From Pelagomonas calceolata (taxonomy: Eukaryota): a stretch of DNA of 64,000 nt. A model generated the notes under the pieces. That model was not told the origin of the DNA. It did no database searches and saw only the letters and a program-made list of their open reading frames with translations. The position numbers and the translations under genes were made by a program. Shown in pieces: positions 1 through 64,000 of this stretch (position 1 is the first letter of the stretch; every line of letters begins with the position of its first letter). The stretch lies in contig CAKKNE010000002.1 of the NCBI GenBank assembly GCA_918797485.1, positions 2,232,001 through 2,296,000 on the forward strand. The letters are read 5' to 3'.

Positions 1-2107
1 CACTCTCATAAGCCTGCTCGCAGAACTTGTAGATGACGTTGTCCGGGTACGCCGTGTAGCCGACACCATTGGCCCCCCGCAGCAGCATCTGGAAGGGGAT
101 GTCCGGCGCCAATTCCCTCAATTGCTCTAAGCGCGCCCAGGGGCATTCGTGCAAGAATCGCAGACAGACGTCGAACGTCGCGCCGCCCCACATCTCTACC
201 GAAAAGGCGCTTTTGCCGAGCGCGTCCTGCGTCTCTCGGGCCACGCGGGCGATGTCGGACGTGCGCACGCGCGTCGCGAGTAAGGACTGGTGGGCGTCCC
301 TCCAAGTGGTATCGGTCACGAGTAACGAAGGAGAAGCTCGCACGGCCTTCGCGAGCGCTTCAGGGCCCTCCTCCCTCAGAATCTTGCGCCAGGGCCCCGG
401 CTCCTTCCTAGCGACGTCGGGCTTCGGGATGTAGGTCGTGCGCACCTTGTCGAGCTTCGACGCGTCCGCGCCGAGCGACGACGGGTGGCCGTTCACCGCG
501 ACGTTCGCGAGGTAGCGCAAGTTCCGCTCGACCCTGAAAACTTTGTCTTGGGATGATTGGAAGTGCATGACGTCCCAGGCGCTCTTTCCTATCGAGAGTA
601 ACGACGGGTTGTCTCCAATAAATGAGGTCGTGACGTCGCCCTTGACGAAATCAGGATGCTCAAGCACATTCAATAAAAAGGGCACGTTCGTCTTGACGCC
701 GCGGATGCGCATCTCGAGCAACGCTCTCCTCATCCTCCGCACGGCGGCGGGCCACGTCGCCGCGCGCGCCGTGTACTTTACCAAGAGTGAATCGAAGTAC
801 GGCGTGATGCGCATGCCCGTGTACCCGACGCCGTCGACGCGCATGCCGACGCCCTGGGCGTGCCTATAGACAGCTAGCGTGCCCGCGTCCGGCGCGAAGT
901 CCCTTTCTGGATTTTCTGTGGTGATGCGGCACTGGATCGCCACACCTCTAGGCTTGATGTCCTGCTGGATCAGGCCCAGCTCTCTCAGAGACGCACCGGC
1001 CGCAATGCGGAATTGCGTCTGTACTAAGTCAATACCGGTCACCTCCTCGGTCACGGTATGTTCCACTTGGATGCGCGGATTCACCTCAATAAAAAAGTGC
1101 TCGTCAGACTTCACATCGACCAAAAACTCGACGGTGCCCGCGTTCTTGTAGCCCGCCGACTTCCCGAGCCGCACGGCGTCGTCCTGGAGGCGCTTTCTTA
1201 ACCCATCGTTCAGATTCCACGCGGGCGCGATCTCGACGACCTTCTGGTGCCGCCGCTGCACCGAGCAGTCGCGCTCCCAGAGGTGGACGACGTCGTTGCC
1301 GTCTCCAACAATTTGGACTTCTACATGGCGTGGATCTTCCACGTATCGCTCCAAGAAACAAGAACCGTCGCCGAACGCCGCCAACGCCTCCGACGCGGCG
1401 CTCTCGAACTGCGACTCGACTTCATCTAACGTTCGCGCAATTCTCATCCCCTTGCCGCCGCCGCCCATCAACGCCTTGATCATGACGGGGAGGCCGAACT
1501 CCTCGGCAAACGCGCGCGCTTCCTGCGCCGTGTCCAGGGCATTCTCCGTGCCGGGCACGACGGGCACGTTCGCCGCGATGGCCATCTTCCGCGCCGAGAC
1601 CTTGTCCGAGAAGGAGAGTAAGTTCTCGACCGTCGGCCCCACGAACGTGATGCCGCGCTCGCCGCACAATCGCGCGAGCTCCGGCGATTCGGACAAAAAA
1701 CCATAGCCCGGGTGCACGGCCTCGACGCCCTCGCGCTCGGCGATGTCCACGATGGACTTGGGATCTAAATAAGCGCCGACGGGCGTGTCTCGCGCCGGCA
1801 GCAAGAACGACTGGTCCGCGCACCACCGGTGCGCCGAGTTCCGGTCCTCCATGGCATACACACCGACCGTCGCCATGTTCAGCTCCGTGCCGGCGCGCAT
1901 GATGCGCACGGCGATCTCGGCGCGGTTTGCGGCCATGACCTTGTTAAAGGGCGGGACCTCGCACGCCTCCTTGACGACGCTCGCGTCGTCCGGCTTTACT
2001 TCCGTCACGGGCGCGACGACGGCCTTGCGCGCCGTCAGCTTGCGGGCGGCGGGGTTGAGCGCTGTTGTTAACGCGCAGACGGCGAGGCAGCGCTGGAGAG
2101 CAGCCAT
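1..2107 (-). CDS. PYC: Pyruvate carboxylase, 5' part (runs off the left edge), probably plastid-targeted
   Basis: Manual translation from ATG 2107 gives a signal-like N-terminus, the biotin carboxylase motif AANRAEIAVRIMRA, and the carboxyltransferase motifs DTTWRDAHQSLLATRVRT, EMWGGATFDV and QMLLRGANGVGY. It is absent from the ORF track because no stop lies in the window. Confidence 0.95.
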   Translation of the reverse strand, partial: MAALQRCLAVCALTTALNPAARKLTARKAVVAPVTEVKPDDASVVKEACEVPPFNKVMAANRAEIAVRIMRAGTELNMATVGVYAMEDRNSAHRWCADQSFLLPARDTPVGAYLDPKSIVDIAEREGVEAVHPGYGFLSESPELARLCGERGITFVGPTVENLLSFSDKVSARKMAIAANVPVVPGTENALDTAQEARAFAEEFGLPVMIKALMGGGGKGMRIARTLDEVESQFESAASEALAAFGDGSCFLERYVEDPRHVEVQIVGDGNDVVHLWERDCSVQRRHQKVVEIAPAWNLNDGLRKRLQDDAVRLGKSAGYKNAGTVEFLVDVKSDEHFFIEVNPRIQVEHTVTEEVTGIDLVQTQFRIAAGASLRELGLIQQDIKPRGVAIQCRITTENPERDFAPDAGTLAVYRHAQGVGMRVDGVGYTGMRITPYFDSLLVKYTARAATWPAAVRRMRRALLEMRIRGVKTNVPFLLNVLEHPDFVKGDVTTSFIGDNPSLLSIGKSAWDVMHFQSSQDKVFRVERNLRYLANVAVNGHPSSLGADASKLDKVRTTYIPKPDVARKEPGPWRKILREEGPEALAKAVRASPSLLVTDTTWRDAHQSLLATRVRTSDIARVARETQDALGKSAFSVEMWGGATFDVCLRFLHECPWARLEQLRELAPDIPFQMLLRGANGVGYTAYPDNVIYKFCEQAYES

Positions 2108-2774
2108 GGCTTGAGGTGCCCTCCGCCTCTCCTACGTGCCGCGAGCTCGCGTTTTTCGACGTATGCCGACCGTGAGGCAACAAAGAGCCCTCGGGCGCGC
2201 CGACCAGGACTTTGGCTCCGAGTTTGCAGTCCTTTGACTACTGCTATGAGCTCTCGCTGCCTTTGGCCTTTGTGTGCTACTGCAGGCGCGCGCCTCGTCC
2301 TGCCACGTCTCGGGGCCACAGACGCGTCGAGAGGGCTGCGAAGGTAGCCTTGCCTCGCCTGTTCATCCCGTCTCCTTGTTGCAGACTAGGGCCCCAGGCA
2401 GCCCCACTACAAGCGACGTTTGTCCTTTCTGGGGCGTTTTGGGCGTTTTGGACTTGGTGGGTGGCTTTTCGAGGTGCTCGGCTTTGAAACGGCCTATCAG
2501 ATCGCAACTCATCATCTCTCCAATCGCGGAGAGACACAAGTCTAATTTGCAATAGGTGTTTCACTGCACTGCGCCAGCGTAAGAATCGACTCGGCACGTC
2601 GAGAGTCATATCAACAACGCTCCACGACTGCAAAAACGCAAGCGCTGCGACGCGCGGCAACAAAAGTTGCATCTTAAGACCTCGAGAGGCAGCGGCAGCA
2701 CCAGGGCGCGGCGCGCGTGCATGCAGCGGCAGAGCGATGCGATCTCAGCCCGCGCCGCGCGCAGGCATAACAAG

Positions 2775-3959
2775 ATGAAGCTCGCCGTCGCCCTCGCCCT
2801 CGCCGGCGGCGCCGCGGCGCTCCGCCCCGCGGCCCGCGCGACCCGCGCCACCGTCCGCATGGGCGCCGAGCCCCTCAGCCAGCAGACGGGCAAGTACGCC
2901 ATGGACCAGGCCGTCCTCGACAAGTACGCGGCCCTGCCGCGCGACAAGATCCAGGCCGAGTACGTCTTCATCGACGCCGACTGCACGGCGCGCTCGAAGT
3001 GCCGCACGTTGGATGCGGCGCGCGTGAAGCAGGGCGTCGACCGCCTCCCGAAGTGGACCTACGACGGCTCGTCGACGGGCCAGGCGCCCGGCGACGACTC
3101 CGAGGTCATCATCGTGCCGCGCGCCGTCTACAAGGACCCCTTCCGCGGCGGCGACAACATCCTCGTGCTCTGCGACACTTACGACCCGGAGGGCAACCCG
3201 CTCCCGACGAACTCGCGCGCGCCGGCCGTGGCCAAGTTCGAGGCCGGCAACGCCGCCGCCGAGAAGCCGTGGTACGGCCTCGAGCAGGAGTACACGCTCT
3301 TCAACCTCGACGGCGTCACGCCGCTCGGCTGGCCCGTCGGCGGCTTCCCGAAGCCCCAGGGCCCCTACTACTGCGGCGCCGGCGCGGACAAGTCCTTCGG
3401 CCGCGCCGTCTCCGACGCGCACTACGCCGCCTGCCTCTACGCGGGCCTCGAGGTCTCGGGCACGAACGCCGAGGTCATGCCCGGCCAGTGGGAGTACCAG
3501 ATCGGCCCCTCCGTCGGCATCGACGCCGCCGACCAGCTCACGATCTCGCGCTACATTTTGGACCGCATCTGCGAGGACTTGGGTGTGATCGTGTCCATCG
3601 ACCCCAAGCCCATCAGCGGCGACTGGAACGGCGCGGGCTGCCACATGAACTTCTCGACCGAGTCCACGCGCAAGGCCGGCGGCCTCAAGACCATCGAGGA
3701 GATGTGCGAGAAGCTCGGCAAGAAGCACCAGGAGCATATCGCGGCCTACGGCGAGGGCAACGAGCGCCGCCTCACGGGCGACTGCGAGACGGCCGACATC
3801 AACACCTTCTCCTGGGGCGTCGCCGACCGCGGCTGCTCGATCCGCGTGCCGCGCGACACGGCCGCCGAGGGCTGCGGCTACCTCGAGGACCGCCGCCCGT
3901 CGTCGAACGTCGACCCGTACGTCGCGACGGCGCTGCTCTTCGAGACGTGCACGAACTAG
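2775..3959 (+). CDS. GLN2: Glutamine synthetase II with signal/transit-like N-terminus
   Basis: Motifs [43 protein letters not shown] and [11 protein letters not shown]. Confidence 0.95.
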
Positions 3960-4093
3960 GTCCGGGCCGCGCAGGAACCATACCCCGCCCCCTGAACATT
4001 TCTCCCGGCCCCTGTGGTGTGTGCGGCAGAATCGTGTCATTCTCTAAAACAGCAAACTGAAACTCCTTTGTTGGGAGTCCCACGTGGTCGGAT

Positions 4094-7000
4094 TCGACTG
4101 CGAACTCCTTATGAGCGCTGGGGGAGAGAAGGAAACGACACGCGGGGTAAGAGGACGATGTGGGGGTATCAATCAGTGCAGGGGGAACATGACGGCCCTG
4201 AAGAGGACCGTTCGGACCCGGAGGGGCGTGGAGCCCACGGGCCGGCCCGCCCGACGTGAGGTCGAGCGGGGAAGAAGAGCACGAACGAACTCGTCCAGGA
4301 CGTTCGCGCAGAGAGCTGGTCGGCCGCGCTCGCGGGCTGCGCGGCCGGGCGGTGCCACCGTCGTGGCACCTGCGTAGGTCGCGATGAGAAGCGATGGTAG
4401 AGTAGTGGGACGCCGGCGCCGCGCCGTCGTCGTCGTCAATCAGTCGTCGTTCGAGATTCGTCATATCTCGAACATCAGCGGGGGAAGAAGGGAAAAAGGG
4501 GGAGGGAAAACGTATTGGACGGTCGCGCCCTCAGCGTGCCGTCATGTACCACCAGGGGTGCTCGTCGTCCTCGAGCGCCTCCTTCGGCCTGTTATCATCG
4601 ACACCGTAAACTCACGAGACGCGTCGACGCTTCGACGATGACGACGACGGTGTCACGGCGGCGTCGTGATCATGACGACGCCATCTTCCCAAAGTTGAAG
4701 TTTCTGCGAGACGCTGACTCAGCGCGGGAACAAGAGCCCGACCGACACGAGGAACTTGTTGTTCCGCTTGATCTTGGCGCGCCGGCCGAGTTCGTACTCC
4801 GACAGCACGGGCTCGACGGGCGCGGCCTTGGTCTTGCGGCGCCGCTTCGGCCGCGGCGCCGGCGGCGCCTTGCGCTTGCGCGACGTCGGCTCCGGGTCCC
4901 GCATCGTGACGTCGTCGTCGGGATCGAAGTCCGGGTCGACCTCGTCGGCCTCCTCGTCGTCGGAGTCGGCGTCGTCCGCGACCGGTTCCTCCTCAGCGGC
5001 GCCGAGCGCGAAGCCGGGCCGCGCGCCCCGCGGGCCGCCGCCGCCCCGGCGCCGCGCGACGACGCCGGCAGCCACGGCGGACTCGAGGGCGCCCTGCTCC
5101 TCGCCGTCGTCGTCGCCTGTGTGGAAATCAACCAGTGTGTGGAATTTCTCGGCGATGACGTGGCCGCGGGAAGAGGCGCACGGAATCTAAAGCCCAGGAT
5201 GCGACGTCGTCCTCGGAGTCGGAGTCCGAGTCCAAGAGAGAGTCGACCGATTCATCATCAGACGAATCTCCCAACATAGTCTCGCGGCGCCGCGACGGGA
5301 AGTCCGCGGCGGCGTCGTCGTCGTCTAAAGCGTCGAACAGACCGCGAGGTAAGAGCAGCACGCCGTCCTCGGTCGCGGGCGCGCCGTCGCCGTCGAACTC
5401 GTCGGACATGGGCTGGAGTCGATTATCTTCGGCCGGCCGCGGCTCGACCAGCATCGGCGCCGCGCCGTTGTCGTCGTCGACGTCCATGTCGGCCTTGACC
5501 TCGGCCGGTTCCTCGAACCTGCGTGGGAACCAGTAAAGCGGCCGTTTTAGTCAAATTTGGCACCGACGCGAGACGTGATGGTCAGCTGCGTGCCGGGCGC
5601 CATCGTGGCAATGGCTCGTAAATGCAAACCCTTGGAGCCGTCGGAAGCCGTGTGGCGGACCACGACACAATTGGCCTCGCCGGGCGGCGCCCGTTTCTTC
5701 ACTAATTCTCTTCCGACCTACGTGTAGAAACGAGTGAGGCGGCCGTAAAATAAGAAATGGCCGTACCTTGCCCGACGGGAGGATCGTGACGATGCGGTCG
5801 CGTCGCACCGGCTCCCGCAGCATCAGGGCCTTGCCCCCGACGCTCCCGCCAGCTATCTCGACCTGCGCGCGTAGGTACGTCGAGTCCGAGTATTACGAGA
5901 ATCGCGCTGGCATCGACGGCGCAGGGCGTCATGACGACCACGGATCCGTTGGGTAGCCGCAACTTTTTCTGCCTGCGCGCGAGAACGTCTCGGACGGCCG
6001 ACGGAAGCAAGGACACCGGAAACGCGCTGCATGTCGAGCTGGGCGATGGCGAAAATGTTGCCCATGACGCGGACCGCCCGTTCGCCTGTTAAATAGTGTA
6101 AGCAACGATTCCATCATCGGACGCGGATCCGCGCCGTGGACGTGGCTTCCGAGCGCCGGCTTGGCAATGAGCTCAAACCGCAGCTCCGTGCCGACGCGGA
6201 CGAGCGGCGCGGATCGCTTCGGCGCCGTGCCACCAATCGTCTTCTGCCCCGTGTAGACGGGGTCGCGGTTCCGCGTCGAGCGCACCGGGCGCCGGCGCGC
6301 CGGCTGCGCGGGCTGGTCGGGCGCCGCCGCGCGGCCGCTCGACGGCGCCCAGTCCGTGGAGTCGTCCTCGTAGGCGCGTACCTTGTGCGCGGCGACCTCG
6401 GGCTCGGCGAGCGCGGGTCGCGTCGGCATGCGCTCGAAGAGCTCGCGCGACGTGACGGTGTCCTGCATCGCCTGCGACGTGCTGAGTCGATTTTGTATGG
6501 TCGAGGACGTCGCACCTTCTTGGCGAATTTCTCGAAGTCGAACCCTTCGCGCTTCAGCATCTCGCGGTCGAGCTCGAAAAACCGCGTCGGCAGGTTGCCG
6601 CCCTCGCCGAAGACGGGCGCCATGTCGTCCTTGCCTATGCGTTGAAACGTTGGAGCGGGCCGCCCGACGACGGCCGCGCCGGCTCGCGCATTTGACCAGT
6701 TGGAACTGCGCCTGGGCGTAGCGCATGCGCCAGGCGCGCGACTTGTAGGTAAACAACGACGTGCCGGCCTTGCGCCAGAAGGGCGTCGAGCCGTCTTCTC
6801 CCGTCCTGCGGGCGTCGGCCGAGTGAGGCGCGCGAGAAAAAGGCCCGCGGCGGCGCGGTGGCAAAAAACACCGATTCGAGTAGCGGACGCCGGTCCATGC
6901 GTCTGCGGAGGGGATTTAAGGCGTGAGAACGATGACGCGTCGAACGCGCGGTGACGGTGTGTTTTTGTGAAGGCGCCTGGCTCGAGGCGCGACGTCAAAA

Positions 7001-8303
7001 GGCTCTCACAAGTCTTGAAGAAGTCCGAAGGACGCAGGAGTAACACCGCTTCGAGGAACACGTGCGTAATTTGGAACTGCGTGCACCACGCGAGGAAGCA
7101 CCTGCGCGGAAGACGACCTCCACGCGATTCAGGAGGCGTAGATGCAAATTTGAAGGTCTTCAGTCGTTTAGTCATCGCATTACTCGATGATATCAAGTTT
7201 TCGGGTGAAGTGCACTGGTACACACCTGCGCGGACGTACCCTTCTGATTCGGAAGCTCGGCCGGTCGGATCCGACAAACGATGCCGAGAAGGGTCCCGTG
7301 CCCACCTAGAATCGAAGAGCAGCACACGAAAGGATCCTTGATCGCATGAACAGGTCCAGAAGGCAAAAGGTGGACGCCGAAAAAAGTACGCGACGAGCCG
7401 CGAGCCCGCCTGCAACGAGCCGCTCGAGCCCGCGCGCGAGCGGTAGGCCGGACTCGTGGCCACGGCGTGGCAGTAGACCGCGGTGTCTCTCCTGTGTTGA
7501 AAAGCGTAAATAGAGCCCGCCGCCGGCGCGAACGGGTCCCGACGCCGACGCGCTCACCACTCGAAGGAGATGACCGCGAGGACCTGCGCGAATCACAAAG
7601 TCACTTCCGCAGTCGATCATGGCTGCGACGGGACCGCACGCCCAGGACGTCGCTTTCGAGGCTCGCCTCCCAGAGCTGCGCGCGGGGGGCGCGGTCGACG
7701 GCGTCGCGCGCGAAGCGAATTTTCGGGCGCGCGCGCGCGCGCGCGCGCACTCTCGCAACGGCCACGCGCTGCGCGGCGCGCGGGCTCTCGCGGGGCGGGC
7801 GGGCGCCTTACCTCGGCGAAGGCGCCGCCCGCGCGCGACGTGACGACGTTAATCCAGTGGTCTTCGGCGTGGCCCGCGAACGCCTGCGCGGGGGCCGTGA
7901 GGCGGCGCGGTCGCGCCCGGTCCCGCGCGGGGCGGCGGGGCGAAATTCCGGGCCGCGCGGGCCAAACGCGGCGCGGTACGTCGGTCAGGATGTCGGCCAT
8001 GCCCCAGGCCCGGCCTTCGCTGCTGGGCCCCCGCTCCACCCGGAAGGTGCAGCCGGTCCAGTCGTCGCGCGCCTCGTTCTTGTGGTTGTTCTCGTCCGTC
8101 GCCATGGTCCTCTGCGCCGCGCTTGCGCCGTAGACGGCCGCCGCCCCAGATCGTTCTGCGCTCTGCGATTTTTTTGATTCGCAAAGGGGCCTCGCGCCCC
8201 CCGGCCGGGTCCGCGGCGCGGACGCGGCCCGGGAGGGCTCGGGGGCCTTGGGGGAGGCAATACTACGAAGTTCCTAGTCGCTGGAGGCGTCTGAGACCCG
8301 TCA
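4094..8303 (-). mobile_element. Dispersed repeat family, longest copy (A), carrying a spliced GNAT-like gene
   Basis: The left ~205 bp (TCGACTGCGAACTCC...) and right ~320 bp (...GACCCGTCA) are near-identical to three shorter copies elsewhere in the window. Confidence 0.8.
4719..8105 (-). CDS. Multi-exon gene inside element A: GNAT-like N-terminal domain, with a probable acidic/basic C-terminal region
   Basis: Phase-consistent GT-AG exons at 8105-7980, 7883-7812, 7675-7640, 7583-7558, 7491-7390, 7101-7045 and from 6805. They splice to ...ILTDAF...LWEASLESDVLGVLAVISFEWRDTAVYCHAVATSPAYRSRAG...RLVACFLAWCTQFQITHVFLEAVTGEDGSTPFWRKAG. Exons downstream of about 6750 are unresolved, and the 3' part may be a separate or decayed gene. 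Confidence 0.6.
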
Positions 8304-8386
8304 ACACGCCGCGCGCGCGACGGCACAAACCCTCTACTAAGTCACAGAGGAGATGCGCCACCCTTCGCTCAGCTAAGAAATCATAC

Positions 8387-9406
8387 TTATGCGTCGTCGC
8401 CGAGGACCTGCTCCCTCACAAACGCCGCGGCGTCGAACGCGTCGTCCTCGGACGCCGGCGCGTTCTTCTCGACCTGCTGCACGAGCTCCCGCAGGAACTC
8501 CGCGGACACGCGCTGGGAAAAGGACCCGTTCTCCTGCAGTAAAACGACGCGCTCGATCTGGGCCTGGACGATGGCCAGGACATTGCGCTTCTTCACGGCG
8601 CCGTCGCCGTTCAGCCGCTCGCTCAACAGCCGCGGCCACGCGTCGGCGTCGCCGGCGAGCAGCTCCTCGTAGAGGTCCGCGGCGGCGGCGTAGTCGGGGT
8701 GCAACGCCGGCGCGTCGCCGCTCAAATCGACCTTCTCCGCGGCGTCGGGCGGCATCATCTCCGCGAGCTGCTGCGCCGCGAGCGCCGCGTCGAAGCGCAG
8801 TACTCTCGAAGCGTAGAGCTGCAGCACTTTTCGCAGGATAGAAACCATCCCGTCCAACCCGTCGTCCTGGGCCTTCTTCGCCCAGGCGTCCACCGTCGAC
8901 AATGCGATTTCCCCCAACTCGCCGGCCTCCATCTTCGTCCAGACCGCTTTTTGCAGCGATGAGAACCGCTCCTCCGATAACGGTACCAAAAACTCGCCGT
9001 CGGGCTCGGCGCACGACGCGACGACCTCCTGCAAGATGGCGGACGAGTCGTCGATCTTTTGCTCCGCGGACTCGACGACGACCGTCAAAGTCTTCGCGAG
9101 GTTATCGGCCAACGCCGTGAGCTTCTCGCGTTCTTCCTCATCCGCATCGTCGCACAGCTCCGCAATGCGCAAAAAGAACTGCGGCCGGCCGACCTGCCTC
9201 AAAATGGTCTCTTGCCTTACTTTGGCCGGGAGGTTAAAGACCTCGGTGTCGGCCAACTCCTTGATGAGGGCATCCGTGCGGCCCTGGGCCAGGGCCGCCT
9301 CGGTCTCGGCTCGTAATAGAGTTGGTCGCCGCGCGGTCAGCGATGGCAGCTGCCATGCGGCGGCAGCAGCCATCAGCAAAAAGGCCAATCGCTGCATCCT
9401 GAGCAT
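8387..9406 (-). CDS. Uncharacterised, probably plastid-targeted alpha-helical protein
   Basis: 339-aa ORF with a signal-like N-terminus and coding-like codon usage. Confidence 0.75.
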   Translation of the reverse strand: MLRMQRLAFLLMAAAAAWQLPSLTARRPTLLRAETEAALAQGRTDALIKELADTEVFNLPAKVRQETILRQVGRPQFFLRIAELCDDADEEEREKLTALADNLAKTLTVVVESAEQKIDDSSAILQEVVASCAEPDGEFLVPLSEERFSSLQKAVWTKMEAGELGEIALSTVDAWAKKAQDDGLDGMVSILRKVLQLYASRVLRFDAALAAQQLAEMMPPDAAEKVDLSGDAPALHPDYAAAADLYEELLAGDADAWPRLLSERLNGDGAVKKRNVLAIVQAQIERVVLLQENGSFSQRVSAEFLRELVQQVEKNAPASEDDAFDAAAFVREQVLGDDA

Positions 9407-9806
9407 TTTGCGGCGCTACGATTCAATTTTATTGCACGCGCGTTTCCAGCGCAAAGAAACGGTGCAGCCGAACCACAGCTCACGCGAAACGCAAGGAGAT
9501 AGCCAGTATCCGCGACGGAGACGGCCCAAGTCGTCAGCGGTCTCGTGTGCGGGTTCTTGTCGGACTCGTCTCAAAGCAGGTTCTTCGTCTGTGGAAACAT
9601 CTCCTTCGCATGAATGGACGGCGAGAAGGGGAACTCGCACTCTACTAACTTCGAGCAGAGCATGCCTGATGCTCTCCGAGTGTGGTCGCGCGCGTGGCAA
9701 CTCTAGGGCGCGAATCGTGCACGTTGAGCCTCCTTGAGGCGCTCAGACGAAAATCAATTGAGAAATCCCAGTCCTTTCCATCGCTGCCGGCTCAAAAACT
9801 GCAGCC

Positions 9807-10574
9807 ATGCCACTTTCACTGCTCCTCGCGCTCGCGACCGCGCACGCGATCACGCAGCCGCCCGACGTCCTCATCACGGGCGCGACGGGCCGCCTCGGAT
9901 CGCTGCTCTACCAGCAAGCGAAAGCCGACACGCGCATCGGTAGCGTAAGAGCGTTCGTCTATAATGTGACGAAAGCTAGGGCCGCGCTCGGCTGCCAGAA
10001 GTGCGACCCGTCGGAAGGCATCTACGTGGGCGACGTGCGCAACCCCTTGGCCCTGAACGCCGCGGCGAACGGCGTCGACGCCGTGCTCGTCGCCGTCGGA
10101 GCGTCGCCGAGTGATACGCCGGCCGTCGCCAAGGCCATCGAGGTCGACGGCGTCGAGAACACCGCGCGCGCGATCTACGCCTCGAAGGGTGCGGCCGGTC
10201 AAGTAGTCCTATGCAGCTCCATGGGCACGACGCTCCCGTCGCCGGACCCGCGCCAGGGCGGCTCGATCCTATTCTACAAGTTAAATGCGGAGGCGAGTCT
10301 TCTCGCGGCGGACGTGAACTCGGTGGTGGTCAAGCCCTGCGGCCTGAGCCTGAGCCCGGCGGGCCAGAGCGATTTACTAGTAGGGCAGGACGACAGCCTC
10401 CTCAACCTCACGGTGCCCGTCGTCGCGCGGGCGGACGTGGCCCGAGTCATGATCGAGGCGACCGTGCGCCGCGAAGCGCAATTACGCTTCGACCTCTGCG
10501 CGCGCCGCGGCGCGCCGACGACGGACCTCGGCGCGCTGCTCGACGCGGCGCGCTACCCGTCGGCGCGCCGATGA
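9807..10574 (+). CDS. NAD(P)-binding Rossmann-fold (atypical SDR) protein
   Basis: Motifs VLITGATGRLG, CSSMG and YK..AE; signal peptide. Confidence 0.85.
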   Translation: MPLSLLLALATAHAITQPPDVLITGATGRLGSLLYQQAKADTRIGSVRAFVYNVTKARAALGCQKCDPSEGIYVGDVRNPLALNAAANGVDAVLVAVGASPSDTPAVAKAIEVDGVENTARAIYASKGAAGQVVLCSSMGTTLPSPDPRQGGSILFYKLNAEASLLAADVNSVVVKPCGLSLSPAGQSDLLVGQDDSLLNLTVPVVARADVARVMIEATVRREAQLRFDLCARRGAPTTDLGALLDAARYPSARR

Positions 10575-10618
10575 CTCCGATCATATGTGGATTGTTAAAC
10601 ACCTAGTTAATTCCGCCG

Positions 10619-13513
10619 TCATGCCGCGTTCTCCTCGAGCAGATGCCTCTTCTTCTCGTCCTCCTCGACGGGGTCGTCCCGCGCGCCGATGCACGACAGG
10701 AACGCCTCGCAGCAGGGCAGGCTCATGAGCTTGTAGCAGCCCACCTTGACCGCGTCCTGCACGAGGAAGAAGGCGAGGTTGTAGACCCAGACCACCAGGC
10801 ACGCCTGCTTCGAGATGGCGTACATGGGGTACGTCTTGTCGGAAACGGTGCCGAACATGGCGATGAGGGTCGCCGAGCCCGTCGCGACGAGGAACGCGCA
10901 GAAGAGCGGGACCGCGGGCGCCCGCGAGAAGAAGGGCCCGCGACACCGCGCGCAGAAGAGCGTCAGGAAGTCGCTGATGCTGACCTTGAGGTACATGAGC
11001 ATCAGCAGCTCCTCGTACTTCAGGTAGTAGAGGTCGCCCGCCTCGTTCTGGTAGTCCGACGGCACCTTGCGGTTGAACAGGAAGGCCCACGACGGGTAGA
11101 GGCCGTCGGCGCACTTCAGGCCGAGCCACAGCAGCAGGAGCGACGATCCCAGCGGCACGCAGCCCAAGACGACGGCCACGAGCCGCAGCTCCGGCAGGTT
11201 CCAGTCCTGCGGCGTCTCCGCCGGGATGACGTGGTCCCGCGCGATCGTCAGCATGCAGCCATCATTTAAGATCGTGATGATCACGATGCCCAGCACGGGC
11301 AGCGCGAACGCGAACTGGGCCGGGTGGTAGAAGTACGGGTAGACGCAGGACGCGCCCTCGGAGTCGTGGCAGTCGCCGACGTCGGCGAGGAGCGTGCCGC
11401 TGTCCGGGTTCGTGTAGTCGCAGCTGTCGAAGTAGGAGCCGACGATCTTCCGCTCGTCGTCCATGTAGCAGTAGTAGTCCTCCGGGGCGAAAATGAGCGA
11501 TGCCAGGAAGAAGAAGCCGACGAGCTGCAACGTACACGCTATCCGGTAGATCACGTAATTGCGCACCCTCGCGAAGATGCACCGCGCCGTGAGGATGGCG
11601 TCGATGATGACGCCCAGCCCCGGCTCCGTCAGCACGATGTCCGCCGCGGCGCGCGCCGCGTCCGTGCTGCCCTCGACCGCGATGCCGATCTGGGCCTTCT
11701 TGAGCGCCGGCGCGTCGTTCACGCCGTCGCCCGTCATGCCCACCGTGTGCCTCGCGCCCTGGAGCAGCTCCACGATCCGGTATTTGTGTTCGGGGTAGAC
11801 CTCCGCGAAGCCGTCGACGCGCTCGCACATGTTCGTCGCCGCAGCCTCGGACTGGGCCTCCGCCTTCTGGAACTCCTTCATGTCCAGGATGACCGGCTTC
11901 TCCGCGAGAGCGATGGCCTTCGACGTCTCGACGGCGATGGCCGTCTGGTCGCCGGTGACCATCTTCACGCGCACGCCCATGGCCCGGGCCTTCTCCAGCG
12001 TGTCCCTCGTGTCGTGGCGCGGCGGGTCGAAGAGCGCCAGCACGCCGGCGAAGACGTAGCCCTTGCCCACGTCGCGGCAGACGCCGATCGACCGGAAGCC
12101 CCGGTCCGCGAGGTCCTGGTTCGCCCTCAGGACCTGAGCTCGCACCTTGTCCTTGTCGCGGCACATGTCCAGGATGACCTTCGTCGCGCCCTTCGCTATC
12201 CGCACCTCCTTGCCGTTGGGGCCCGCCAGCCGCGCGACCGTCCGCTTCGTGACGGGATCGAACGGCTCGAAGTCCAATTCGTCATAATCATCAAAGCGCT
12301 TCTTGTCGTCGTTCGACACGGCGTTCGTGACGACCGTGTCGATGGCGTCGGCGCCCTCGCTCATGCGTTTTGCTGCCAAAGCCGCCAGGAAGACCAACTC
12401 GTTCGGCGTGAGCGACGCGTCGACGACGACCGGGTCGAAGAGCTCGAGCTTGTTCTGTGTTAAGGTCCCAGTCTTGTCCGAACAGAGCACGTCCATGCCC
12501 GCCAGTTCTTCGATGGCGGACAGGCGCGCCAGGATCGCCTTCTTCTCGGCGAGGTCCCGGCCGCCGACCGCCATGACCGTCGTAGAAACAACTTGCATGG
12601 CGATGGGAATGCACGCGATGAGGATGACGATGGTCGTCGACAGCGCGTCGAAGGCCGTCAGCCCGCTTTCGAAGAGCTTGATGTAGATGACCGTACATAA
12701 GACGATCGACAGCGAGAGGAGCACGAGCATGTTCTGGAACATGACGCGCTGGAAGCGGCCCTGCTGCTCGCCGGCCGCTCTATTAACCATCTCCGCCGCC
12801 CTCCCAAAAAAGGTCCGGCCGCCCGTGAAGCAGACGATCGCCTCGAGCTCGCCGCGGCGCACGATCGAACCCATGAAGACCGTGTCGTCCGCCGACCGCG
12901 TGACCGGCAGCGATTCGCCCGTCAGCGCCGCCTGGTCCACCTCGAGCGGCTTGCCCGGGCCGAGCTTACTGTCGGCGGGAACGATGTCGCCCAATTTCAA
13001 GTTGATGCGGTCGCCGGGCACGAGGTCCTTGGCCTCGATCGTCGTGAAGCGCCCGTCGCGCTTGACCGAGGCCTTGGGCGCCAGGGACTTTTTCAAAGCT
13101 GATATCGCATCCCCGGCGCTCCGTTCCTCGAAGTAGCCGACCGTGCCGTTGACCAGTTGTAGCACCAGCAAAACCGTGACGTCCTCCTAGTCCCGCTCGA
13201 TGCCGACGACGATCGTCGCGATCCAGATCATGAAGGGCATGGGCCCCCAGAAGAAGCCCAGGAACACGAGCAGCTCGTTGCGCTGCGGCTCCTCGAGGAC
13301 GTTCGGCCCGTAGCGCTCGAGGCGCTCGGCGGCCTCGGCGCTGCTCAGGCCGCCGGGGCCCGTCTTGCAGGCGTAGGCGATCTCGCGCGCCTCCATTGCT
13401 TCGCGGCTCTCGCCCTCGGCCGCCGGCGGCGCGCCGCCGGACGTGGAGGCACCGTAGTCGCCCTGGCTCTCGTTGCCGAGGAGCGGCTGCCGCTGCTCGT
13501 CGTCGCCCGCCAT
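10619..13513 (-). CDS. PMA: P-type (P3A) plasma membrane H+-ATPase, interrupted by an in-frame TAG at 13187-13189
   Basis: Motifs GLSSAEAAERLERYGPN, FWGPMP, LTGES, CSDKTGTLT, FDPPR and GDGVNDAPALK. The two ORFs are in the same frame, separated by one stop (D*ED). Confidence 0.9.
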
Positions 13514-13926
13514 GGTGCCTATCGTGTCATTCGTGCTGCCCTGGGGCTTGGCGCCTGCTCTAGGGCTGCCTTTTTTGCGGCGCGGATGCGATTTTCCCCT
13601 CGATGCCCCCGCCTCGAAAAAGGAAACATAAACCTCCCGACTCTGCGGCCCCGGCGGTGATGTATACGTCAGGCGCGCTGGATGTACCCATGGGGGCGCG
13701 GTTGATCATGCTGGCGCCAGCCGTGCTAGGCGTCGAAAAACCATAACTAGTAGCTCTACCTCTACCTGAATGCAGGCGGATGCGCTTGCCACCGGCAGAG
13801 TGCGGTGCATGCGTTCACCAGTCATTTGTTCGACTTTCACGCTCCTTTCACTGGCTCCTCGTCGTCGGCTCGTTTGATTCGTCAGCTTTGCTGGTTTTGG
13901 CTGCCACTGCAAAGACATCATCTTGC

Positions 13927-15213
13927 ATGCACCGCACAGCAGCCCGTTGCCTCACAACGCTCGCACGAGGCATGATCGACCTGCGTCGCGGCCACCCGCC
14001 CACCGCAGAGCTGCCGCACGCCGCCCTGGCCAAGGCCTGCGCGGCCGCGGCCACGGACCTGACCAGTAACGCCGAAGCAGGCCTCGCGATCCAGTACGGC
14101 GCGCCGCGCGGCTGCGCGAGCCACCTGGACACGCTGCAGCGGTGGCTCGAGCGCCGCTACGGGTCGATGGTGCGGCGCGACGGCCTCTTCACGACGAACG
14201 GCGCGTCGCACGGCCTAGAGCTCTGCGCGGCCGCGCTGACGGCACCGGGCGACGAGGTCGTGATGGAGGCGCCGACGTACTTTCTGGCCGCGCAAGTGTT
14301 CCGGGACCACGGGCTGTCGATTCGCTCGGCGCCCGTCGACGCGGGCGGCCTCGACGTAGATGCGCTCGAGCGGGCGCTCCGGGCGGGCACGTCGCGGCCG
14401 AAGGCTTTGTACGTCGTCCCGCGCCACGGCAACCCGTCGGGCGCGTCACTGGACAAAGATAGGCGCGCAAAGCTCGCGGCGCTCGCGCGCGAGTTCGGCT
14501 TCTACGTCTTCGCCGACGACGTGTACCACCTCCTCGACTGGTCCAGCGCTCCCTTGCGGCGGCTCCTCGAGTACGACGCGGCCTACGCCTCGGGCGAGTC
14601 GGCCGGCGGCGGCGACAGCTCGGATCCCGCCGCCGCCGCGGGGGGCGACACCGCGGCGCTCGCCATCCCCGACGACGCCCGCGTCGTGTCGATTTCGTCC
14701 TTCTCCAAGGTGCTCGCGCCGGGGCTGCGGTTGGGCTGGATTGAGGCCGCGCCGTCCATCGTCGCGGCGGTGGCGCGCAGGGGCTACGTGGTCTCGGGCG
14801 GCGGCTGCGCGCCCTTCACCGAGCAGATCGTCGCGCGCGTCTTGGAGAGCGGCGACGCGGACACGCATCTGGACGCGATGCGGCGGCGATGTCGGAGCCG
14901 CTGCGACGCGTTGCTCGGCGCGCTTGACGACGCAGCGGACGTCCTGCGGCCGCTCTGCCGACCCACCGGCGGCTTCTTCGTCTGGGTCGAGATCCTCGTC
15001 GAGGGCGTGACGGCGGCGCGACTGCGCGACGCCTGCGCGGAGGACGTGGCGTTCCTTGTCGGGGACGCCTGCGACTGCGATGGCCTTCCCATCGGCGACG
15101 TCGCACCAGCGTGTCTGGACCGGCACCTACGTTTGTGCTTCGCCATGCTTGATGAAAATGAGCTGGTCGAGGGCGTCGCGCGCATCGCGAGGCGTGCGCG
15201 CGAATTACGGTAA
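13927..15213 (+). CDS. PLP-dependent class I/II aminotransferase (2-aminoadipate transaminase-like)
   Basis: Motifs GNPSG, DDVY, SFSKVLAPGLRLGW and GGFFVW. Confidence 0.9.
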   Translation: MHRTAARCLTTLARGMIDLRRGHPPTAELPHAALAKACAAAATDLTSNAEAGLAIQYGAPRGCASHLDTLQRWLERRYGSMVRRDGLFTTNGASHGLELCAAALTAPGDEVVMEAPTYFLAAQVFRDHGLSIRSAPVDAGGLDVDALERALRAGTSRPKALYVVPRHGNPSGASLDKDRRAKLAALAREFGFYVFADDVYHLLDWSSAPLRRLLEYDAAYASGESAGGGDSSDPAAAAGGDTAALAIPDDARVVSISSFSKVLAPGLRLGWIEAAPSIVAAVARRGYVVSGGGCAPFTEQIVARVLESGDADTHLDAMRRRCRSRCDALLGALDDAADVLRPLCRPTGGFFVWVEILVEGVTAARLRDACAEDVAFLVGDACDCDGLPIGDVAPACLDRHLRLCFAMLDENELVEGVARIARRARELR

Positions 15214-15290
15214 TGAATGTGTGTCTAGGCGCGGGGAAGTAGGGCGCCCGCGGTCACGGGGGGGGGGGAGCCTAACCTATGTGTCACGAG

Positions 15291-15825
15291 TCGACTGCGA
15301 ACTCCTTATGAGCGCTGGGGGAGAAGAGGAAACGACACGCGGGGTAGTAAGAGGAACGATGTGGGGGTAACAGTGCAGGGGGAACATGACGGCCCTGAAG
15401 AAGGCCGTTCGGACCCGGAGGGGCGTGGAGCCCGCGGGCCGGCCCGCCCGACGTGAGGTCGAGCTGGGGAAGAAGAGCACGAACGAACTCGTCCATCGCT
15501 CGTGATCGAGGATGTCGGCCATGCCCCAGGCCCGGCCTTCGCTGCTGGGCCCCCGCTCCACCCGGAAGGTGCAGCCGGTCCAGTCGTCGCGCGCCTCGTT
15601 CTTGTGGTTGTTCTCGTCCGTCGCCATGGTCCTCTGCGCCGCGCTTGCGCCGTAGACGGCCGCCGCCCCAGATCGTTCTGCGCTCTGCGATTTTTTTGAT
15701 TCGCAAAGGGGCCTGGCGCCCCCCGGCCGGGTCCGCGGCGCGGGCGCGGCCCGGGAGGGCTCGGGGGCCTTGGGGGAGGCAATACTACGGAGTTTCTAGT
15801 CGCTGGAGGCGTCGGGGACCCGTCA
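15291..15825 (-). mobile_element. Repeat family copy B (internally deleted, ends only)
   Basis: The same left and right terminal blocks as 4094-8303, joined almost directly. Confidence 0.85.
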
Positions 15826-15889
15826 ACGCGCGCGCCTGTGCGGCGGCACAAACTTCTTTCACACCCTACTTAGACGACCTCCAGCTAGC

Positions 15890-17809
15890 TCACTTCTTGT
15901 CGACAAGGTGCGGGAACACGTCCCGCTTCAGCTGCTTCTCGTAGCGCTTCCACGCCGCGAGCGACTGCGTGTGGAACGGCGGCGCCCGAGCCTCGACGGC
16001 GCCGTAGGACGTCAATGCCACCTCCGTCTCGTTCGGCGTCAAACAGAGCTCGCACGCCTCCAAGCCCAGCCACGCGACGACGTCGTTCAACACCTTCTGG
16101 GGGTTGCTAATCAATTTCTCGTACTCGACGAGTTTCACCCGGTCGGGCATCGTTTTGAGCCAGTGGTCCTCGAGTTTGCGAATCGCATGCAACCGCGCCC
16201 CCAGGTCCTCGGGCTTGTCCGCCCAGGCCCGTTCGCCGTTGGCGAAGGCCGCCTTGTAGCAGCTGAACGCCACGGCCTTGGGGTCCCTCCTAATAATCAG
16301 CGCCTTGAAATCCGGCGCCTCCGCCTCCAAATACTGGGCGGCGGCCCCCAGCCACCACACGTTTTCCAGCGCGGCGTCGATGGCGAAGGACGCGTTCTCC
16401 TTTTGCGGCGATACGGCTCTCGCGTGGTGCCGCCTCCTATAAGCGCGTCCTAAATCGGCGAGGTCCTCCTCGGAGGCGCGGTCGAAGAATGCGAGGCCCC
16501 GCTCCGCGGCGAGGTCCGCTAACACGGGCGTAGCGTCGCCGTCCGTCGCGATGCCATCGTGCCGCGACAGCGCCGCGTGGAGCAGCGTGCCGCCGCTTCG
16601 CGGCGCGCCCATGATAAACAACTGGGCGGGGCCCTCGACGGGTGAGGGCCGGTTCTTGTTCGCCTCGTCCTTGAGCTCGATGGACGCGTCGCCGGCCACG
16701 TGGTCTAAGAGGTCCTGGTCGGCCTTCTTGCGGTCCGCGCGCTTCTGCTTCGCCTTGGCGCCGCCCGGGAAGGCCCGGATGAAGTCCGTCGCGGCGCCCT
16801 CCGAGATCTCGGGGGCGCTCCCCTTGACGATGTGCGGCGCCGCCGCGTCCCTCCTCGCGGCGTTCGCCGCCACGAGCGAGGCCCAGGCCCGTTCCGGCTC
16901 GGCCTTCGAGTAGTCGAGGTAGACGAACTCGGCCTGCTTGATGGCCGCCAGGTCCGCGGGGGACCCCTCCTTCGTCGCCTGCGCCGCGAACTCCTGGAGC
17001 GACTCCGCGAAGCCGTCGAGCGCCGCCGGGTCGCCGAACCCGCTCCTTAACAAGTCGACGCCGACCGCGTCGCCCGTCGACGCGTTCGCGGACGTCGCGA
17101 GGTGCGCCAGGGCCAACACGGTCTCCGGGCGCGGGTCCACCGTCCAGGCGAGCTTCTCGGCCTCCGCTGCCTCGCGCAGCTTGCCCAGGGCCACGCCGGC
17201 CTTGGCGTAGTAGCGGTGCGCCGCGGCGTTCGCGGGGTCCTGGCTCGAGGCCTTGCTCCACGCCGCAATCGCGCTCCGGAAGTAGCGCGCGCCGCCGCCG
17301 CTATACTGGGCGACGCCGTAGTTCACCAGAGCCGCGGCGCGCTCCCGGTCGTCCTTCGCCCGGGCATAGCCTTCGGTGCACATCTGGAGCGCATCGGCGT
17401 ACTCGCCGAGGAGCTTGAGCGCGTGGCACAGGTTCGTGTAGGCCGGCGACAAGGCCGGCGCGAGCTGGATCGCGTCCCTGTAGAGAGAGATGGCCTCGTG
17501 CGGCGCGCCGCGCGCGACGGCCGCGTCGGCTCGCGCCTGGACGACGGCCCACTCGGCCGCGGCCTCGGCGGTCGTCTCGATCGCGGCGGCGGTCTTGGCC
17601 CGGCTCGCCCGGCGGCTCGGCTTGCGCGGGAAGAGCTTCCGTCGCGCGCGCGGCCAGGCGGTCTTGGCGGCCCAGGCCAGCACGGCGACGGCCGCGACGC
17701 CGGCGTAGCGCCGGAGCCACTTGCCGAGCGCGTCGCGGCGGTTGCGCCGCGCGAGGGTCTGCTGCGAGCGGCCGGCGGCGCCCGGCGGGAGCTGCGCTTT
17801 TTTGGGCAT
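15890..17809 (-). CDS. TPR-repeat plus sulfotransferase-family protein
   Basis: TPR-like helices, LFIMGAPRSGGTLL (PAPS-loop type), IRRDP and VEYEKL motifs; N-terminal transmembrane segment. Confidence 0.85.
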   Translation of the reverse strand: MPKKAQLPPGAAGRSQQTLARRNRRDALGKWLRRYAGVAAVAVLAWAAKTAWPRARRKLFPRKPSRRASRAKTAAAIETTAEAAAEWAVVQARADAAVARGAPHEAISLYRDAIQLAPALSPAYTNLCHALKLLGEYADALQMCTEGYARAKDDRERAAALVNYGVAQYSGGGARYFRSAIAAWSKASSQDPANAAAHRYYAKAGVALGKLREAAEAEKLAWTVDPRPETVLALAHLATSANASTGDAVGVDLLRSGFGDPAALDGFAESLQEFAAQATKEGSPADLAAIKQAEFVYLDYSKAEPERAWASLVAANAARRDAAAPHIVKGSAPEISEGAATDFIRAFPGGAKAKQKRADRKKADQDLLDHVAGDASIELKDEANKNRPSPVEGPAQLFIMGAPRSGGTLLHAALSRHDGIATDGDATPVLADLAAERGLAFFDRASEEDLADLGRAYRRRHHARAVSPQKENASFAIDAALENVWWLGAAAQYLEAEAPDFKALIIRRDPKAVAFSCYKAAFANGERAWADKPEDLGARLHAIRKLEDHWLKTMPDRVKLVEYEKLISNPQKVLNDVVAWLGLEACELCLTPNETEVALTSYGAVEARAPPFHTQSLAAWKRYEKQLKRDVFPHLVDKK

Positions 17810-18092
17810 GGTGTTAGCCTCGCCGAGGTGATTTGCACTTGCAGCCACTCGCTGGTGAAATTGCTATGCGGCGTTGCTTAGAGCGTTTTTTAAGCTGCGC
17901 AGCGGTTGCCGGGTAAAAGCCAGTTCTTCTCTGCTCAAACACACAATATTAGTTAAGGCTGTGCAAACCTGGGCGTCGCAAAGGGCAATAAATGACATCT
18001 AGTGTCTTAGGCCGCTAGCTCGTGATGCCGCGCTCGCCACTAGTTCAGCACCGTAACAATATAACTGGTACGCTCTCCTTCCAACAACAGGT

Positions 18093-18794
18093 TTACGCCC
18101 AAATCGACGACGACCCCTCCTCGTCCCCGGCGCGAAGGAGATACACGAGCTCAAGGCGCCGGATCGCTAGCCACGTCCCGAGCCCGGCACCGTCATAAAA
18201 CGCCTCGGGCACGGCGAACAGCTCCCCGCGCTCGGCGCCGGCCTGGGCAAGCGCGTCGGCCACGTGATTGCCCGCGACGTCCGCGTGCGCAGCTACGGCA
18301 CTTAACGACGTCTCCGCGCCGCGAAGGCGCAAGATCGCCATGCATGCTCGCGCCAGGGCCGCGCCCGGCGGCGCCAGGGCAGAGGTGGCCTCGCCGCTCT
18401 TAAGCGTCCGGAGGGCGAGCGCCGAGTCTGAGTACACATCCAGCGGTGAATTGCGGGCGGCGCAAAAGATCGCGTGGAAGATCGCAGAAATCTCAGCGAT
18501 GTTGTTCGCGCCAGGCGTGGTGCCGACGCGCGGCGGCAGCGCTAGCGAGCGATTCCGTGCGTCGCCGTCGGCATAGTAGACACCGCATCCCGCGCGGCCG
18601 CCCCTCGCCGAGCCGTCGACGAAGCATGCCCTTGCGCGGCTTTTGCTGGTGTAGAGCTTGGGCGGGTAGCCCTTGCGCGGCGCGCGCTCGGTGATCTCGA
18701 CGCGCTGCGGCCTCGTCCATTGCGAGGCCACGAGAGCGACGAGGGCGCGGAGGTAGGCCGCAGCCAGACGCAATATTTGCAGTGGTCGCGCCAC
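18093..18794 (-). CDS. Ribonuclease H (RNase HI-like) domain protein; start uncertain
   Basis: Motifs FVDGS, NNIAE, YSDS and AHADVAGNHVADALA. Confidence 0.8.
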   Translation of the reverse strand: MARPLQILRLAAAYLRALVALVASQWTRPQRVEITERAPRKGYPPKLYTSKSRARACFVDGSARGGRAGCGVYYADGDARNRSLALPPRVGTTPGANNIAEISAIFHAIFCAARNSPLDVYSDSALALRTLKSGEATSALAPPGAALARACMAILRLRGAETSLSAVAAHADVAGNHVADALAQAGAERGELFAVPEAFYDGAGLGTWLAIRRLELVYLLRAGDEEGSSSIWA

Positions 18795-19180
18795 GATGCT
18801 TATTCACTCATGCTGCCGCGGAGCCTGCACAAGCCTGCACTGAGCAGCTGGTCCAATGGTGATCGCACAATGCGGTGCGCGTGCCGCAGCTTGCAAAACG
18901 TGACGGACAAATAGCAGTCTTGCACCACTATATCGATCCCGTCGTGGTGTTTTTTTTTGCAGTCTCATAGCTCTGTGCCAGAGCCTGGCAAAACCAGACG
19001 AGAGATGCAGCGCTCCGGGCCAGGAGCCGTCTCGCCGGAGTCAATATCTTCACTGACACCGTTGCTTCGCTGTCGCAAAAACCCGCGACCCAAGCAGCAA
19101 GCACTTGGCTCGCAGAGAACACGAGACAGCAGACGGCCGCGCCGCTGCCTGCCGACCTATTCACTGCGGTAAATACCACC

Positions 19181-19977
19181 ATGCATTCGCGCCTCACACT
19201 GTGCGCATTCCTGCCGGCGCTGCTGCAAGCGCTCCAGCCCGCGCGGGCACCGCCTGCCAGGCCCGTGAGCACACGGGCACGCGCGACGGTCATGGCGAAT
19301 AGTTTGACGACCATTTCCGCCAACAACCTCAAGATGACGGATAACATCAAAGCGTGCGGCGCGCCGCGTCCCTTGGATACCGCGCGCCGCCCGAAACCCC
19401 CGCCAGGCGGGAGAGAAGGCGGGAGAGAAGCCAGGCGCGGAGAGGAGCCAACGCCACCGCGCGCAGGTACGTCGAAGAGAAGATCGGCGGCGTCGTCGAG
19501 AAGTACGCCGGCGTGTCCCAGAGATGCGACACCCACCTGAGCGTGATGCGGAACCCCGCCGTCGCCGACAGCGACGTCGCCGAGGTCGTGGTCTTCTGCA
19601 AGGGCGAGGTCGTCCGCGCCGAGGAGCGAAGCCCGAGCATGTACTCGTCGATCGACCTCGTGGCCGACAAGGTCGCGCGGAAGCTCCGCAAGGTCAAGGA
19701 GCGCCGCGAGGGCAAGCGCAACAAGCCGCAGCTGAAGATGAGCCTGGGCGAGATGCTCGAGGACCCCGTCGAGATGGAGCCCGAGGTCTTCGACGCGACG
19801 TCCCTCATCCGGCGCAAGACGCACGCGATGCCGGCGCAGTCGCTGTCCGACGCGATGATCTGCATGGACGGCCTGGACCACGACTTCTACATGTTCACGA
19901 ACGAGGAGACGGGGAAGATCAACGTCATGTACAAGCGCAAGGAGGGGGGCCTCGGCCTCATCGAGCCCGAGAACTGA
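19181..19977 (+). CDS. PSRP1: Ribosome hibernation factor HPF/PSRP1-like, plastid-targeted; intron at 19354-19466
   Basis: Spliced sequence MTDNIKA|YVEEKI, plus MYSSIDLVADKVARKLRKVKER and the C-terminal HDFYMF...INVMYKRKEGGLGLI. Confidence 0.85.
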
Positions 19978-20693
19978 GGCCGCGGCGCCGGGGCGCCTCC
20001 GGGCTAACGTATCTTCTATTTAGTGAGTACCTGGGGCCGCCTCCGTCCTCGATTCCTAACTTTTTTATCTATTATACAGGCAAGGGGACGAAGGGGAGAT
20101 GTATACATGCCGCCAGAGGAGATGACCGGGAGCACGCACATACTTGAGTTCATCTTTCCGCCGGCGGTTTCGCGGTCGCGGTGGTTCGATCGCCGCCAAA
20201 TTTGTGGTGTCGTTGGTGGTCCTCCGGCGGACGACTGAACGCGTGTGAGACGCTGGTTTGCGCGCTAGCTACGGTCTCGGTTTTGGCCACAGTTCAGGGC
20301 CTGTCGTCTTCCAGATTGGGTTTTGGCCGCCGCGGGATCGTCTGTGGTTCGCGCCGCTGTTTTTGGCTACAGTAGTAATAAGTTTTTGCGGATAAACGAG
20401 GACGGGCCCGCGCGGAAAAGGTGAGTGTATAAGCCTTTACTTTGGCCTCATCAGGCGAAGGCTGCTTTACCTTGAGCCTACAACTCGCGCGACTGTTTTC
20501 TCTGGGCTCGTAGTCGACTTATTAAGACAGATATAAAGAAAACGTAGCTTCGCACGGGTTTTTGCCTTTTTTGGAGCTTTGAAAGAAGCCGCTTTTGTGC
20601 CGCTGCACAGCACTGCTCTAACAGCTTTGCAGCTTTGGACCGCTGTGTCACCACAGCTCAACCCACAGCTCACCGATCGAGCACGACCAGGAG

Positions 20694-22067
20694 ATGGAGC
20701 ATCCACCACCGCTACCCACAACAAGCCTCGAGGACCTGCCGCCGCCCTACCTCGACTACCTCGACGCGGCGGCCCTCTGCCGGCTGGGCTACGGCACGAC
20801 AAAGAAGCAGCACTACGGCGTCACGTCCGCAGTGGTGCGATGCGCGACCGAACGCGACGCGGTGCCGTTGAGCACCTCGACGCCGCCGGGCGCGCGTGAC
20901 GCGCTTGAGCTCCTGCGGCGGCGCGAGCGGGCCGTGTGCTGGGAGCCCTTCGGCGCCCGCAGCCAGTTTCTGCAGCGGCGGTGGCGCCGCGGCCCGACGA
21001 CGCCCGACGACGCGCCGCGCGACGGCGACGACGACGACGAGCCGCCGCGGCCCTGGCGCTACCGCGAGCTCCGAACGACGGCCGCGGGGCTCGTGCTGGA
21101 CGGCGGCGGCGAGATGAACTTCACGGGCGTGCACCGGCCCTTCGGCGGCGTGCGGCGGCCGACGCGCATCCGCTTCCAGTACTGCGCGCCGGCGCGGTCC
21201 GCGTCGCGGGGCTACTGCAACGTCTGCTTCTCGTCCGCCGACGCGGCGCACCGGGCGCTGCGCTTCTTCCGGATCGGCCACCCCGACGTCTTCTCGTTCC
21301 TCATCCCGCTCTGGGCCGGCGACCGGCTCCAGCTCTGGCTGCCGCGGTCGCGGTACGCCGTCGCGCTCGCGGGGCCCGACGAGGCCGCGGCCGACGCGAA
21401 GCACGACGTCGACTGTCGCTTGCTTTGGGACGTCGCCGGGGAAATCGGCGCGCCGGCGCTCTGGATGGACGTGCGCGTCGACGGCCGGCGCCACCACGAC
21501 GGGCCGCTGGCCATGAAGCTGCCCCCGTCGTACGACGGCCTGCGGCACGTGTACCTCTTCAACTGGGTCCAGGACGAGAACACGTTTGTGGGTACGCCGC
21601 CGGCGCAGCGGCCCCCGTCGCCCGTGTCGAACGCGCGCTGCGTCATCAGCGATCTGTTCGTCGAGGACGGCCCCGTCGACGCGGAGTTCCTAACGAACGT
21701 GCGGAGCGAGGCGCGGCGCCGCGCGGAGTGCTTCCGGCACGGCGTCGAGCTCGAGGGAGTGTTGCAAGCCCTCGGCGTCGGCGTCCAGAGCGCCGGCACC
21801 GACCCGGTCATCGTCGTCGAGGGCGACCCGCAAGCGCACACGCTGGGCGACTTCGACGAGAGGGACGCGGACGGCAGCGGCGACGACGACGACGGCTCGA
21901 TATTCAGTTTTGACGACGACGAGAGCGGCGACGGCTCCGACGCCGAGTCGCGCTCGGACTTCGACGAGGAGGACGAGGAGGACGAGGGCGTCGCGCGGCC
22001 GGCGTCCTTCGCCGAGATCGTCGACGACGACGTCGACGTCGACGAGGCGCCTAATCTGTCTGTCTAG
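20694..22067 (+). CDS. Hypothetical protein with F-box-like N-terminus and acidic tail
   Basis: 457-aa ORF with GC3-rich codons; LEDLPP..LDYLDAAALCRL. Confidence 0.65.
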   Translation: MEHPPPLPTTSLEDLPPPYLDYLDAAALCRLGYGTTKKQHYGVTSAVVRCATERDAVPLSTSTPPGARDALELLRRRERAVCWEPFGARSQFLQRRWRRGPTTPDDAPRDGDDDDEPPRPWRYRELRTTAAGLVLDGGGEMNFTGVHRPFGGVRRPTRIRFQYCAPARSASRGYCNVCFSSADAAHRALRFFRIGHPDVFSFLIPLWAGDRLQLWLPRSRYAVALAGPDEAAADAKHDVDCRLLWDVAGEIGAPALWMDVRVDGRRHHDGPLAMKLPPSYDGLRHVYLFNWVQDENTFVGTPPAQRPPSPVSNARCVISDLFVEDGPVDAEFLTNVRSEARRRAECFRHGVELEGVLQALGVGVQSAGTDPVIVVEGDPQAHTLGDFDERDADGSGDDDDGSIFSFDDDESGDGSDAESRSDFDEEDEEDEGVARPASFAEIVDDDVDVDEAPNLSV

Positions 22068-22245
22068 CTCTATTGATTGGAGCTAGCGTCCTACATACTA
22101 GGACTACTTGCACGCCTGTGCAGGCTGCACGCGCACGCCGATCGCCCGCATTTGCACACTCAGCTATGCGCTGTTAGCCAGTCATCAATTCGCAGAGCGC
22201 ACGAGATCATTTGACATTGCAAAGCAATTGCTCTCAATCTAGGAG

Positions 22246-24396
22246 ATGCTTCGAGCAGCCCTGATCCTCGCGGGCACGAGCCGCGCGCTGGACCCGAGCG
22301 TCTTCGGCCGCTTCCGCACCTGGCCGATCACCGCCGTGCAGGAATTGGAGCAGCCGCTCCGGGACATGGGCCTGAACGTGCCCGCGTCCGAGATCGACGG
22401 CACGCGAGGCGACGGCGCGGTCGCGCTGAGCGACGCCTTGGTCTCGATCGGTGCCGCGGGCCGCGGCGGCACCGGTAGTTTCGTGAGCGACGACGGTTTG
22501 ATCCTGACGAACTGGCACGTCGCGTACGAGTACATCCGGCAGGCGTCCCTGCTCGAGGGCGAGGACTTCGTCAGGGACGGTTACGTGGCCAAGAGCCGCA
22601 AGGAGGAGCTCCGGGCGCCGAACTGCGAGGTCTGGTTGACGCGGCGCGTCGAGGACGTGAGCGACGCGGTCCTGGACGTCTTGGACGAGCCCGACCCGCT
22701 GAAGCGAGCCACGGCACTACGTGATAGAAGGCAGCAGATCGCGTCCTACGCCGAGAACGTCCTGAGGCAGCAGGCCCAGCAGCTGGGCGTCAGCGCGGAG
22801 GGCGTCCGCTGCGACGTGCAGGAGATGTTTGCCAACGAAAAGTATCTCTTATTCACGTACGAGCGGCTGCGCGACGTGCGCATCGCCTACGCGCCGCCGT
22901 CGTCCCTGGGCTCCTTCGGCGGCGACTCGGACAACTTCGAGTGGCCCCGGCACACGGCGGACTTCGCCCTGCTGCGGGCCTACGCCGACGCGGACAACGC
23001 GCCGGCGGACTACGCCGCCCAGAACGTGCCGTACACGCCGTCGAAGCGCCTCCGGCTGAACCCCGAGGGCGCGGACGACGGCGACTTTGTGTTTCTCCTG
23101 GGCTTTCCGGGCCGGACGTTGCGGTACGCGCCCTCTGCTAGATTGGAGTACAACAAGCAAGTGACGATTCCGGCCATCGTCGCGGACTTTGAGCGTAAGC
23201 TCGAAGCGATCCAGCGCTTCGAGGGCGACTCCGAGGAGACGCGCCTCGCGCTCGCGGGCATGCGCAAGTCGCTGGCCAACGAGTTGAAGAGGAACCGGGG
23301 CAAGCTCGTCGTGGCGTCGAAGGTGGACGTGCTGGAGGAGCGGCGCAAGGAGGAGAAGGAGCTGTCGGACGCGTATCCCGCGTGTGCCATCTTGCTCCAA
23401 GAGCTGCAGAACATCTATGTGGAGTTAGGCGAAGGCCAACCGGTGCTGGACGCGTTGTCGGAGCTGCGGGGCACGGTCCTGGGGTCGGCCTATCTGGCGG
23501 CAGCGCACGCCGTGCACGAGGCATCCGTCGAGCTCGCGAAGCCGGACGACGAGCGGGAGGCCGAGTACAGGGATCGGAACCGGCCGTTTCTGGAGAGGCG
23601 CTTGCGGACGCGCCTGGAGCAGGCCTACGCGCCGCACGAGGCGGCGCTCGTGGCGCACGCGCTGGACAGCGCGAGGCGAGCGGGCGTGTCGACGCACGGG
23701 TTCTTTTCGAAGGGCGGCGTCGTCGACGCCGTGCGCGCGTCGCCGCTCCCCGAGACGTTTTCGTTGGACGGCAGCTTAGACGCCTACGCTTCGGACCCGT
23801 TTGTGGGGCTGTCCGCGGCTTTATATCCGTTGTACGCGGCCGTGCGGGACGCGGGCAAGGCCCTGCTGAGCGACCGCGACCGCGTCACGGCCAGATTACT
23901 CGACTTCCGCCGCGCGACGTCCACGGAGCGCCTGTGGCCGGACTGCAACGGCGCCCTGCGATTATCCGCGGGCCGCGTCGAGGGCTGCGCGCCCCGCGAC
24001 GCCGTCGTGCACGGGCCCCGGACGACGCTCGGCGGTCTGTTGGACAAGGCGCACGAGGCCGAATTGAGGGGCGACGACGACGGCACGTTCACGCTGCCGC
24101 CGCGCCTCCGCGAGCTGCTGGAGGGCGGTCCGGAGGCGCTGGAGCGGCCCTGCTGCCTGCTGTACTCGACGGATACGGTCGGTGGCAACTCGGGCTCGCC
24201 GGTTCTAGACAGCGACGGCGACCTCGTCGCGATCAACTTCGACCGCGCGCGCGGCGGCCTCATGAACGAGTTCGCCTGGTCGCAGGAGCTCTCGCGGTCC
24301 ATCGGCGTCGACGTGCGGCTGATGCTCTGGCTCGTCGGCACGTTCGACGGCGCGAGCGACCTCGTGGCGGAGATGACGACGGAGAGTAAATCATGA
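22246..24396 (+). CDS. Peptidase S46 family dipeptidyl peptidase (DPP7/DAP BII-like)
   Basis: Motifs GTGSFVSDDGLILTNWHVA, FGGDSDNFEWPRHTADF, LGFPGRT, TDTVGGNSGSPV and INFDR. Confidence 0.9.
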   Translation: MLRAALILAGTSRALDPSVFGRFRTWPITAVQELEQPLRDMGLNVPASEIDGTRGDGAVALSDALVSIGAAGRGGTGSFVSDDGLILTNWHVAYEYIRQASLLEGEDFVRDGYVAKSRKEELRAPNCEVWLTRRVEDVSDAVLDVLDEPDPLKRATALRDRRQQIASYAENVLRQQAQQLGVSAEGVRCDVQEMFANEKYLLFTYERLRDVRIAYAPPSSLGSFGGDSDNFEWPRHTADFALLRAYADADNAPADYAAQNVPYTPSKRLRLNPEGADDGDFVFLLGFPGRTLRYAPSARLEYNKQVTIPAIVADFERKLEAIQRFEGDSEETRLALAGMRKSLANELKRNRGKLVVASKVDVLEERRKEEKELSDAYPACAILLQELQNIYVELGEGQPVLDALSELRGTVLGSAYLAAAHAVHEASVELAKPDDEREAEYRDRNRPFLERRLRTRLEQAYAPHEAALVAHALDSARRAGVSTHGFFSKGGVVDAVRASPLPETFSLDGSLDAYASDPFVGLSAALYPLYAAVRDAGKALLSDRDRVTARLLDFRRATSTERLWPDCNGALRLSAGRVEGCAPRDAVVHGPRTTLGGLLDKAHEAELRGDDDGTFTLPPRLRELLEGGPEALERPCCLLYSTDTVGGNSGSPVLDSDGDLVAINFDRARGGLMNEFAWSQELSRSIGVDVRLMLWLVGTFDGASDLVAEMTTESKS

Positions 24397-24404
24397 CACT
24401 ATTC

Positions 24405-25367
24405 TTAGTCTTCCTGGGAGTACGTGGCGGTCTTCCGGCGGGGGCGCGTCTTCGCCACCGGCGCTTCGCTGCTCTTGCGCCGCGCGCGAGGCTTCGGTTG
24501 CTCCTGCGTCTCGCCGCTGCTCTTGCGCCGCGGCCGCGTGGGCGCCTCCTCCGTCGCGGCACCGCTGCTCTTGCGACGCGGCCGCACTGCCGGCGCCGGC
24601 GCCGGCGCCTCACCGCCACTGCTCTTGCGGCGCGGCCGCGCCGGGGCCTCCGCGCTGGACTTGCGGCGCGCCCGCGGCTTTGGGGCCGCGGCGCTCGGCT
24701 TCGCCGCGGGTTCTCCGCCGCCCTTGCGCTTGCGCCGGCCCCGGCCCTTGTACTTGGGCGCCTCGGCGACCGCCGCCGCCTCCTTCGCCTTGCCCTTCGG
24801 CCGCCGGCGCTTGCGGCCCCCTGAGACCGGCAGCGCTGGCGTCGCGAACGGGACGTGGGCCGTCGTACTTTCGCGCGGCGCGGCGCCGAACTTGAGCCGC
24901 TCGAGCGCGAGCGCCGACGCGCTCGGCCGCGCGTCGAACAGGCTCCGGTGCGCGCGCTCGTCGCTGACGAAGATGTTGTCGGCGACGCGCGTCCGCCTCT
25001 CCACGACGGGCGGCGGCGCCGCGACCACGGGCTCCGCCGGGACCTCGACGAAGTCGGCCGCCGGCTCGGCGAGCTTGCGGCGCTTCGCGGCCGCCGCCTC
25101 GACGCGCCGCAGCGCGCCCGTGCGCCGGCGCGCGCGCGCGGGCTCGTCGTATTCCACGGCCGCGGCGTTCGCCGCGGCGTCCGGCTCCTCGTCCGAGAAG
25201 CCGTCCTCGTCCACCGTCCGAGGCGCGTTCCCGGCCTCCTCGGGCGCGTCGTCGTCGTCGTCGGAGCCGTTTGGTGCCTCCTCGGGCGCGTCGTCGTCGC
25301 TGTTCTCCCAGGCGGCGTCCTCGGCGTCGAGCGCCGCTTCGCGCTCGAAGTCGTCGTCGTCGTCCAT
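24405..25367 (-). CDS. Hypothetical protein with acidic N-terminus and basic RRKSS repeats
   Basis: ORF from MDDDDDF; about five PRRKSS/ARRKSS units near the C-terminus. Confidence 0.7.
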   Translation of the reverse strand: MDDDDDFEREAALDAEDAAWENSDDDAPEEAPNGSDDDDDAPEEAGNAPRTVDEDGFSDEEPDAAANAAAVEYDEPARARRRTGALRRVEAAAAKRRKLAEPAADFVEVPAEPVVAAPPPVVERRTRVADNIFVSDERAHRSLFDARPSASALALERLKFGAAPRESTTAHVPFATPALPVSGGRKRRRPKGKAKEAAAVAEAPKYKGRGRRKRKGGGEPAAKPSAAAPKPRARRKSSAEAPARPRRKSSGGEAPAPAPAVRPRRKSSGAATEEAPTRPRRKSSGETQEQPKPRARRKSSEAPVAKTRPRRKTATYSQED

Positions 25368-25570
25368 CGCTGCTGCTATTTTGTGCGACGCTGCAGTTGC
25401 ATGCAGCACAAGCGAGCAATTGCTTCTCGTGGGCGCCACGGCTGCTATGTGCGACACAACGGCAGCGATGATGAGTGCCAGTCAGTACGCTTGCAGAGCC
25501 TCTGTCTCCGCAATTTATGTCGCTAAGCCGCGGTGCGTACAGCCCAGCTGCAGCTGCTTGCTAGGCATCC

Positions 25571-25593
25571 CTAGTGTCTTACAGGCCGCTAGC
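25571..25593. promoter_or_regulatory. Representative copy of a recurrent upstream motif, CTAGTGTCTTACAGGCCGCTAGC
   Basis: Near-identical or degenerate copies at 17999, 30199 (reverse), 35306, 43433, 61737, 62444 (reverse) and 63159. Confidence 0.55.
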
Positions 25594-25753
25594 AAAGATT
25601 TGCTCGTCGCCGAGGAGTCGCCGGGAGGAATGCCGGCGAACACGCTGTTGCGCCGCCGAGGAGTGGCTGGGAGGAGGAGGGGACACGAGGTTAGAAACGC
25701 GCGCGAACGCGCCTTAGTCCAAGGGAGGAAACTACATACAAAGCACACTCTTC

Positions 25754-26307
25754 TCACTGGGCCGCCGGCGGCGGCGGCGTCATCGACGCCGGCGAGTCAG
25801 CAGTCGGCATTGGTATGGTGTTTGCGGGACGCTCCGGAGACTTGCCCGAGAATGCGCCGGTGACGCCGCTCAGTCTCGACGCCTGCTTCCGGAGGCTCCG
25901 CAACGGCGTCATCGATTTGCGCGTTTTGTCAACCTCCACCGTAGCGGGCGTCTCCGCGTCCTGCTGCTGGGCCTTGGCCAGCGGCGTCTCAGTTGGCCGC
26001 GGCGACTCGGCAATCGCGGGCTGCCCCTTGCGCAGCCAGCCTCCGCCGCCCATGCAGGCTCTACATTGTGCAAACATTTGTTCAGGTGGCGCCCGCCTAG
26101 CGTTTTCGGTCACCCATGTTTCTTCAGCCAGGTGGCGGACCCCGCACCTAACCTGCTTCGCTTCTCGAAGAGCTGCCAGCGTGCACGAGTAGTGCTGGAA
26201 CGACCTGTGCGGTGAAGAGTCGAGCTCGGGGACTTGGCCGGGGCCGTGTCTTCCGCCGCCGCCGCGAGAGCTAGCTCGTGCATAATCTCGGCTGCTTTAC
26301 GGTGCAT
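25754..26307 (-). CDS. Possible short spliced hypothetical gene
   Basis: Two adjacent minus-strand ORFs with partly coding-like content; exon structure unresolved. Confidence 0.3.
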
Positions 26308-26444
26308 CCGGCGTTTTCAATCGTTTCGGGTGTCCAGCATTGATGCGAGACCGTCAGCATTGTCTGCTTTTGCACGCGTATCCGCTCGCCTTGGACCCAC
26401 CGAGAGGCCAGCCTCCAGCCGCGCGCGCTCGCAGGCCCGAAGAA

Positions 26445-27910
26445 ATGAAACTCCTCCGCGCCATGGTTCCCGCGCTCTCGGCCGCCCTCCGCGCGCCGGC
26501 TCGCCTCGTGGGCCGCGGCCGCGCGCTGCACGCGACGGCGGCGCGCGGTGCCGGCTCGGGCGGGCTCTTCGAGGACGCCACGGCGCTCGTGGGCAACACG
26601 CCCGTCGTGAAGATCAGCGACAAGCTCTGGCCTGTGTGGAAATCAAGTTTCGGGCGCCCCACGCCATCGACGCGACGTTGTCCCCGTGGCCGCGTCGGTA
26701 ACCTAACTCACTGGTTGATTTCCACACAGGCTCGCGCCGCCCGGCGTCGAGGTCTACGCCAAGTGCGAGTACTTTAATCCGCTCGCGTCGGTCAAGGACC
26801 GCCTCGCGGTGGCCATCATCGAGGACGCTGAAAAAAGGGGCGAGCTCAAGCCGGGGATGACCGTCGTGGAAGCCACGTCGGGCAACACGGGCATCGCCGT
26901 GGCCATGGTCTGTGCCCAGCGCGGCTACGACTGCGTCATCTGCATGGCCGAGCCCTTCTCCGTCGAGCGCCGCCGCCTCATGCGCATGCTGGGGGCCAAG
27001 GTCATCGTGACGCCGAAAGCCGGCAAGGGCACGGGCATGGTGCGCAAGGCCGAGGAGCTCTGCGCCAAGAACGGCTGGTTCCTCTGCCACCAGTTCGGAT
27101 CTGTGTCGAAATCAACCACTGAGTTGCGTTTACGTCGCGTCGATGGCGTGCAGCGGCTGATTTTTTTTTCCCACAGGTTCGAGAACGAGGCGAACTGGAA
27201 GTTCCACGAGGCCACGACCGGCCCCGAAATCATCGCTGATTTCAAGGCGTCGGGCAAGAAGTTGACCCACTGGGTCACCGGGTACGGTACTGGAGGTACT
27301 TTCCACGGCGCGGGCAAGGCCCTCAAGGCGTCGATTCCGGACCTGAAGATTGTGTTGGCCGAACCGGAGGCTGCTGGATTATTGGCCTCTGGCGTGGCCA
27401 CGGAGCGCAATGCTGATGGGTCACCGAAAGCCTCGCACCCCGCCTTCGCGGCGCACCCTATTCAGGGCTGGACGCCCGATTTTATCCCCAAGGTCCCTCG
27501 ACAGTGCATAAATCAAATTGTCGCGGCGCGTCTCCGCCACTGGCCACCCGACTCACTGGTTGATTTGCGCACAGGTCCTCGAGGACGCGCCCATGGCCGA
27601 GTTGCAGGACGAGCTCTTCCCTATCCCTGGCGATGCGGCCGTGAACACCGCCAAAGCTTTGGCTGCCAAGGAGGGCCTGCTCACGGGTATCTCGGGTGGC
27701 GGCACGATGTACGCCGCGCTCGAGACGGCCAAGAAGGCCCCCAAGGGCTCGGTGATCCTCGCCATGCTCCCGGACACGGGCGAGCGCTACCTCTCGACGC
27801 CGCTCTTCGCCGACATCCCGGCGGACATGAACGACGAGGAGCTCTCCATCGCCAAGTCGACGCCGTCCTTCCAGCTCATCCCGGGCCAGGAGCCGGTCCT
27901 CGCGGCCTAG
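26445..27910 (+). CDS. cysK: Cysteine synthase (O-acetylserine thiol-lyase) with three introner introns
   Basis: Exons 26445-26623, 26730-27092, 27177-27492 and 27575-27910. Motifs VGNTPVV, NPLASVKDR, EATSGNTG, GTGGT and PDTGERYLSTPLF. Confidence 0.95.
26624..26729 (+). mobile_element. Introner intron (GC donor)
   Basis: TIR CTGTGTGGAAATCAA...TTGATTTCCACACAG; TSD GCTCTGGC/GCTCGCGC; removal restores DKLAPP. Confidence 0.9.
27093..27176 (+). mobile_element. Introner intron (84 nt, in frame)
   Basis: CTGTGTCGAAATCAA...CCCACAG; TSD GTTCGGAT/GTTCGAGA; removal restores HQFENEAN. Confidence 0.85.
27493..27574 (+). mobile_element. Introner intron
   Basis: CAGTGCATAAATCAA...TTGATTTGCGCACAG; TSD GTCCCTCGA/GTCCTCGA. 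Confidence 0.85.
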
Positions 27911-27948
27911 ACGAACGAGTACGTAACAATGTGCTTATGCTAGACTCA

Positions 27949-29900
27949 CTACTTCCTAGCCTTCTTCTTCTGCTTCCGCTTCGCGAGCTTCGCCCGCACG
28001 GACGCCGCCAAATCCCCAACAGCTGGTGCGTCGTCCTCGGCGTCGCGCTTCTCCGCCGCGGCGGCCTGCGCCGCGGCGTCGTCGCGCTTGGCCCGCCGCC
28101 GCTTCGACTGCTCCTCGAGGACAGCACTCATCCCGGCCGTCTTCTTGAACTCCGGCGCGGACGTGTCCACGCCAAACCGGTCGTCGCCGTCCAACAGCCC
28201 GCGGAAGCGGTCATCTTTCGCGTCGAACTCGAATCCCGAACGATCCTGCTTCGCGAGCAAGGCGTCGCGCTCGCGCTTGCGCTTGCCCTTGAGCTTCGGC
28301 TTCGCGGCGAGCTTCTCCGCGCGCACTAATTTGGACGCGTCGTAGTCTCTGTCGTCGTCACTATCATCATCGTCAACAGCGGGTCGCGTCGCGGGCGCCT
28401 TGCCGGCCTTCTTCGCTTGCGCCTCGCGCTGCTTCTCCTTGAGCTTCTGCTTGCGCGCCGCCTTGCGCTCGCCTGCGTGGAAATGGAGTGTCGAGGCGCC
28501 CCGCCATCGACGCGACGTCGTCTCCGTGACAGGGATGGTTAATTTCTGCACGGGCGCCTACGCTTGCGCCGCTCGCGCGCCTCCCAGGGCGTCTCGCCCT
28601 CGTCGTTCGGCGCCTCGCCGCCGAACTCATCAAATGACACTTGCACATCTTCCGCCGTGGTGTCGCCCTCGGCAGCCCCAAAAAAGTCATCATCAAAACC
28701 CTCGCCCGACGCCTCCCGCGTCGGTTGGTCCTCCGCGGGCTTCTGCGGGTCCAAGCCGAGCATCTTCCGCAAGTTCGCCGCGTTGCCGCCGTCGTCGTCG
28801 GAGTCGTCGCTGTCGGCGAGGTACTTCGACGCCGTCGCGGCGTCGGGATCTTTCAGCATCTCCTCGATGGCGTGCTGGCGGTGGCCGTCGTCGTCGTCGA
28901 AGGTGCACTTCACCTTCGTCTGTTGGCGCGCGGCGCAGACGTACGCCTTGGGCGGCTTGTAGGCTTCGGCAGACGTGGCCTCGTCGCGCTTCCGCCCTTC
29001 GTCGAAGGTCGTCTCGTCGGGGATGAACGACAGGTTCAGGGGCACGGACGTCGCTTCGATCTCGACGCCGTCGCCGGACGCGTAGACGGCCTCGGCCGTC
29101 GCGGGCGCGTCGAACGTCGCGACGGCGAAGTACCGCCGCAGCTTCTTGAGCTCGTAGGCCCGCAGCTTCTCGGCGTCGAAGCCCTCTTCCGCCTCGTCCT
29201 CCGACCCGGAGTCCGACGACGCGTCCGGCGCGTCGTCCGCGAAGATGCCGCCCGGCCCGAACTTCTCCTCCCGTTCCATCTCGCGCGCGCCGTACTCCGA
29301 CGCGTACACCACGACTCGGGAGCACTGGCCGCCCGGCGGGCAGAGCGACTGGAGCATCACGAGTAGGTCCTGCGCGCGGCAGTGCTTCCACTCCTGGTCG
29401 GTCACGGCGAGCCTCGCGGCCTCGACGCTCCCCTCGACGGTGTCGTGCGTCGGCGGCAGGTCCGCGTCCCAGGCGCGCACCTCGACCTCCTCCAGCTCGT
29501 CGCTCTCGTCTCCAGAAGATCCGTCGTCGGACGACGACGACGCCGCGTCGTCGTCATCCTCGCCGCGCATCTTCGCGTCGAGCTCGGCCCGCCGCGCGCG
29601 CTCCGGCGCCGTCAGGCCGTCGTCGAGCTCGTAGAACGGCGCCAGGCTCTCGGCCTGCGCGTTCTTGTCGACCTTGCGGCCGCGCTTGTCGACCTTGCCT
29701 TGCGCGAGTCCGAAGCGCTCGTCGTCCAGCGCGCCCTTGAAGCGCGGGTCGATCTTCAGCTTGCGCTTCTTGCGGCCGCCTCGGAACGTCGGGTCCGTCG
29801 CCGCGTGCGCGAAGCGCTCGTCGTCTTCGAGCCCGTGCTTCTGCTTCGCGGCCATGGCCTTTTTTATTTGCTTGTGGGACTTTTTCTTCGAGGGATCCAT
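27949..29900 (-). CDS. ESF1: Pre-rRNA processing protein ESF1; intron at 28473-28561
   Basis: Motifs KIDPRF, VDKRGR, RLAV, EKLRAYELKKLRRYFAVATF and LSFIPD, plus the NUC153-like DDRF...FGVDTSAPEFKKT. Confidence 0.9.
28473..28561 (-). mobile_element. Introner intron (degenerate TIR)
   Basis: CTGCGTGGAAAT...ATTTCTGCACGG with core CGCCATCGACGCGACG; removal restores KRERK. Confidence 0.8.
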
Positions 29901-30414
29901 GCTTATTATATCCAGTCGCGCCGCGGTGGCACACCTGTGGCTCTCTGGGCTGTGGCTCTGTGCAGTTATTGATGCGCAGTTGCGTTACACAAACGCTGCT
30001 ACGGGTGCGTTGCACGCGTGCGATAACAAAACGCGTGTCGGGCAAAATGCACGCTTGCGCAGTGCCGTTTTGTATATCGCCTGTCGAGGCTGCAGAGACC
30101 AGGCAGTGCAAGGCCTCTACCAGACTTCTGCCATGCCAGGGGGCGCATTAATCGCGCCGGGACTGTTCACGCGTCTGTAGCGACTTCTAAAATGAGCTGC
30201 TAGCGGCCTTAAGACTCTAGCAATATTGCGAGTTTAAGCGCGGAGCCGCGGGCGCGGCTAATCGAGCCAAACCGAGCAAGACACAGCCTGTGCGCTAGCT
30301 GACAGCCATACTCTTGGCTGCGAGATCGCGCTGCACAAGAAACCGCCGCCGCCGGCCGCGCACCAGCCAAGCCAAAAGCCAAGTCAAGCCGGTCGCGCCC
30401 TACATACAAAAACC

Positions 30415-31914
30415 ATGGCCGACTTCGACGTCGCCGCCAAACTGGAGGCCTACCGCGGCGAGCTCGGCGCGCAAGTCAACGCTATACAAGAGAAGTCGCC
30501 CTTCGAGGACTACCGCCAGCCGTACCTGAACGAGGCGGCGGTCTCGGGCGACGACGCGTTCCCTTCGTCATTACTGCCGCGGCTGGCGTCCCTGGTTCAG
30601 GGCCGCGCCGAGCCGTTGGCACTCGTCGCGACCGAGGCCCAGGCGGAATTGGGCGAGGGCGCGCCGGCTGTAGATGTCGTCGTCGCGAAGATCCGGTTAG
30701 TAGCGGAGCGAAAAGCGTACGGCGTCAACCCCAAGAAGGCCGTCGTCGTCGCCGACGACGAGTCCCAGATCCACGCCTGGTGCTGGGAGGTGTCCGCGCC
30801 CGAGGCCTACTTCCCCGCTGAAAGCGTCAAGCTCATCAAGGCCGCGCGCCAGGCGCGGAGCCGCGAGGGCAAGCTCGTCAAGGCCACCGCGAAATTAGTT
30901 GACGTCCTCATCAAGGGCGACGCCACGAAAGCAAAAGCCGAGGAGGAGAAGGTCCTCAAAGTGAAACGGGACGCCGAAGCGCAGCGCCTCAAGGCCGAGG
31001 TCGCGCAGCGCAAGCGCGAGGAGGCCGCGGCCAAGAAGGAGGCCGCCGCCCTCAAGAAGCGCGAGAAGGAGGCCGCCAAGGCCGCGAAGCAGAACGCGTC
31101 GCCGAAGAAGCCCGCCAAGGCCAAGGTCTCGAACGCGTCGAAGAGCGTCATGGCCGGCTTCCTGTCCAAGGCGCCGAAGCGCGACTCCACCGAATCGCGG
31201 AAGGCGCCGCCGCCCAAGCCCGCGGAGGTGTCCACGGTCAGGACCGTGGCCCTGCTCGACGCCCTGGAGAAGGCGCGGGCCGCGCCGCCTCCCTTGGAGG
31301 ACCTGCGCGCGGAGCTGCGGCGGACGCGGGCCGCCGAGGAGGAGCCCGAGGTCCAGATCCTCGAGCCGCGGCGGGGCTTCTTCGCCTTCCACACGGACTT
31401 CGGCCCGCCGCGGCGCAAGGAGGTGACGCGGTCGGCGGTCGTGACGGCCACGAGCCCCTTCGCGCGGGACCCGGCCGTGGACTACGACTACGACAGCGAC
31501 GAGGAGCGCTACGCCAACGAGGGCCTCGTCGAGGACGGCGAGGACCTGTCGGACGGCGAGGACCTCGAGGACGAGGACGACGGCGAGCTCGACAACGAGG
31601 ACGGCTTCTTCTGCGGCGACGACGACGAGGGCGGCCCGGCCCAGCGCGCGGCCCTCGAGCGCGAGGTCGTCACCGTGTCGCCGCTCAAGGCCGGCGAGGC
31701 GGGCGACGCGGACCGCGCCGCGGCGCTCGCGCCGTTCGCGCCCGTCGTCTTCTTCGACCCGCGCGTGCCGCTGCCCGCCGAGCCGGCGCCGCGGAAGCGG
31801 TCCTCCGCCGCCAAGCCCGCGACGCCCGAGGACGCGCCGGCGGCGAAGAAGAAGAAGGGCGCGGTCTCGACGGGCCAGAAGCAGCTGACGGCCTTCTTCG
31901 GCGCGAAGAAGTAG
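30415..31914 (+). CDS. CHAF1A: Chromatin assembly factor 1 subunit A (p150/FAS1)-like
   Basis: K/E/R-rich coiled region followed by PFARDPAVDYDYDSDEE...EDGEDL and an acidic region. Confidence 0.75.
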   Translation: MADFDVAAKLEAYRGELGAQVNAIQEKSPFEDYRQPYLNEAAVSGDDAFPSSLLPRLASLVQGRAEPLALVATEAQAELGEGAPAVDVVVAKIRLVAERKAYGVNPKKAVVVADDESQIHAWCWEVSAPEAYFPAESVKLIKAARQARSREGKLVKATAKLVDVLIKGDATKAKAEEEKVLKVKRDAEAQRLKAEVAQRKREEAAAKKEAAALKKREKEAAKAAKQNASPKKPAKAKVSNASKSVMAGFLSKAPKRDSTESRKAPPPKPAEVSTVRTVALLDALEKARAAPPPLEDLRAELRRTRAAEEEPEVQILEPRRGFFAFHTDFGPPRRKEVTRSAVVTATSPFARDPAVDYDYDSDEERYANEGLVEDGEDLSDGEDLEDEDDGELDNEDGFFCGDDDEGGPAQRAALEREVVTVSPLKAGEAGDADRAAALAPFAPVVFFDPRVPLPAEPAPRKRSSAAKPATPEDAPAAKKKKGAVSTGQKQLTAFFGAKK

Positions 31915-31948
31915 GGCGGGGCGGGGCCTAACCTTATGATGTCACGAG

Positions 31949-33056
31949 TCGACTGCGAACTCCTTATGAGCGCTGGGGGAGAGAAGGAAACGACACGCGG
32001 GGTAAGAGGACGATGTGGGGGTAACAGTGCAGGGGGAACATGACGGCCCTGAAGAAGACCGTTCGGACCCGGAGGGGCGTGGAGCCCGCGGGCCGGCCCG
32101 CTTGACGTGAGGTCGAGCGGGGAAGAAGAGCACGAACGAACTCGTCCAGCCGCGAACCCGCCTGCAACGAGCCGCTCGAGCCCGCGCGCGAGCGGTAGGC
32201 CGGACTCGTGGCCACGGCGTGGCAGTAGACCGCGGTGTCTCTCCTGTGTTGAAAAGCGTAAATAAAGCCCGCCGCCGGTGCGAACGGGTCCCGGCGCCGA
32301 CGCGCTCACCACTCGAAGGAGATCACCGCGAGGACCTGCGCGAATCACGAAGTCACTTGCGCAGTCGATCATGGCTGCGCCGGGGCCGCACGCCCAGGAC
32401 GTCGCTTTCGAGGCTCGCCTCCCAGAGCTGCGCGCGGGGGGCGCGGTCGACGGCGTCGCGCGCGAAGCGAATTTTCGGGCGCGCGCGCGCGCGCGCGCAC
32501 TCTCGCAACGGCCACGCGCTGCGCGGCGCGCGGGCTCTCGCGGGGCGGGCGGGCGCCTTACCTCGGCGAAGGCGCCGCCCGCGCGCGACGTGACGACGTT
32601 AATCCAGTGGTCTTCGGCGTGGCCCGCGAACGCCTGCGCGGGGGCCGTGAGGCGGCGGCGCGGTCGCGCCCGGTCCCGCGCGGGGCGGCGGGGCGAAAAT
32701 CCGGGCCGCGCGGGCCAAACGCGGCGCGGTACGTCGGTCAGGATGTCGGCCATGCCCCAGGCCCGGCCTTCGCTGCTGGGCCCCCGCTCCACCCGGAAGG
32801 TGCAGCCGGTCCAGTCGTCGCGCGCCTCGTTCTTGTGGTTGTTCTCGTCCGTCGCCATGGTCCTCTGCGCCGCGCTTGCGCCGTAGACGGCCGCCGCCCC
32901 AGATCGTTCTGCGCTCTGCGATTTTTTTGATTCGCAAAGGGGCCTTGCGCCCCCCGGCCGGGTCCGCGGCGCGGGCGCGGCCCGGGAGGGCTCGGGGGCC
33001 TTGGGGGAGGTACTACTACGGAATTCCTACTCGCTGGAGGCGTCGGGGACCCGTCA
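31949..33056 (-). mobile_element. Repeat family copy C (left end fused to the right ~900 bp of copy A)
   Basis: Matches 4094-4299 and then 7396-8303; retains exons 1-5 of the GNAT-like gene. Confidence 0.9.
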
Positions 33057-33121
33057 CGCGCGGGCGCGCGGGTGGGACGCCTCGGCGCCTTGGGGCCGCT
33101 GCAAGTACACCTAACATCACA

Positions 33122-35221
33122 TTACGGGAGGGGCGCCGTTGCAACCTCCGAAGATGGACCCTCCACACAGCAACCGTCCTCCTCGCATCGGGCGACGAAC
33201 GCGCGCCACGTGTCATCCGACGCGAGCGTGCCTGGGTCCCCCACCACCACGACCGCCCTCCGCGCCCGCGTGAGGGCCACGTTCAGGCGGCGGTCGTCAG
33301 CGACGAAGCCCAGGTTGCCCTTCTCGTTCGACCGCACGGTCGAGATGAGGACCACGTCCTTTTCGCGGCCCTGGTACGCGTCCACGGTGTTGACCTCGAC
33401 GTCGCCCGCGAGGGCGTCGCGGATGAGGCGCGCTTGCGCCGCGTAGGGCGTGATGACGCCGATGTCCCGCTCGGCGACCGTCGCGAGCAGCTCGCGGACG
33501 ACCTTGACTAGCGCGGCGCACTCGGCCTCGTTCGAGATCGACGCGGCGTCGGCGTTGCTCTCCCGCGACTCCGCGCCGCGGACCGCGACGAGCGCGAGGG
33601 GCGCGCTCGCGTTGGGCCAGGCGAAGCCCGCGGGCAGCTCGGCCGCCACGCGGCGCGCCTCGACGGCAAGACACGTCCGCACCGCCCCGCCGTAGAAGCG
33701 CTCGGAAGAGAAGCGGTTCAGCTCGGGGTGCATGCGGTACTGCGTCGTGAGGAGCCGCGGCCGCAGCCCCGTCCCCACGAGCCGCTGGAAGAGCGACGCG
33801 CGGAGCGCGCCCGCGTCCCGCGAGAGCACGGTGGGCGGCAGCTGGCACGGGTCGCCCACGAGGACGAGCTGCGTCGCGCGCGGCGCCGCCGCGAGCGGCA
33901 CCAACGCCGCGGGCTCCGTGGCCTGGGCCGCCTCGTCGACGAGCACCAGCCCAAAGTCGAGGAAGTCCTCGGACTGGCCGGGCCGGGGCGCGAGGCCCAG
34001 CCACGGCGCCAGGGCGTCGGACCCCGCGCCGACGCAGCTCGCGACGACGACGTCCGCGTCCAGCAGCGCCCGCCGCCGCAGCTCGTCGCGCGCGTCGGGC
34101 CGCGCGCGCGCGTAGTCGTCGCCCCCCAGGCGCAGCGCCCAGGCGTCCAGCGTGTGGTTGCGCAGCTCCTCCCGCGTCGCCGCCGGGTGGCCCACGCGCA
34201 CGGCCGAGACGTTCAGCCGCAGGAGGGCCTCGAGGAGGTTGTCCGCGGCCACGTTCGACACCGCGCACGCGAGCGCGCGCCGCCGCTTCTCGGGCCGCAG
34301 GCGCGACTTGCTTTCGCGGTCCCGCAGCGCGACGGCCGCGGCCAGCAGGGCCGCCGCGGTCCGCGTCTTGCCCGTGCCCGGTGGGCCCTGGATGAGCGAC
34401 ACGCGCGCCGTGAGCGCGGCCACCGCCGCGCGCACCTGCGCGTCGACGAGCTCGCCGCCCGAGACGTCGTGGAGCGCCCGGCGCGCGGCGGCGTCGTTCG
34501 GGCAGCGCCGCGTCAGGCCGCCGGCGCGCTCCGCCGCGAGGACGGCGTCGTCGCGCGTCAGGACCTTGCGCAGCTCCGCGGACGCGTCGTCGGCGTCGCG
34601 GCCGCGCGCGTTCGGCGTGAGCGCCTCGACGGCCGCGCGCATGCGGTCGTACGAGACCGCCGAGAAGCACTGGTCCAGCCGCGCCGACGGCTCCCGCGCC
34701 AGCGCGTCGGCCTGCTGCGCCGACGAGAGCACGACGTCGACGTGGCGCGGGCCCGTCTTCAGGATCGTACCCTCGGCGGCGCCGCAGCCGCCCATCGTGC
34801 CCGGCGCGACGATGCACAGGTCGCCGGACCCGAAACGGTGGTGCCGCGGCAGCAAGGGCGGCGCGCGCTCGCCGCGGCGGCGCGGCTTCTCGAGGCGCAC
34901 GACCGGCCGGCCGTAGAGGCCGCGCGGGAGCCGCGCGCACCGCACGTCCGTCAGCGAGAGGCCCGCGTCTTCGAGCCGCTTGTCGGACCACTTCTCGAGC
35001 CGCTCCTTCGCCACGCGCTCCTCCTCCTTGCGCTCGTGCGTCAGGAGGCCGAGCAGCCGCGTCGCGTACTTTTGCTCGGCGTCGCGGCGCTCGTGGTACT
35101 TTGCGGCGCGGCCGCGGCCCTTGGCGTGCAGCAGCACCACACTTTGGTGGTTTTTTGGGGGTGGCTGGAAGCACTGTGTGATTGCGAGCAGTGCGAGTGT
35201 TTTGAGATGCTGGTGTGGCAT
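33122..35221 (-). CDS. Superfamily 1 helicase, UPF1/IGHMBP2/DNA2-like
   Basis: Motifs QGPPGTGKT, DEAAQ, GDPCQLPP, QYRMH, YQGREKD and NVALTRAR. Confidence 0.9.
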   Translation of the reverse strand: MPHQHLKTLALLAITQCFQPPPKNHQSVVLLHAKGRGRAAKYHERRDAEQKYATRLLGLLTHERKEEERVAKERLEKWSDKRLEDAGLSLTDVRCARLPRGLYGRPVVRLEKPRRRGERAPPLLPRHHRFGSGDLCIVAPGTMGGCGAAEGTILKTGPRHVDVVLSSAQQADALAREPSARLDQCFSAVSYDRMRAAVEALTPNARGRDADDASAELRKVLTRDDAVLAAERAGGLTRRCPNDAAARRALHDVSGGELVDAQVRAAVAALTARVSLIQGPPGTGKTRTAAALLAAAVALRDRESKSRLRPEKRRRALACAVSNVAADNLLEALLRLNVSAVRVGHPAATREELRNHTLDAWALRLGGDDYARARPDARDELRRRALLDADVVVASCVGAGSDALAPWLGLAPRPGQSEDFLDFGLVLVDEAAQATEPAALVPLAAAPRATQLVLVGDPCQLPPTVLSRDAGALRASLFQRLVGTGLRPRLLTTQYRMHPELNRFSSERFYGGAVRTCLAVEARRVAAELPAGFAWPNASAPLALVAVRGAESRESNADAASISNEAECAALVKVVRELLATVAERDIGVITPYAAQARLIRDALAGDVEVNTVDAYQGREKDVVLISTVRSNEKGNLGFVADDRRLNVALTRARRAVVVVGDPGTLASDDTWRAFVARCEEDGCCVEGPSSEVATAPLP

Positions 35222-35562
35222 TGTGCTACGATGCATGCATGCACGGCACGCGTCTCGAATCCTTACACCGGACGATTGCCACACGCTCCCTTGCCACCAG
35301 CATCCCTAGTGCCTTACAGGCCGCTAGCTCTCACGCGTCCTGTGTTGATTTGAGCAATGCTGAACGGGCTGTAAACGTCCCCGCGACTGAAGCGATTTAC
35401 GCTTTTTTTTAGCTCAAGATTATGCATCGATTCTGTGCTAGTTGCTAGCTAGGCTTGGGCAGCGGGAGTGAGTCTCCTGCGCGGCCAGCATTGCTCACAG
35501 AGCCCCACGCTAGTTTTCTTGCAATAACCCAACGCTCTGCTAGTAAAACGCATCGCTACGCA

Positions 35563-37479
35563 ATGTCGAGGCAGCTGCAGCGGCTGCTCCCGGCCGCCGC
35601 CAGGCGCCGGCACGCCGTCGCCTGGCGTTTGGCCTCGTCAACTGCAACGACTGAGCGCGACGACGCAGCGAAGCGCTCTTTCGCTAGTCGTCTCAAGGAC
35701 GTCGGCGTCGGCTTCGCCGCAAACGCGAGCCGGAGCAAGGAGGAGAAGCAGATCAACTTGGGCAAGGCGATGACAGGCGGCCTGCCGGACTTTGTGGAAG
35801 AGTGGACGCCCGACCTTTTCCGGAAGGTCGGCAAGGGTCTGGGCGTCGCGGCGGTCGCGAGCTGGCCGCTCGCGTTCCACCACGACATCTCCCTGCTCGT
35901 GCCGCTGTTAGCGAGCGGCGCGACGGTGGGCTACTGGAAGATCGGATTGGACGACCTGAAGCAGACGTCGTCGGCGCTCCCGAAGAACTTCCCCGTGCTC
36001 ATTCACCTGCGCTACATCCTCGAGTCGATCCGGCCGGAGATCCAGCAGTACTTTATTGAAGCGGACGAGTCGCAGGGCCAGGTGCCCTTCACGCGGGCCA
36101 TGCGCAGCACGATCTACCAGCGCGCCAAGGGCGCGCAGGACACGCGCGCGCTGGGCACGCGGCGCAACGTCTATGGCGAGGGCTTCGAGTGGGCGAACCA
36201 CTCCATGTTCCCCGTGTCCCACGCGGACGTCGAGGACCGCGTGACGATCGGCGGGTCGCGGTGCGCGCAGCCCTACTCGGCGTCGCTACTCAACATCTCG
36301 GCGATGTCGTTCGGGGCCCTGTCGGCGAACGCGATCGAGGCCTTGAATCGCGGGGCCGCGCGGGGCGGCTTCTACCACAACACGGGCGAGGGGGGCATTT
36401 CCCGCTTTCATCTGTCGGGCGGCGACGTCGTCTGGAACGTGGGGACGGGCTACTTCGGCTGCGGCAAGACGATCGACGACAAGGGCACGCGCGCCTTCTG
36501 CCCCGACCAGTTCAAGGAGAACGCCACGAAGGAACAGGTCAAGATGATCGAGATCAAGCTGAGCCAGGGCGCCAAGCCCGCGCATGGTGGTATCTTACCT
36601 GCCGCAAAAATTACGTCGTTGATCGCGGAAGCGAGAGGCCTAGGTGAGGGGCCCTGGCTCACTGATTGCGCGTCGCCGCCGCGCCACTCGGCCTTCGGGT
36701 CGCCGGCGGAGTTGATCCAGTTCGTGCAGCAGCTCCGAGAGCTGTCGGGCGGCAAGCCCATCGGCTTCAAGCTCTGCGTGGGCCAGCCCCACGAGTTCGC
36801 GGCGCTGTGCCACGCCATGCTCGACGCGAACGTCGCGCCGGACTTCGTCACGGTCGACGGCACGGAGGGCGGCACGGGCGCCGCGCCCCCAGAATTCCAG
36901 GACTCGATCGGCATGCCGCTCGCCGAGGGTCTGAGGATTGTGGACGGCTTCCTGACGGGCGCCGGCCTACGGGACGAAGTGAAGGTCATCGCCGCGGGCA
37001 AGATCTACAACGGCTTCTCGTTAGTCAGAACGCTTGCTTTAGGTGCCGATGCCACAAACTGCGCGCGCGGCATGATGTTCGCTTTAGGGTGCATCCAGGC
37101 CCTGAAGTGCAACACGAACAAGTGCCCGACGGGAATCGCGACCCAGGACGCGGCCCTGTCGTCCTCGCTCCACGTGCCGACGAAGGAGGTGCGCGTCGCG
37201 AACTTCCACCGGGCGACGGTCCACGCCGCGCGCGAGATCATCGGCGCCGTCGGCGTGAAGCGCGGGCGCGACGTGAGCCAGGACCACATCTTCAAGCGGC
37301 GCGACGGCGTCCAGGTGCGGTCGCTCTCCGAGGTCCACACGAACTACTTCGCGAAGCTCAAGGCCGGCCAGCTCCTCACGGAGGAGGGCCTCGCCGAGAC
37401 GTCGCCGATCATGCGCCGCTGGTGGCGCGACGGCTACGACGCGCATACCGCGTCGCAGGACCGCGCGATGGCGGCGTAA
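35563..37479 (+). CDS. Stand-alone FMN-binding glutamate synthase family protein
   Basis: Motifs ISAMSFGALS, NTGEGG, EIKLSQGAKP, DGTEGGTGAAP and GCIQALKCNTNKCPTGIATQD; no amidotransferase domain. Confidence 0.9.
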   Translation: MSRQLQRLLPAAARRRHAVAWRLASSTATTERDDAAKRSFASRLKDVGVGFAANASRSKEEKQINLGKAMTGGLPDFVEEWTPDLFRKVGKGLGVAAVASWPLAFHHDISLLVPLLASGATVGYWKIGLDDLKQTSSALPKNFPVLIHLRYILESIRPEIQQYFIEADESQGQVPFTRAMRSTIYQRAKGAQDTRALGTRRNVYGEGFEWANHSMFPVSHADVEDRVTIGGSRCAQPYSASLLNISAMSFGALSANAIEALNRGAARGGFYHNTGEGGISRFHLSGGDVVWNVGTGYFGCGKTIDDKGTRAFCPDQFKENATKEQVKMIEIKLSQGAKPAHGGILPAAKITSLIAEARGLGEGPWLTDCASPPRHSAFGSPAELIQFVQQLRELSGGKPIGFKLCVGQPHEFAALCHAMLDANVAPDFVTVDGTEGGTGAAPPEFQDSIGMPLAEGLRIVDGFLTGAGLRDEVKVIAAGKIYNGFSLVRTLALGADATNCARGMMFALGCIQALKCNTNKCPTGIATQDAALSSSLHVPTKEVRVANFHRATVHAAREIIGAVGVKRGRDVSQDHIFKRRDGVQVRSLSEVHTNYFAKLKAGQLLTEEGLAETSPIMRRWWRDGYDAHTASQDRAMAA

Positions 37480-37480
37480 A

Positions 37481-37885
37481 TTAGCTCTTACTTTCCGCGG
37501 CCGCCTCCTGCTCGCCGTGGTAGCGGCCGAGGTAGTAGCCCGCGTAGTACCAGCTCGCCAGGACGTCGTGGAGGCCCGCCGCGTCGGGGCCCGCCGGCGG
37601 GACGGCCGGCGGTAGCGGTGGCGGCGCGGCGGCCGGCGGCGCCGCTGGCCGCTGGACGGGCTCCCACTCGCCGTACTCGCCGACGGTCGGGTCCTTGACC
37701 GGCGAGGCGGCCGTGGCGGGCGTTGTTGCTGGGACGGGCGCCTCGAGCAGCGCGGCGAAGCGCGCGTCCGCCTCGGCCATCTCGTCCTCGTCCTCGGCGG
37801 CCGCGCCCGCGTCGAGGTTCTCGAGGCCGCGGCTCACCGCAGCAATCAGCTCGCTGTCGTCCCACTTGTCCGGGTCGGCCTGCAT
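37481..37885 (-). CDS. SMN: Survival motor neuron (SMN)-like protein
   Basis: Gemin2-binding-type WDDSELI, a Pro-rich stretch, and the YG box SWYYAGYYLGRYHG. Confidence 0.8.
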   Translation of the reverse strand: MQADPDKWDDSELIAAVSRGLENLDAGAAAEDEDEMAEADARFAALLEAPVPATTPATAASPVKDPTVGEYGEWEPVQRPAAPPAAAPPPLPPAVPPAGPDAAGLHDVLASWYYAGYYLGRYHGEQEAAAESKS

Positions 37886-38180
37886 GGTTTTTTTCCACCG
37901 CTGCGTCTCGCGAGCGCGACAGCACCTCTGCAGTGCCAGCCTCTTGCCCGCTGCTTCGCGCGACGAGTTCAGCCTGGACGAGTGGTGTAGTACAAAACGG
38001 TGTTATAACGTATGCGCACTGCAACGCCAAAAGGTGGGTTTGGACTGAGTAAAACCCGTCTACATTTTTGCAATTTGGGCAGAGCGGCGTTTCACGCTAG
38101 ACGGGCGGCGCAGCACGACCGAAGAGCTCATCTGTGCTGGAATTTGTGGCAGCACAACCCAAACAAGCAGTTTCACCCCG

Positions 38181-40550
38181 ATGGACGCCTGGGAGGCCTA
38201 CGCCGTCGACGCGGCGGAGGAGCAGGGTGACCAACCCGCCGAGGACGCCATCAGCAAAGGGCTGGAGTCGTTGGCGGACTCGGCGAGCCAGTGGCTGGCG
38301 CCGGGCGTCGAAAAGGCTGCTGCGGCGGCCGACGGCCTGCGGCAAAAGGGCCTCGAGGCGGCGAACCAGGGCCTCGCGGCGGCCAAGGACCGGGCGAAGT
38401 TGTTTGACCTGAACGCGTTGCAGGCGAACGACCCGCTCTTCGCGGCCGGCGAGCAGCCCGCGGCGCCGGCCGCCGAGCCCGACGCCGCGCCGACGACGAA
38501 CGACGACGCGCACGCGCGCGAGCTCGCCCGCGTCAAGGAGCAGTCGCTGCGCGACGCGCGGCGCGTCGAGGGCGAGCAGCTCCGCGAGAATCGGAAGCTC
38601 TCGCAACGCCTCGCGGAGCTCCAGCGCGCGATGGAGGAGGCGACCGCGCGGGCCGCCTCGTCGGACCGCGCGGTGGCGGAATTGCGGGAAAGCGAGCGCC
38701 GCGCGGCGGGCGACGCGCGGCGCTTCCGCGAGGAGGCCGAGGCGCTGCGGGAGGCGCAGCGCGACGCCGCCGAGGCGCTCGCGGGCGCGCGGGACGCGGC
38801 GCGGCGGGCCGACGACCGGGCGGCGCAGGCCCTGGCGGACGCGGAGCGGGCGCAGCGCGAGCTGCGCCGGACGGCGTCGCGGACCGAGGCGCTGGCCGAG
38901 GGCCGCGAGGACCTCGCCGGGGCCGTCGAGCGGTCGCGGGACGAGGCGGCGCGCGCGTCGGCCGCGGCGCTGCGCCACCGCGACGACCTGGCGGCCGCGC
39001 ACGGCGAGGTGGCGCGCCTCCTCCACCGCGTCGAGGCCGAGGCGCGGGCGCGGCGGGACGCCGAGGACAAGCTGCGGCGGCTCGCGCACAAAAAGGCGCC
39101 CGTCGCCGCGGCGGCGCCGCCGCCGCCGCCGGCGCCCGTCGTCGTGCAAGAGGACGACGGCCAGGTCCGCGCGCTGCGCGAGGAGCTCGCCGCCGCGCGG
39201 GCCAAGGCGGCGCGCGCCGAGCAGCGCGAGGCCGACGGCCAGCGCCGCATGCGCGTGCTCGAGGCCGCGGCGTCCAAGGCGCGCGCCGAGGCGGCGGCGG
39301 CCGACTCGGAGGCGCGCCGCTACCGCGACGGCGACTCCGATCTGAGGAGACGGTGCGAGGCGGCCGAGCGCGCGGCGACGCGCGCGACGGCGGCGCGCGA
39401 GGAGGCGCTGGCCGAGGTCGACGCGCGCGTCGACGCGGCCAAGCTCGCCGGCGAGCGCATCGCGAACGCCGCGAAGCGCCAGGTCGCGGCGCTGGACAAG
39501 GCGCTGTCGGGCCGCGACGCGCTCGTCGCGTGCACCGAGGCGCGGGGCGCGATGGCCCTCCGCGACAAAACCAGGGAGCTCGCGGACGCGAAGCGCGCCT
39601 TGGGCGTCGCGGAGTCGCGGACCCAGGCCGCGCGCCGGTCCAAGGCGTTCCTCTTCGGCGGCGCCGTGCGCGACGAGCTCGCGCGCCTCCAGCGGCAGAA
39701 CGACCGGCTCCGCGAGGAGGTTCTTGCCGGCGGCGGCGAGCGGGACGAGGACGCGGCGCCGCCGCCTCCGGCCAAGAAGGCGCCGCCCGCGGCGCGGCCC
39801 AGCAACGACACCTTCGACGCGAAGACGCGCGCGACGTACGTCGCGCTCGCCGTGTCGCAGCTCTGCGCGGCCGCGGGCGCCGGCGAGGAGTCGCGCGCCG
39901 CGACGGTGGCGCCCGTTCTACGCGAACTCCTGAAGCAGCCGCACAACGCGGTCAAGCACTGGCTCGCGTTCCTGGAGCGGGACGCCGAGGCCGCGGCGGC
40001 GACGTGCGCCGCGCTCGACTTGTTGCGGGACGCGCTGGACGAGGGCGCGGAGCGCGAGCGGTCCGCGGCGTCGCTCGGCGCGCAGCGGGCGCTCTTGCGG
40101 TACGACGCGCGCCTCGCGGCGGCCGCCGTGCTGTCGGCGGCGCGCGACAACGCCGCGCGCGCGCGCGAGGACACGCGCACGCGCGCCGCGGCGCAGCGCA
40201 TGTGCGCCGCGGCCGAGGCCGCCGTCGCCGACGCCGTCAAAAGGGTTGAAGCCGCGGACAACGCGCGGGACAACGCCGTCCAGGAGGCGGCCGAGCTCCA
40301 GCGCGCGGTCGCCGAGTCCGGCACGTCCGTGGAATTCGCCCACGCGCGCGCGGCCTGCGTCGCCGTGTTGCGGAGCGGCCGCGGCTCGGCCGCGTACAAC
40401 AAGCTGCTGCCGCTGCTGCGCGGCTTCCTACGCGTGCCGCACGCGGTCGTCGAGGACAACGTCCTCGCGCTGCTCGGGACGGGGTCGGGCGCGGACTTCG
40501 TCGAGGCGCTGACGGCGCCGCCGCCGGCGAAGGAGAGGGCTCCGTCGTAA
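38181..40550 (+). CDS. Long coiled-coil protein
   Basis: 789-aa ORF rich in A, E and R with heptad character. Confidence 0.75.
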   Translation: MDAWEAYAVDAAEEQGDQPAEDAISKGLESLADSASQWLAPGVEKAAAAADGLRQKGLEAANQGLAAAKDRAKLFDLNALQANDPLFAAGEQPAAPAAEPDAAPTTNDDAHARELARVKEQSLRDARRVEGEQLRENRKLSQRLAELQRAMEEATARAASSDRAVAELRESERRAAGDARRFREEAEALREAQRDAAEALAGARDAARRADDRAAQALADAERAQRELRRTASRTEALAEGREDLAGAVERSRDEAARASAAALRHRDDLAAAHGEVARLLHRVEAEARARRDAEDKLRRLAHKKAPVAAAAPPPPPAPVVVQEDDGQVRALREELAAARAKAARAEQREADGQRRMRVLEAAASKARAEAAAADSEARRYRDGDSDLRRRCEAAERAATRATAAREEALAEVDARVDAAKLAGERIANAAKRQVAALDKALSGRDALVACTEARGAMALRDKTRELADAKRALGVAESRTQAARRSKAFLFGGAVRDELARLQRQNDRLREEVLAGGGERDEDAAPPPPAKKAPPAARPSNDTFDAKTRATYVALAVSQLCAAAGAGEESRAATVAPVLRELLKQPHNAVKHWLAFLERDAEAAAATCAALDLLRDALDEGAERERSAASLGAQRALLRYDARLAAAAVLSAARDNAARAREDTRTRAAAQRMCAAAEAAVADAVKRVEAADNARDNAVQEAAELQRAVAESGTSVEFAHARAACVAVLRSGRGSAAYNKLLPLLRGFLRVPHAVVEDNVLALLGTGSGADFVEALTAPPPAKERAPS

Positions 40551-40967
40551 GGGTTTGTGTTGGCTTTTCTTTCTTTCTCCCGCGTTATGATGCGAGTGAG
40601 CTTCGCTTTTCGTCATCGTTTTTACTAGCGGCTGTCCCCCTGTTGTTCGCGCCGCGCGAAGCTCAGGTTGAAAAAAACCCATGATTGAACGACCTGCCGC
40701 TCGAGGAGAACGTAGGAGGGCTTCTTGTAGTCTTGATCGATGATGGCACAACCGGGGGGGGAGGATGGCGCCGACTCTTGCCGGACTGACTCTAAAGGCA
40801 TCGCCCCCGGCTCCTCAGTGCACAGCGCGCCACAGCAAGTTTGCTGGCGTACAGACTTTTATCGACGTTTACCTGAAGCCTGCGTAAAAAGCGCGCTGCT
40901 GAACGATTGCGTCAAATATCGCTGTGGCCAAATAAGAGCCAGCTCCCATCTTGGCTCCGTTTTCGTC

Positions 40968-41891
40968 ATGGGGAGCTTAGAAAATCCTTCTGTGACGCTC
41001 GATGATGGCAGGGACTGCCTGAGGTGCGCTTCGGCGTCCGTTGCAACGGTTTCGTCCGAAGTCGTTTCCCGCTGGTTCCGCGCTCGAGCCAAAAAAAATA
41101 ATTCTCTCCGAATAACCCACAGGCTCATGGTCCTCGACTACGACGACACGCTCTGCCCGTCGTCGTGGATCTCGGCGGCGCCCGAGCGCGTGCACGCGGC
41201 GACGGACGCCGACGCCGAGTGCCTCCGGCGCTTGGAGGACGGCATCGAAGCCCTGCTGCAGCGCGCCGAGGCGCTGAACTGCAAGGTCGTGATTATCACG
41301 AACGCCGACGAGGACTGGGTCCGCTTCTCGTCGCAGCAGTTCCTGCCGCGCATCGTGCCGCTGCTCCAGAACCTGCGGGTCGTGTCGGCGCGGCGCTACG
41401 AGCACCTGTACCCGGGCCGGAGCGTCTGCTGGAAGGCCGCGGCTTTTACGCACGTGGCCAAGGCCTTCTTCCACGGCGAGGACCCGAGCGGCACGCGGCC
41501 GCGCGAGATCGTGTCCATCGGCGACTCGAACGACGAGCGCCTGGCCGTGCGCGCGGCGGCGGCGCCCCTGGACGCGACGGCGAAGGCCATTAAGTTGGTC
41601 GACGCGCCGTCGCTCGACACCGTCGCGTGCCAGCTCGTCGCCGTGACGGCCGCTCTCCCTTTCCTCGCGGCGGCGAAGACGTCCGTCGACGTCGACGTGG
41701 CGGCGGTGCTGGCCTACGTGGGCGCGGCGCACCGCGACGACGGGCCCGCGCAGGACGCCGTCCAGCGCGTCTGGAACGACGCCGCGTGGGGGCTCCTGAC
41801 GGCGATCCGCTTCCAGGACGCGAACCCGGCGCCCGTCACCGATGGGACGCCGGGCTCGCCCGTCTCGCCATCGATCACCGCCCAAGCTTAG
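40968..41891 (+). CDS. HAD-superfamily hydrolase-like protein; 5' structure uncertain (probable intron ending near 41123)
   Basis: Motifs LDYDDTL, IITNA and SIGDS. Confidence 0.75.
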   Translation: MGSLENPSVTLDDGRDCLRCASASVATVSSEVVSRWFRARAKKNNSLRITHRLMVLDYDDTLCPSSWISAAPERVHAATDADAECLRRLEDGIEALLQRAEALNCKVVIITNADEDWVRFSSQQFLPRIVPLLQNLRVVSARRYEHLYPGRSVCWKAAAFTHVAKAFFHGEDPSGTRPREIVSIGDSNDERLAVRAAAAPLDATAKAIKLVDAPSLDTVACQLVAVTAALPFLAAAKTSVDVDVAAVLAYVGAAHRDDGPAQDAVQRVWNDAAWGLLTAIRFQDANPAPVTDGTPGSPVSPSITAQA

Positions 41892-42065
41892 CTGTGCACT
41901 GTGTGTTTGCTTGGTATCTAACGTTAGTTTATATTTCTCGGCGACGTCTCCCTTCACGTCTCCCTTCGTTTGGAAATTAAGCTCTGAACTTCACTATTCG
42001 GGGGTCAGTCGGAGAGGTCTCTTTTCAAAAGCCATCCGCCTAATACATGTATACTATATTAATGT

Positions 42066-42090
42066 ATATACATATATATATATATATATA
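42066..42090. repeat. (AT)n microsatellite
   Basis: ATATACATATATATATATATATATA seen directly. Confidence 0.9.
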
Positions 42091-43531
42091 CGGATTCCTA
42101 GTGTGTCGATACGCTAGATCACTAGTCTTGCGGCTCGCCAAAATACACCAGCGATTGACGATGCCTTCTACCGTCCAAATGGGACATCATATCAACTCCA
42201 GCCCAGTTTTCATCCACACTCGACGGAACCGGAGCCGACGGCCCGCGCTCGGAGGGCGGGAGAAGAGTTCTACTAGACAACTCTCGCGTTTATGTTCGTT
42301 TCCTTCCGTTTGTTAGTGGTAGAGTCCATCTAGGCCGGATTAGCGCCCACTGAGCTATTTTAGATATTCCGTTAGAGCCTCGCGATTCGTCGTCTTCGCG
42401 ACCCCGTGTTTATGCTCAGACGGGCTCGAAGCCTGAACCCGCGAGTATCAGCGACGCCACCATCCAGATGGACCATAACGCCGTTGTTCTATTCACAATC
42501 GACCGACTTGCCCGTTCTCCGCGGACGACGGTGCGTACGCGGGGCACTGGAAAGGCCCCAGACCCGTGAGTTATAGAATAAATTTGCGTTTCAGGCGCTT
42601 CGGTTGTGGGACGGGCCAGATAACCGGGCTGAGCGCCTACTACATTGCTCGAGACCCCACGATGCTCCGCGCGGCTCGGCCAACTCCCGAGCCCACATCT
42701 TGTTAATTTTGGCTTCAGGCTCAGACCTGCGACCATCAGCCCGTGTACCTTCACCATGGACCATGACGCGATCATTTGTTCCATGATCGACCGACTTGCG
42801 CGAGGTCCAGATCAAGATGTTCACGTCCCGAGCGTGGTCGGCCCAAAGTACCCTTCTCGTGGTGTAGATGTCCTATACTTGTAGTTGACTATCGTTGGGT
42901 TAGTATGGGGTCCGACGAGACCGCTACGGCGACTACTGGGGGCCCTCGGGTAATTGACGTTTTTGACGGGAACGGGGCGCCATCGGGTCCAAATTGCACA
43001 CTTTTTTCGGGGGCAGATCGGCTCCTGGCGGTCTCTCGGGGTAGGTCTGGTAGAGGGTAGTCGCCTGTCCCGCATACGCCATCGATGCAGCAGCCTAGTG
43101 CTCTCGGGGAGCTCTGGAAGCCATTGCCAAGTAATTCATGCTAAATCTCCGTGGGCTGCTGAGAGAAATCGACCAAAAATGCTTGAAGCGGCGGCGCTCG
43201 CGGTGTAAGCGCTTGCACGTGTATAGTACCGACCCTAGGCGACCCCAGGGAGACCTGTTTGGCAGGGATTGACAGGATTAAACCGGCGCGGCCGCCATGG
43301 TGCGATCGTCAGTCGGAGCCGCGAATTAAAAAATAAATTGTTTTGGACCCCAGTACGTGTCCCATTGATCTCTTTGGACCCGTAGCGAACTGAACGATAC
43401 TCAAACAGCTGCATGTCGATGTGTCGCGTTTGCTAGTGTCTTACCGGCCGCTAGCTCGTCCAGCTCCGGGCCGGCAGAGCTGGCGCGCAGTGTAGTAGTG
43501 CTGTCAAGACTGACAGACGTGGAGAGGAGCA

Positions 43532-44766
43532 ATGCGACCGCTCGCGACCATGCTCATGCTGCGCTGCACGGCAGCGCTCGTGCCGAGGGCTCTCCCGCGG
43601 GTGAGCACGCGCCTGCTCTCGACGCAGACGGACGGCGTGACGGGCTGTGTGGAAATCAAATTTACGGCGCGTTCGTCCTGAATCGCCGCGTCGACCTCCA
43701 CGCCATCGACGCGACGCCTGCTCGATAGCGTGGCGGTGTCGGTTCCTCACCGCTCGACGGAGCCAGCGCGGCCATGTCGTCGCCGAGAAATGACTTAGTG
43801 AAGAATTATCGGGTACACCCGACCCACTGGTTGATTTCCACACAGGTGACGGGCACCAAATTCGAGGAACCCGACGAGAAGAAGAACCCCCAGCGCCGGG
43901 GCGGCCACCAGGTCAAGGGCATGAAGGAGGTCGACCCGGAGACGGCGAAGCGCATGGAGGCGGTCCGCGAGCACCAGTCGAACTGCCCGCGCCTGCCCTG
44001 GGCCGACGAGATCCGCACGATGGCGGCGCAGCCGCGCGGCTTCGCGTCGCTCTCGACGGTGTCGTGCGCCGAGGGCATCGAAGGCTTCCCGTCCGGGTCC
44101 GTCGTCGGCTTCGCGACGCTCGACGACGGCACGCCCATCTTTTGTTTTTCGGCTATGAGTGGTCACACGAAGAATCTGCTCGCGGACTCTCGGGCGTCGC
44201 TGACGGTGACGGAGCCGGGCTTCGAAGGGGCAGCGGATGCTCGAGCCGTCTTCACGGGCCGCGTCGTCCCCCTCAAGGCGGAACAGGCCGACGCCGCGCG
44301 CGAGGCCTACATCAAGGCGCACCCGACGGCCTTCTGGGCCCAGTTCGGCGACTTCAAGATGTACGGCATGACGGAGATGCTCGACGTGAGCTTCGTGGGC
44401 GGCTTCGCGCGCGCCGGCGGCGTCACGGTCGACGAATACTTGGAGGCGAGCGTGGACCCGTGCCTGGCCTTCTCCGAGCCGGTCATGGGCCACATGAACG
44501 GCGACCACGGGTCCTCTTTGAAACAGTACGTCGAGGTGCTCGTGGGCTGCGCGCCGGTGAAGAGCGCGCGCATGAAGCGGCTGGACCGGCTGGGCTTCGA
44601 CGTGCGCGTCGAGGACGCGGAGAGCGGCTCGACGGGCGTGCTGCGCGTGCCCTTCGACGAAGAAGTCACGGAGCGGAAGAAGATCAAGGACGCGATCGTG
44701 GCCCTCTCGAAGAAGTGCGCCGCCATCAACCCCGACTGGCGGCCGCACGGCTCCGAGGAGGAGTGA
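43532..44766 (+). CDS. HugZ/pyridoxamine-oxidase-like split-barrel protein with DUF2470-like domain; intron at 43637-43845
   Basis: Motifs GFPSGSVV, HTKNLLADSRASL, FVGGFARA, HMNGDH and LDRLGFD. Confidence 0.85.
43637..43845 (+). mobile_element. Introner intron, longest and most intact copy
   Basis: Perfect 15-nt TIRs and perfect 8-bp TSD GTGACGGG. Confidence 0.95.
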
Positions 44767-44792
44767 TTGCTAAGAATATTTGTATGACAGAC

Positions 44793-45557
44793 CTACGCCC
44801 CACCACTCCTCGCCACCAGCGCGACCGTCGCGACGGCCGCGCCCTTCCGGCCGCCGAACTCGAAGGTCGGGTAGGGCACGCGGTCCCTCTCGACGAATCC
44901 CCGCGCGGTAAATAGGGCGGAGACCTCGTCGGCCGTCGAGTTGCACGTCGTGATCACGAACACGCCGCCCGGCTTCAGCGCCGCGAGCACCGACGCCGCG
45001 TAGCGGTCCACGCTGGCGGTCGCCCCGAGCATGTACGCGTCGAAGGTGCCCTTGTCGAGCACGAGGCCGAACCGCTCCTCCAAATCCTCCAGGCGCGTCG
45101 CGTCGGCGTGGCAGAAGCGGACCTGGCTCAATCCGCGCTTCTGCCCGACGTTGGCCGCGAGCGCGACGGCCACCTCCGAGTAGTCGATGCCCAGGAAGCG
45201 CCCTTCCCGGTTCGCCGCCAGATCCAAAAGGAACACGGCCGAGCCGCAGCCGAGGTCGAGGACGCCGTCCTCCAGAGGACAGTTCTCCGTGACGTACTCC
45301 ATCAGCCGGTCGCCGACGTCATCCGAGAACCAGTCCACGCCCTCGTCGCTCGGGTCGTGCGCGAAGTTGCGCAGCTCGCGCTCGTAGACGCCGTCCCAGT
45401 GCGCGCGCGTGCCGAGCTTCGACTCGAGCGCCGTGACGCCGTCGGCGCGCTCGCCGGCGTCCGTGTCCAGCGCCTCGACGTGCTGTTCCCACGCCTGGCG
45501 GGCGGCGGCCCAGTCGAGCGTTTGCTGCTTGTCGTCGGCGCCGAGTTGTGAGGCCAT
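44793..45557 (-). CDS. METTL10: EEF1A lysine methyltransferase EFM4/METTL10-like
   Basis: Motifs SKLGTRAHWDGVYERELRNF, VLDLGCG, LDKGTFDA and YPTFEFGG. Confidence 0.85.
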   Translation of the reverse strand: MASQLGADDKQQTLDWAAARQAWEQHVEALDTDAGERADGVTALESKLGTRAHWDGVYERELRNFAHDPSDEGVDWFSDDVGDRLMEYVTENCPLEDGVLDLGCGSAVFLLDLAANREGRFLGIDYSEVAVALAANVGQKRGLSQVRFCHADATRLEDLEERFGLVLDKGTFDAYMLGATASVDRYAASVLAALKPGGVFVITTCNSTADEVSALFTARGFVERDRVPYPTFEFGGRKGAAVATVALVARSGGA

Positions 45558-46032
45558 ATGGCGCGTTTTTGAGGCGCAGAGCTGGCAATTTGACCTTCCA
45601 AGCGGTGTTGTTGCAACACAGAACGGCTGCTGCGACTTGTACGCGCGATGCACCAATGTGACGCTCAGGGCCCCCCTTTTGCAGCCTAGATAAAAGACAC
45701 TAGACTCAAACCCGCGCAACCCCTTGGACTGCCCATCTGTCTGGTACTCGTCCTAACAGGTACCGCGCCCCGTAGGACTCGAAGACAGCATGGTGCTGCT
45801 GCCACTCAGTAATGACAAGCTCAGTGCAGGGCCAAAAACCGGGCGTCCTGTGCGGCATCGCTGGTGATTCGGACGGCGTCGGCTCAGCATTCATTGTGCT
45901 TGTTGGCGTCGAAGCAGTTGCGAGAGTTTTAACCGACGCCGACCTTCTCAAACCAGACCTCTAAAGCTGCCGTCAGAGTGCAGTGAAAAAACACCCTCGG
46001 CCCGACCGATCGCTGCCGGCGGCGCTGCCAAA

Positions 46033-47362
46033 ATGGCGGCTCACAGAGTGCTCTCCTTGGTAGCACTCCTCGTCGCACCAACCACCGCACTGAGCTACGA
46101 CCCGGCGCGGTCGCTCGCGCCGCTGCACCGCCTGCTCTTGCAGCGCACGGTGCAGACGCAGACGGTCTATCTGACGGACTTCCACGACGAGGCCAAGGCC
46201 CAGTGGCTCGCGAACTACCTGGACCCGCAGGCGCCCATGGACACGGTGCGCATGTCGAACACGGAGTGTTTGCCGCGCTACAACGGTTTGGACGGCTTCC
46301 CGCACGCGACGAACGAAGAGTACCTAAGGACGATGATCCGGAGCGAGCCCATCACCTACGAAGTCCGGTACAAGGTCGGGACCTGGGCCGGCGGCAACCA
46401 GGGCACCGGCGGCGCGGTCGGGCCCTCGGAGGAGCCCGCGGCGGACGAGGCCTTCCGCAAGGGCATGGAGCAGAAGCAGACCTTGGACTTCTGGGGCGGC
46501 TCGAACAACGCCGCCGCCGCGAGCACGCGGCGGAACAACCCGTTCCTCGGCGAGCACACGGCGAAGTACCGCGAGTACGAGGAGACGATCGTGCCCTCGC
46601 GCTTCGCCCAGCTATTGATGACGACGCAGCAGCAGCTCGCCAAGGAGTGGCGGCGGGACCTCTGCGCCATCTACGACGGGTCGCTAATCCTGCCGCGCGA
46701 CCCCGACGCCGACGAGGCGCAGGCCATCGCGGCGGAGCAGTCGCTCTCAGTGCACAAATCAAATTGGCGGGGCGCGCCTCTTCCACGCCATCGACGCGAC
46801 GTCAGCACGACGGCGTGGTGGTGTGGTCTCTCGCCGCTCGTGAACCCGACTCACTGGTTGATTTATGCACAGGTCGCTCTACGCGCGCGTGATTCGCGAC
46901 AAGGCCATGGGCGAGGACCCGGACGAGCTCGGGCGGTTCGCGACGTCTCCGCTGCGGGCCGCGAACCTGGATCTGTGCGAGCGGCTGGCGACGCGCGTGG
47001 CCGCGCGCGAGCTTTGCGTGGACGGCGACCTGTCGCCGGCCCAAGCGCGACGCCTGGAGGAGTGCCTCGAGCGCCTCGAGAGCAGCGAGCCGGCCGAGCC
47101 GGAGGCCGGGCCGACGGACGACATCCACGCGGCGCTCGCCGCGAAGCTTGAAACCATGACGCGCGTCGACGCCTTGGGCGGCCACGCGCGACGCCGCGGC
47201 CTCGCGCGGCGGTGGCTCGAATCGCTCGAGGACGAGGCGCTCGCGGACGTCGTCCGCCGCCGCCGGAACGAGCTCGCGCGGCACTGGGCCGAGTCCGTCG
47301 TGGACGAGGTCGCCGCGACGCACGCGCTGCTGCTCCGGGAGTCGCTCGAGAGCCAACTCTAA
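46033..47362 (+). CDS. Hypothetical signal-peptide protein; intron at 46740-46872
   Basis: Two ORFs joined in frame by introner removal (EQSLY). Confidence 0.75.
46740..46872 (+). mobile_element. Introner intron
   Basis: TSD GTCGCTCT on both sides; CAGTGCACAAATCAA...TTGATTTATGCACAG. Confidence 0.9.
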
Positions 47363-47402
47363 CTTATTATAAATGTTACTAGTATAGACACCATGTGATT
47401 AC

Positions 47403-48762
47403 TCAGGCGGTCACGAACATCTTTTCCAGCTGGAAGGTCCCGTAGATCACGGGCCACATCGCCAGCAGCGGCCACGACGCGAGGAGCGCCTCGCGCGGCA
47501 GCTCGAAGGACAGCTTGTTCTCGTCGAACTGGTCCTCGTTCTCGAGGTCCGCGTTCAGCGACGCGTCCAGCTCGAACTCGCGCGTCAATTCGATCTCGAG
47601 CGTCGGGTCGACGCCGAACGGCTCGACGACCTCGAGCACCTCGGCGTCCTCCTCGAGGCCCCGCTCCGCCAGGCGCGCCTCCTTGTCGTCGTTCGCGACC
47701 TTGGACAGGATCGTGACCCAGACGATCTCCATGACGTCGACCCACAGCAGTTTCAGATCCAACGGCACGAGGTGCGAGAACGAGATGCAGTGCACAAAGG
47801 GCCAGAAGCGCCACGAACTCCGCAGCGCCGGCCACGACGTCGCCTGGACGTCCTTCCAGACCTCGCGCGGGTCCCGCAGCGCAAACGTGCCAATCAGGAA
47901 GGAGTAGCACGCGTTGAGGTAGAGAGACCACACGGTCTGGTCCGCCAGGACCTTGACCCCCGTCCCGTACCAGGCCCCGTCAAAGTCCAAATAAGTCTCC
48001 ATGAAGACCTGTGTGGAAATCAAATTTCGGACGCCCCACGCCATCGAACTACATCTGCTCGTTGATTTCCACACGGATGAAGACCATCCAGTAGTGGCAG
48101 AGCGGGCCGTGGCCCACGAAGCCCGCGGCGCCCGACCGCGCGGACCGCGCCAGGTCGACGGTCTTCAGGGTCCGGCCCTGGTAGACCTGCGACACGAAGT
48201 CGCCCAGCGTGTAGGCGACGCCCGATGTGCAGGCCTTGTAGAAGACGGGGTTCGTCGGCACCAGGGCCTCGTAGCCCCGGATGGAGTCGCCCGGCAGCTT
48301 CGCGAGGAGGTCCACGGACGTCGCGAGGCGGTAGGCCAGCGCGTCCTCCATGGGCCGGTCCTCGGGCAGCGTGTACTTAAAGAGCGCCAGAATGGCCTCG
48401 ACGTCCACGTGGAGCAGCTCGTAGCCGACGCCGATCGCCACGAACGCGAGCACGGCGGCGTTCACGTACGCGATGAGGTTGAGGCGCTGGATCACGGCCA
48501 GCCGGTCCGCGGCGGCCTGGCGCCGCGCGGCCTTCATCTCGCGCTCGTAGGCGGCGTCGTCGTAGTCGACGCCAGTATCCGCGGCCAGCGCCGTCGACGG
48601 CCGGTCGCCGGCCGCGTCTTTCACGGCCGCGAGCACGGGAGTCCTCCTTCTTGCCGTTGGTCGCGCGCGCTGGCACGGCGTTGGGGCGAGGCCGTCCGCG
48701 GCCAGTATTGCGCAGGCGACGAGTACTGTTGTGAGTTTCCGCTTTTGCAGCAGCAGCATCAT
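47403..48762 (-). CDS. Mpv17/PMP22 family membrane protein; intron at 48009-48084
   Basis: Motifs KACTSGVAYTLGDFVSQ, HGPLCHYW, KVLADQTVW and WRFWPFVH. Confidence 0.9.
48009..48084 (-). mobile_element. Introner intron
   Basis: TSD ATGAAGAC on both sides; near-perfect TIRs. Confidence 0.95.
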
Positions 48763-49020
48763 GCTGACCCACGGCAGCAATGAGATAGCTCTTTCCTCGT
48801 TCTTTTTCTACGATCGCCGAGCGATATCAGTTGCACACTACGAATTGCTGTGATAGCGTATCCTTACGCGGTGTGACGAAGGTATGACTCCGCTGTGTGT
48901 CGACAGTGGCGCATGATGAGGTGCTGGCTGATTGGCCAGTCAACGAAACCACGACTCCGTCCGCGAAGTAGATTACTCTGGCTGACGTCGCACAGGCCCA
49001 AGCGGACTCGCGGCTTTTTC

Positions 49021-49132
49021 TGCTAGCTAACAGCGCGACGCGCGCTAAAAGGCACTCATACAAAACAGACTAACTCGCTGCTAGCTAACTAGCGCGACGC
49101 GCGCGAAAGGCACTCATACAAAACAACTAACT
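49021..49132. repeat. Tandem duplication with a unit of about 58 bp
   Basis: TGCTAGCTAAC(T)AGCGCGACGCGCGC..AAAGGCACTCATACAAAACA occurs twice. Confidence 0.85.
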
Positions 49133-49945
49133 GGAGAGGGGCAAACACGCGCTCCCCACGGCCGTGAACCCGCCGTCGACGGCGAGGTCCTGGCCGTGGA
49201 CCATCTTGCACTCGTCCGACAGGAGGAACAGGACGGCGTCGGCGACGTCGGAGGGCTCGGGGAATCGTCCCAACGGGATGCGTCCGAGCATCGGCGCCGA
49301 TTTAGCTGGATCCGCCCACGCCTGGCGGCCCATGTCCGTCATGGTGACGGTGGGGCTCACGGCGTTGACGCGGACGCCGAGCAGACCGAGCTCCAACGCC
49401 ATGCAGCGCGTCAGCTGATTCAAGGCGCCTTTGGACGAGCAGTAGGCCGCCCGGTGGGGCATGGCCCAGCGCCCCGACGGCACGGACGAGATATTCACCA
49501 CCGCTCTTCCACTTGGAGACGGGTTCGCCGCCCAGAGTTTGGCGACAGCCTGCGTCAGGAACATGGGACCGCGCACGTTCGTCGCGTAATGCGCGTCCCA
49601 GTCCTCCGGCGTCACCTCCAGAAACGGCGTCGGCCGCGCCACTCCCGCGCAGTTCACGACCAGATCAATACGCCCGAAGGCGTCCCACGCCGTCTTGACG
49701 CCCTCGCGGCACGCTTGCGCGTCGGCTACGTCTAGGGCGAAGCCGCTGAAGGAGTCCTTGAAGCTGTTGTTCAGCTCCGCGAGCGATTCCACCGAGCGCG
49801 CCACGCCAAAGACGCGGCAGCCCTCCTCGACGAGCTGGACGCAGACCTGTCTTCCTATTCCCCTACTCGCGCCGGTGACCAGCGCTACTTTGCCGTCGAA
49901 GCGCCTGGCGTCGACCTGGCTGGCCGAGCTGGACTGCTGGAGCAT
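49127..49945 (-). CDS. Short-chain dehydrogenase, L-xylulose reductase (DCXR)-like
   Basis: Motifs TGASRGIG, YCSSK, VNAVSPTVTMTDMG and VDGG. Confidence 0.9.
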   Translation of the reverse strand: MLQQSSSASQVDARRFDGKVALVTGASRGIGRQVCVQLVEEGCRVFGVARSVESLAELNNSFKDSFSGFALDVADAQACREGVKTAWDAFGRIDLVVNCAGVARPTPFLEVTPEDWDAHYATNVRGPMFLTQAVAKLWAANPSPSGRAVVNISSVPSGRWAMPHRAAYCSSKGALNQLTRCMALELGLLGVRVNAVSPTVTMTDMGRQAWADPAKSAPMLGRIPLGRFPEPSDVADAVLFLLSDECKMVHGQDLAVDGGFTAVGSACLPLSS

Positions 49946-50308
49946 CCTGACTGTGAACAGTGTTTGCTCTGTAGTCGTCCAAAAAAGACCGCTTTTAAGC
50001 ACGGCTGAAATACAAAATAGTCACAGACTGGGCGGGGAAAGTACAATGTCCCGCGTAGGGTAAGTCTTTGCCCAAAATAATCGATAGCGTCAGTAACACA
50101 CTAGGTTAGCAACAAGCTTTTACCTGGGCCAGCCAATCACCAGTCCTGGGAAACGCTTAGGCCCTTTTTTGGGCGTCTATGCATTGGGGCTAGAGTTTGC
50201 GGCCTGCTCTTACGATTTTAACAGCTACTACCACCAGAGAGCACGCCGTAACAAAAGCTTGCATCGGCAGCGTTGCAGAAAAAGATGCAGCAATAGCACA
50301 GGGCACGC

Positions 50309-52039
50309 ATGCGCCTGATGCGCCTCGGCCGCCTGCTCTCGTTCATGTCGTCGCGTGCGAGGGTGCTCCCACCAGCCTCGCTCACGGCCGCGATCGAGTC
50401 GCTGCCGGCGGCGCCGGAGAGCGTGGCGGCGCTGGCAAGGGTGCGGGCCGCGCTCGACGACGACGACGGCATCGACGCGGACGAGCAGCTGGCCGCCGCG
50501 GCCGCGGCGGCCGCGACGGCGCTGGAGCGGGCGGCGCACCGCCACGGCAAGCGCGGCTGGACGACGCTGCGCGACGCCGCGCGGCCGGCGGCCGCCTCAC
50601 CTGCGGCGGCCTGCGGGCTGGGGGCCGCGCTCGCGCTGTGGCGCGACCGGCGGCAGAACACGACGGCGCCGCACGGCGATGCCGCGCCCTCGCGGGCGGC
50701 GGCGGCGGCGCTGTTCGCGAGCGTCGACGCGCCGCTCGCCGGCGCGGGGCCCGTCGTCGACGCGCTGCTGCCGCACAAGCCGGACCTGAAGATCGTCGCC
50801 GGCTTCGCGCGGAGCGCGCGGTGCGACGTGGAACCCGCCAGGGCGGCGGCGGCCGTGCGGCGCGAGGTGCTGAGCACAGACCCGCCGCCGCCGCGCGACG
50901 CGATCGGGGGCGCGCTGGCGCTCGCCGCGGAGGTCGGCGCCTGGGACGCCGCGTGCCCGCCGGCCGCGCTCGTGACCGTCGCGGCGGAGGCCGGGCTCTG
51001 GGCCGCGGCCGAGGGCCTCGTCAAGGCGGCGCGCGACCGCGGCGACGCCGGCGCCGCGCCGGCGGCGGAGACGCTCGTCGACGCCTGCCTCGAGCGCGGC
51101 CTGCACCGCCAGGCCGACACGCACGCGTCGCAGTTCTCCGACCTCTGCGGCGCGGGGCGCCTCGTCGAGGCGCGCCTGCGCCACGGCGAGGACACTATCC
51201 GCAAGGTCGTGAAAAAACAACAATTCCAGCTCGTGGAAAAGGTCGTGGCGGGCGTCGACCGGGCCGCGCGGCAGAATAAAGACGTGGAGGCGCGGCGGCG
51301 CGTCCGCGCCGTCGCGCTCGAGGTGCTCGCGGAAGCGTCGGAGCGGGCGCTCGCGCGGGACCTGCGCAACACGTGGGCGGCGCGGGACGGCGTCGAGGTG
51401 GACCTGGGCTTCGCCGACACGGGCGACCTGGCGGTGCTGGACGCGGCGGCGCGGCGGGCCAAGTACGTGCAGTGGGACGAGGTCCTGCCGGCGGTGCCGG
51501 AACTTATTGACGACGCGACGCGCCTCGACGCCGCGGTCGACGAGTTGGGCGCCGGGCCGCGGGCCTTCGACGTGGAGTGGTCCGACAGGGCGGGCGCCGC
51601 GCTTTTGCAGCTCGCGACGAAGGAGGGCGCCGTCATCCTCGACGTGCCGCGGCTCTGCGCGTCGCGCGAGGGCTGCGCGGCGCTGCGGCGCGCGTTCCGG
51701 GGCGCGCCGCTGCTGGGCTTCGGCTGCTCGCAGGACCTCGCGCGGCTCCGCGCGACGCCGGCGGCCGCGCCGTGGGTCGACGCCGACCAGGAGGTCTACG
51801 ACCTGCAGACGGCCCTGACGCAGAAGCGGGGCGGGCCCGGCCTCGCGGCCGCGGCGAAGGCGTACCTGGGCAAGGCCCTCGACAAGTCGCAGCAGTGCTC
51901 CGACTGGGACGCGCGGCCCCTCTCCGAGGCGCAGCGCGCATACGCGGCGCTGGACGCCGTCGCCGTCTTGCTGATCCACGAGAAGCTCCGGAGCGTCGAC
52001 GACGCCATCGAGAAGCTCCGGCGGATCCCGCCGAGGTAG
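50309..52039 (+). CDS. DEDDy 3'-5' exonuclease (EXD3/mut-7-like)
   Basis: Motifs FDVEW, LLQLA and LDKSQQCSDWDARPLSEAQRAYAALDA. Confidence 0.85.
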   Translation: MRLMRLGRLLSFMSSRARVLPPASLTAAIESLPAAPESVAALARVRAALDDDDGIDADEQLAAAAAAAATALERAAHRHGKRGWTTLRDAARPAAASPAAACGLGAALALWRDRRQNTTAPHGDAAPSRAAAAALFASVDAPLAGAGPVVDALLPHKPDLKIVAGFARSARCDVEPARAAAAVRREVLSTDPPPPRDAIGGALALAAEVGAWDAACPPAALVTVAAEAGLWAAAEGLVKAARDRGDAGAAPAAETLVDACLERGLHRQADTHASQFSDLCGAGRLVEARLRHGEDTIRKVVKKQQFQLVEKVVAGVDRAARQNKDVEARRRVRAVALEVLAEASERALARDLRNTWAARDGVEVDLGFADTGDLAVLDAAARRAKYVQWDEVLPAVPELIDDATRLDAAVDELGAGPRAFDVEWSDRAGAALLQLATKEGAVILDVPRLCASREGCAALRRAFRGAPLLGFGCSQDLARLRATPAAAPWVDADQEVYDLQTALTQKRGGPGLAAAAKAYLGKALDKSQQCSDWDARPLSEAQRAYAALDAVAVLLIHEKLRSVDDAIEKLRRIPPR

Positions 52040-52074
52040 GTAGCACATTAAATTAGTTAAAAATCTCCCCGGAG

Positions 52075-53326
52075 TCAGCCGAGGCCCTCCCAGCCGCCCC
52101 GGTTCCAGTCCTCCTCGTCGGAGTCGACCTGGGCGCTCCGTTTGGCGTCGCAGGCGGCCGCCGTCGAAAGGGCGAGCGTCGCGAGGTCGACGCGCGGCGC
52201 GTCCGGCCCCTCGAAGAAGCGCGCCCCGAGCGCCTCCGCCGCCGTCGCGCGCCGCGTCGGCTCGAGCACGAGGATGGTCCCTATCAGCTCGAGCGCCGCC
52301 GCGTCGGCCCGCGGGCAGACCTCGGCGAGCGGGAGGGGCTCCATGGCCTTGAAGCAGATCTTCGGAAAGTCCGGCGTCGCCGCGGCGGACGGGAACCGCT
52401 CGGCCGTTGGCGAGCCCATCTTTTTGAAGACGACGAGGAGCTGCTCGATGTCGCTGCGGCCCTCGAAGAGCACGTAGGCGTGCAGGATTTCCGCCAGGAC
52501 GACGCCGACGGCCCAGAGGTCGATGGCCGTCGTGTACGAGCGCGCGCCGAAGAGCAGCTCGGGGCTCCGGTACCACCGCGTGCTGATCTGGTGCGAGAAG
52601 TCGCTTTTTTCACCCTCCTTTGCGACGAGGGGCCGCGCCTGGCCGAAGTCGCCGACCTTGAGGACGCCGGCGTCCGTGATCATGAGGTTGCTCGGCTTGA
52701 CGTCGCGGTGGCAGAGGGCCCGGGCGTGGATTTCGCCTGCGCGCGGACGGACGGCGTGAGTTGTTCGCCCTCCACGCCGTCGACGCGGACCGGTGGTCAA
52801 TCAGGGACGCGGGCCACGGACGCAGCCCCAGCAGCGCCATGCGCGTCCAGGCCCGCGCGACGGGCGCGTCGAGGGGCGCCTTGCGCACGTCCATGACGCT
52901 CTTGAGGTCCGTCGCGCAGAACTCGAGGACGATCGCGATGTTCGGCCCGCGCGGGAAGTGCGCCACGTACTGCGTCACGTGCTCGACGCCGACGAGCTCC
53001 CGCAGGCACCAGATCTCCCTGAGTAAGCCCTTGGGGACGCTCTCGCCGTCGTCGCGCTCCGCGCCCGGCACGCCCGACAGCCGTGCGAGCTTGACCGCCA
53101 CGCGCGCCTGCGTCAGCCGGCAGAAGCCCTCGTGGACGTCGCCGAAGGCGCCGCCGCCCACGTTCCTTCGTAGTTCAAAGCGCCGCTTGTCCGGCAGGTC
53201 GCCGATGCCGCTGCCGGGGACTTCGGGCGCCTCGCCGCAGCCCTCGAGGATGTCCTCCTGGAGGGCCGGGCTGTGGTCCTCGGCGTAGGTCTCGCTCTTG
53301 CAGTCGTCGTCCGCGAGGCTACTCAT
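52075..53326 (-). CDS. Cyclin-dependent kinase-like (CDK20/CCRK type); intron at 52737-52821
   Basis: Motifs GGGAFG, VAVK, HRDVKPSN, DFGQAR and TRWYRSPELLFGA. Confidence 0.9.
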
Positions 53327-54074
53327 CGCACACTGCTCAATTACTCTGTGGGCCTCTCACTCTGTGCTACTCACGTTTGCGCACGCCTTGCAGAGCACGC
53401 GACAGCGGCAGGCGTGCGGCAAAATGCTTTTTCTTCACTCTTAGGCCGCACTTGGCCTTTAGAACTGCTCCTATGGCCCCTATGGCCCCAAAAGGTAAAT
53501 AGAGCCAAATCGCGCGTTTTTTTTTTGCAAATTAACGGGTTTCTTTCGCGAAAAAAAATCAGTGCATTACGCACTAGCCCCATCACCCCATCTCAAAAGT
53601 CAAGACGATAGCACACCTGTGGCCCCCACCCCACGCCCGCAGCGTAGCACCTGCGAGAGGCTGGCTTATGACCTGCCAGAGGGACGGATGCTAGAATGGA
53701 CTTCACTCGGTCTCAGACTAAGCAATTTTCCTAGTTTTTGTTTAGGCTTGTGGCATGGGCCTGTCTGCACCTCTGGTGCCGGACTTGTGGCGGGAGGGCT
53801 GGGTCACGCGCCGTCGCAAGCTGGGATAGGGGGTGCTCTCCAAGCCAAAGGGCGCGGAGTCGCTCTCGACAAAAGAGCCTCTGCGCGGCCCAAATTGCCA
53901 TTGCACGAGCCAACGCCACAGCGCCCTCAACTTCATCAATTTACTGTGCCGCCCGCGCCAGAAACGCGGCGCTTCGCGCAGCATTTCCCAGCGATTACAG
54001 GATTTTAGGCGGGCCCGCCACAGCCGCCAAAAGTAGCCAAAACGCTAGCAAACCCTCCCGAAAAAAAACTCAAA

Positions 54075-56438
54075 ATGGCCGACAACAACAACGACGACCG
54101 CCGCCGGCGCCACCTGCGCCGCGCCCTCAAGCAGGCCGCGCAAGCGGCGCCGGGCGGCCGGCGTTCGAACGAGGGGCCGGCCGAGGGCCCCGGCAGCCGC
54201 ACCCGGAGCCGCTCGGCGAGCGTCACGGACGACCAGAGCCGCTCGGCGAGCGTCGCGGACGAGCCCGCGCCGGCGGGCGAGCCCGCGTGCTTCCAGGTCC
54301 TCGAGAACGCGTCGGGCGTCGCCGCCGAGGTCGCCGCCGCCGCCGACGCGGCGAGCCTCGCGCAGCTCGGCGCCTCGTCCATGCGCGCGCGGGCCGCGGC
54401 CCTCGGCGCCTCGGCCCAGCTCGCGCGGCGGCGCCACGGCGTCGCGCTGCCCGAGATCGCGTGGACGACGGACGTCGCGCGCGACGGCCTCGCCCAGCGG
54501 CGCGTGGCCCTCGCGACGGGCGCGCCGGCGCCCGACGAGACGCCGCTGGAGCTCCTCCGGTTCCTCGAGGCGCGCGACGCGGCCGAGCAGCGCAAGGGCA
54601 AGATCTTCGCCGCCTTCTCGGCGCGGCACGCGGTCTTCGTCGACGGGCGGGGCGCGGCCTTCGCCTGCGGGCGCGCCGAGGACGGCCGCTGCGGCCTCGC
54701 GACGCCGGCCCTGGATCGGTGCGAGGCGGGCGGGTCCGGCGCGCTGCTCTCGCCGACGCCGCTGCGCATCGACGCGCGCGCCGCCTTCGAGCGCGGGGCC
54801 TCGCCGCCCGCGTCGCCGCCGCCGCGCGCGGCCGCGGCGCCGCCGTCGCCGCCGCCCGAGCCCGCGTCGCCGCGGCGCAAGGCGCGCCGCGGCGCCGACG
54901 GCCGCCCGGCCGAGGCGACGCCGACCTGGGGCCCGACGCCGCCGGCGCGCGGCGCCGCGGGCCGCGCCGGCGCGCTCGCGCCGCCCAAGCTCCGCGGCAG
55001 CGCGACGTACCGCGTCGACGTCGAGGACGCGGCGCCGCGGCGCCTCACCGCCGGCGCGCGCCGCTCGCCGCCGCGGCGCAAGACGCGCGCGCGCCGCCCG
55101 GCCGAGGTCACGGTGGAGCACGAGGACCGCGTCGTGGCCGTCGCCGCGGGCGCGGGCCACTCGATCGTGCTCAGCGCCGCGGGCGTGGCGTCCTGCTGCG
55201 GCCGCGGCGCGCCGCGGTCGCCGGCGCCGGCCCTCGCGCTCTCCTTCGACGACCTCGGCGGCTCGGACGACGACAGCGACGAGTCGGACGTGTCCTCCGT
55301 CTCGGACTCGGCCTCGTCCGGCGACGAGGCGCCGGCCCGCGCCTGGGTCGGCCGCACGCGGTCCGCGCGCGGCCGCGCGCCCATGAAGCGCGCGCGCAGC
55401 GCCGGGCGCTCGCCCTCGTCGGCGCGGTCGTCGCTCGCGTGGGCCGCGCCCGTCGCGGCCGTGCCCCGGGCCCTGGGCCTCGGCCCGCGCACGCGCATCG
55501 TCGTCGTCTCGGCCACGGCGAACCACGCCCTCTTCGTCACGGCGGGCGGCCGCGCGCTCTCGTCGGGCGTCGGCGCGTTCGGCCGCCTCGGCCACGGCGA
55601 CGAGGCCGACGCGCCGGCGCCGCGCCCCGTGCGCGCGCTGCGGCACGTGCGCGTCGTCGCGGCCGCGGCCGGCGCGGCGCACTCGCTCTTCGCGGCGGCG
55701 GGCGGCGACGTCTACGCGTGCGGCCAGGGCGAGGACGGGCGCCTCGGCCTCGGCCGGCCGCGCGACGAGGACCTTGGCGACGACGCGTCGTCCGACGACG
55801 CGACGACGCGCCTCCGTAGGGCGCCGCCGCGCCGCGCGTCGTCGGGCCGGCGCGCGCCGCCGCCCTCGGTCCTGCCGCGCGGCCGGACGGCGGACCGCGG
55901 CGGCGACGTGCTGGCCCCGCGCCGCCTGGCCCGCGTCGGCGGCGCGCGGGGCGTGCGCGACGTCGTCGCCGGCGCGCACCACTCGCTCCTCGTGACGCAC
56001 GCGGGCGGCGTGCTCTCGTGCGGCCACAACGCGGCCGGCCAGCTCGGCCACGGCTCGCAGCGGTCCTTCGCCCCGGAGCGCGTGCCCTTCCCGGGCGACG
56101 ACCGCACGGTCATCGTCGGCGCCGCCGCGGGCTACGCGCACAGCCTCTTCGTCGACGCGACCGGCCGCGCGTTCGCCTGCGGCTCGAACGCGCGCGGCGC
56201 GCTCGGCCTCGGCGACCACGTGGACTCGGCCTACCGCCCGGCGCGGACGCCGCCGCCCGGCTCGCGGGCCGCGCGCGCGCTCGGCGCCGTCGCGCGCGTC
56301 GCCGCGGGCGGCGCGTCGTCGGCCTTCCGTGCCGCCGCGGGCGACGGCGTCTTCGTCGTCGGCGCGAACACGGACGGCCAGCTCGGCCTGGGCCACTTCT
56401 CCGACGTCTACGTGCCGACGGCGCGCCCGCGGCTCTGA
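54075..56438 (+). CDS. RCC1-repeat protein
   Basis: Repeated AG.AHSL...G.V..CG....G.LG.G units. Confidence 0.85.
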   Translation: MADNNNDDRRRRHLRRALKQAAQAAPGGRRSNEGPAEGPGSRTRSRSASVTDDQSRSASVADEPAPAGEPACFQVLENASGVAAEVAAAADAASLAQLGASSMRARAAALGASAQLARRRHGVALPEIAWTTDVARDGLAQRRVALATGAPAPDETPLELLRFLEARDAAEQRKGKIFAAFSARHAVFVDGRGAAFACGRAEDGRCGLATPALDRCEAGGSGALLSPTPLRIDARAAFERGASPPASPPPRAAAAPPSPPPEPASPRRKARRGADGRPAEATPTWGPTPPARGAAGRAGALAPPKLRGSATYRVDVEDAAPRRLTAGARRSPPRRKTRARRPAEVTVEHEDRVVAVAAGAGHSIVLSAAGVASCCGRGAPRSPAPALALSFDDLGGSDDDSDESDVSSVSDSASSGDEAPARAWVGRTRSARGRAPMKRARSAGRSPSSARSSLAWAAPVAAVPRALGLGPRTRIVVVSATANHALFVTAGGRALSSGVGAFGRLGHGDEADAPAPRPVRALRHVRVVAAAAGAAHSLFAAAGGDVYACGQGEDGRLGLGRPRDEDLGDDASSDDATTRLRRAPPRRASSGRRAPPPSVLPRGRTADRGGDVLAPRRLARVGGARGVRDVVAGAHHSLLVTHAGGVLSCGHNAAGQLGHGSQRSFAPERVPFPGDDRTVIVGAAAGYAHSLFVDATGRAFACGSNARGALGLGDHVDSAYRPARTPPPGSRAARALGAVARVAAGGASSAFRAAAGDGVFVVGANTDGQLGLGHFSDVYVPTARPRL

Positions 56439-56520
56439 CCCCGCTCTCCTCTTGTTAGCGCCCCCACCCGGCTGCCACCGCCTAAGAGACTACTACGCAG
56501 TTCCCCATCAATGGTCTACT

Positions 56521-57232
56521 TCGACTGCGAACTCCTTATGAGCGCTGGGGAGAGAGGAAACGACACGCGGGGTAAGAGGACGATGTGGGGGTGAACAGTG
56601 CAGGAGGAACATGACGGCCCTGAAGAAGACCGTTCGGACCCGGAGGGGCGTGGAGCCCACGGGCCGGCCCGCCCGACGTGAGGTCGAGCTGGGGAAGGAG
56701 AGCACGAACGAACTCGTCCATCGGTCGGCTCGGCCGCGAGGAAGATCGCGAGCGCCTCCGTCTGCGCGGCCGGGGCCGTCGGGTCCCGCACGACCGGTTG
56801 CCGCGGCCGCGCTCGTGAGCACGTGTGAACGACGCTATGATTTCCGCGGCGCTGCTCTTGGCAGCACGCGACGCACGTCGGCTCGAACGGGAGCGGCGCG
56901 CGCGCTACGTCGGTCAGGATGTCGGCCATGCCCCAGGCCCGGCCTTCGCTGCTGGGCCCCCGCTCCACCCGGAAGGTGCAGCCGGTCCAGTCGTCGCGCG
57001 CCTCGTTCTTGTGGTTGTTCTCGTCCGTCGCCATGGTCCTCTGCGCCGCGCTTGCGCCGTAGACGGCCGCCGCCCCAGATCGTTCTGCGCTCTGCGATTT
57101 TTTTGATTCGCAAAGGGGCCTGGCGCCCCCCGGCCGGGTCCGCGGCGCGGGCGCGGCCCGGGAGGGCTCGGGGGCCTTGGGGGAGGCAATACTACGAAGT
57201 TTCTAGTCGCCGGAGGCGTCGGGGACCCGTCA
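56521..57232 (-). mobile_element. Repeat family copy D
   Basis: Both terminal blocks, plus about 185 bp of internal sequence not seen in copy A. Confidence 0.85.
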
Positions 57233-57313
57233 ACGCGCACGCGCGGGCGGCGGCCCCAAACCCATTACACGGCTCCATCGCCGCGACAGACGTCCGGCGC
57301 GCCAGGAAACAAA

Positions 57314-58903
57314 CTAGGCATTACTCACGCGGCTCTGGAAGTCCTCCCAGCCGTCCCGCCGCTCGCGCTCGGACATGTCCTTCGCCGTCGTCGAGTCCGC
57401 GGCCTTGGAGGACTTGAAGCCGGCGCCCGCGAACATAGCCATAACGTCATCCTTCTTGCTCCCGCCGCCCGAGAGCGCCGCGGCGGCCGCGGCCGCGGCC
57501 TGATCCCGCGCGGACCGCGGCACCATGCGCGGTGCCTGGCGCGCGGCGCGCGGGACCATCCCGGCCGGGGCGCGGGGCTGTCGACGCGGCGGCGGCGGCG
57601 CCCCGCCACCGCCCGCCGCCGCGTTCATGCGGAGCACCTCGCCCGGCGACGGCAGGCCCACGTGCTCGGCCGGCGCGGCCGGTGCGGCGCCGTCGTCGAA
57701 CGTGTACGACGTCGCGTAGCCGGGGGCCGTCACGTCCATCAGGTCGACCTGGCCGCGGTTGCCGCCGGCCTGGCGCTGGCCCAGGCACCGGGCCTTCATG
57801 TCGCGCCGCGCCTGGCCGACGAGGCCGTCCCAGGGGTTCCGCTTCTTCTGTTTCTGCCGCCCCTGGGTCGGCGGCGGCGGCGGCGGGGGGGCCTGGGGCG
57901 GCGGCGGCGCCTCGCCTCGCAGGCTCGCGAGGCGCGCGGCGACGTCGGGGGGCAGGCCCGCGTACGCGTCCTCGGCCGGCGGGTCGGCGGCGGCCGGCGG
58001 GGGCGGCGCGGCGGCGGCCGGCGGCGGCGCCCGGCCCCGCGGCGGCGGCGCGGCGCCCGGCGGCGCCCCGCCGTCTTCGAGGTAGTAGCCCGTGCGGCCG
58101 CGCCGCGTCGTGAAGACGTAGCCCGGGCGCGCGCCGAGGTAAGTGGCCGCGGCCACGAAGCGCTCGCGCGGCGGCGGCGGCCCGGGGTAGCGCCAGGTGG
58201 AGGCGCCGCGCGCCGCGTCGAAGAAGTAGTAGGCCCACGCGTCGACGTCCCAGGTCGCGACCCAGCCGGGCGGCACCTCGGGGCACGGCGGCTTGCGCTC
58301 GGCGGGCCGGTACTGGTCGGCGGGCTCGTCCCAGGTCGACTCGCCCGTCGCGTCGTTGTGGTAGTAGCGCGCGCCGGTTGCGGGGTCCTCCCACGCGGCC
58401 CACGGCAGCGTCGCCGCGACGCGCGGGTCGAGCGTCAGCTCCGCGAGGGGCCGCGTGACGCCGTCCTCCGAGACGTAGGCGAGGCACCGCTCGCTCCGCG
58501 GCGCGAAGCACCGCGGGCACTCGTAGCGGATGCGCTTGACCTCCTCCTGGCACTCGGCGCAGCGCCACGCGCCGACCTCGAATGTCCGCCCGGGGGCGAA
58601 CTGCGCGTCCGTGTCCGGATAGGCCGCGTCCGTGTCGGGGTAGGCTGCGTCGGTGTCCGGATAGGCGCCGTCGGTGTCCGGGTACGCGCCGTCCGTATTC
58701 GGGTAGGCGCCATCAGTGTTCGGGTACGCGGCGTCGGCGTCTGGGTAGGCGTCCGGGTAGGCCCCGTCGGTATTCGGGTAGGCCGGGCCGGCGGGCTCGT
58801 CGACCTGCTCGACGCGCGGGCCGGCGTAGTCCTGCGGCACCTCTACTTCGGCGTCCGAGTCGTCGTCGCTACTGCTGCCGCTGTAATCGATGAGGGCGTT
58901 CAT
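57314..58903 (-). CDS. WW-domain and zinc-finger protein with N-terminal heptapeptide repeats
   Basis: WRCAEC...CPRC, and two WW-like units (YYHNDATGESTWDEP, YYFFDAARGASTWRYP). Confidence 0.8.
   Translation of the reverse strand: MNALIDYSGSSSDDDSDAEVEVPQDYAGPRVEQVDEPAGPAYPNTDGAYPDAYPDADAAYPNTDGAYPNTDGAYPDTDGAYPDTDAAYPDTDAAYPDTDAQFAPGRTFEVGAWRCAECQEEVKRIRYECPRCFAPRSERCLAYVSEDGVTRPLAELTLDPRVAATLPWAAWEDPATGARYYHNDATGESTWDEPADQYRPAERKPPCPEVPPGWVATWDVDAWAYYFFDAARGASTWRYPGPPPPRERFVAAATYLGARPGYVFTTRRGRTGYYLEDGGAPPGAAPPPRGRAPPPAAAAPPPPAAADPPAEDAYAGLPPDVAARLASLRGEAPPPPQAPPPPPPPTQGRQKQKKRNPWDGLVGQARRDMKARCLGQRQAGGNRGQVDLMDVTAPGYATSYTFDDGAAPAAPAEHVGLPSPGEVLRMNAAAGGGGAPPPPRRQPRAPAGMVPRAARQAPRMVPRSARDQAAAAAAAALSGGGSKKDDVMAMFAGAGFKSSKAADSTTAKDMSERERRDGWEDFQSRVSNA
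58605..58785 (-). repeat. Coding 21-bp minisatellite, (D-G/A-A-Y-P-D/N-T)n
   Basis: About eight to nine units visible in both DNA and protein. Confidence 0.85.
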
Positions 58904-59231
58904 CGCTCCTGTCTGTGCGCAGCGCAGCAGACCGCTGAAAGACTGGTGTCCGAGGCGATCGCTATGTGGGCGCGCGCGTTGTTGAACAATGCAAATCGAG
59001 CAGCGTTACTGCTCAACCGCTGCTCGCGCCCGCGACGTGTGCCGCACGGGCTTTGAGCCTCACGAAATGCCTGCAGCTGAGCCAGCCTCTGCCAGCAAAG
59101 GCGCACAGCGCTTGGAAGGCTCCAAGCGAGCAGCTTGCCAAGCAATGCGATGAATCAATCGAGGAGAGCCGTGCGACAAACGTTCGACGCGTAACCGCAC
59201 GCTGGGGCAAAAACACGACTGCCAGGCCAGC

Positions 59232-60980
59232 ATGCTGCGGGTGGCCCTGGCGCGGCGACGCGTCGCGACAAAGGTCGTGGTCAGCGGCGGCGGCCCGGCG
59301 GGCCTCGTGACCGCGCTCGCGCTCGGCCGCGCCGGCACGCCGTGCGCGCTCGTCGAGCCGCGGACGGCGCCGTCGGCCCACCCGCGCGCGCACGTGCTGA
59401 CGGCGCGCACGCTGGAGATCTGCGAGGACCTGGGCCTCGGCGACGCCCTGCGGCAGATCGCGCCGCCGCTCGAGCGCTGGCGGCGGTTCCGCTACTGCGA
59501 CCGCGTCGACGGCGCCGACTACGCCGTCGCCGACCACGGCGCCGCGCCGGCCTGGGCGAACCTCGAGGCGGCGAGCGACCAGCGCGTGCAGCACATCTCG
59601 CAGCCCGTGTTCGAGGCGCTGCTGCGCCGGGCCGTGGCCGACGCGGACGTCGAGACGCGCTACGGCCGGCGCGTCGTCGACGTCGGCCTCGGTGGTGACG
59701 GCGTGGCCTGCGTCCTCGACGACGGCGCGACCCTCGGCGCGGAGTACCTCGTGGCAGCGGACGGCCCGCGCGGCGCCGCGGCGGGGGTCGTGCTCAATGC
59801 CGCCACGGATGCCGCGGACCGCGTGCCGGGCGTCGCGCACCACCTCGACGCGCCGGCCCTCCAGCACTTCGTGAGCGTCGCGTTCCGGTCGCGGGACCTC
59901 GCGGCGCGGCTCCGCGCGCGGCCGGCGATGCTCTACTTCGTCTTCAACCAGGAGACGACGTCGGTCGTCGTCGCCCACAATCTAGACGAGGGCCTCTTCA
60001 ACCTCCAGTTCCCCGTGTTCCCGCCCGCGGAGCGGCCCGGCGACGCCGCGGCGCCCCGGAATGTGCGGCGCGAGGTGCGCGCGCTGACGGCGACGCCCCT
60101 CGCCGATTTGAAGATCGAGAGCGCGCGGCCCTGGCTCATGCGCGCGCGCCTGGCGGACCGCTTCGCCCTCGACAGCCACAAGGCGTTCCTCGTCGGCGAC
60201 GCGGCGCACGAGATGCCGCCGAGCGGCGGCTTCGGCATGAACACGGCCGTGGGCGACGCGCACAACCTGGCCTGGAAGCTCGCCCGGGCGAGCGCCGGCG
60301 CCGCGAACGGTCGGGACCTGCTCGCGTCCTACGAGCGCGAGCGGCGGCCAGCCGCGGCGGCGAACGTCGCGCTGTCGGTCGATAATTGGAGGCGCGGTCT
60401 CCTGATACCGGAGGCGCTCGGCCTGCCGCCGCGGGCGTTGGACCTGGCCAAGGTCGCGGCGCCGACGAGCGCCGCGTTCAAGACGACGACGGCCGCCGCG
60501 CGCGCCGCGGTCCTCGCGCGCGCCGCGGCGCCGCACGGCGGCGTGACGGAGGTCGTCGCCGGGCGGCGCGAGCTGCCGCTGTTCTTCCCGCACCACGACC
60601 TCGGCCTCCGCTACGACGGCGCGTCCGCGCGCGCCGCGGCGGCCGACGCCGTGGAGCACGCGCGGCCGGGCTCGCGCGCCTACGAGCCGCGCCTCGCCGC
60701 GGGCGAGCGCCTGCCGGCGGCCTACGCGCTCGGGTCGCTCGACGCCGGGCGGTACGCGCTCGCCGTGATCGGCGCGGCCGACGACCTCGCGGCGGCGGCG
60801 GCTGAAGCGGCCGCGGACGACCGGCTCGCGGGCGTCCTCGACGTGCGGCCGGCGGGCGGCGCCGGCGGCCCGGCGCTCGCGCTCGTGCGGCCCGACCGCT
60901 ACGTCGCCGCAGTCTGGACCGGCGCCGCGGACGCGGACGCGCTGCGGCGGGACCTCCTGCGCTTGACGTTTTGTGTGTAA
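59232..60980 (+). CDS. FAD-dependent aromatic monooxygenase (FAD_binding_3 family)
   Basis: Motifs GGGPAG, VAADG, GDAAHEMPPSGGFGMNTAVGDAHNLAWKL and LVRPD. Confidence 0.9.
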   Translation: MLRVALARRRVATKVVVSGGGPAGLVTALALGRAGTPCALVEPRTAPSAHPRAHVLTARTLEICEDLGLGDALRQIAPPLERWRRFRYCDRVDGADYAVADHGAAPAWANLEAASDQRVQHISQPVFEALLRRAVADADVETRYGRRVVDVGLGGDGVACVLDDGATLGAEYLVAADGPRGAAAGVVLNAATDAADRVPGVAHHLDAPALQHFVSVAFRSRDLAARLRARPAMLYFVFNQETTSVVVAHNLDEGLFNLQFPVFPPAERPGDAAAPRNVRREVRALTATPLADLKIESARPWLMRARLADRFALDSHKAFLVGDAAHEMPPSGGFGMNTAVGDAHNLAWKLARASAGAANGRDLLASYERERRPAAAANVALSVDNWRRGLLIPEALGLPPRALDLAKVAAPTSAAFKTTTAAARAAVLARAAAPHGGVTEVVAGRRELPLFFPHHDLGLRYDGASARAAAADAVEHARPGSRAYEPRLAAGERLPAAYALGSLDAGRYALAVIGAADDLAAAAAEAAADDRLAGVLDVRPAGGAGGPALALVRPDRYVAAVWTGAADADALRRDLLRLTFCV

Positions 60981-61383
60981 TATTTATGCGTGTACTTTTT
61001 CCTCTCCTGGACCCACGCAACCGAAGGGGCCTACTTTAGCATGTGTGGTTGTTCTACCCGGCGCGAGGCCGCTAGCTCCCGAGAACAGAGGCCGCCGGTG
61101 GTAGCCGTTGCTCTTACTGGTGCTAGGACTAGTTGGCGACGAAGGCCCATCGGGAACACTGCGTCGCCAGGATCCCGCACGATAGGATCGATGATCGAGA
61201 GCGTCGCGCCGGAAACCGGGCGCCTCGAGCTCTGGCGACGAATTATCGCCCCGCACCACCGCAGGACGTCGGCCGCGACCGCAGCTCACGTCGCCTGCCC
61301 CCAGGAGCGGTGCAGCTTGCCTAGCCGCCGCGGCTGCGTGGGGCAGCCGATCGTCTCGGAGAGCAGCAGGCCTTGGACCGAGG

Positions 61384-61653
61384 ATGGCCGACAAATGGAC
61401 GGCGCCGCGGCCGGACGCGGACGAAGTGCCGTACTGGGGCGTGAACGACTCCTTCGAGGAGGAGGGCGACGACGCCGACGCCGACCTCGACGCCGACGGC
61501 CGCAAGAAGCTCACGGTGCGGCAGCAGTGCCTGCGCCTGTTCTCGCTGGTCATCTTCGTCGTCTTGTTCCCGTTCGTTGTTATCGCGCTCGGCGCCTACC
61601 GCGCCGCCTCCGTGGTCCGAGGGCTTTTGCGGCGGCGCCGCGTCGAGCGATGA
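61384..61653 (+). CDS. Small membrane protein
   Basis: 89-aa ORF with ATG start, one hydrophobic segment and GC3-rich codons. Confidence 0.55.
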   Translation: MADKWTAPRPDADEVPYWGVNDSFEEEGDDADADLDADGRKKLTVRQQCLRLFSLVIFVVLFPFVVIALGAYRAASVVRGLLRRRRVER

Positions 61654-61938
61654 TGGGGCGTAAGTGGGATCGTCGTTTTATGTAGTTGAGTGCATATTAT
61701 TGAAGTAAAACGGAAGTGGAGCGTGCCAAAACCTCGCTAGTGCCTCACCACTCTAGCTAAGGGAGCAGGCTAAGCCGAGCCACGAGCTGAAAGCACTTAG
61801 ACTGCCAGTTTTGCAGTGCCATTGTAGCGTAAGAGATTGCTGCTTGCTCGTTGCTGACAACTCGCTGCGCAGCACACCACCAGCAGTTTCGCTTCGCATT
61901 GGCACCCTGTGCACTCGCGGCGACGGCCGAACAAATCG

Positions 61939-62400
61939 ATGGCCGAGGCGCCGCGCTACCAGCGAGGAGAAAAGTCCTCCGCTGCGGCGCCGCGCGATGC
62001 GAAGCGGCAGCGCACACAGCCCTTCGCGGCGCAGACGTGCATGGCGTGCGACGGGCCTCTCGCGGCGTCGACGGCGCCGGACGCCAACGGGCTCCTCCTC
62101 TGCGGCCGGTGCGTCAAGTTCAACAACAACGCCAAGCCGCGCAAGCCGCGCGAGAAGGTGGTGCCGCCGCCGACGCGCAAGGAGGCGCTGGCCGAGTACT
62201 GGCTCGTCGCGCAGACGCTCGCCGACACGTCCGGCGCGGACGCCGACGCCGTCGCGCGCCTCGCTCCCGTCGAGAAGGTCGACGCGCTGCAGCGGGCCAT
62301 CGAGGGCTTGCCGACCGCGGGCCCTGCGCGGCGCCGGCGAAAGGGCACGCCAAGGAAGCGTCGGCACGACGGAACTCTCGAGCCGCCAGCGCCGAGCTGA
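61939..62400 (+). CDS. Hypothetical protein with two CxxC pairs
   Basis: CMAC...CGRC; coding-like codon usage. Confidence 0.6.
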   Translation: MAEAPRYQRGEKSSAAAPRDAKRQRTQPFAAQTCMACDGPLAASTAPDANGLLLCGRCVKFNNNAKPRKPREKVVPPPTRKEALAEYWLVAQTLADTSGADADAVARLAPVEKVDALQRAIEGLPTAGPARRRRKGTPRKRRHDGTLEPPAPS

Positions 62401-62620
62401 GGGCAGTTTTCTTCTGTGTGTGTAGTTTGTAAGAGGTGTAAATGCTAGCGCCTGTAAGACACTAGAGAGCTCTGGAGGCAGCGCTGCGCAGAGCTCCTTT
62501 GCAGTACATGTTAGCTCGCTTGGCATTCGCCGTATATGCTACTGAGTGCAAGATCTCCCACTCAGCACCTGGCTCAGCAGTAGCGAGCTGGCACTCTGCT
62601 GCAGTGCAAAATAGACAACA

Positions 62621-63139
62621 ATGAGCGCCTTCGGCATCGACTGGTTCGGCCTCGTCATTCCCGGCCGGCCGATCCTGGTCAACTTCGAAATGGTCGACCC
62701 GACGAAGTGCGCCGCGACGATCGAGCGGCCGGGCGACGTCGCCGAGATCTGCTTCTTCCTGACGCCGAGCGGCGCGCAGCTGCCGCCGGACAAGTGCGCG
62801 GTGCTCTACCTGTCGCTCGACGGCGCGGCGTGGACGCTGCTGGGCACGCTCTCGCTCGCGAAGCCCTCGGGCCTGTTCCGGCTGCCGAGCGACGACGCGC
62901 GGGCCCGCGCGCCGGCGGCGCGGCTCGGCGTCGCGCTCGAGCCCCTGGCGAGCGCGCGGGACCTCGACAGCGCGGCCTCGCAGACGTCGGACCGGCGCCT
63001 CTTCGCGCGCGCGATCGCGCGGGACCTCGGCGCGTTCGTCTCGTCGTTCGAGCGGCCGCCCGCGGACGTCGTGGACCGGTGGCTCCGGCGCTTCGACGAG
63101 AAGTACGCGCGCGACCCGTCGTACTTTCTCAAGGCGTAA
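62621..63139 (+). CDS. HIKESHI: Hikeshi/OPI10 family protein
   Basis: Motifs FGLVIPGRP, LGTLSLAKPSGLFR and WLRRFDEKYARDPSYF. Confidence 0.8.
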   Translation: MSAFGIDWFGLVIPGRPILVNFEMVDPTKCAATIERPGDVAEICFFLTPSGAQLPPDKCAVLYLSLDGAAWTLLGTLSLAKPSGLFRLPSDDARARAPAARLGVALEPLASARDLDSAASQTSDRRLFARAIARDLGAFVSSFERPPADVVDRWLRRFDEKYARDPSYFLKA

Positions 63140-63380
63140 TTTAGTATGTGGAATTTTCCTAGTGTGTCACCGCCGCTAGCTCGAGTTTTTGCGGTTTTGT
63201 GCGAGCCGCGCGAGGCGCTGGGGCAGTCCGTAGCCGCCTACGGTCTCGCCTCGACACGTCAGTCACCCGAGGCCCACGATATAGTTGTGAGAGAAGACGT
63301 GCATGCGCATCCACACGGCACGCACCTATCTCAGCATCCTAGCCTCGGCAGCGGCGAGCACCTGCAGCGCGGCCGATAAA

Positions 63381-64000
63381 ATGAAGGCTGGAGTCGTCTT
63401 CCTGCACGGCCTAGGCGACACGCCGGCCGGGTGGTCGGACCTCAAGCACCAGTTGGCGCGCTTCGACGCGCGCCTGAAAAGCCCGGAGATCGAATGGACC
63501 TTTCCGGCCGCGCCGACGATCCCTATAACGATCAACGGCGGCGCGACGATGCCGGGCTGGTTCGATCTCTTCGATTGGCCCATCGGCCCCGACGCGAAGG
63601 ACGACCGCGCGCGCGTGCTGCAGGGCGTCGAAGCCGTGAAGACGCAGATCGCGAAGCTCGAGGCCCGCGGCGTGGCGCCGGATCGTATCGTCGTCGGCGG
63701 CTTCTCGCAGGGCGGCGCGATCGCGCTCAACGCCGCCTACCGCCACGACAAGAAGCTCGGCGCCTGCGTGGCGCTGTCGGGCTGGCTCACGCTCAAGGAG
63801 GACTTCTCCGGCGACCTCGGCGCGGCGAAGGGGACGCCCCTCTTCTGGGGCCACGGCGTGCACGACGACAAGGTCCTCTTCCCGCACCAGAAGATCGGCG
63901 TGGACCTGCTCACGCAGCGCGGCGTCGCCGTCGACGCGTCGCAGTACGCGATGGGCCACGGCGCGCACCCCGACGAGATGGCGAAGCTGGCCAAGTTCGT
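63381..64000 (+). CDS. Phospholipase/carboxylesterase (acyl-protein thioesterase-like); runs off the right edge
   Basis: Manual translation gives FLHGLGD, MPGWFD, GGFSQGG and HG..D. Confidence 0.9.
   Translation, partial: MKAGVVFLHGLGDTPAGWSDLKHQLARFDARLKSPEIEWTFPAAPTIPITINGGATMPGWFDLFDWPIGPDAKDDRARVLQGVEAVKTQIAKLEARGVAPDRIVVGGFSQGGAIALNAAYRHDKKLGACVALSGWLTLKEDFSGDLGAAKGTPLFWGHGVHDDKVLFPHQKIGVDLLTQRGVAVDASQYAMGHGAHPDEMAKLAKF

What the first reader, a model, noticed from the sequence alone, without database searches (positions are those of the whole stretch)
4094..8303. Mobile-element family whose longest copy hides a micro-exon GNAT acetyltransferase-like gene and has no visible transposase
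Seen: six short GT-AG exons (126, 72, 36, 26, 102 and 57 nt) plus a seventh starting at 6805 join in consistent phase. The six-frame track does not show this protein. Established: the order of elements matches the GNAT fold, with a helix (ILTDAF), strands (LWEASLESDVLGVLAV), a motif A-like segment (VYCHAVATSPAYRSRAG), a helix and strand (FLAWC...HVFLEA) and a motif B-like segment (PFWRKAG). Inference: a transposon-borne acetyltransferase could be a chromatin anti-silencing or accessory factor. I can see no DDE, HUH, tyrosine recombinase, RT or TnpB ORF, and no TIR or TSD, so the element class is unassigned.
Basis: partly seen in the sequence, partly recalled or inferred. Interest (0 to 1): 0.88.

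Follow-up and report, generated by a model that had tools for sequence, protein, structure and literature searches.

The report
Algal transposon-like family carrying chromatin acetyltransferase
A repeat family in a marine alga carries a conserved, intron-packed gene for a predicted acetyltransferase with likely chromatin-binding parts; it is probably a copy-and-paste DNA transposon that would use this protein to escape silencing, but its jumping enzyme has not been seen.

Summary
Four same-strand copies share both ends; eight more flanking contexts occur in marine metagenomes. The seven exons are real, and the gene runs on to 14 exons and 577 codons without a stop. Stored proteins read through 12 of 13 joins. 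Against a diverged copy the GNAT-side exons show 21 synonymous and 0 amino-acid changes. Pfam (E 0.012, below cutoff) and fold searches point weakly but consistently to a GNAT fold. Two corrections: the protein also has a SET-like stretch, and the 'longest copy' is itself deleted at about 5170. Longer relatives add a cysteine/histidine motif and a DUF7028 (likely MBD-like) domain, then run off their contigs, so 'no transposase' is not established. No TIR, TSD or Helitron end was found. The end downstream of the gene carries 27-128 nt of flank shared between copies, as in Replitron-1, and all four window copies sit between convergent genes. No empty site was seen. Best reading: an old copy-and-paste (HUH-like) transposon with a chromatin accessory protein; class unassigned.

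The parts
4094..8330 (-). Copy 1 of the family (longest in the window, itself internally deleted at about 5170); right boundary fuzzy, about 8303-8331
4094..4297 (-). 3' terminal unit shared by all copies; sharp core end at 4094; 4297 is a recurring deletion breakpoint
   Evidence: (5c)
8106..8330 (-). 5' terminal region with the presumed promoter; 96-98% identical in all four copies up to 8303, looser beyond
7980..8105 (-). Exon 1 (ATG at 8105)
   Evidence: join 1/2 in P0040
7812..7883 (-). Exon 2
   Evidence: join 2/3 not seen read through
7640..7675 (-). Exon 3 (GNAT strand)
   Evidence: join 3/4 in 9 stored proteins
7558..7583 (-). Exon 4 (GNAT strand)
   Evidence: join 4/5 in 15 stored proteins
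7390..7491 (-). Exon 5 (motif A-like segment)
   Evidence: join 5/6 in 8 stored proteins
7045..7101 (-). Exon 6 (helix and strand)
   Evidence: join 6/7 in 12 stored proteins and contiguous in L012
6690..6805 (-). Exon 7 (motif B-like segment); GC donor
   Evidence: join 7/8 in 10 stored proteins
6516..6634 (-). Exon 8 (end of the GNAT-like domain)
   Evidence: join 8/9 in 7 stored proteins
6135..6471 (-). Exon 9 (linker, start of a beta-rich stretch); GC donor; the intron 6134-6086 is skipped in a poly(A) RNA contig
   Evidence: (5c, X17), P0005
5918..6085 (-). Exons 10 (6085-6028, GC donor) and 11 (5972-5918): beta-rich stretch, Tudor/KOW-like by eye only
   Evidence: P0005, P0204; no Pfam or PDB hit
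5575..5862 (-). Exons 12 (5862-5767) and 13 (5717-5575): short SET-like stretch, Phe at the position of the catalytic Tyr (by eye)
   Evidence: Pfam SET E 0.24-0.27; joins in P0163, P0200, P0204
5170..5518 (-). Exon 14, acidic; broken at about 5170 by the internal deletion
   Evidence: P0204 aligns down to 5170
5117..5170 (-). 3' remnant of a host introner-type intron, left at the deletion joint; unspliced reading stops at 5128
   Evidence: (family D20)
4726..5116 (-). Downstream acidic/basic exon, cut off from the frame in this copy by the deletion
   Evidence: L002; P0026; RNA contig X17 record 17 stops aligning at 4726
4530..4588 (-). Last coding exon with a Trp-rich C-terminal motif and stop
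   Evidence: P0021, P0026, P0070, P0173
15291..15853 (-). Copy 2: both ends only, 13-nt filler at the joint
31949..33070 (-). Copy 3: 3' unit plus exons 1-5 with their introns
56521..57263 (-). Copy 4: both ends plus a ~180-nt piece (56722-56900) from the part of the longer gene that copy 1 has lost
2721..3959 (+). Host glutamine synthetase gene; poly(A) at 4062, 32 nt before the element
   Evidence: table 7, X17
8387..9406 (-). Host gene converging on the element; poly(A) at 8374
   Evidence: table 7, X17

Best explanation
This is a dispersed repeat family of a pelagophyte alga whose long copies carry a conserved, intron-rich gene for a predicted GNAT acetyltransferase joined to likely chromatin-binding domains, and it is likely an old copy-and-paste DNA transposon of rolling-circle (HUH) type whose four window copies are all internally deleted. 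Shown: shared ends at 12 flanking contexts, the exon structure, purifying selection, and a longer version of the gene. Inferred mechanism: a Rep/HUH enzyme, encoded in the unseen part of the full-length element or supplied in trans, would copy the unit from its 5' end and terminate loosely beyond the 3' end. That would carry 27-128 nt of donor flank to the new site and leave no TIR or TSD. Copies would survive mainly between convergent genes. The protein would bind (possibly methylated) DNA through the DUF7028/MBD-like part and acetylate histones through the GNAT part, keeping the element transcribed, much as IDM1 does for plant host loci and VANC does by another route for VANDAL elements.
For: Core end TCGACTGCG is sharp at 18 of 18 loci seen (14 metagenome loci, 4 window copies), which fall into 12 distinct upstream contexts. 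Six of 66 context pairs share 27-128 nt beyond the core end, with scores 25-196 against a shuffled maximum of 10; c2 and c3 in the window itself share about 33 nt. This end lies downstream of the gene, the same polarity as the fuzzy right end of Replitron-1 (PMC10288648 section 9), and Replitron transcripts are listed for Pelagophyceae. No TIR, TSD or RT-type signs; introns are kept in copy 3. The frame is open over 14 exons and 12 of 13 joins are read through. Codon changes against L012: 21 synonymous and 0 non-synonymous in exons 6 to the start of 9, then 8 and 4 in the linker. GNAT: Pfam E 0.012; top Foldseek and VIA rows are acetyltransferases. DUF7028 in 3 of 3 long variants, best E 1.7e-4. 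Relatives at 38% and 56% identity show an old family.
Against: No Rep, helicase or other mobilising enzyme was seen in any DNA or protein held. The Replitron direct terminal repeat and the Helitron A|T target, hairpin and CTRR end were tested and not found. No empty site was listed in 8 runs (one search hid 31 joints; one search listed one joint, not an empty site), and all four window sites are occupied in wild samples, so recent mobility is not shown. All domain hits are below the curated cutoffs; the GNAT model has mean pLDDT 41.5 and best Z 6.5; the SET model was unusable. Motif A has an insertion against the usual R/Q-x-x-G-x-G/A pattern (pattern recalled). RNA runs X15 and X16 held unspliced DNA-like contigs, and X17 had one contig unspliced across 7093-7287.
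Confidence: 0.45

Rival explanations
1. A mobile element of another or undescribed class (tyrosine-recombinase, Penelope-like, degenerate Mutator-like or new), with its mobilising enzyme fused or linked in the part that all copies seen here have lost.
For: The long variants P0181 and P0204 continue past the DUF7028 domain and leave the frame at an apparent intron near their contig ends, so coding sequence of unknown length is unseen. Penelope-like elements keep introns and carry 30-40 bp tails (PMC8557442 passages). No defining end motif of any HUH group was met.
Against: No pseudo-LTR, tandem partial copy or 5' truncation in 4 of 4 window copies; no TIR or TSD; no terminal direct repeat of 5 nt or more common to all four copies.
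Confidence: 0.27
2. Not a transposon: a host chromatin-regulator gene that was duplicated as a promoter-to-terminator cassette by break repair and now evolves by ectopic conversion and deletion, with one working master copy.
For: Strong purifying selection; fixed sites in wild samples and no empty site; only some 4-7 copies per genome by contig depth (rough), four of them within 53 kb; marker variants of the 3' unit are mixed between loci; the domain mix resembles host proteins such as IDM1.
Against: One base-exact core end at 12 unrelated contexts, with nested flank carry-over, is hard to get from random duplication. The host's annotated protein set did not return this protein (no named hit). 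Up to 13 distinct internal deletions keep both ends, as non-autonomous elements do.
Confidence: 0.2
3. The element is a transposon, but the GNAT and SET-like parts are catalytically dead scaffolds or act on a non-histone target (for example a toxin-antidote or transposase-modifying role).
For: Motif A is atypical; the SET-like stretch lacks the usual catalytic Tyr by eye; fold hits include ribosomal-protein, polyamine and antibiotic acetyltransferases at scores tied with the histone enzymes.
Against: The GNAT exons are the most conserved part (0 amino-acid changes against 21 silent ones); the neighbouring domains are of chromatin type; the top VIA row is the KKT23 histone acetyltransferase-like domain.
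Confidence: 0.08

Closest known systems
Replitrons (Replitron-1 and Replitron-N1 of Chlamydomonas; PMC10288648, section 9 and passages read)
   Same: Copy-and-paste pattern without TIRs; the end downstream of the gene carries variable flank from the parent copy; intron-containing gene; deleted derivatives; group reported in Pelagophyceae.
   Different: No short direct terminal repeat common to the copies, no variable TSD, no Rep HUH domain seen; carries a GNAT/SET-like/DUF7028 protein; its end motif is absent from that paper's seven supplementary files.
Helitrons HLE1 and HLE2 (PMC11417382, passages read)
   Same: No TSD; one end begins with TC; accessory domains and internally deleted copies.
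   Different: The base before TC is A in 1 of 18 loci; no significant end hairpin, no CTRR, no short TIR; no RepHel seen; flank carry-over is at the TC end.
VANDAL elements with VANC anti-silencing protein (PMC5735166, abstract read)
   Same: A transposon that would carry its own anti-silencing factor.
   Different: VANC is not an acetyltransferase; VANDALs are Mutator-like with a DDE transposase and TSD (recalled); no tandem target repeats were looked for or seen here.
Arabidopsis IDM1 histone acetyltransferase (PMC4416881, passages read; PMC5339849, listing and start of abstract)
   Same: GNAT-type acetyltransferase plus an MBD domain acting against silencing. That DUF7028 is the IDM1-type MBD-like domain is recalled, not checked (no paper held the term).
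   Different: IDM1 is a single-copy host gene with a PHD finger (recalled); here the GNAT is N-terminal, there is a SET-like stretch, no PHD hit, and the gene lies in a repeat family.
KKT23 and Gcn5 acetyltransferase domains (PDB 9evq, 5trm, 1qst)
   Same: Best or near-best fold matches to the predicted GNAT core.
   Different: About 15% identity, Z 6.5, rmsd 4.6; bacterial GNATs score within 1-2 Z units, so the subfamily is not resolved.

Membership tests
GNAT superfamily | Three antiparallel strands, long helix, parallel strand, short helix (core topology) | tested here: met
   Model of P0040: E94-100, E104-114, E117-123, H138-155, E160-165, H173-176 (pLDDT about 45-70 there); top fold hits are acetyltransferases.
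GNAT superfamily | Pfam Acetyltransf_1 above gathering score | tested here: inconclusive
   16.4 bits against a cutoff of 20.7, E 0.012, profile 28-115 of 116 on P0040; 3 of 17 proteins scanned hit it.
GNAT superfamily | Motif A acetyl-CoA loop (R/Q-x-x-G-x-G/A, recalled) | tested here: inconclusive
   Arg and Gly residues are in place but with an insertion of about 6 residues; the 38% relative P0079 has a shorter loop.
GNAT superfamily | Acetyl-CoA-dependent transfer | not testable with these tools
   Needs an enzyme assay.
SET domain | Pfam SET match or SET fold | tested here: inconclusive
   E 0.24-0.27, 12 bits against 22.4, C-terminal third only; no PDB sequence hit; model pLDDT 42.8, fold search meaningless.
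SET domain | NHS motif and catalytic Tyr of the C-terminal motif (recalled) | tested here: not met
   By eye: no His-Ser, and Phe at the Tyr position in P0162, P0163, P0200, P0204. An active methyltransferase is unlikely.
Replitron | Rep HUH transposase | tested here: inconclusive
   None in the window copy or in stored proteins; part of the full-length element is unseen.
Replitron | Short direct terminal repeats | tested here: not met
   No 5-, 6- or 7-mer common to both ends of all 4 copies within about 50 nt of the ends.
Replitron | Fuzzy end downstream of the gene, derived from the parent's flank (Replitron-1 only) | tested here: met
   6 of 66 context pairs share 27-128 nt past the core end, above the shuffled maximum.
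Replitron | 5' end inserted after RG (Replitron-1 only) | tested here: inconclusive
   Fits copies 1, 2 and 4 if the boundary is set at 8329, but the G may belong to the element and copy 3 lacks that end motif.
Helitron HLE1 | 5' TC inserted after A | tested here: not met
   TC is present at 18 of 18 loci, preceded by A in 1 of 18.
Helitron HLE1 | 3' hairpin followed by CTRR | tested here: not met
   End folds have z between -0.36 and 0.68 in 6 of 6 tests; no shared CTRR after the right end.
Helitron HLE1/HLE2 | RepHel transposase | tested here: inconclusive
   Not in the sequence held; missing part unseen.
TIR (DDE) DNA transposons and HLE2 | Terminal inverted repeats | tested here: not met
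   No inverted 5-mer common to both ends in all 4 copies; longest inverted match in copy 1 is an internal 9-mer.
TIR (DDE) DNA transposons | Target-site duplication | tested here: not met
   No direct match of 5 nt or more across the flanks of copies 1 and 2; only chance-level 5-6-mers in copies 3 and 4. Old sites may have decayed.
Penelope-like (Chlamys/Naiad) | Pseudo-LTRs, partial tandems, frequent 5' truncation | tested here: not met
   0 of 4 window copies show them; all keep the 5' end.
Penelope-like (Chlamys/Naiad) | RT with GIY-YIG endonuclease | tested here: inconclusive
   Not in the sequence held; missing part unseen.
Any active transposon | Presence/absence polymorphism (empty sites) | tested here: inconclusive
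   None listed for copy 1 in 4 runs (31 joints hidden) or for copy 2 in 4 runs; contigs show presence, not absence.

The most novel reading that the evidence does not exclude
An undescribed group of eukaryotic mobile elements whose main product is a large chromatin writer-reader protein (GNAT, SET-like, zinc-finger-like, MBD-like), which inserts specifically where convergent transcripts end, keeps its own chromatin open by histone acetylation, and moves by an enzyme not yet known from any transposon class.
Probability: 0.17. Interest if true: 0.88.

Novelty: new variant of a known kind. Interest (0 to 1): 0.63.

Why it matters
Transposon-encoded anti-silencing factors are known from few systems, mainly plant VANC. 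A histone acetyltransferase with a methyl-DNA-binding partner carried by an element would be a direct enzymatic counter to host silencing, and would parallel the plant host protein IDM1. My ten literature searches found no element with this protein (searches are the ones aimed at it). The host is an abundant, culturable marine alga with a small genome, so the question is testable: one long-read copy settles the class, and one assay settles the enzyme. The gene also has at least 14 introns, and intron positions differ between copies, in a lineage reported to average 0.45 introns per gene (PMC9481584 passages, for Pelagomonas calceolata). That makes it a useful record of intron gain.

Tried and rejected
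No whole genome was held, so genome-wide mapping of ends was not possible. Pfam on single exon frames gave only weak SET and YL1 hits among 13 frames. PDB sequence searches gave nothing relevant: PUF60, MarR, calmodulin and a lectin at E 0.3-1, taken as chance. NCBIfam: 1 weak hit in 8 proteins. No Rfam family, including hammerhead ribozymes, in 4000-8450. No relatives in viral contigs or prokaryote genomes. The protein Atlas gave no answer. The SET-region model was too poor to use. End hairpins looked Helitron-like by eye but fold no better than shuffles. A solo-LTR reading of the 4094-4297 unit (TG...CA) was dropped: the upstream TG is not fixed across 12 contexts, and breakpoints also occur at about 4157-4280 and 4316-4596. 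The recurring 4297 breakpoint may be shared descent, since c2, c4 and L013 share a marker insertion. Extra micro-exons inside introns 5 and 6 were considered and dropped, because stored proteins join 5/6 and 6/7 directly. The out-of-frame tails of P0181 and P0204 cannot be decoded from protein alone. Four look-ups in earlier findings returned nothing. Supplements of the host genome paper were not read and may list this repeat among its ab initio families; bioRxiv supplements are closed.
Full report
Setting. The window is gene-dense and about 66% G+C. Its proteins lie on a 6.14 Mb contig and cluster with a Pelagophyceae transcript. Host introns end in a repeated introner-type motif (family D20). 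I infer Pelagomonas calceolata or a near relative. No whole genome was held.

The repeat family. A self-search finds four copies on the same strand that share both ends at 92-98% identity: c1 4094-~8330, c2 15291-~15853, c3 31949-~33070 and c4 56521-~57263. A 28-nt pattern from the left end hit 14 metagenome loci. With the window copies these make 18 loci in 12 distinct upstream contexts, 8 of them outside the window; the core end TCGACTGCG is base-exact in all 18. The right end is looser: identity falls after 8303, a motif about 25 nt further out is kept in c1, c2 and c4, and run X7 has loose ends at the matching place. Contig depth suggests some 4-7 copies per genome (3776 against 529 in X3; 18.8 against 2.6-4.8 in X4; 166 against 26 in X16); the tool warns that depth is no copy number. 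Twenty of 24 listed runs, from 12 studies, hold the stretch or part of it.

The gene. The frame continues through exon 14, giving 577 codons with no internal stop; introns are 44-288 nt, ten GT-AG and three GC-AG. Stored proteins from metagenome and transcriptome assemblies read through 12 of 13 joins, with 1-15 proteins per join at up to two mismatches; join 2/3 has none, and P0040 keeps that intron in frame. These proteins may come from spliced RNA or from copies without the intron. L012 shows the second case: exons 6 and 7 are contiguous in DNA, and it has three introns at other places. Direct RNA evidence is thin. One poly(A) run skips 6134-6086 and has a contig that stops aligning at the donor 4726; two other RNA runs held unspliced contigs, and the poly(A) run also had one across 7093-7287. 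Selection is clear: c1 against L012 gives 21 synonymous and 0 non-synonymous codon changes over exon 6 to the start of exon 9, and 8 against 4 in the linker; c1 against c3 gives 2 and 0.

The protein. Pfam Acetyltransf_1 matches P0040 at E 0.012 and P0020/P0021 at E 0.05-0.06, below the cutoff. An AlphaFold model of P0040 on 13 sequences is poor overall (mean pLDDT 41.5) but gives the GNAT order of strands and helices in its better part. Foldseek found no match at E 0.001 or better; its first rows are GNAT PA2578, RimI, Gcn5, KKT23 and SpeG (best E 0.019). VIA's best is the KKT23 acetyltransferase domain (Z 6.5, rmsd 4.6, 144 aligned), and 49 of 50 rows are GNAT-fold or acetyltransferase proteins by title or by my recall of the families; Z under 8 may mean only a common arrangement. 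The consistency across three methods makes the fold likely, but not the substrate. Downstream lie a beta-rich stretch (Tudor/KOW-like by eye, no hit), a short SET-like stretch (E 0.24-0.27, catalytic Tyr missing by eye; model unusable) and an acidic region. The HMMER scan of representatives gave 42 hits, almost all this family, plus relatives at 38% (P0079) and 56% (P0072) and one repeat protein taken as chance.

The longest copy is not full length. P0178, P0181 and P0204 continue past the point where c1 breaks (about 5170) into more acidic sequence, a CxxC...HTC motif and a domain that matches DUF7028 (3 of 3, best E 1.7e-4, below the cutoff of 27 bits). The unique 180 nt of c4 come from this lost part. 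Both long proteins leave the frame at an apparent intron near their contig ends, so an unknown length of coding sequence, where a mobilising enzyme could lie, was not seen. In c1 the deletion joins exon 14 to the 3' half of an introner, and unspliced reading stops at 5128. A crude filter flagged 16 of 131 stored proteins as joining distant parts; after removing one that is only spliced and merging two pairs, up to 13 distinct deletions remain. Some may be assembly chimeras.

Ends and sites. There is no TIR, no TSD, no terminal direct repeat common to the copies and no significant end hairpin. Beyond the sharp end, which lies downstream of the gene, 6 of 66 context pairs share 27-128 further bases (scores 25-196, shuffled maximum 10): L004/L008, c2/c3/L014, L006/L011 and c4/L007. 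Replitron-1 shows the same polarity of flank carry-over, though its author calls this non-canonical (PMC10288648 section 9). All four window copies sit between convergent genes. By my rough census 11 of about 29 gene junctions in the window are convergent, which gives p about 0.014; poly(A) sites of both neighbours of c1 lie within 32-45 nt of the element. This may be targeting or survival. The sites of c1, c3 and c4 recur in wild loci with other interiors and other marker variants (L002, L013, L012), and c2 is occupied in the four runs laid. This points to old insertions with later deletion and exchange between loci, but short-read chimeras through the shared 200-nt end cannot be excluded. 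No empty site was listed.

Mechanism. Shown: family, ends, exons, selection, longer version. Inferred: copy-and-paste movement by a rolling-circle (HUH) enzyme with loose termination, about 0.45; another or new class about 0.27; a duplicated host gene about 0.2. Inferred further: the protein binds DNA or chromatin and acetylates histones to keep the element active. IDM1 is the functional model (acetyltransferase with an MBD domain, PMC4416881 passages), and VANC is the precedent for a transposon-borne anti-silencer (PMC5735166 abstract).

Known or new. It fails the end tests for Helitrons, TIR elements and Penelope-like elements and the direct-repeat test for Replitrons, so I file it in no family. 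It works most like Replitron-1 at its ends. Searches for such an element or protein in the paper library found none; subscription journals and most supplements were not searched. Verdict: a real, well-supported and apparently undescribed element-gene combination, with class and enzyme activity open. Interest 0.63.

Noticed in passing
window 6220-6250 (exon 9, minus strand): A ten-residue stretch resembles the histone H3 tail around K9-K18 (H3 sequence recalled). It varies between copies (P0007-P0009 differ), so a histone mimic is only a hint.
   Followed up: no
window 4297/4298: Copies 2, 3 and 4, wild locus L013 and an RNA contig of X17 all break at this same base; several joints show 2-7 nt microhomology or filler. 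Shared descent or a fragile site.
   Followed up: partly
L012 whole; P0010, P0038, P0168, P0185, P0186: Intron positions differ between copies of the gene, and some inserts are introner-type, in either orientation. The gene is a hotspot of intron gain.
   Followed up: partly
window 10574/10619, 24396/24405, 37479/37481, 44766/44793, 47362/47403, 52039/52075: Convergent host gene pairs without the element are only 2-45 nt apart stop to stop, so their 3' UTRs must overlap; gaps with the element keep 87-192 nt of other DNA.
   Followed up: partly
window 4063-4081: An 18-nt palindromic insert just left of copy 1 is absent from wild loci L002 and L003 and starts at the poly(A) site of the glutamine synthetase gene.
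   Followed up: no
window 15200-15288: Run X7 has an allele in which 87 nt between the upstream gene's end and copy 2 are replaced by 29 other letters.
   Followed up: no
window 26701, 27546, 43817, 46844: Host introns share a 32-nt 3' motif (family D20), typical of pelagophyte introner elements (recalled); the remnant at 5117-5170 belongs to it.
   Followed up: partly
P0079, P0072, P0185: Diverged relatives (38%, 56%, 61% identity) suggest sister families in other pelagophytes; their DNA could not be fetched.
   Followed up: no
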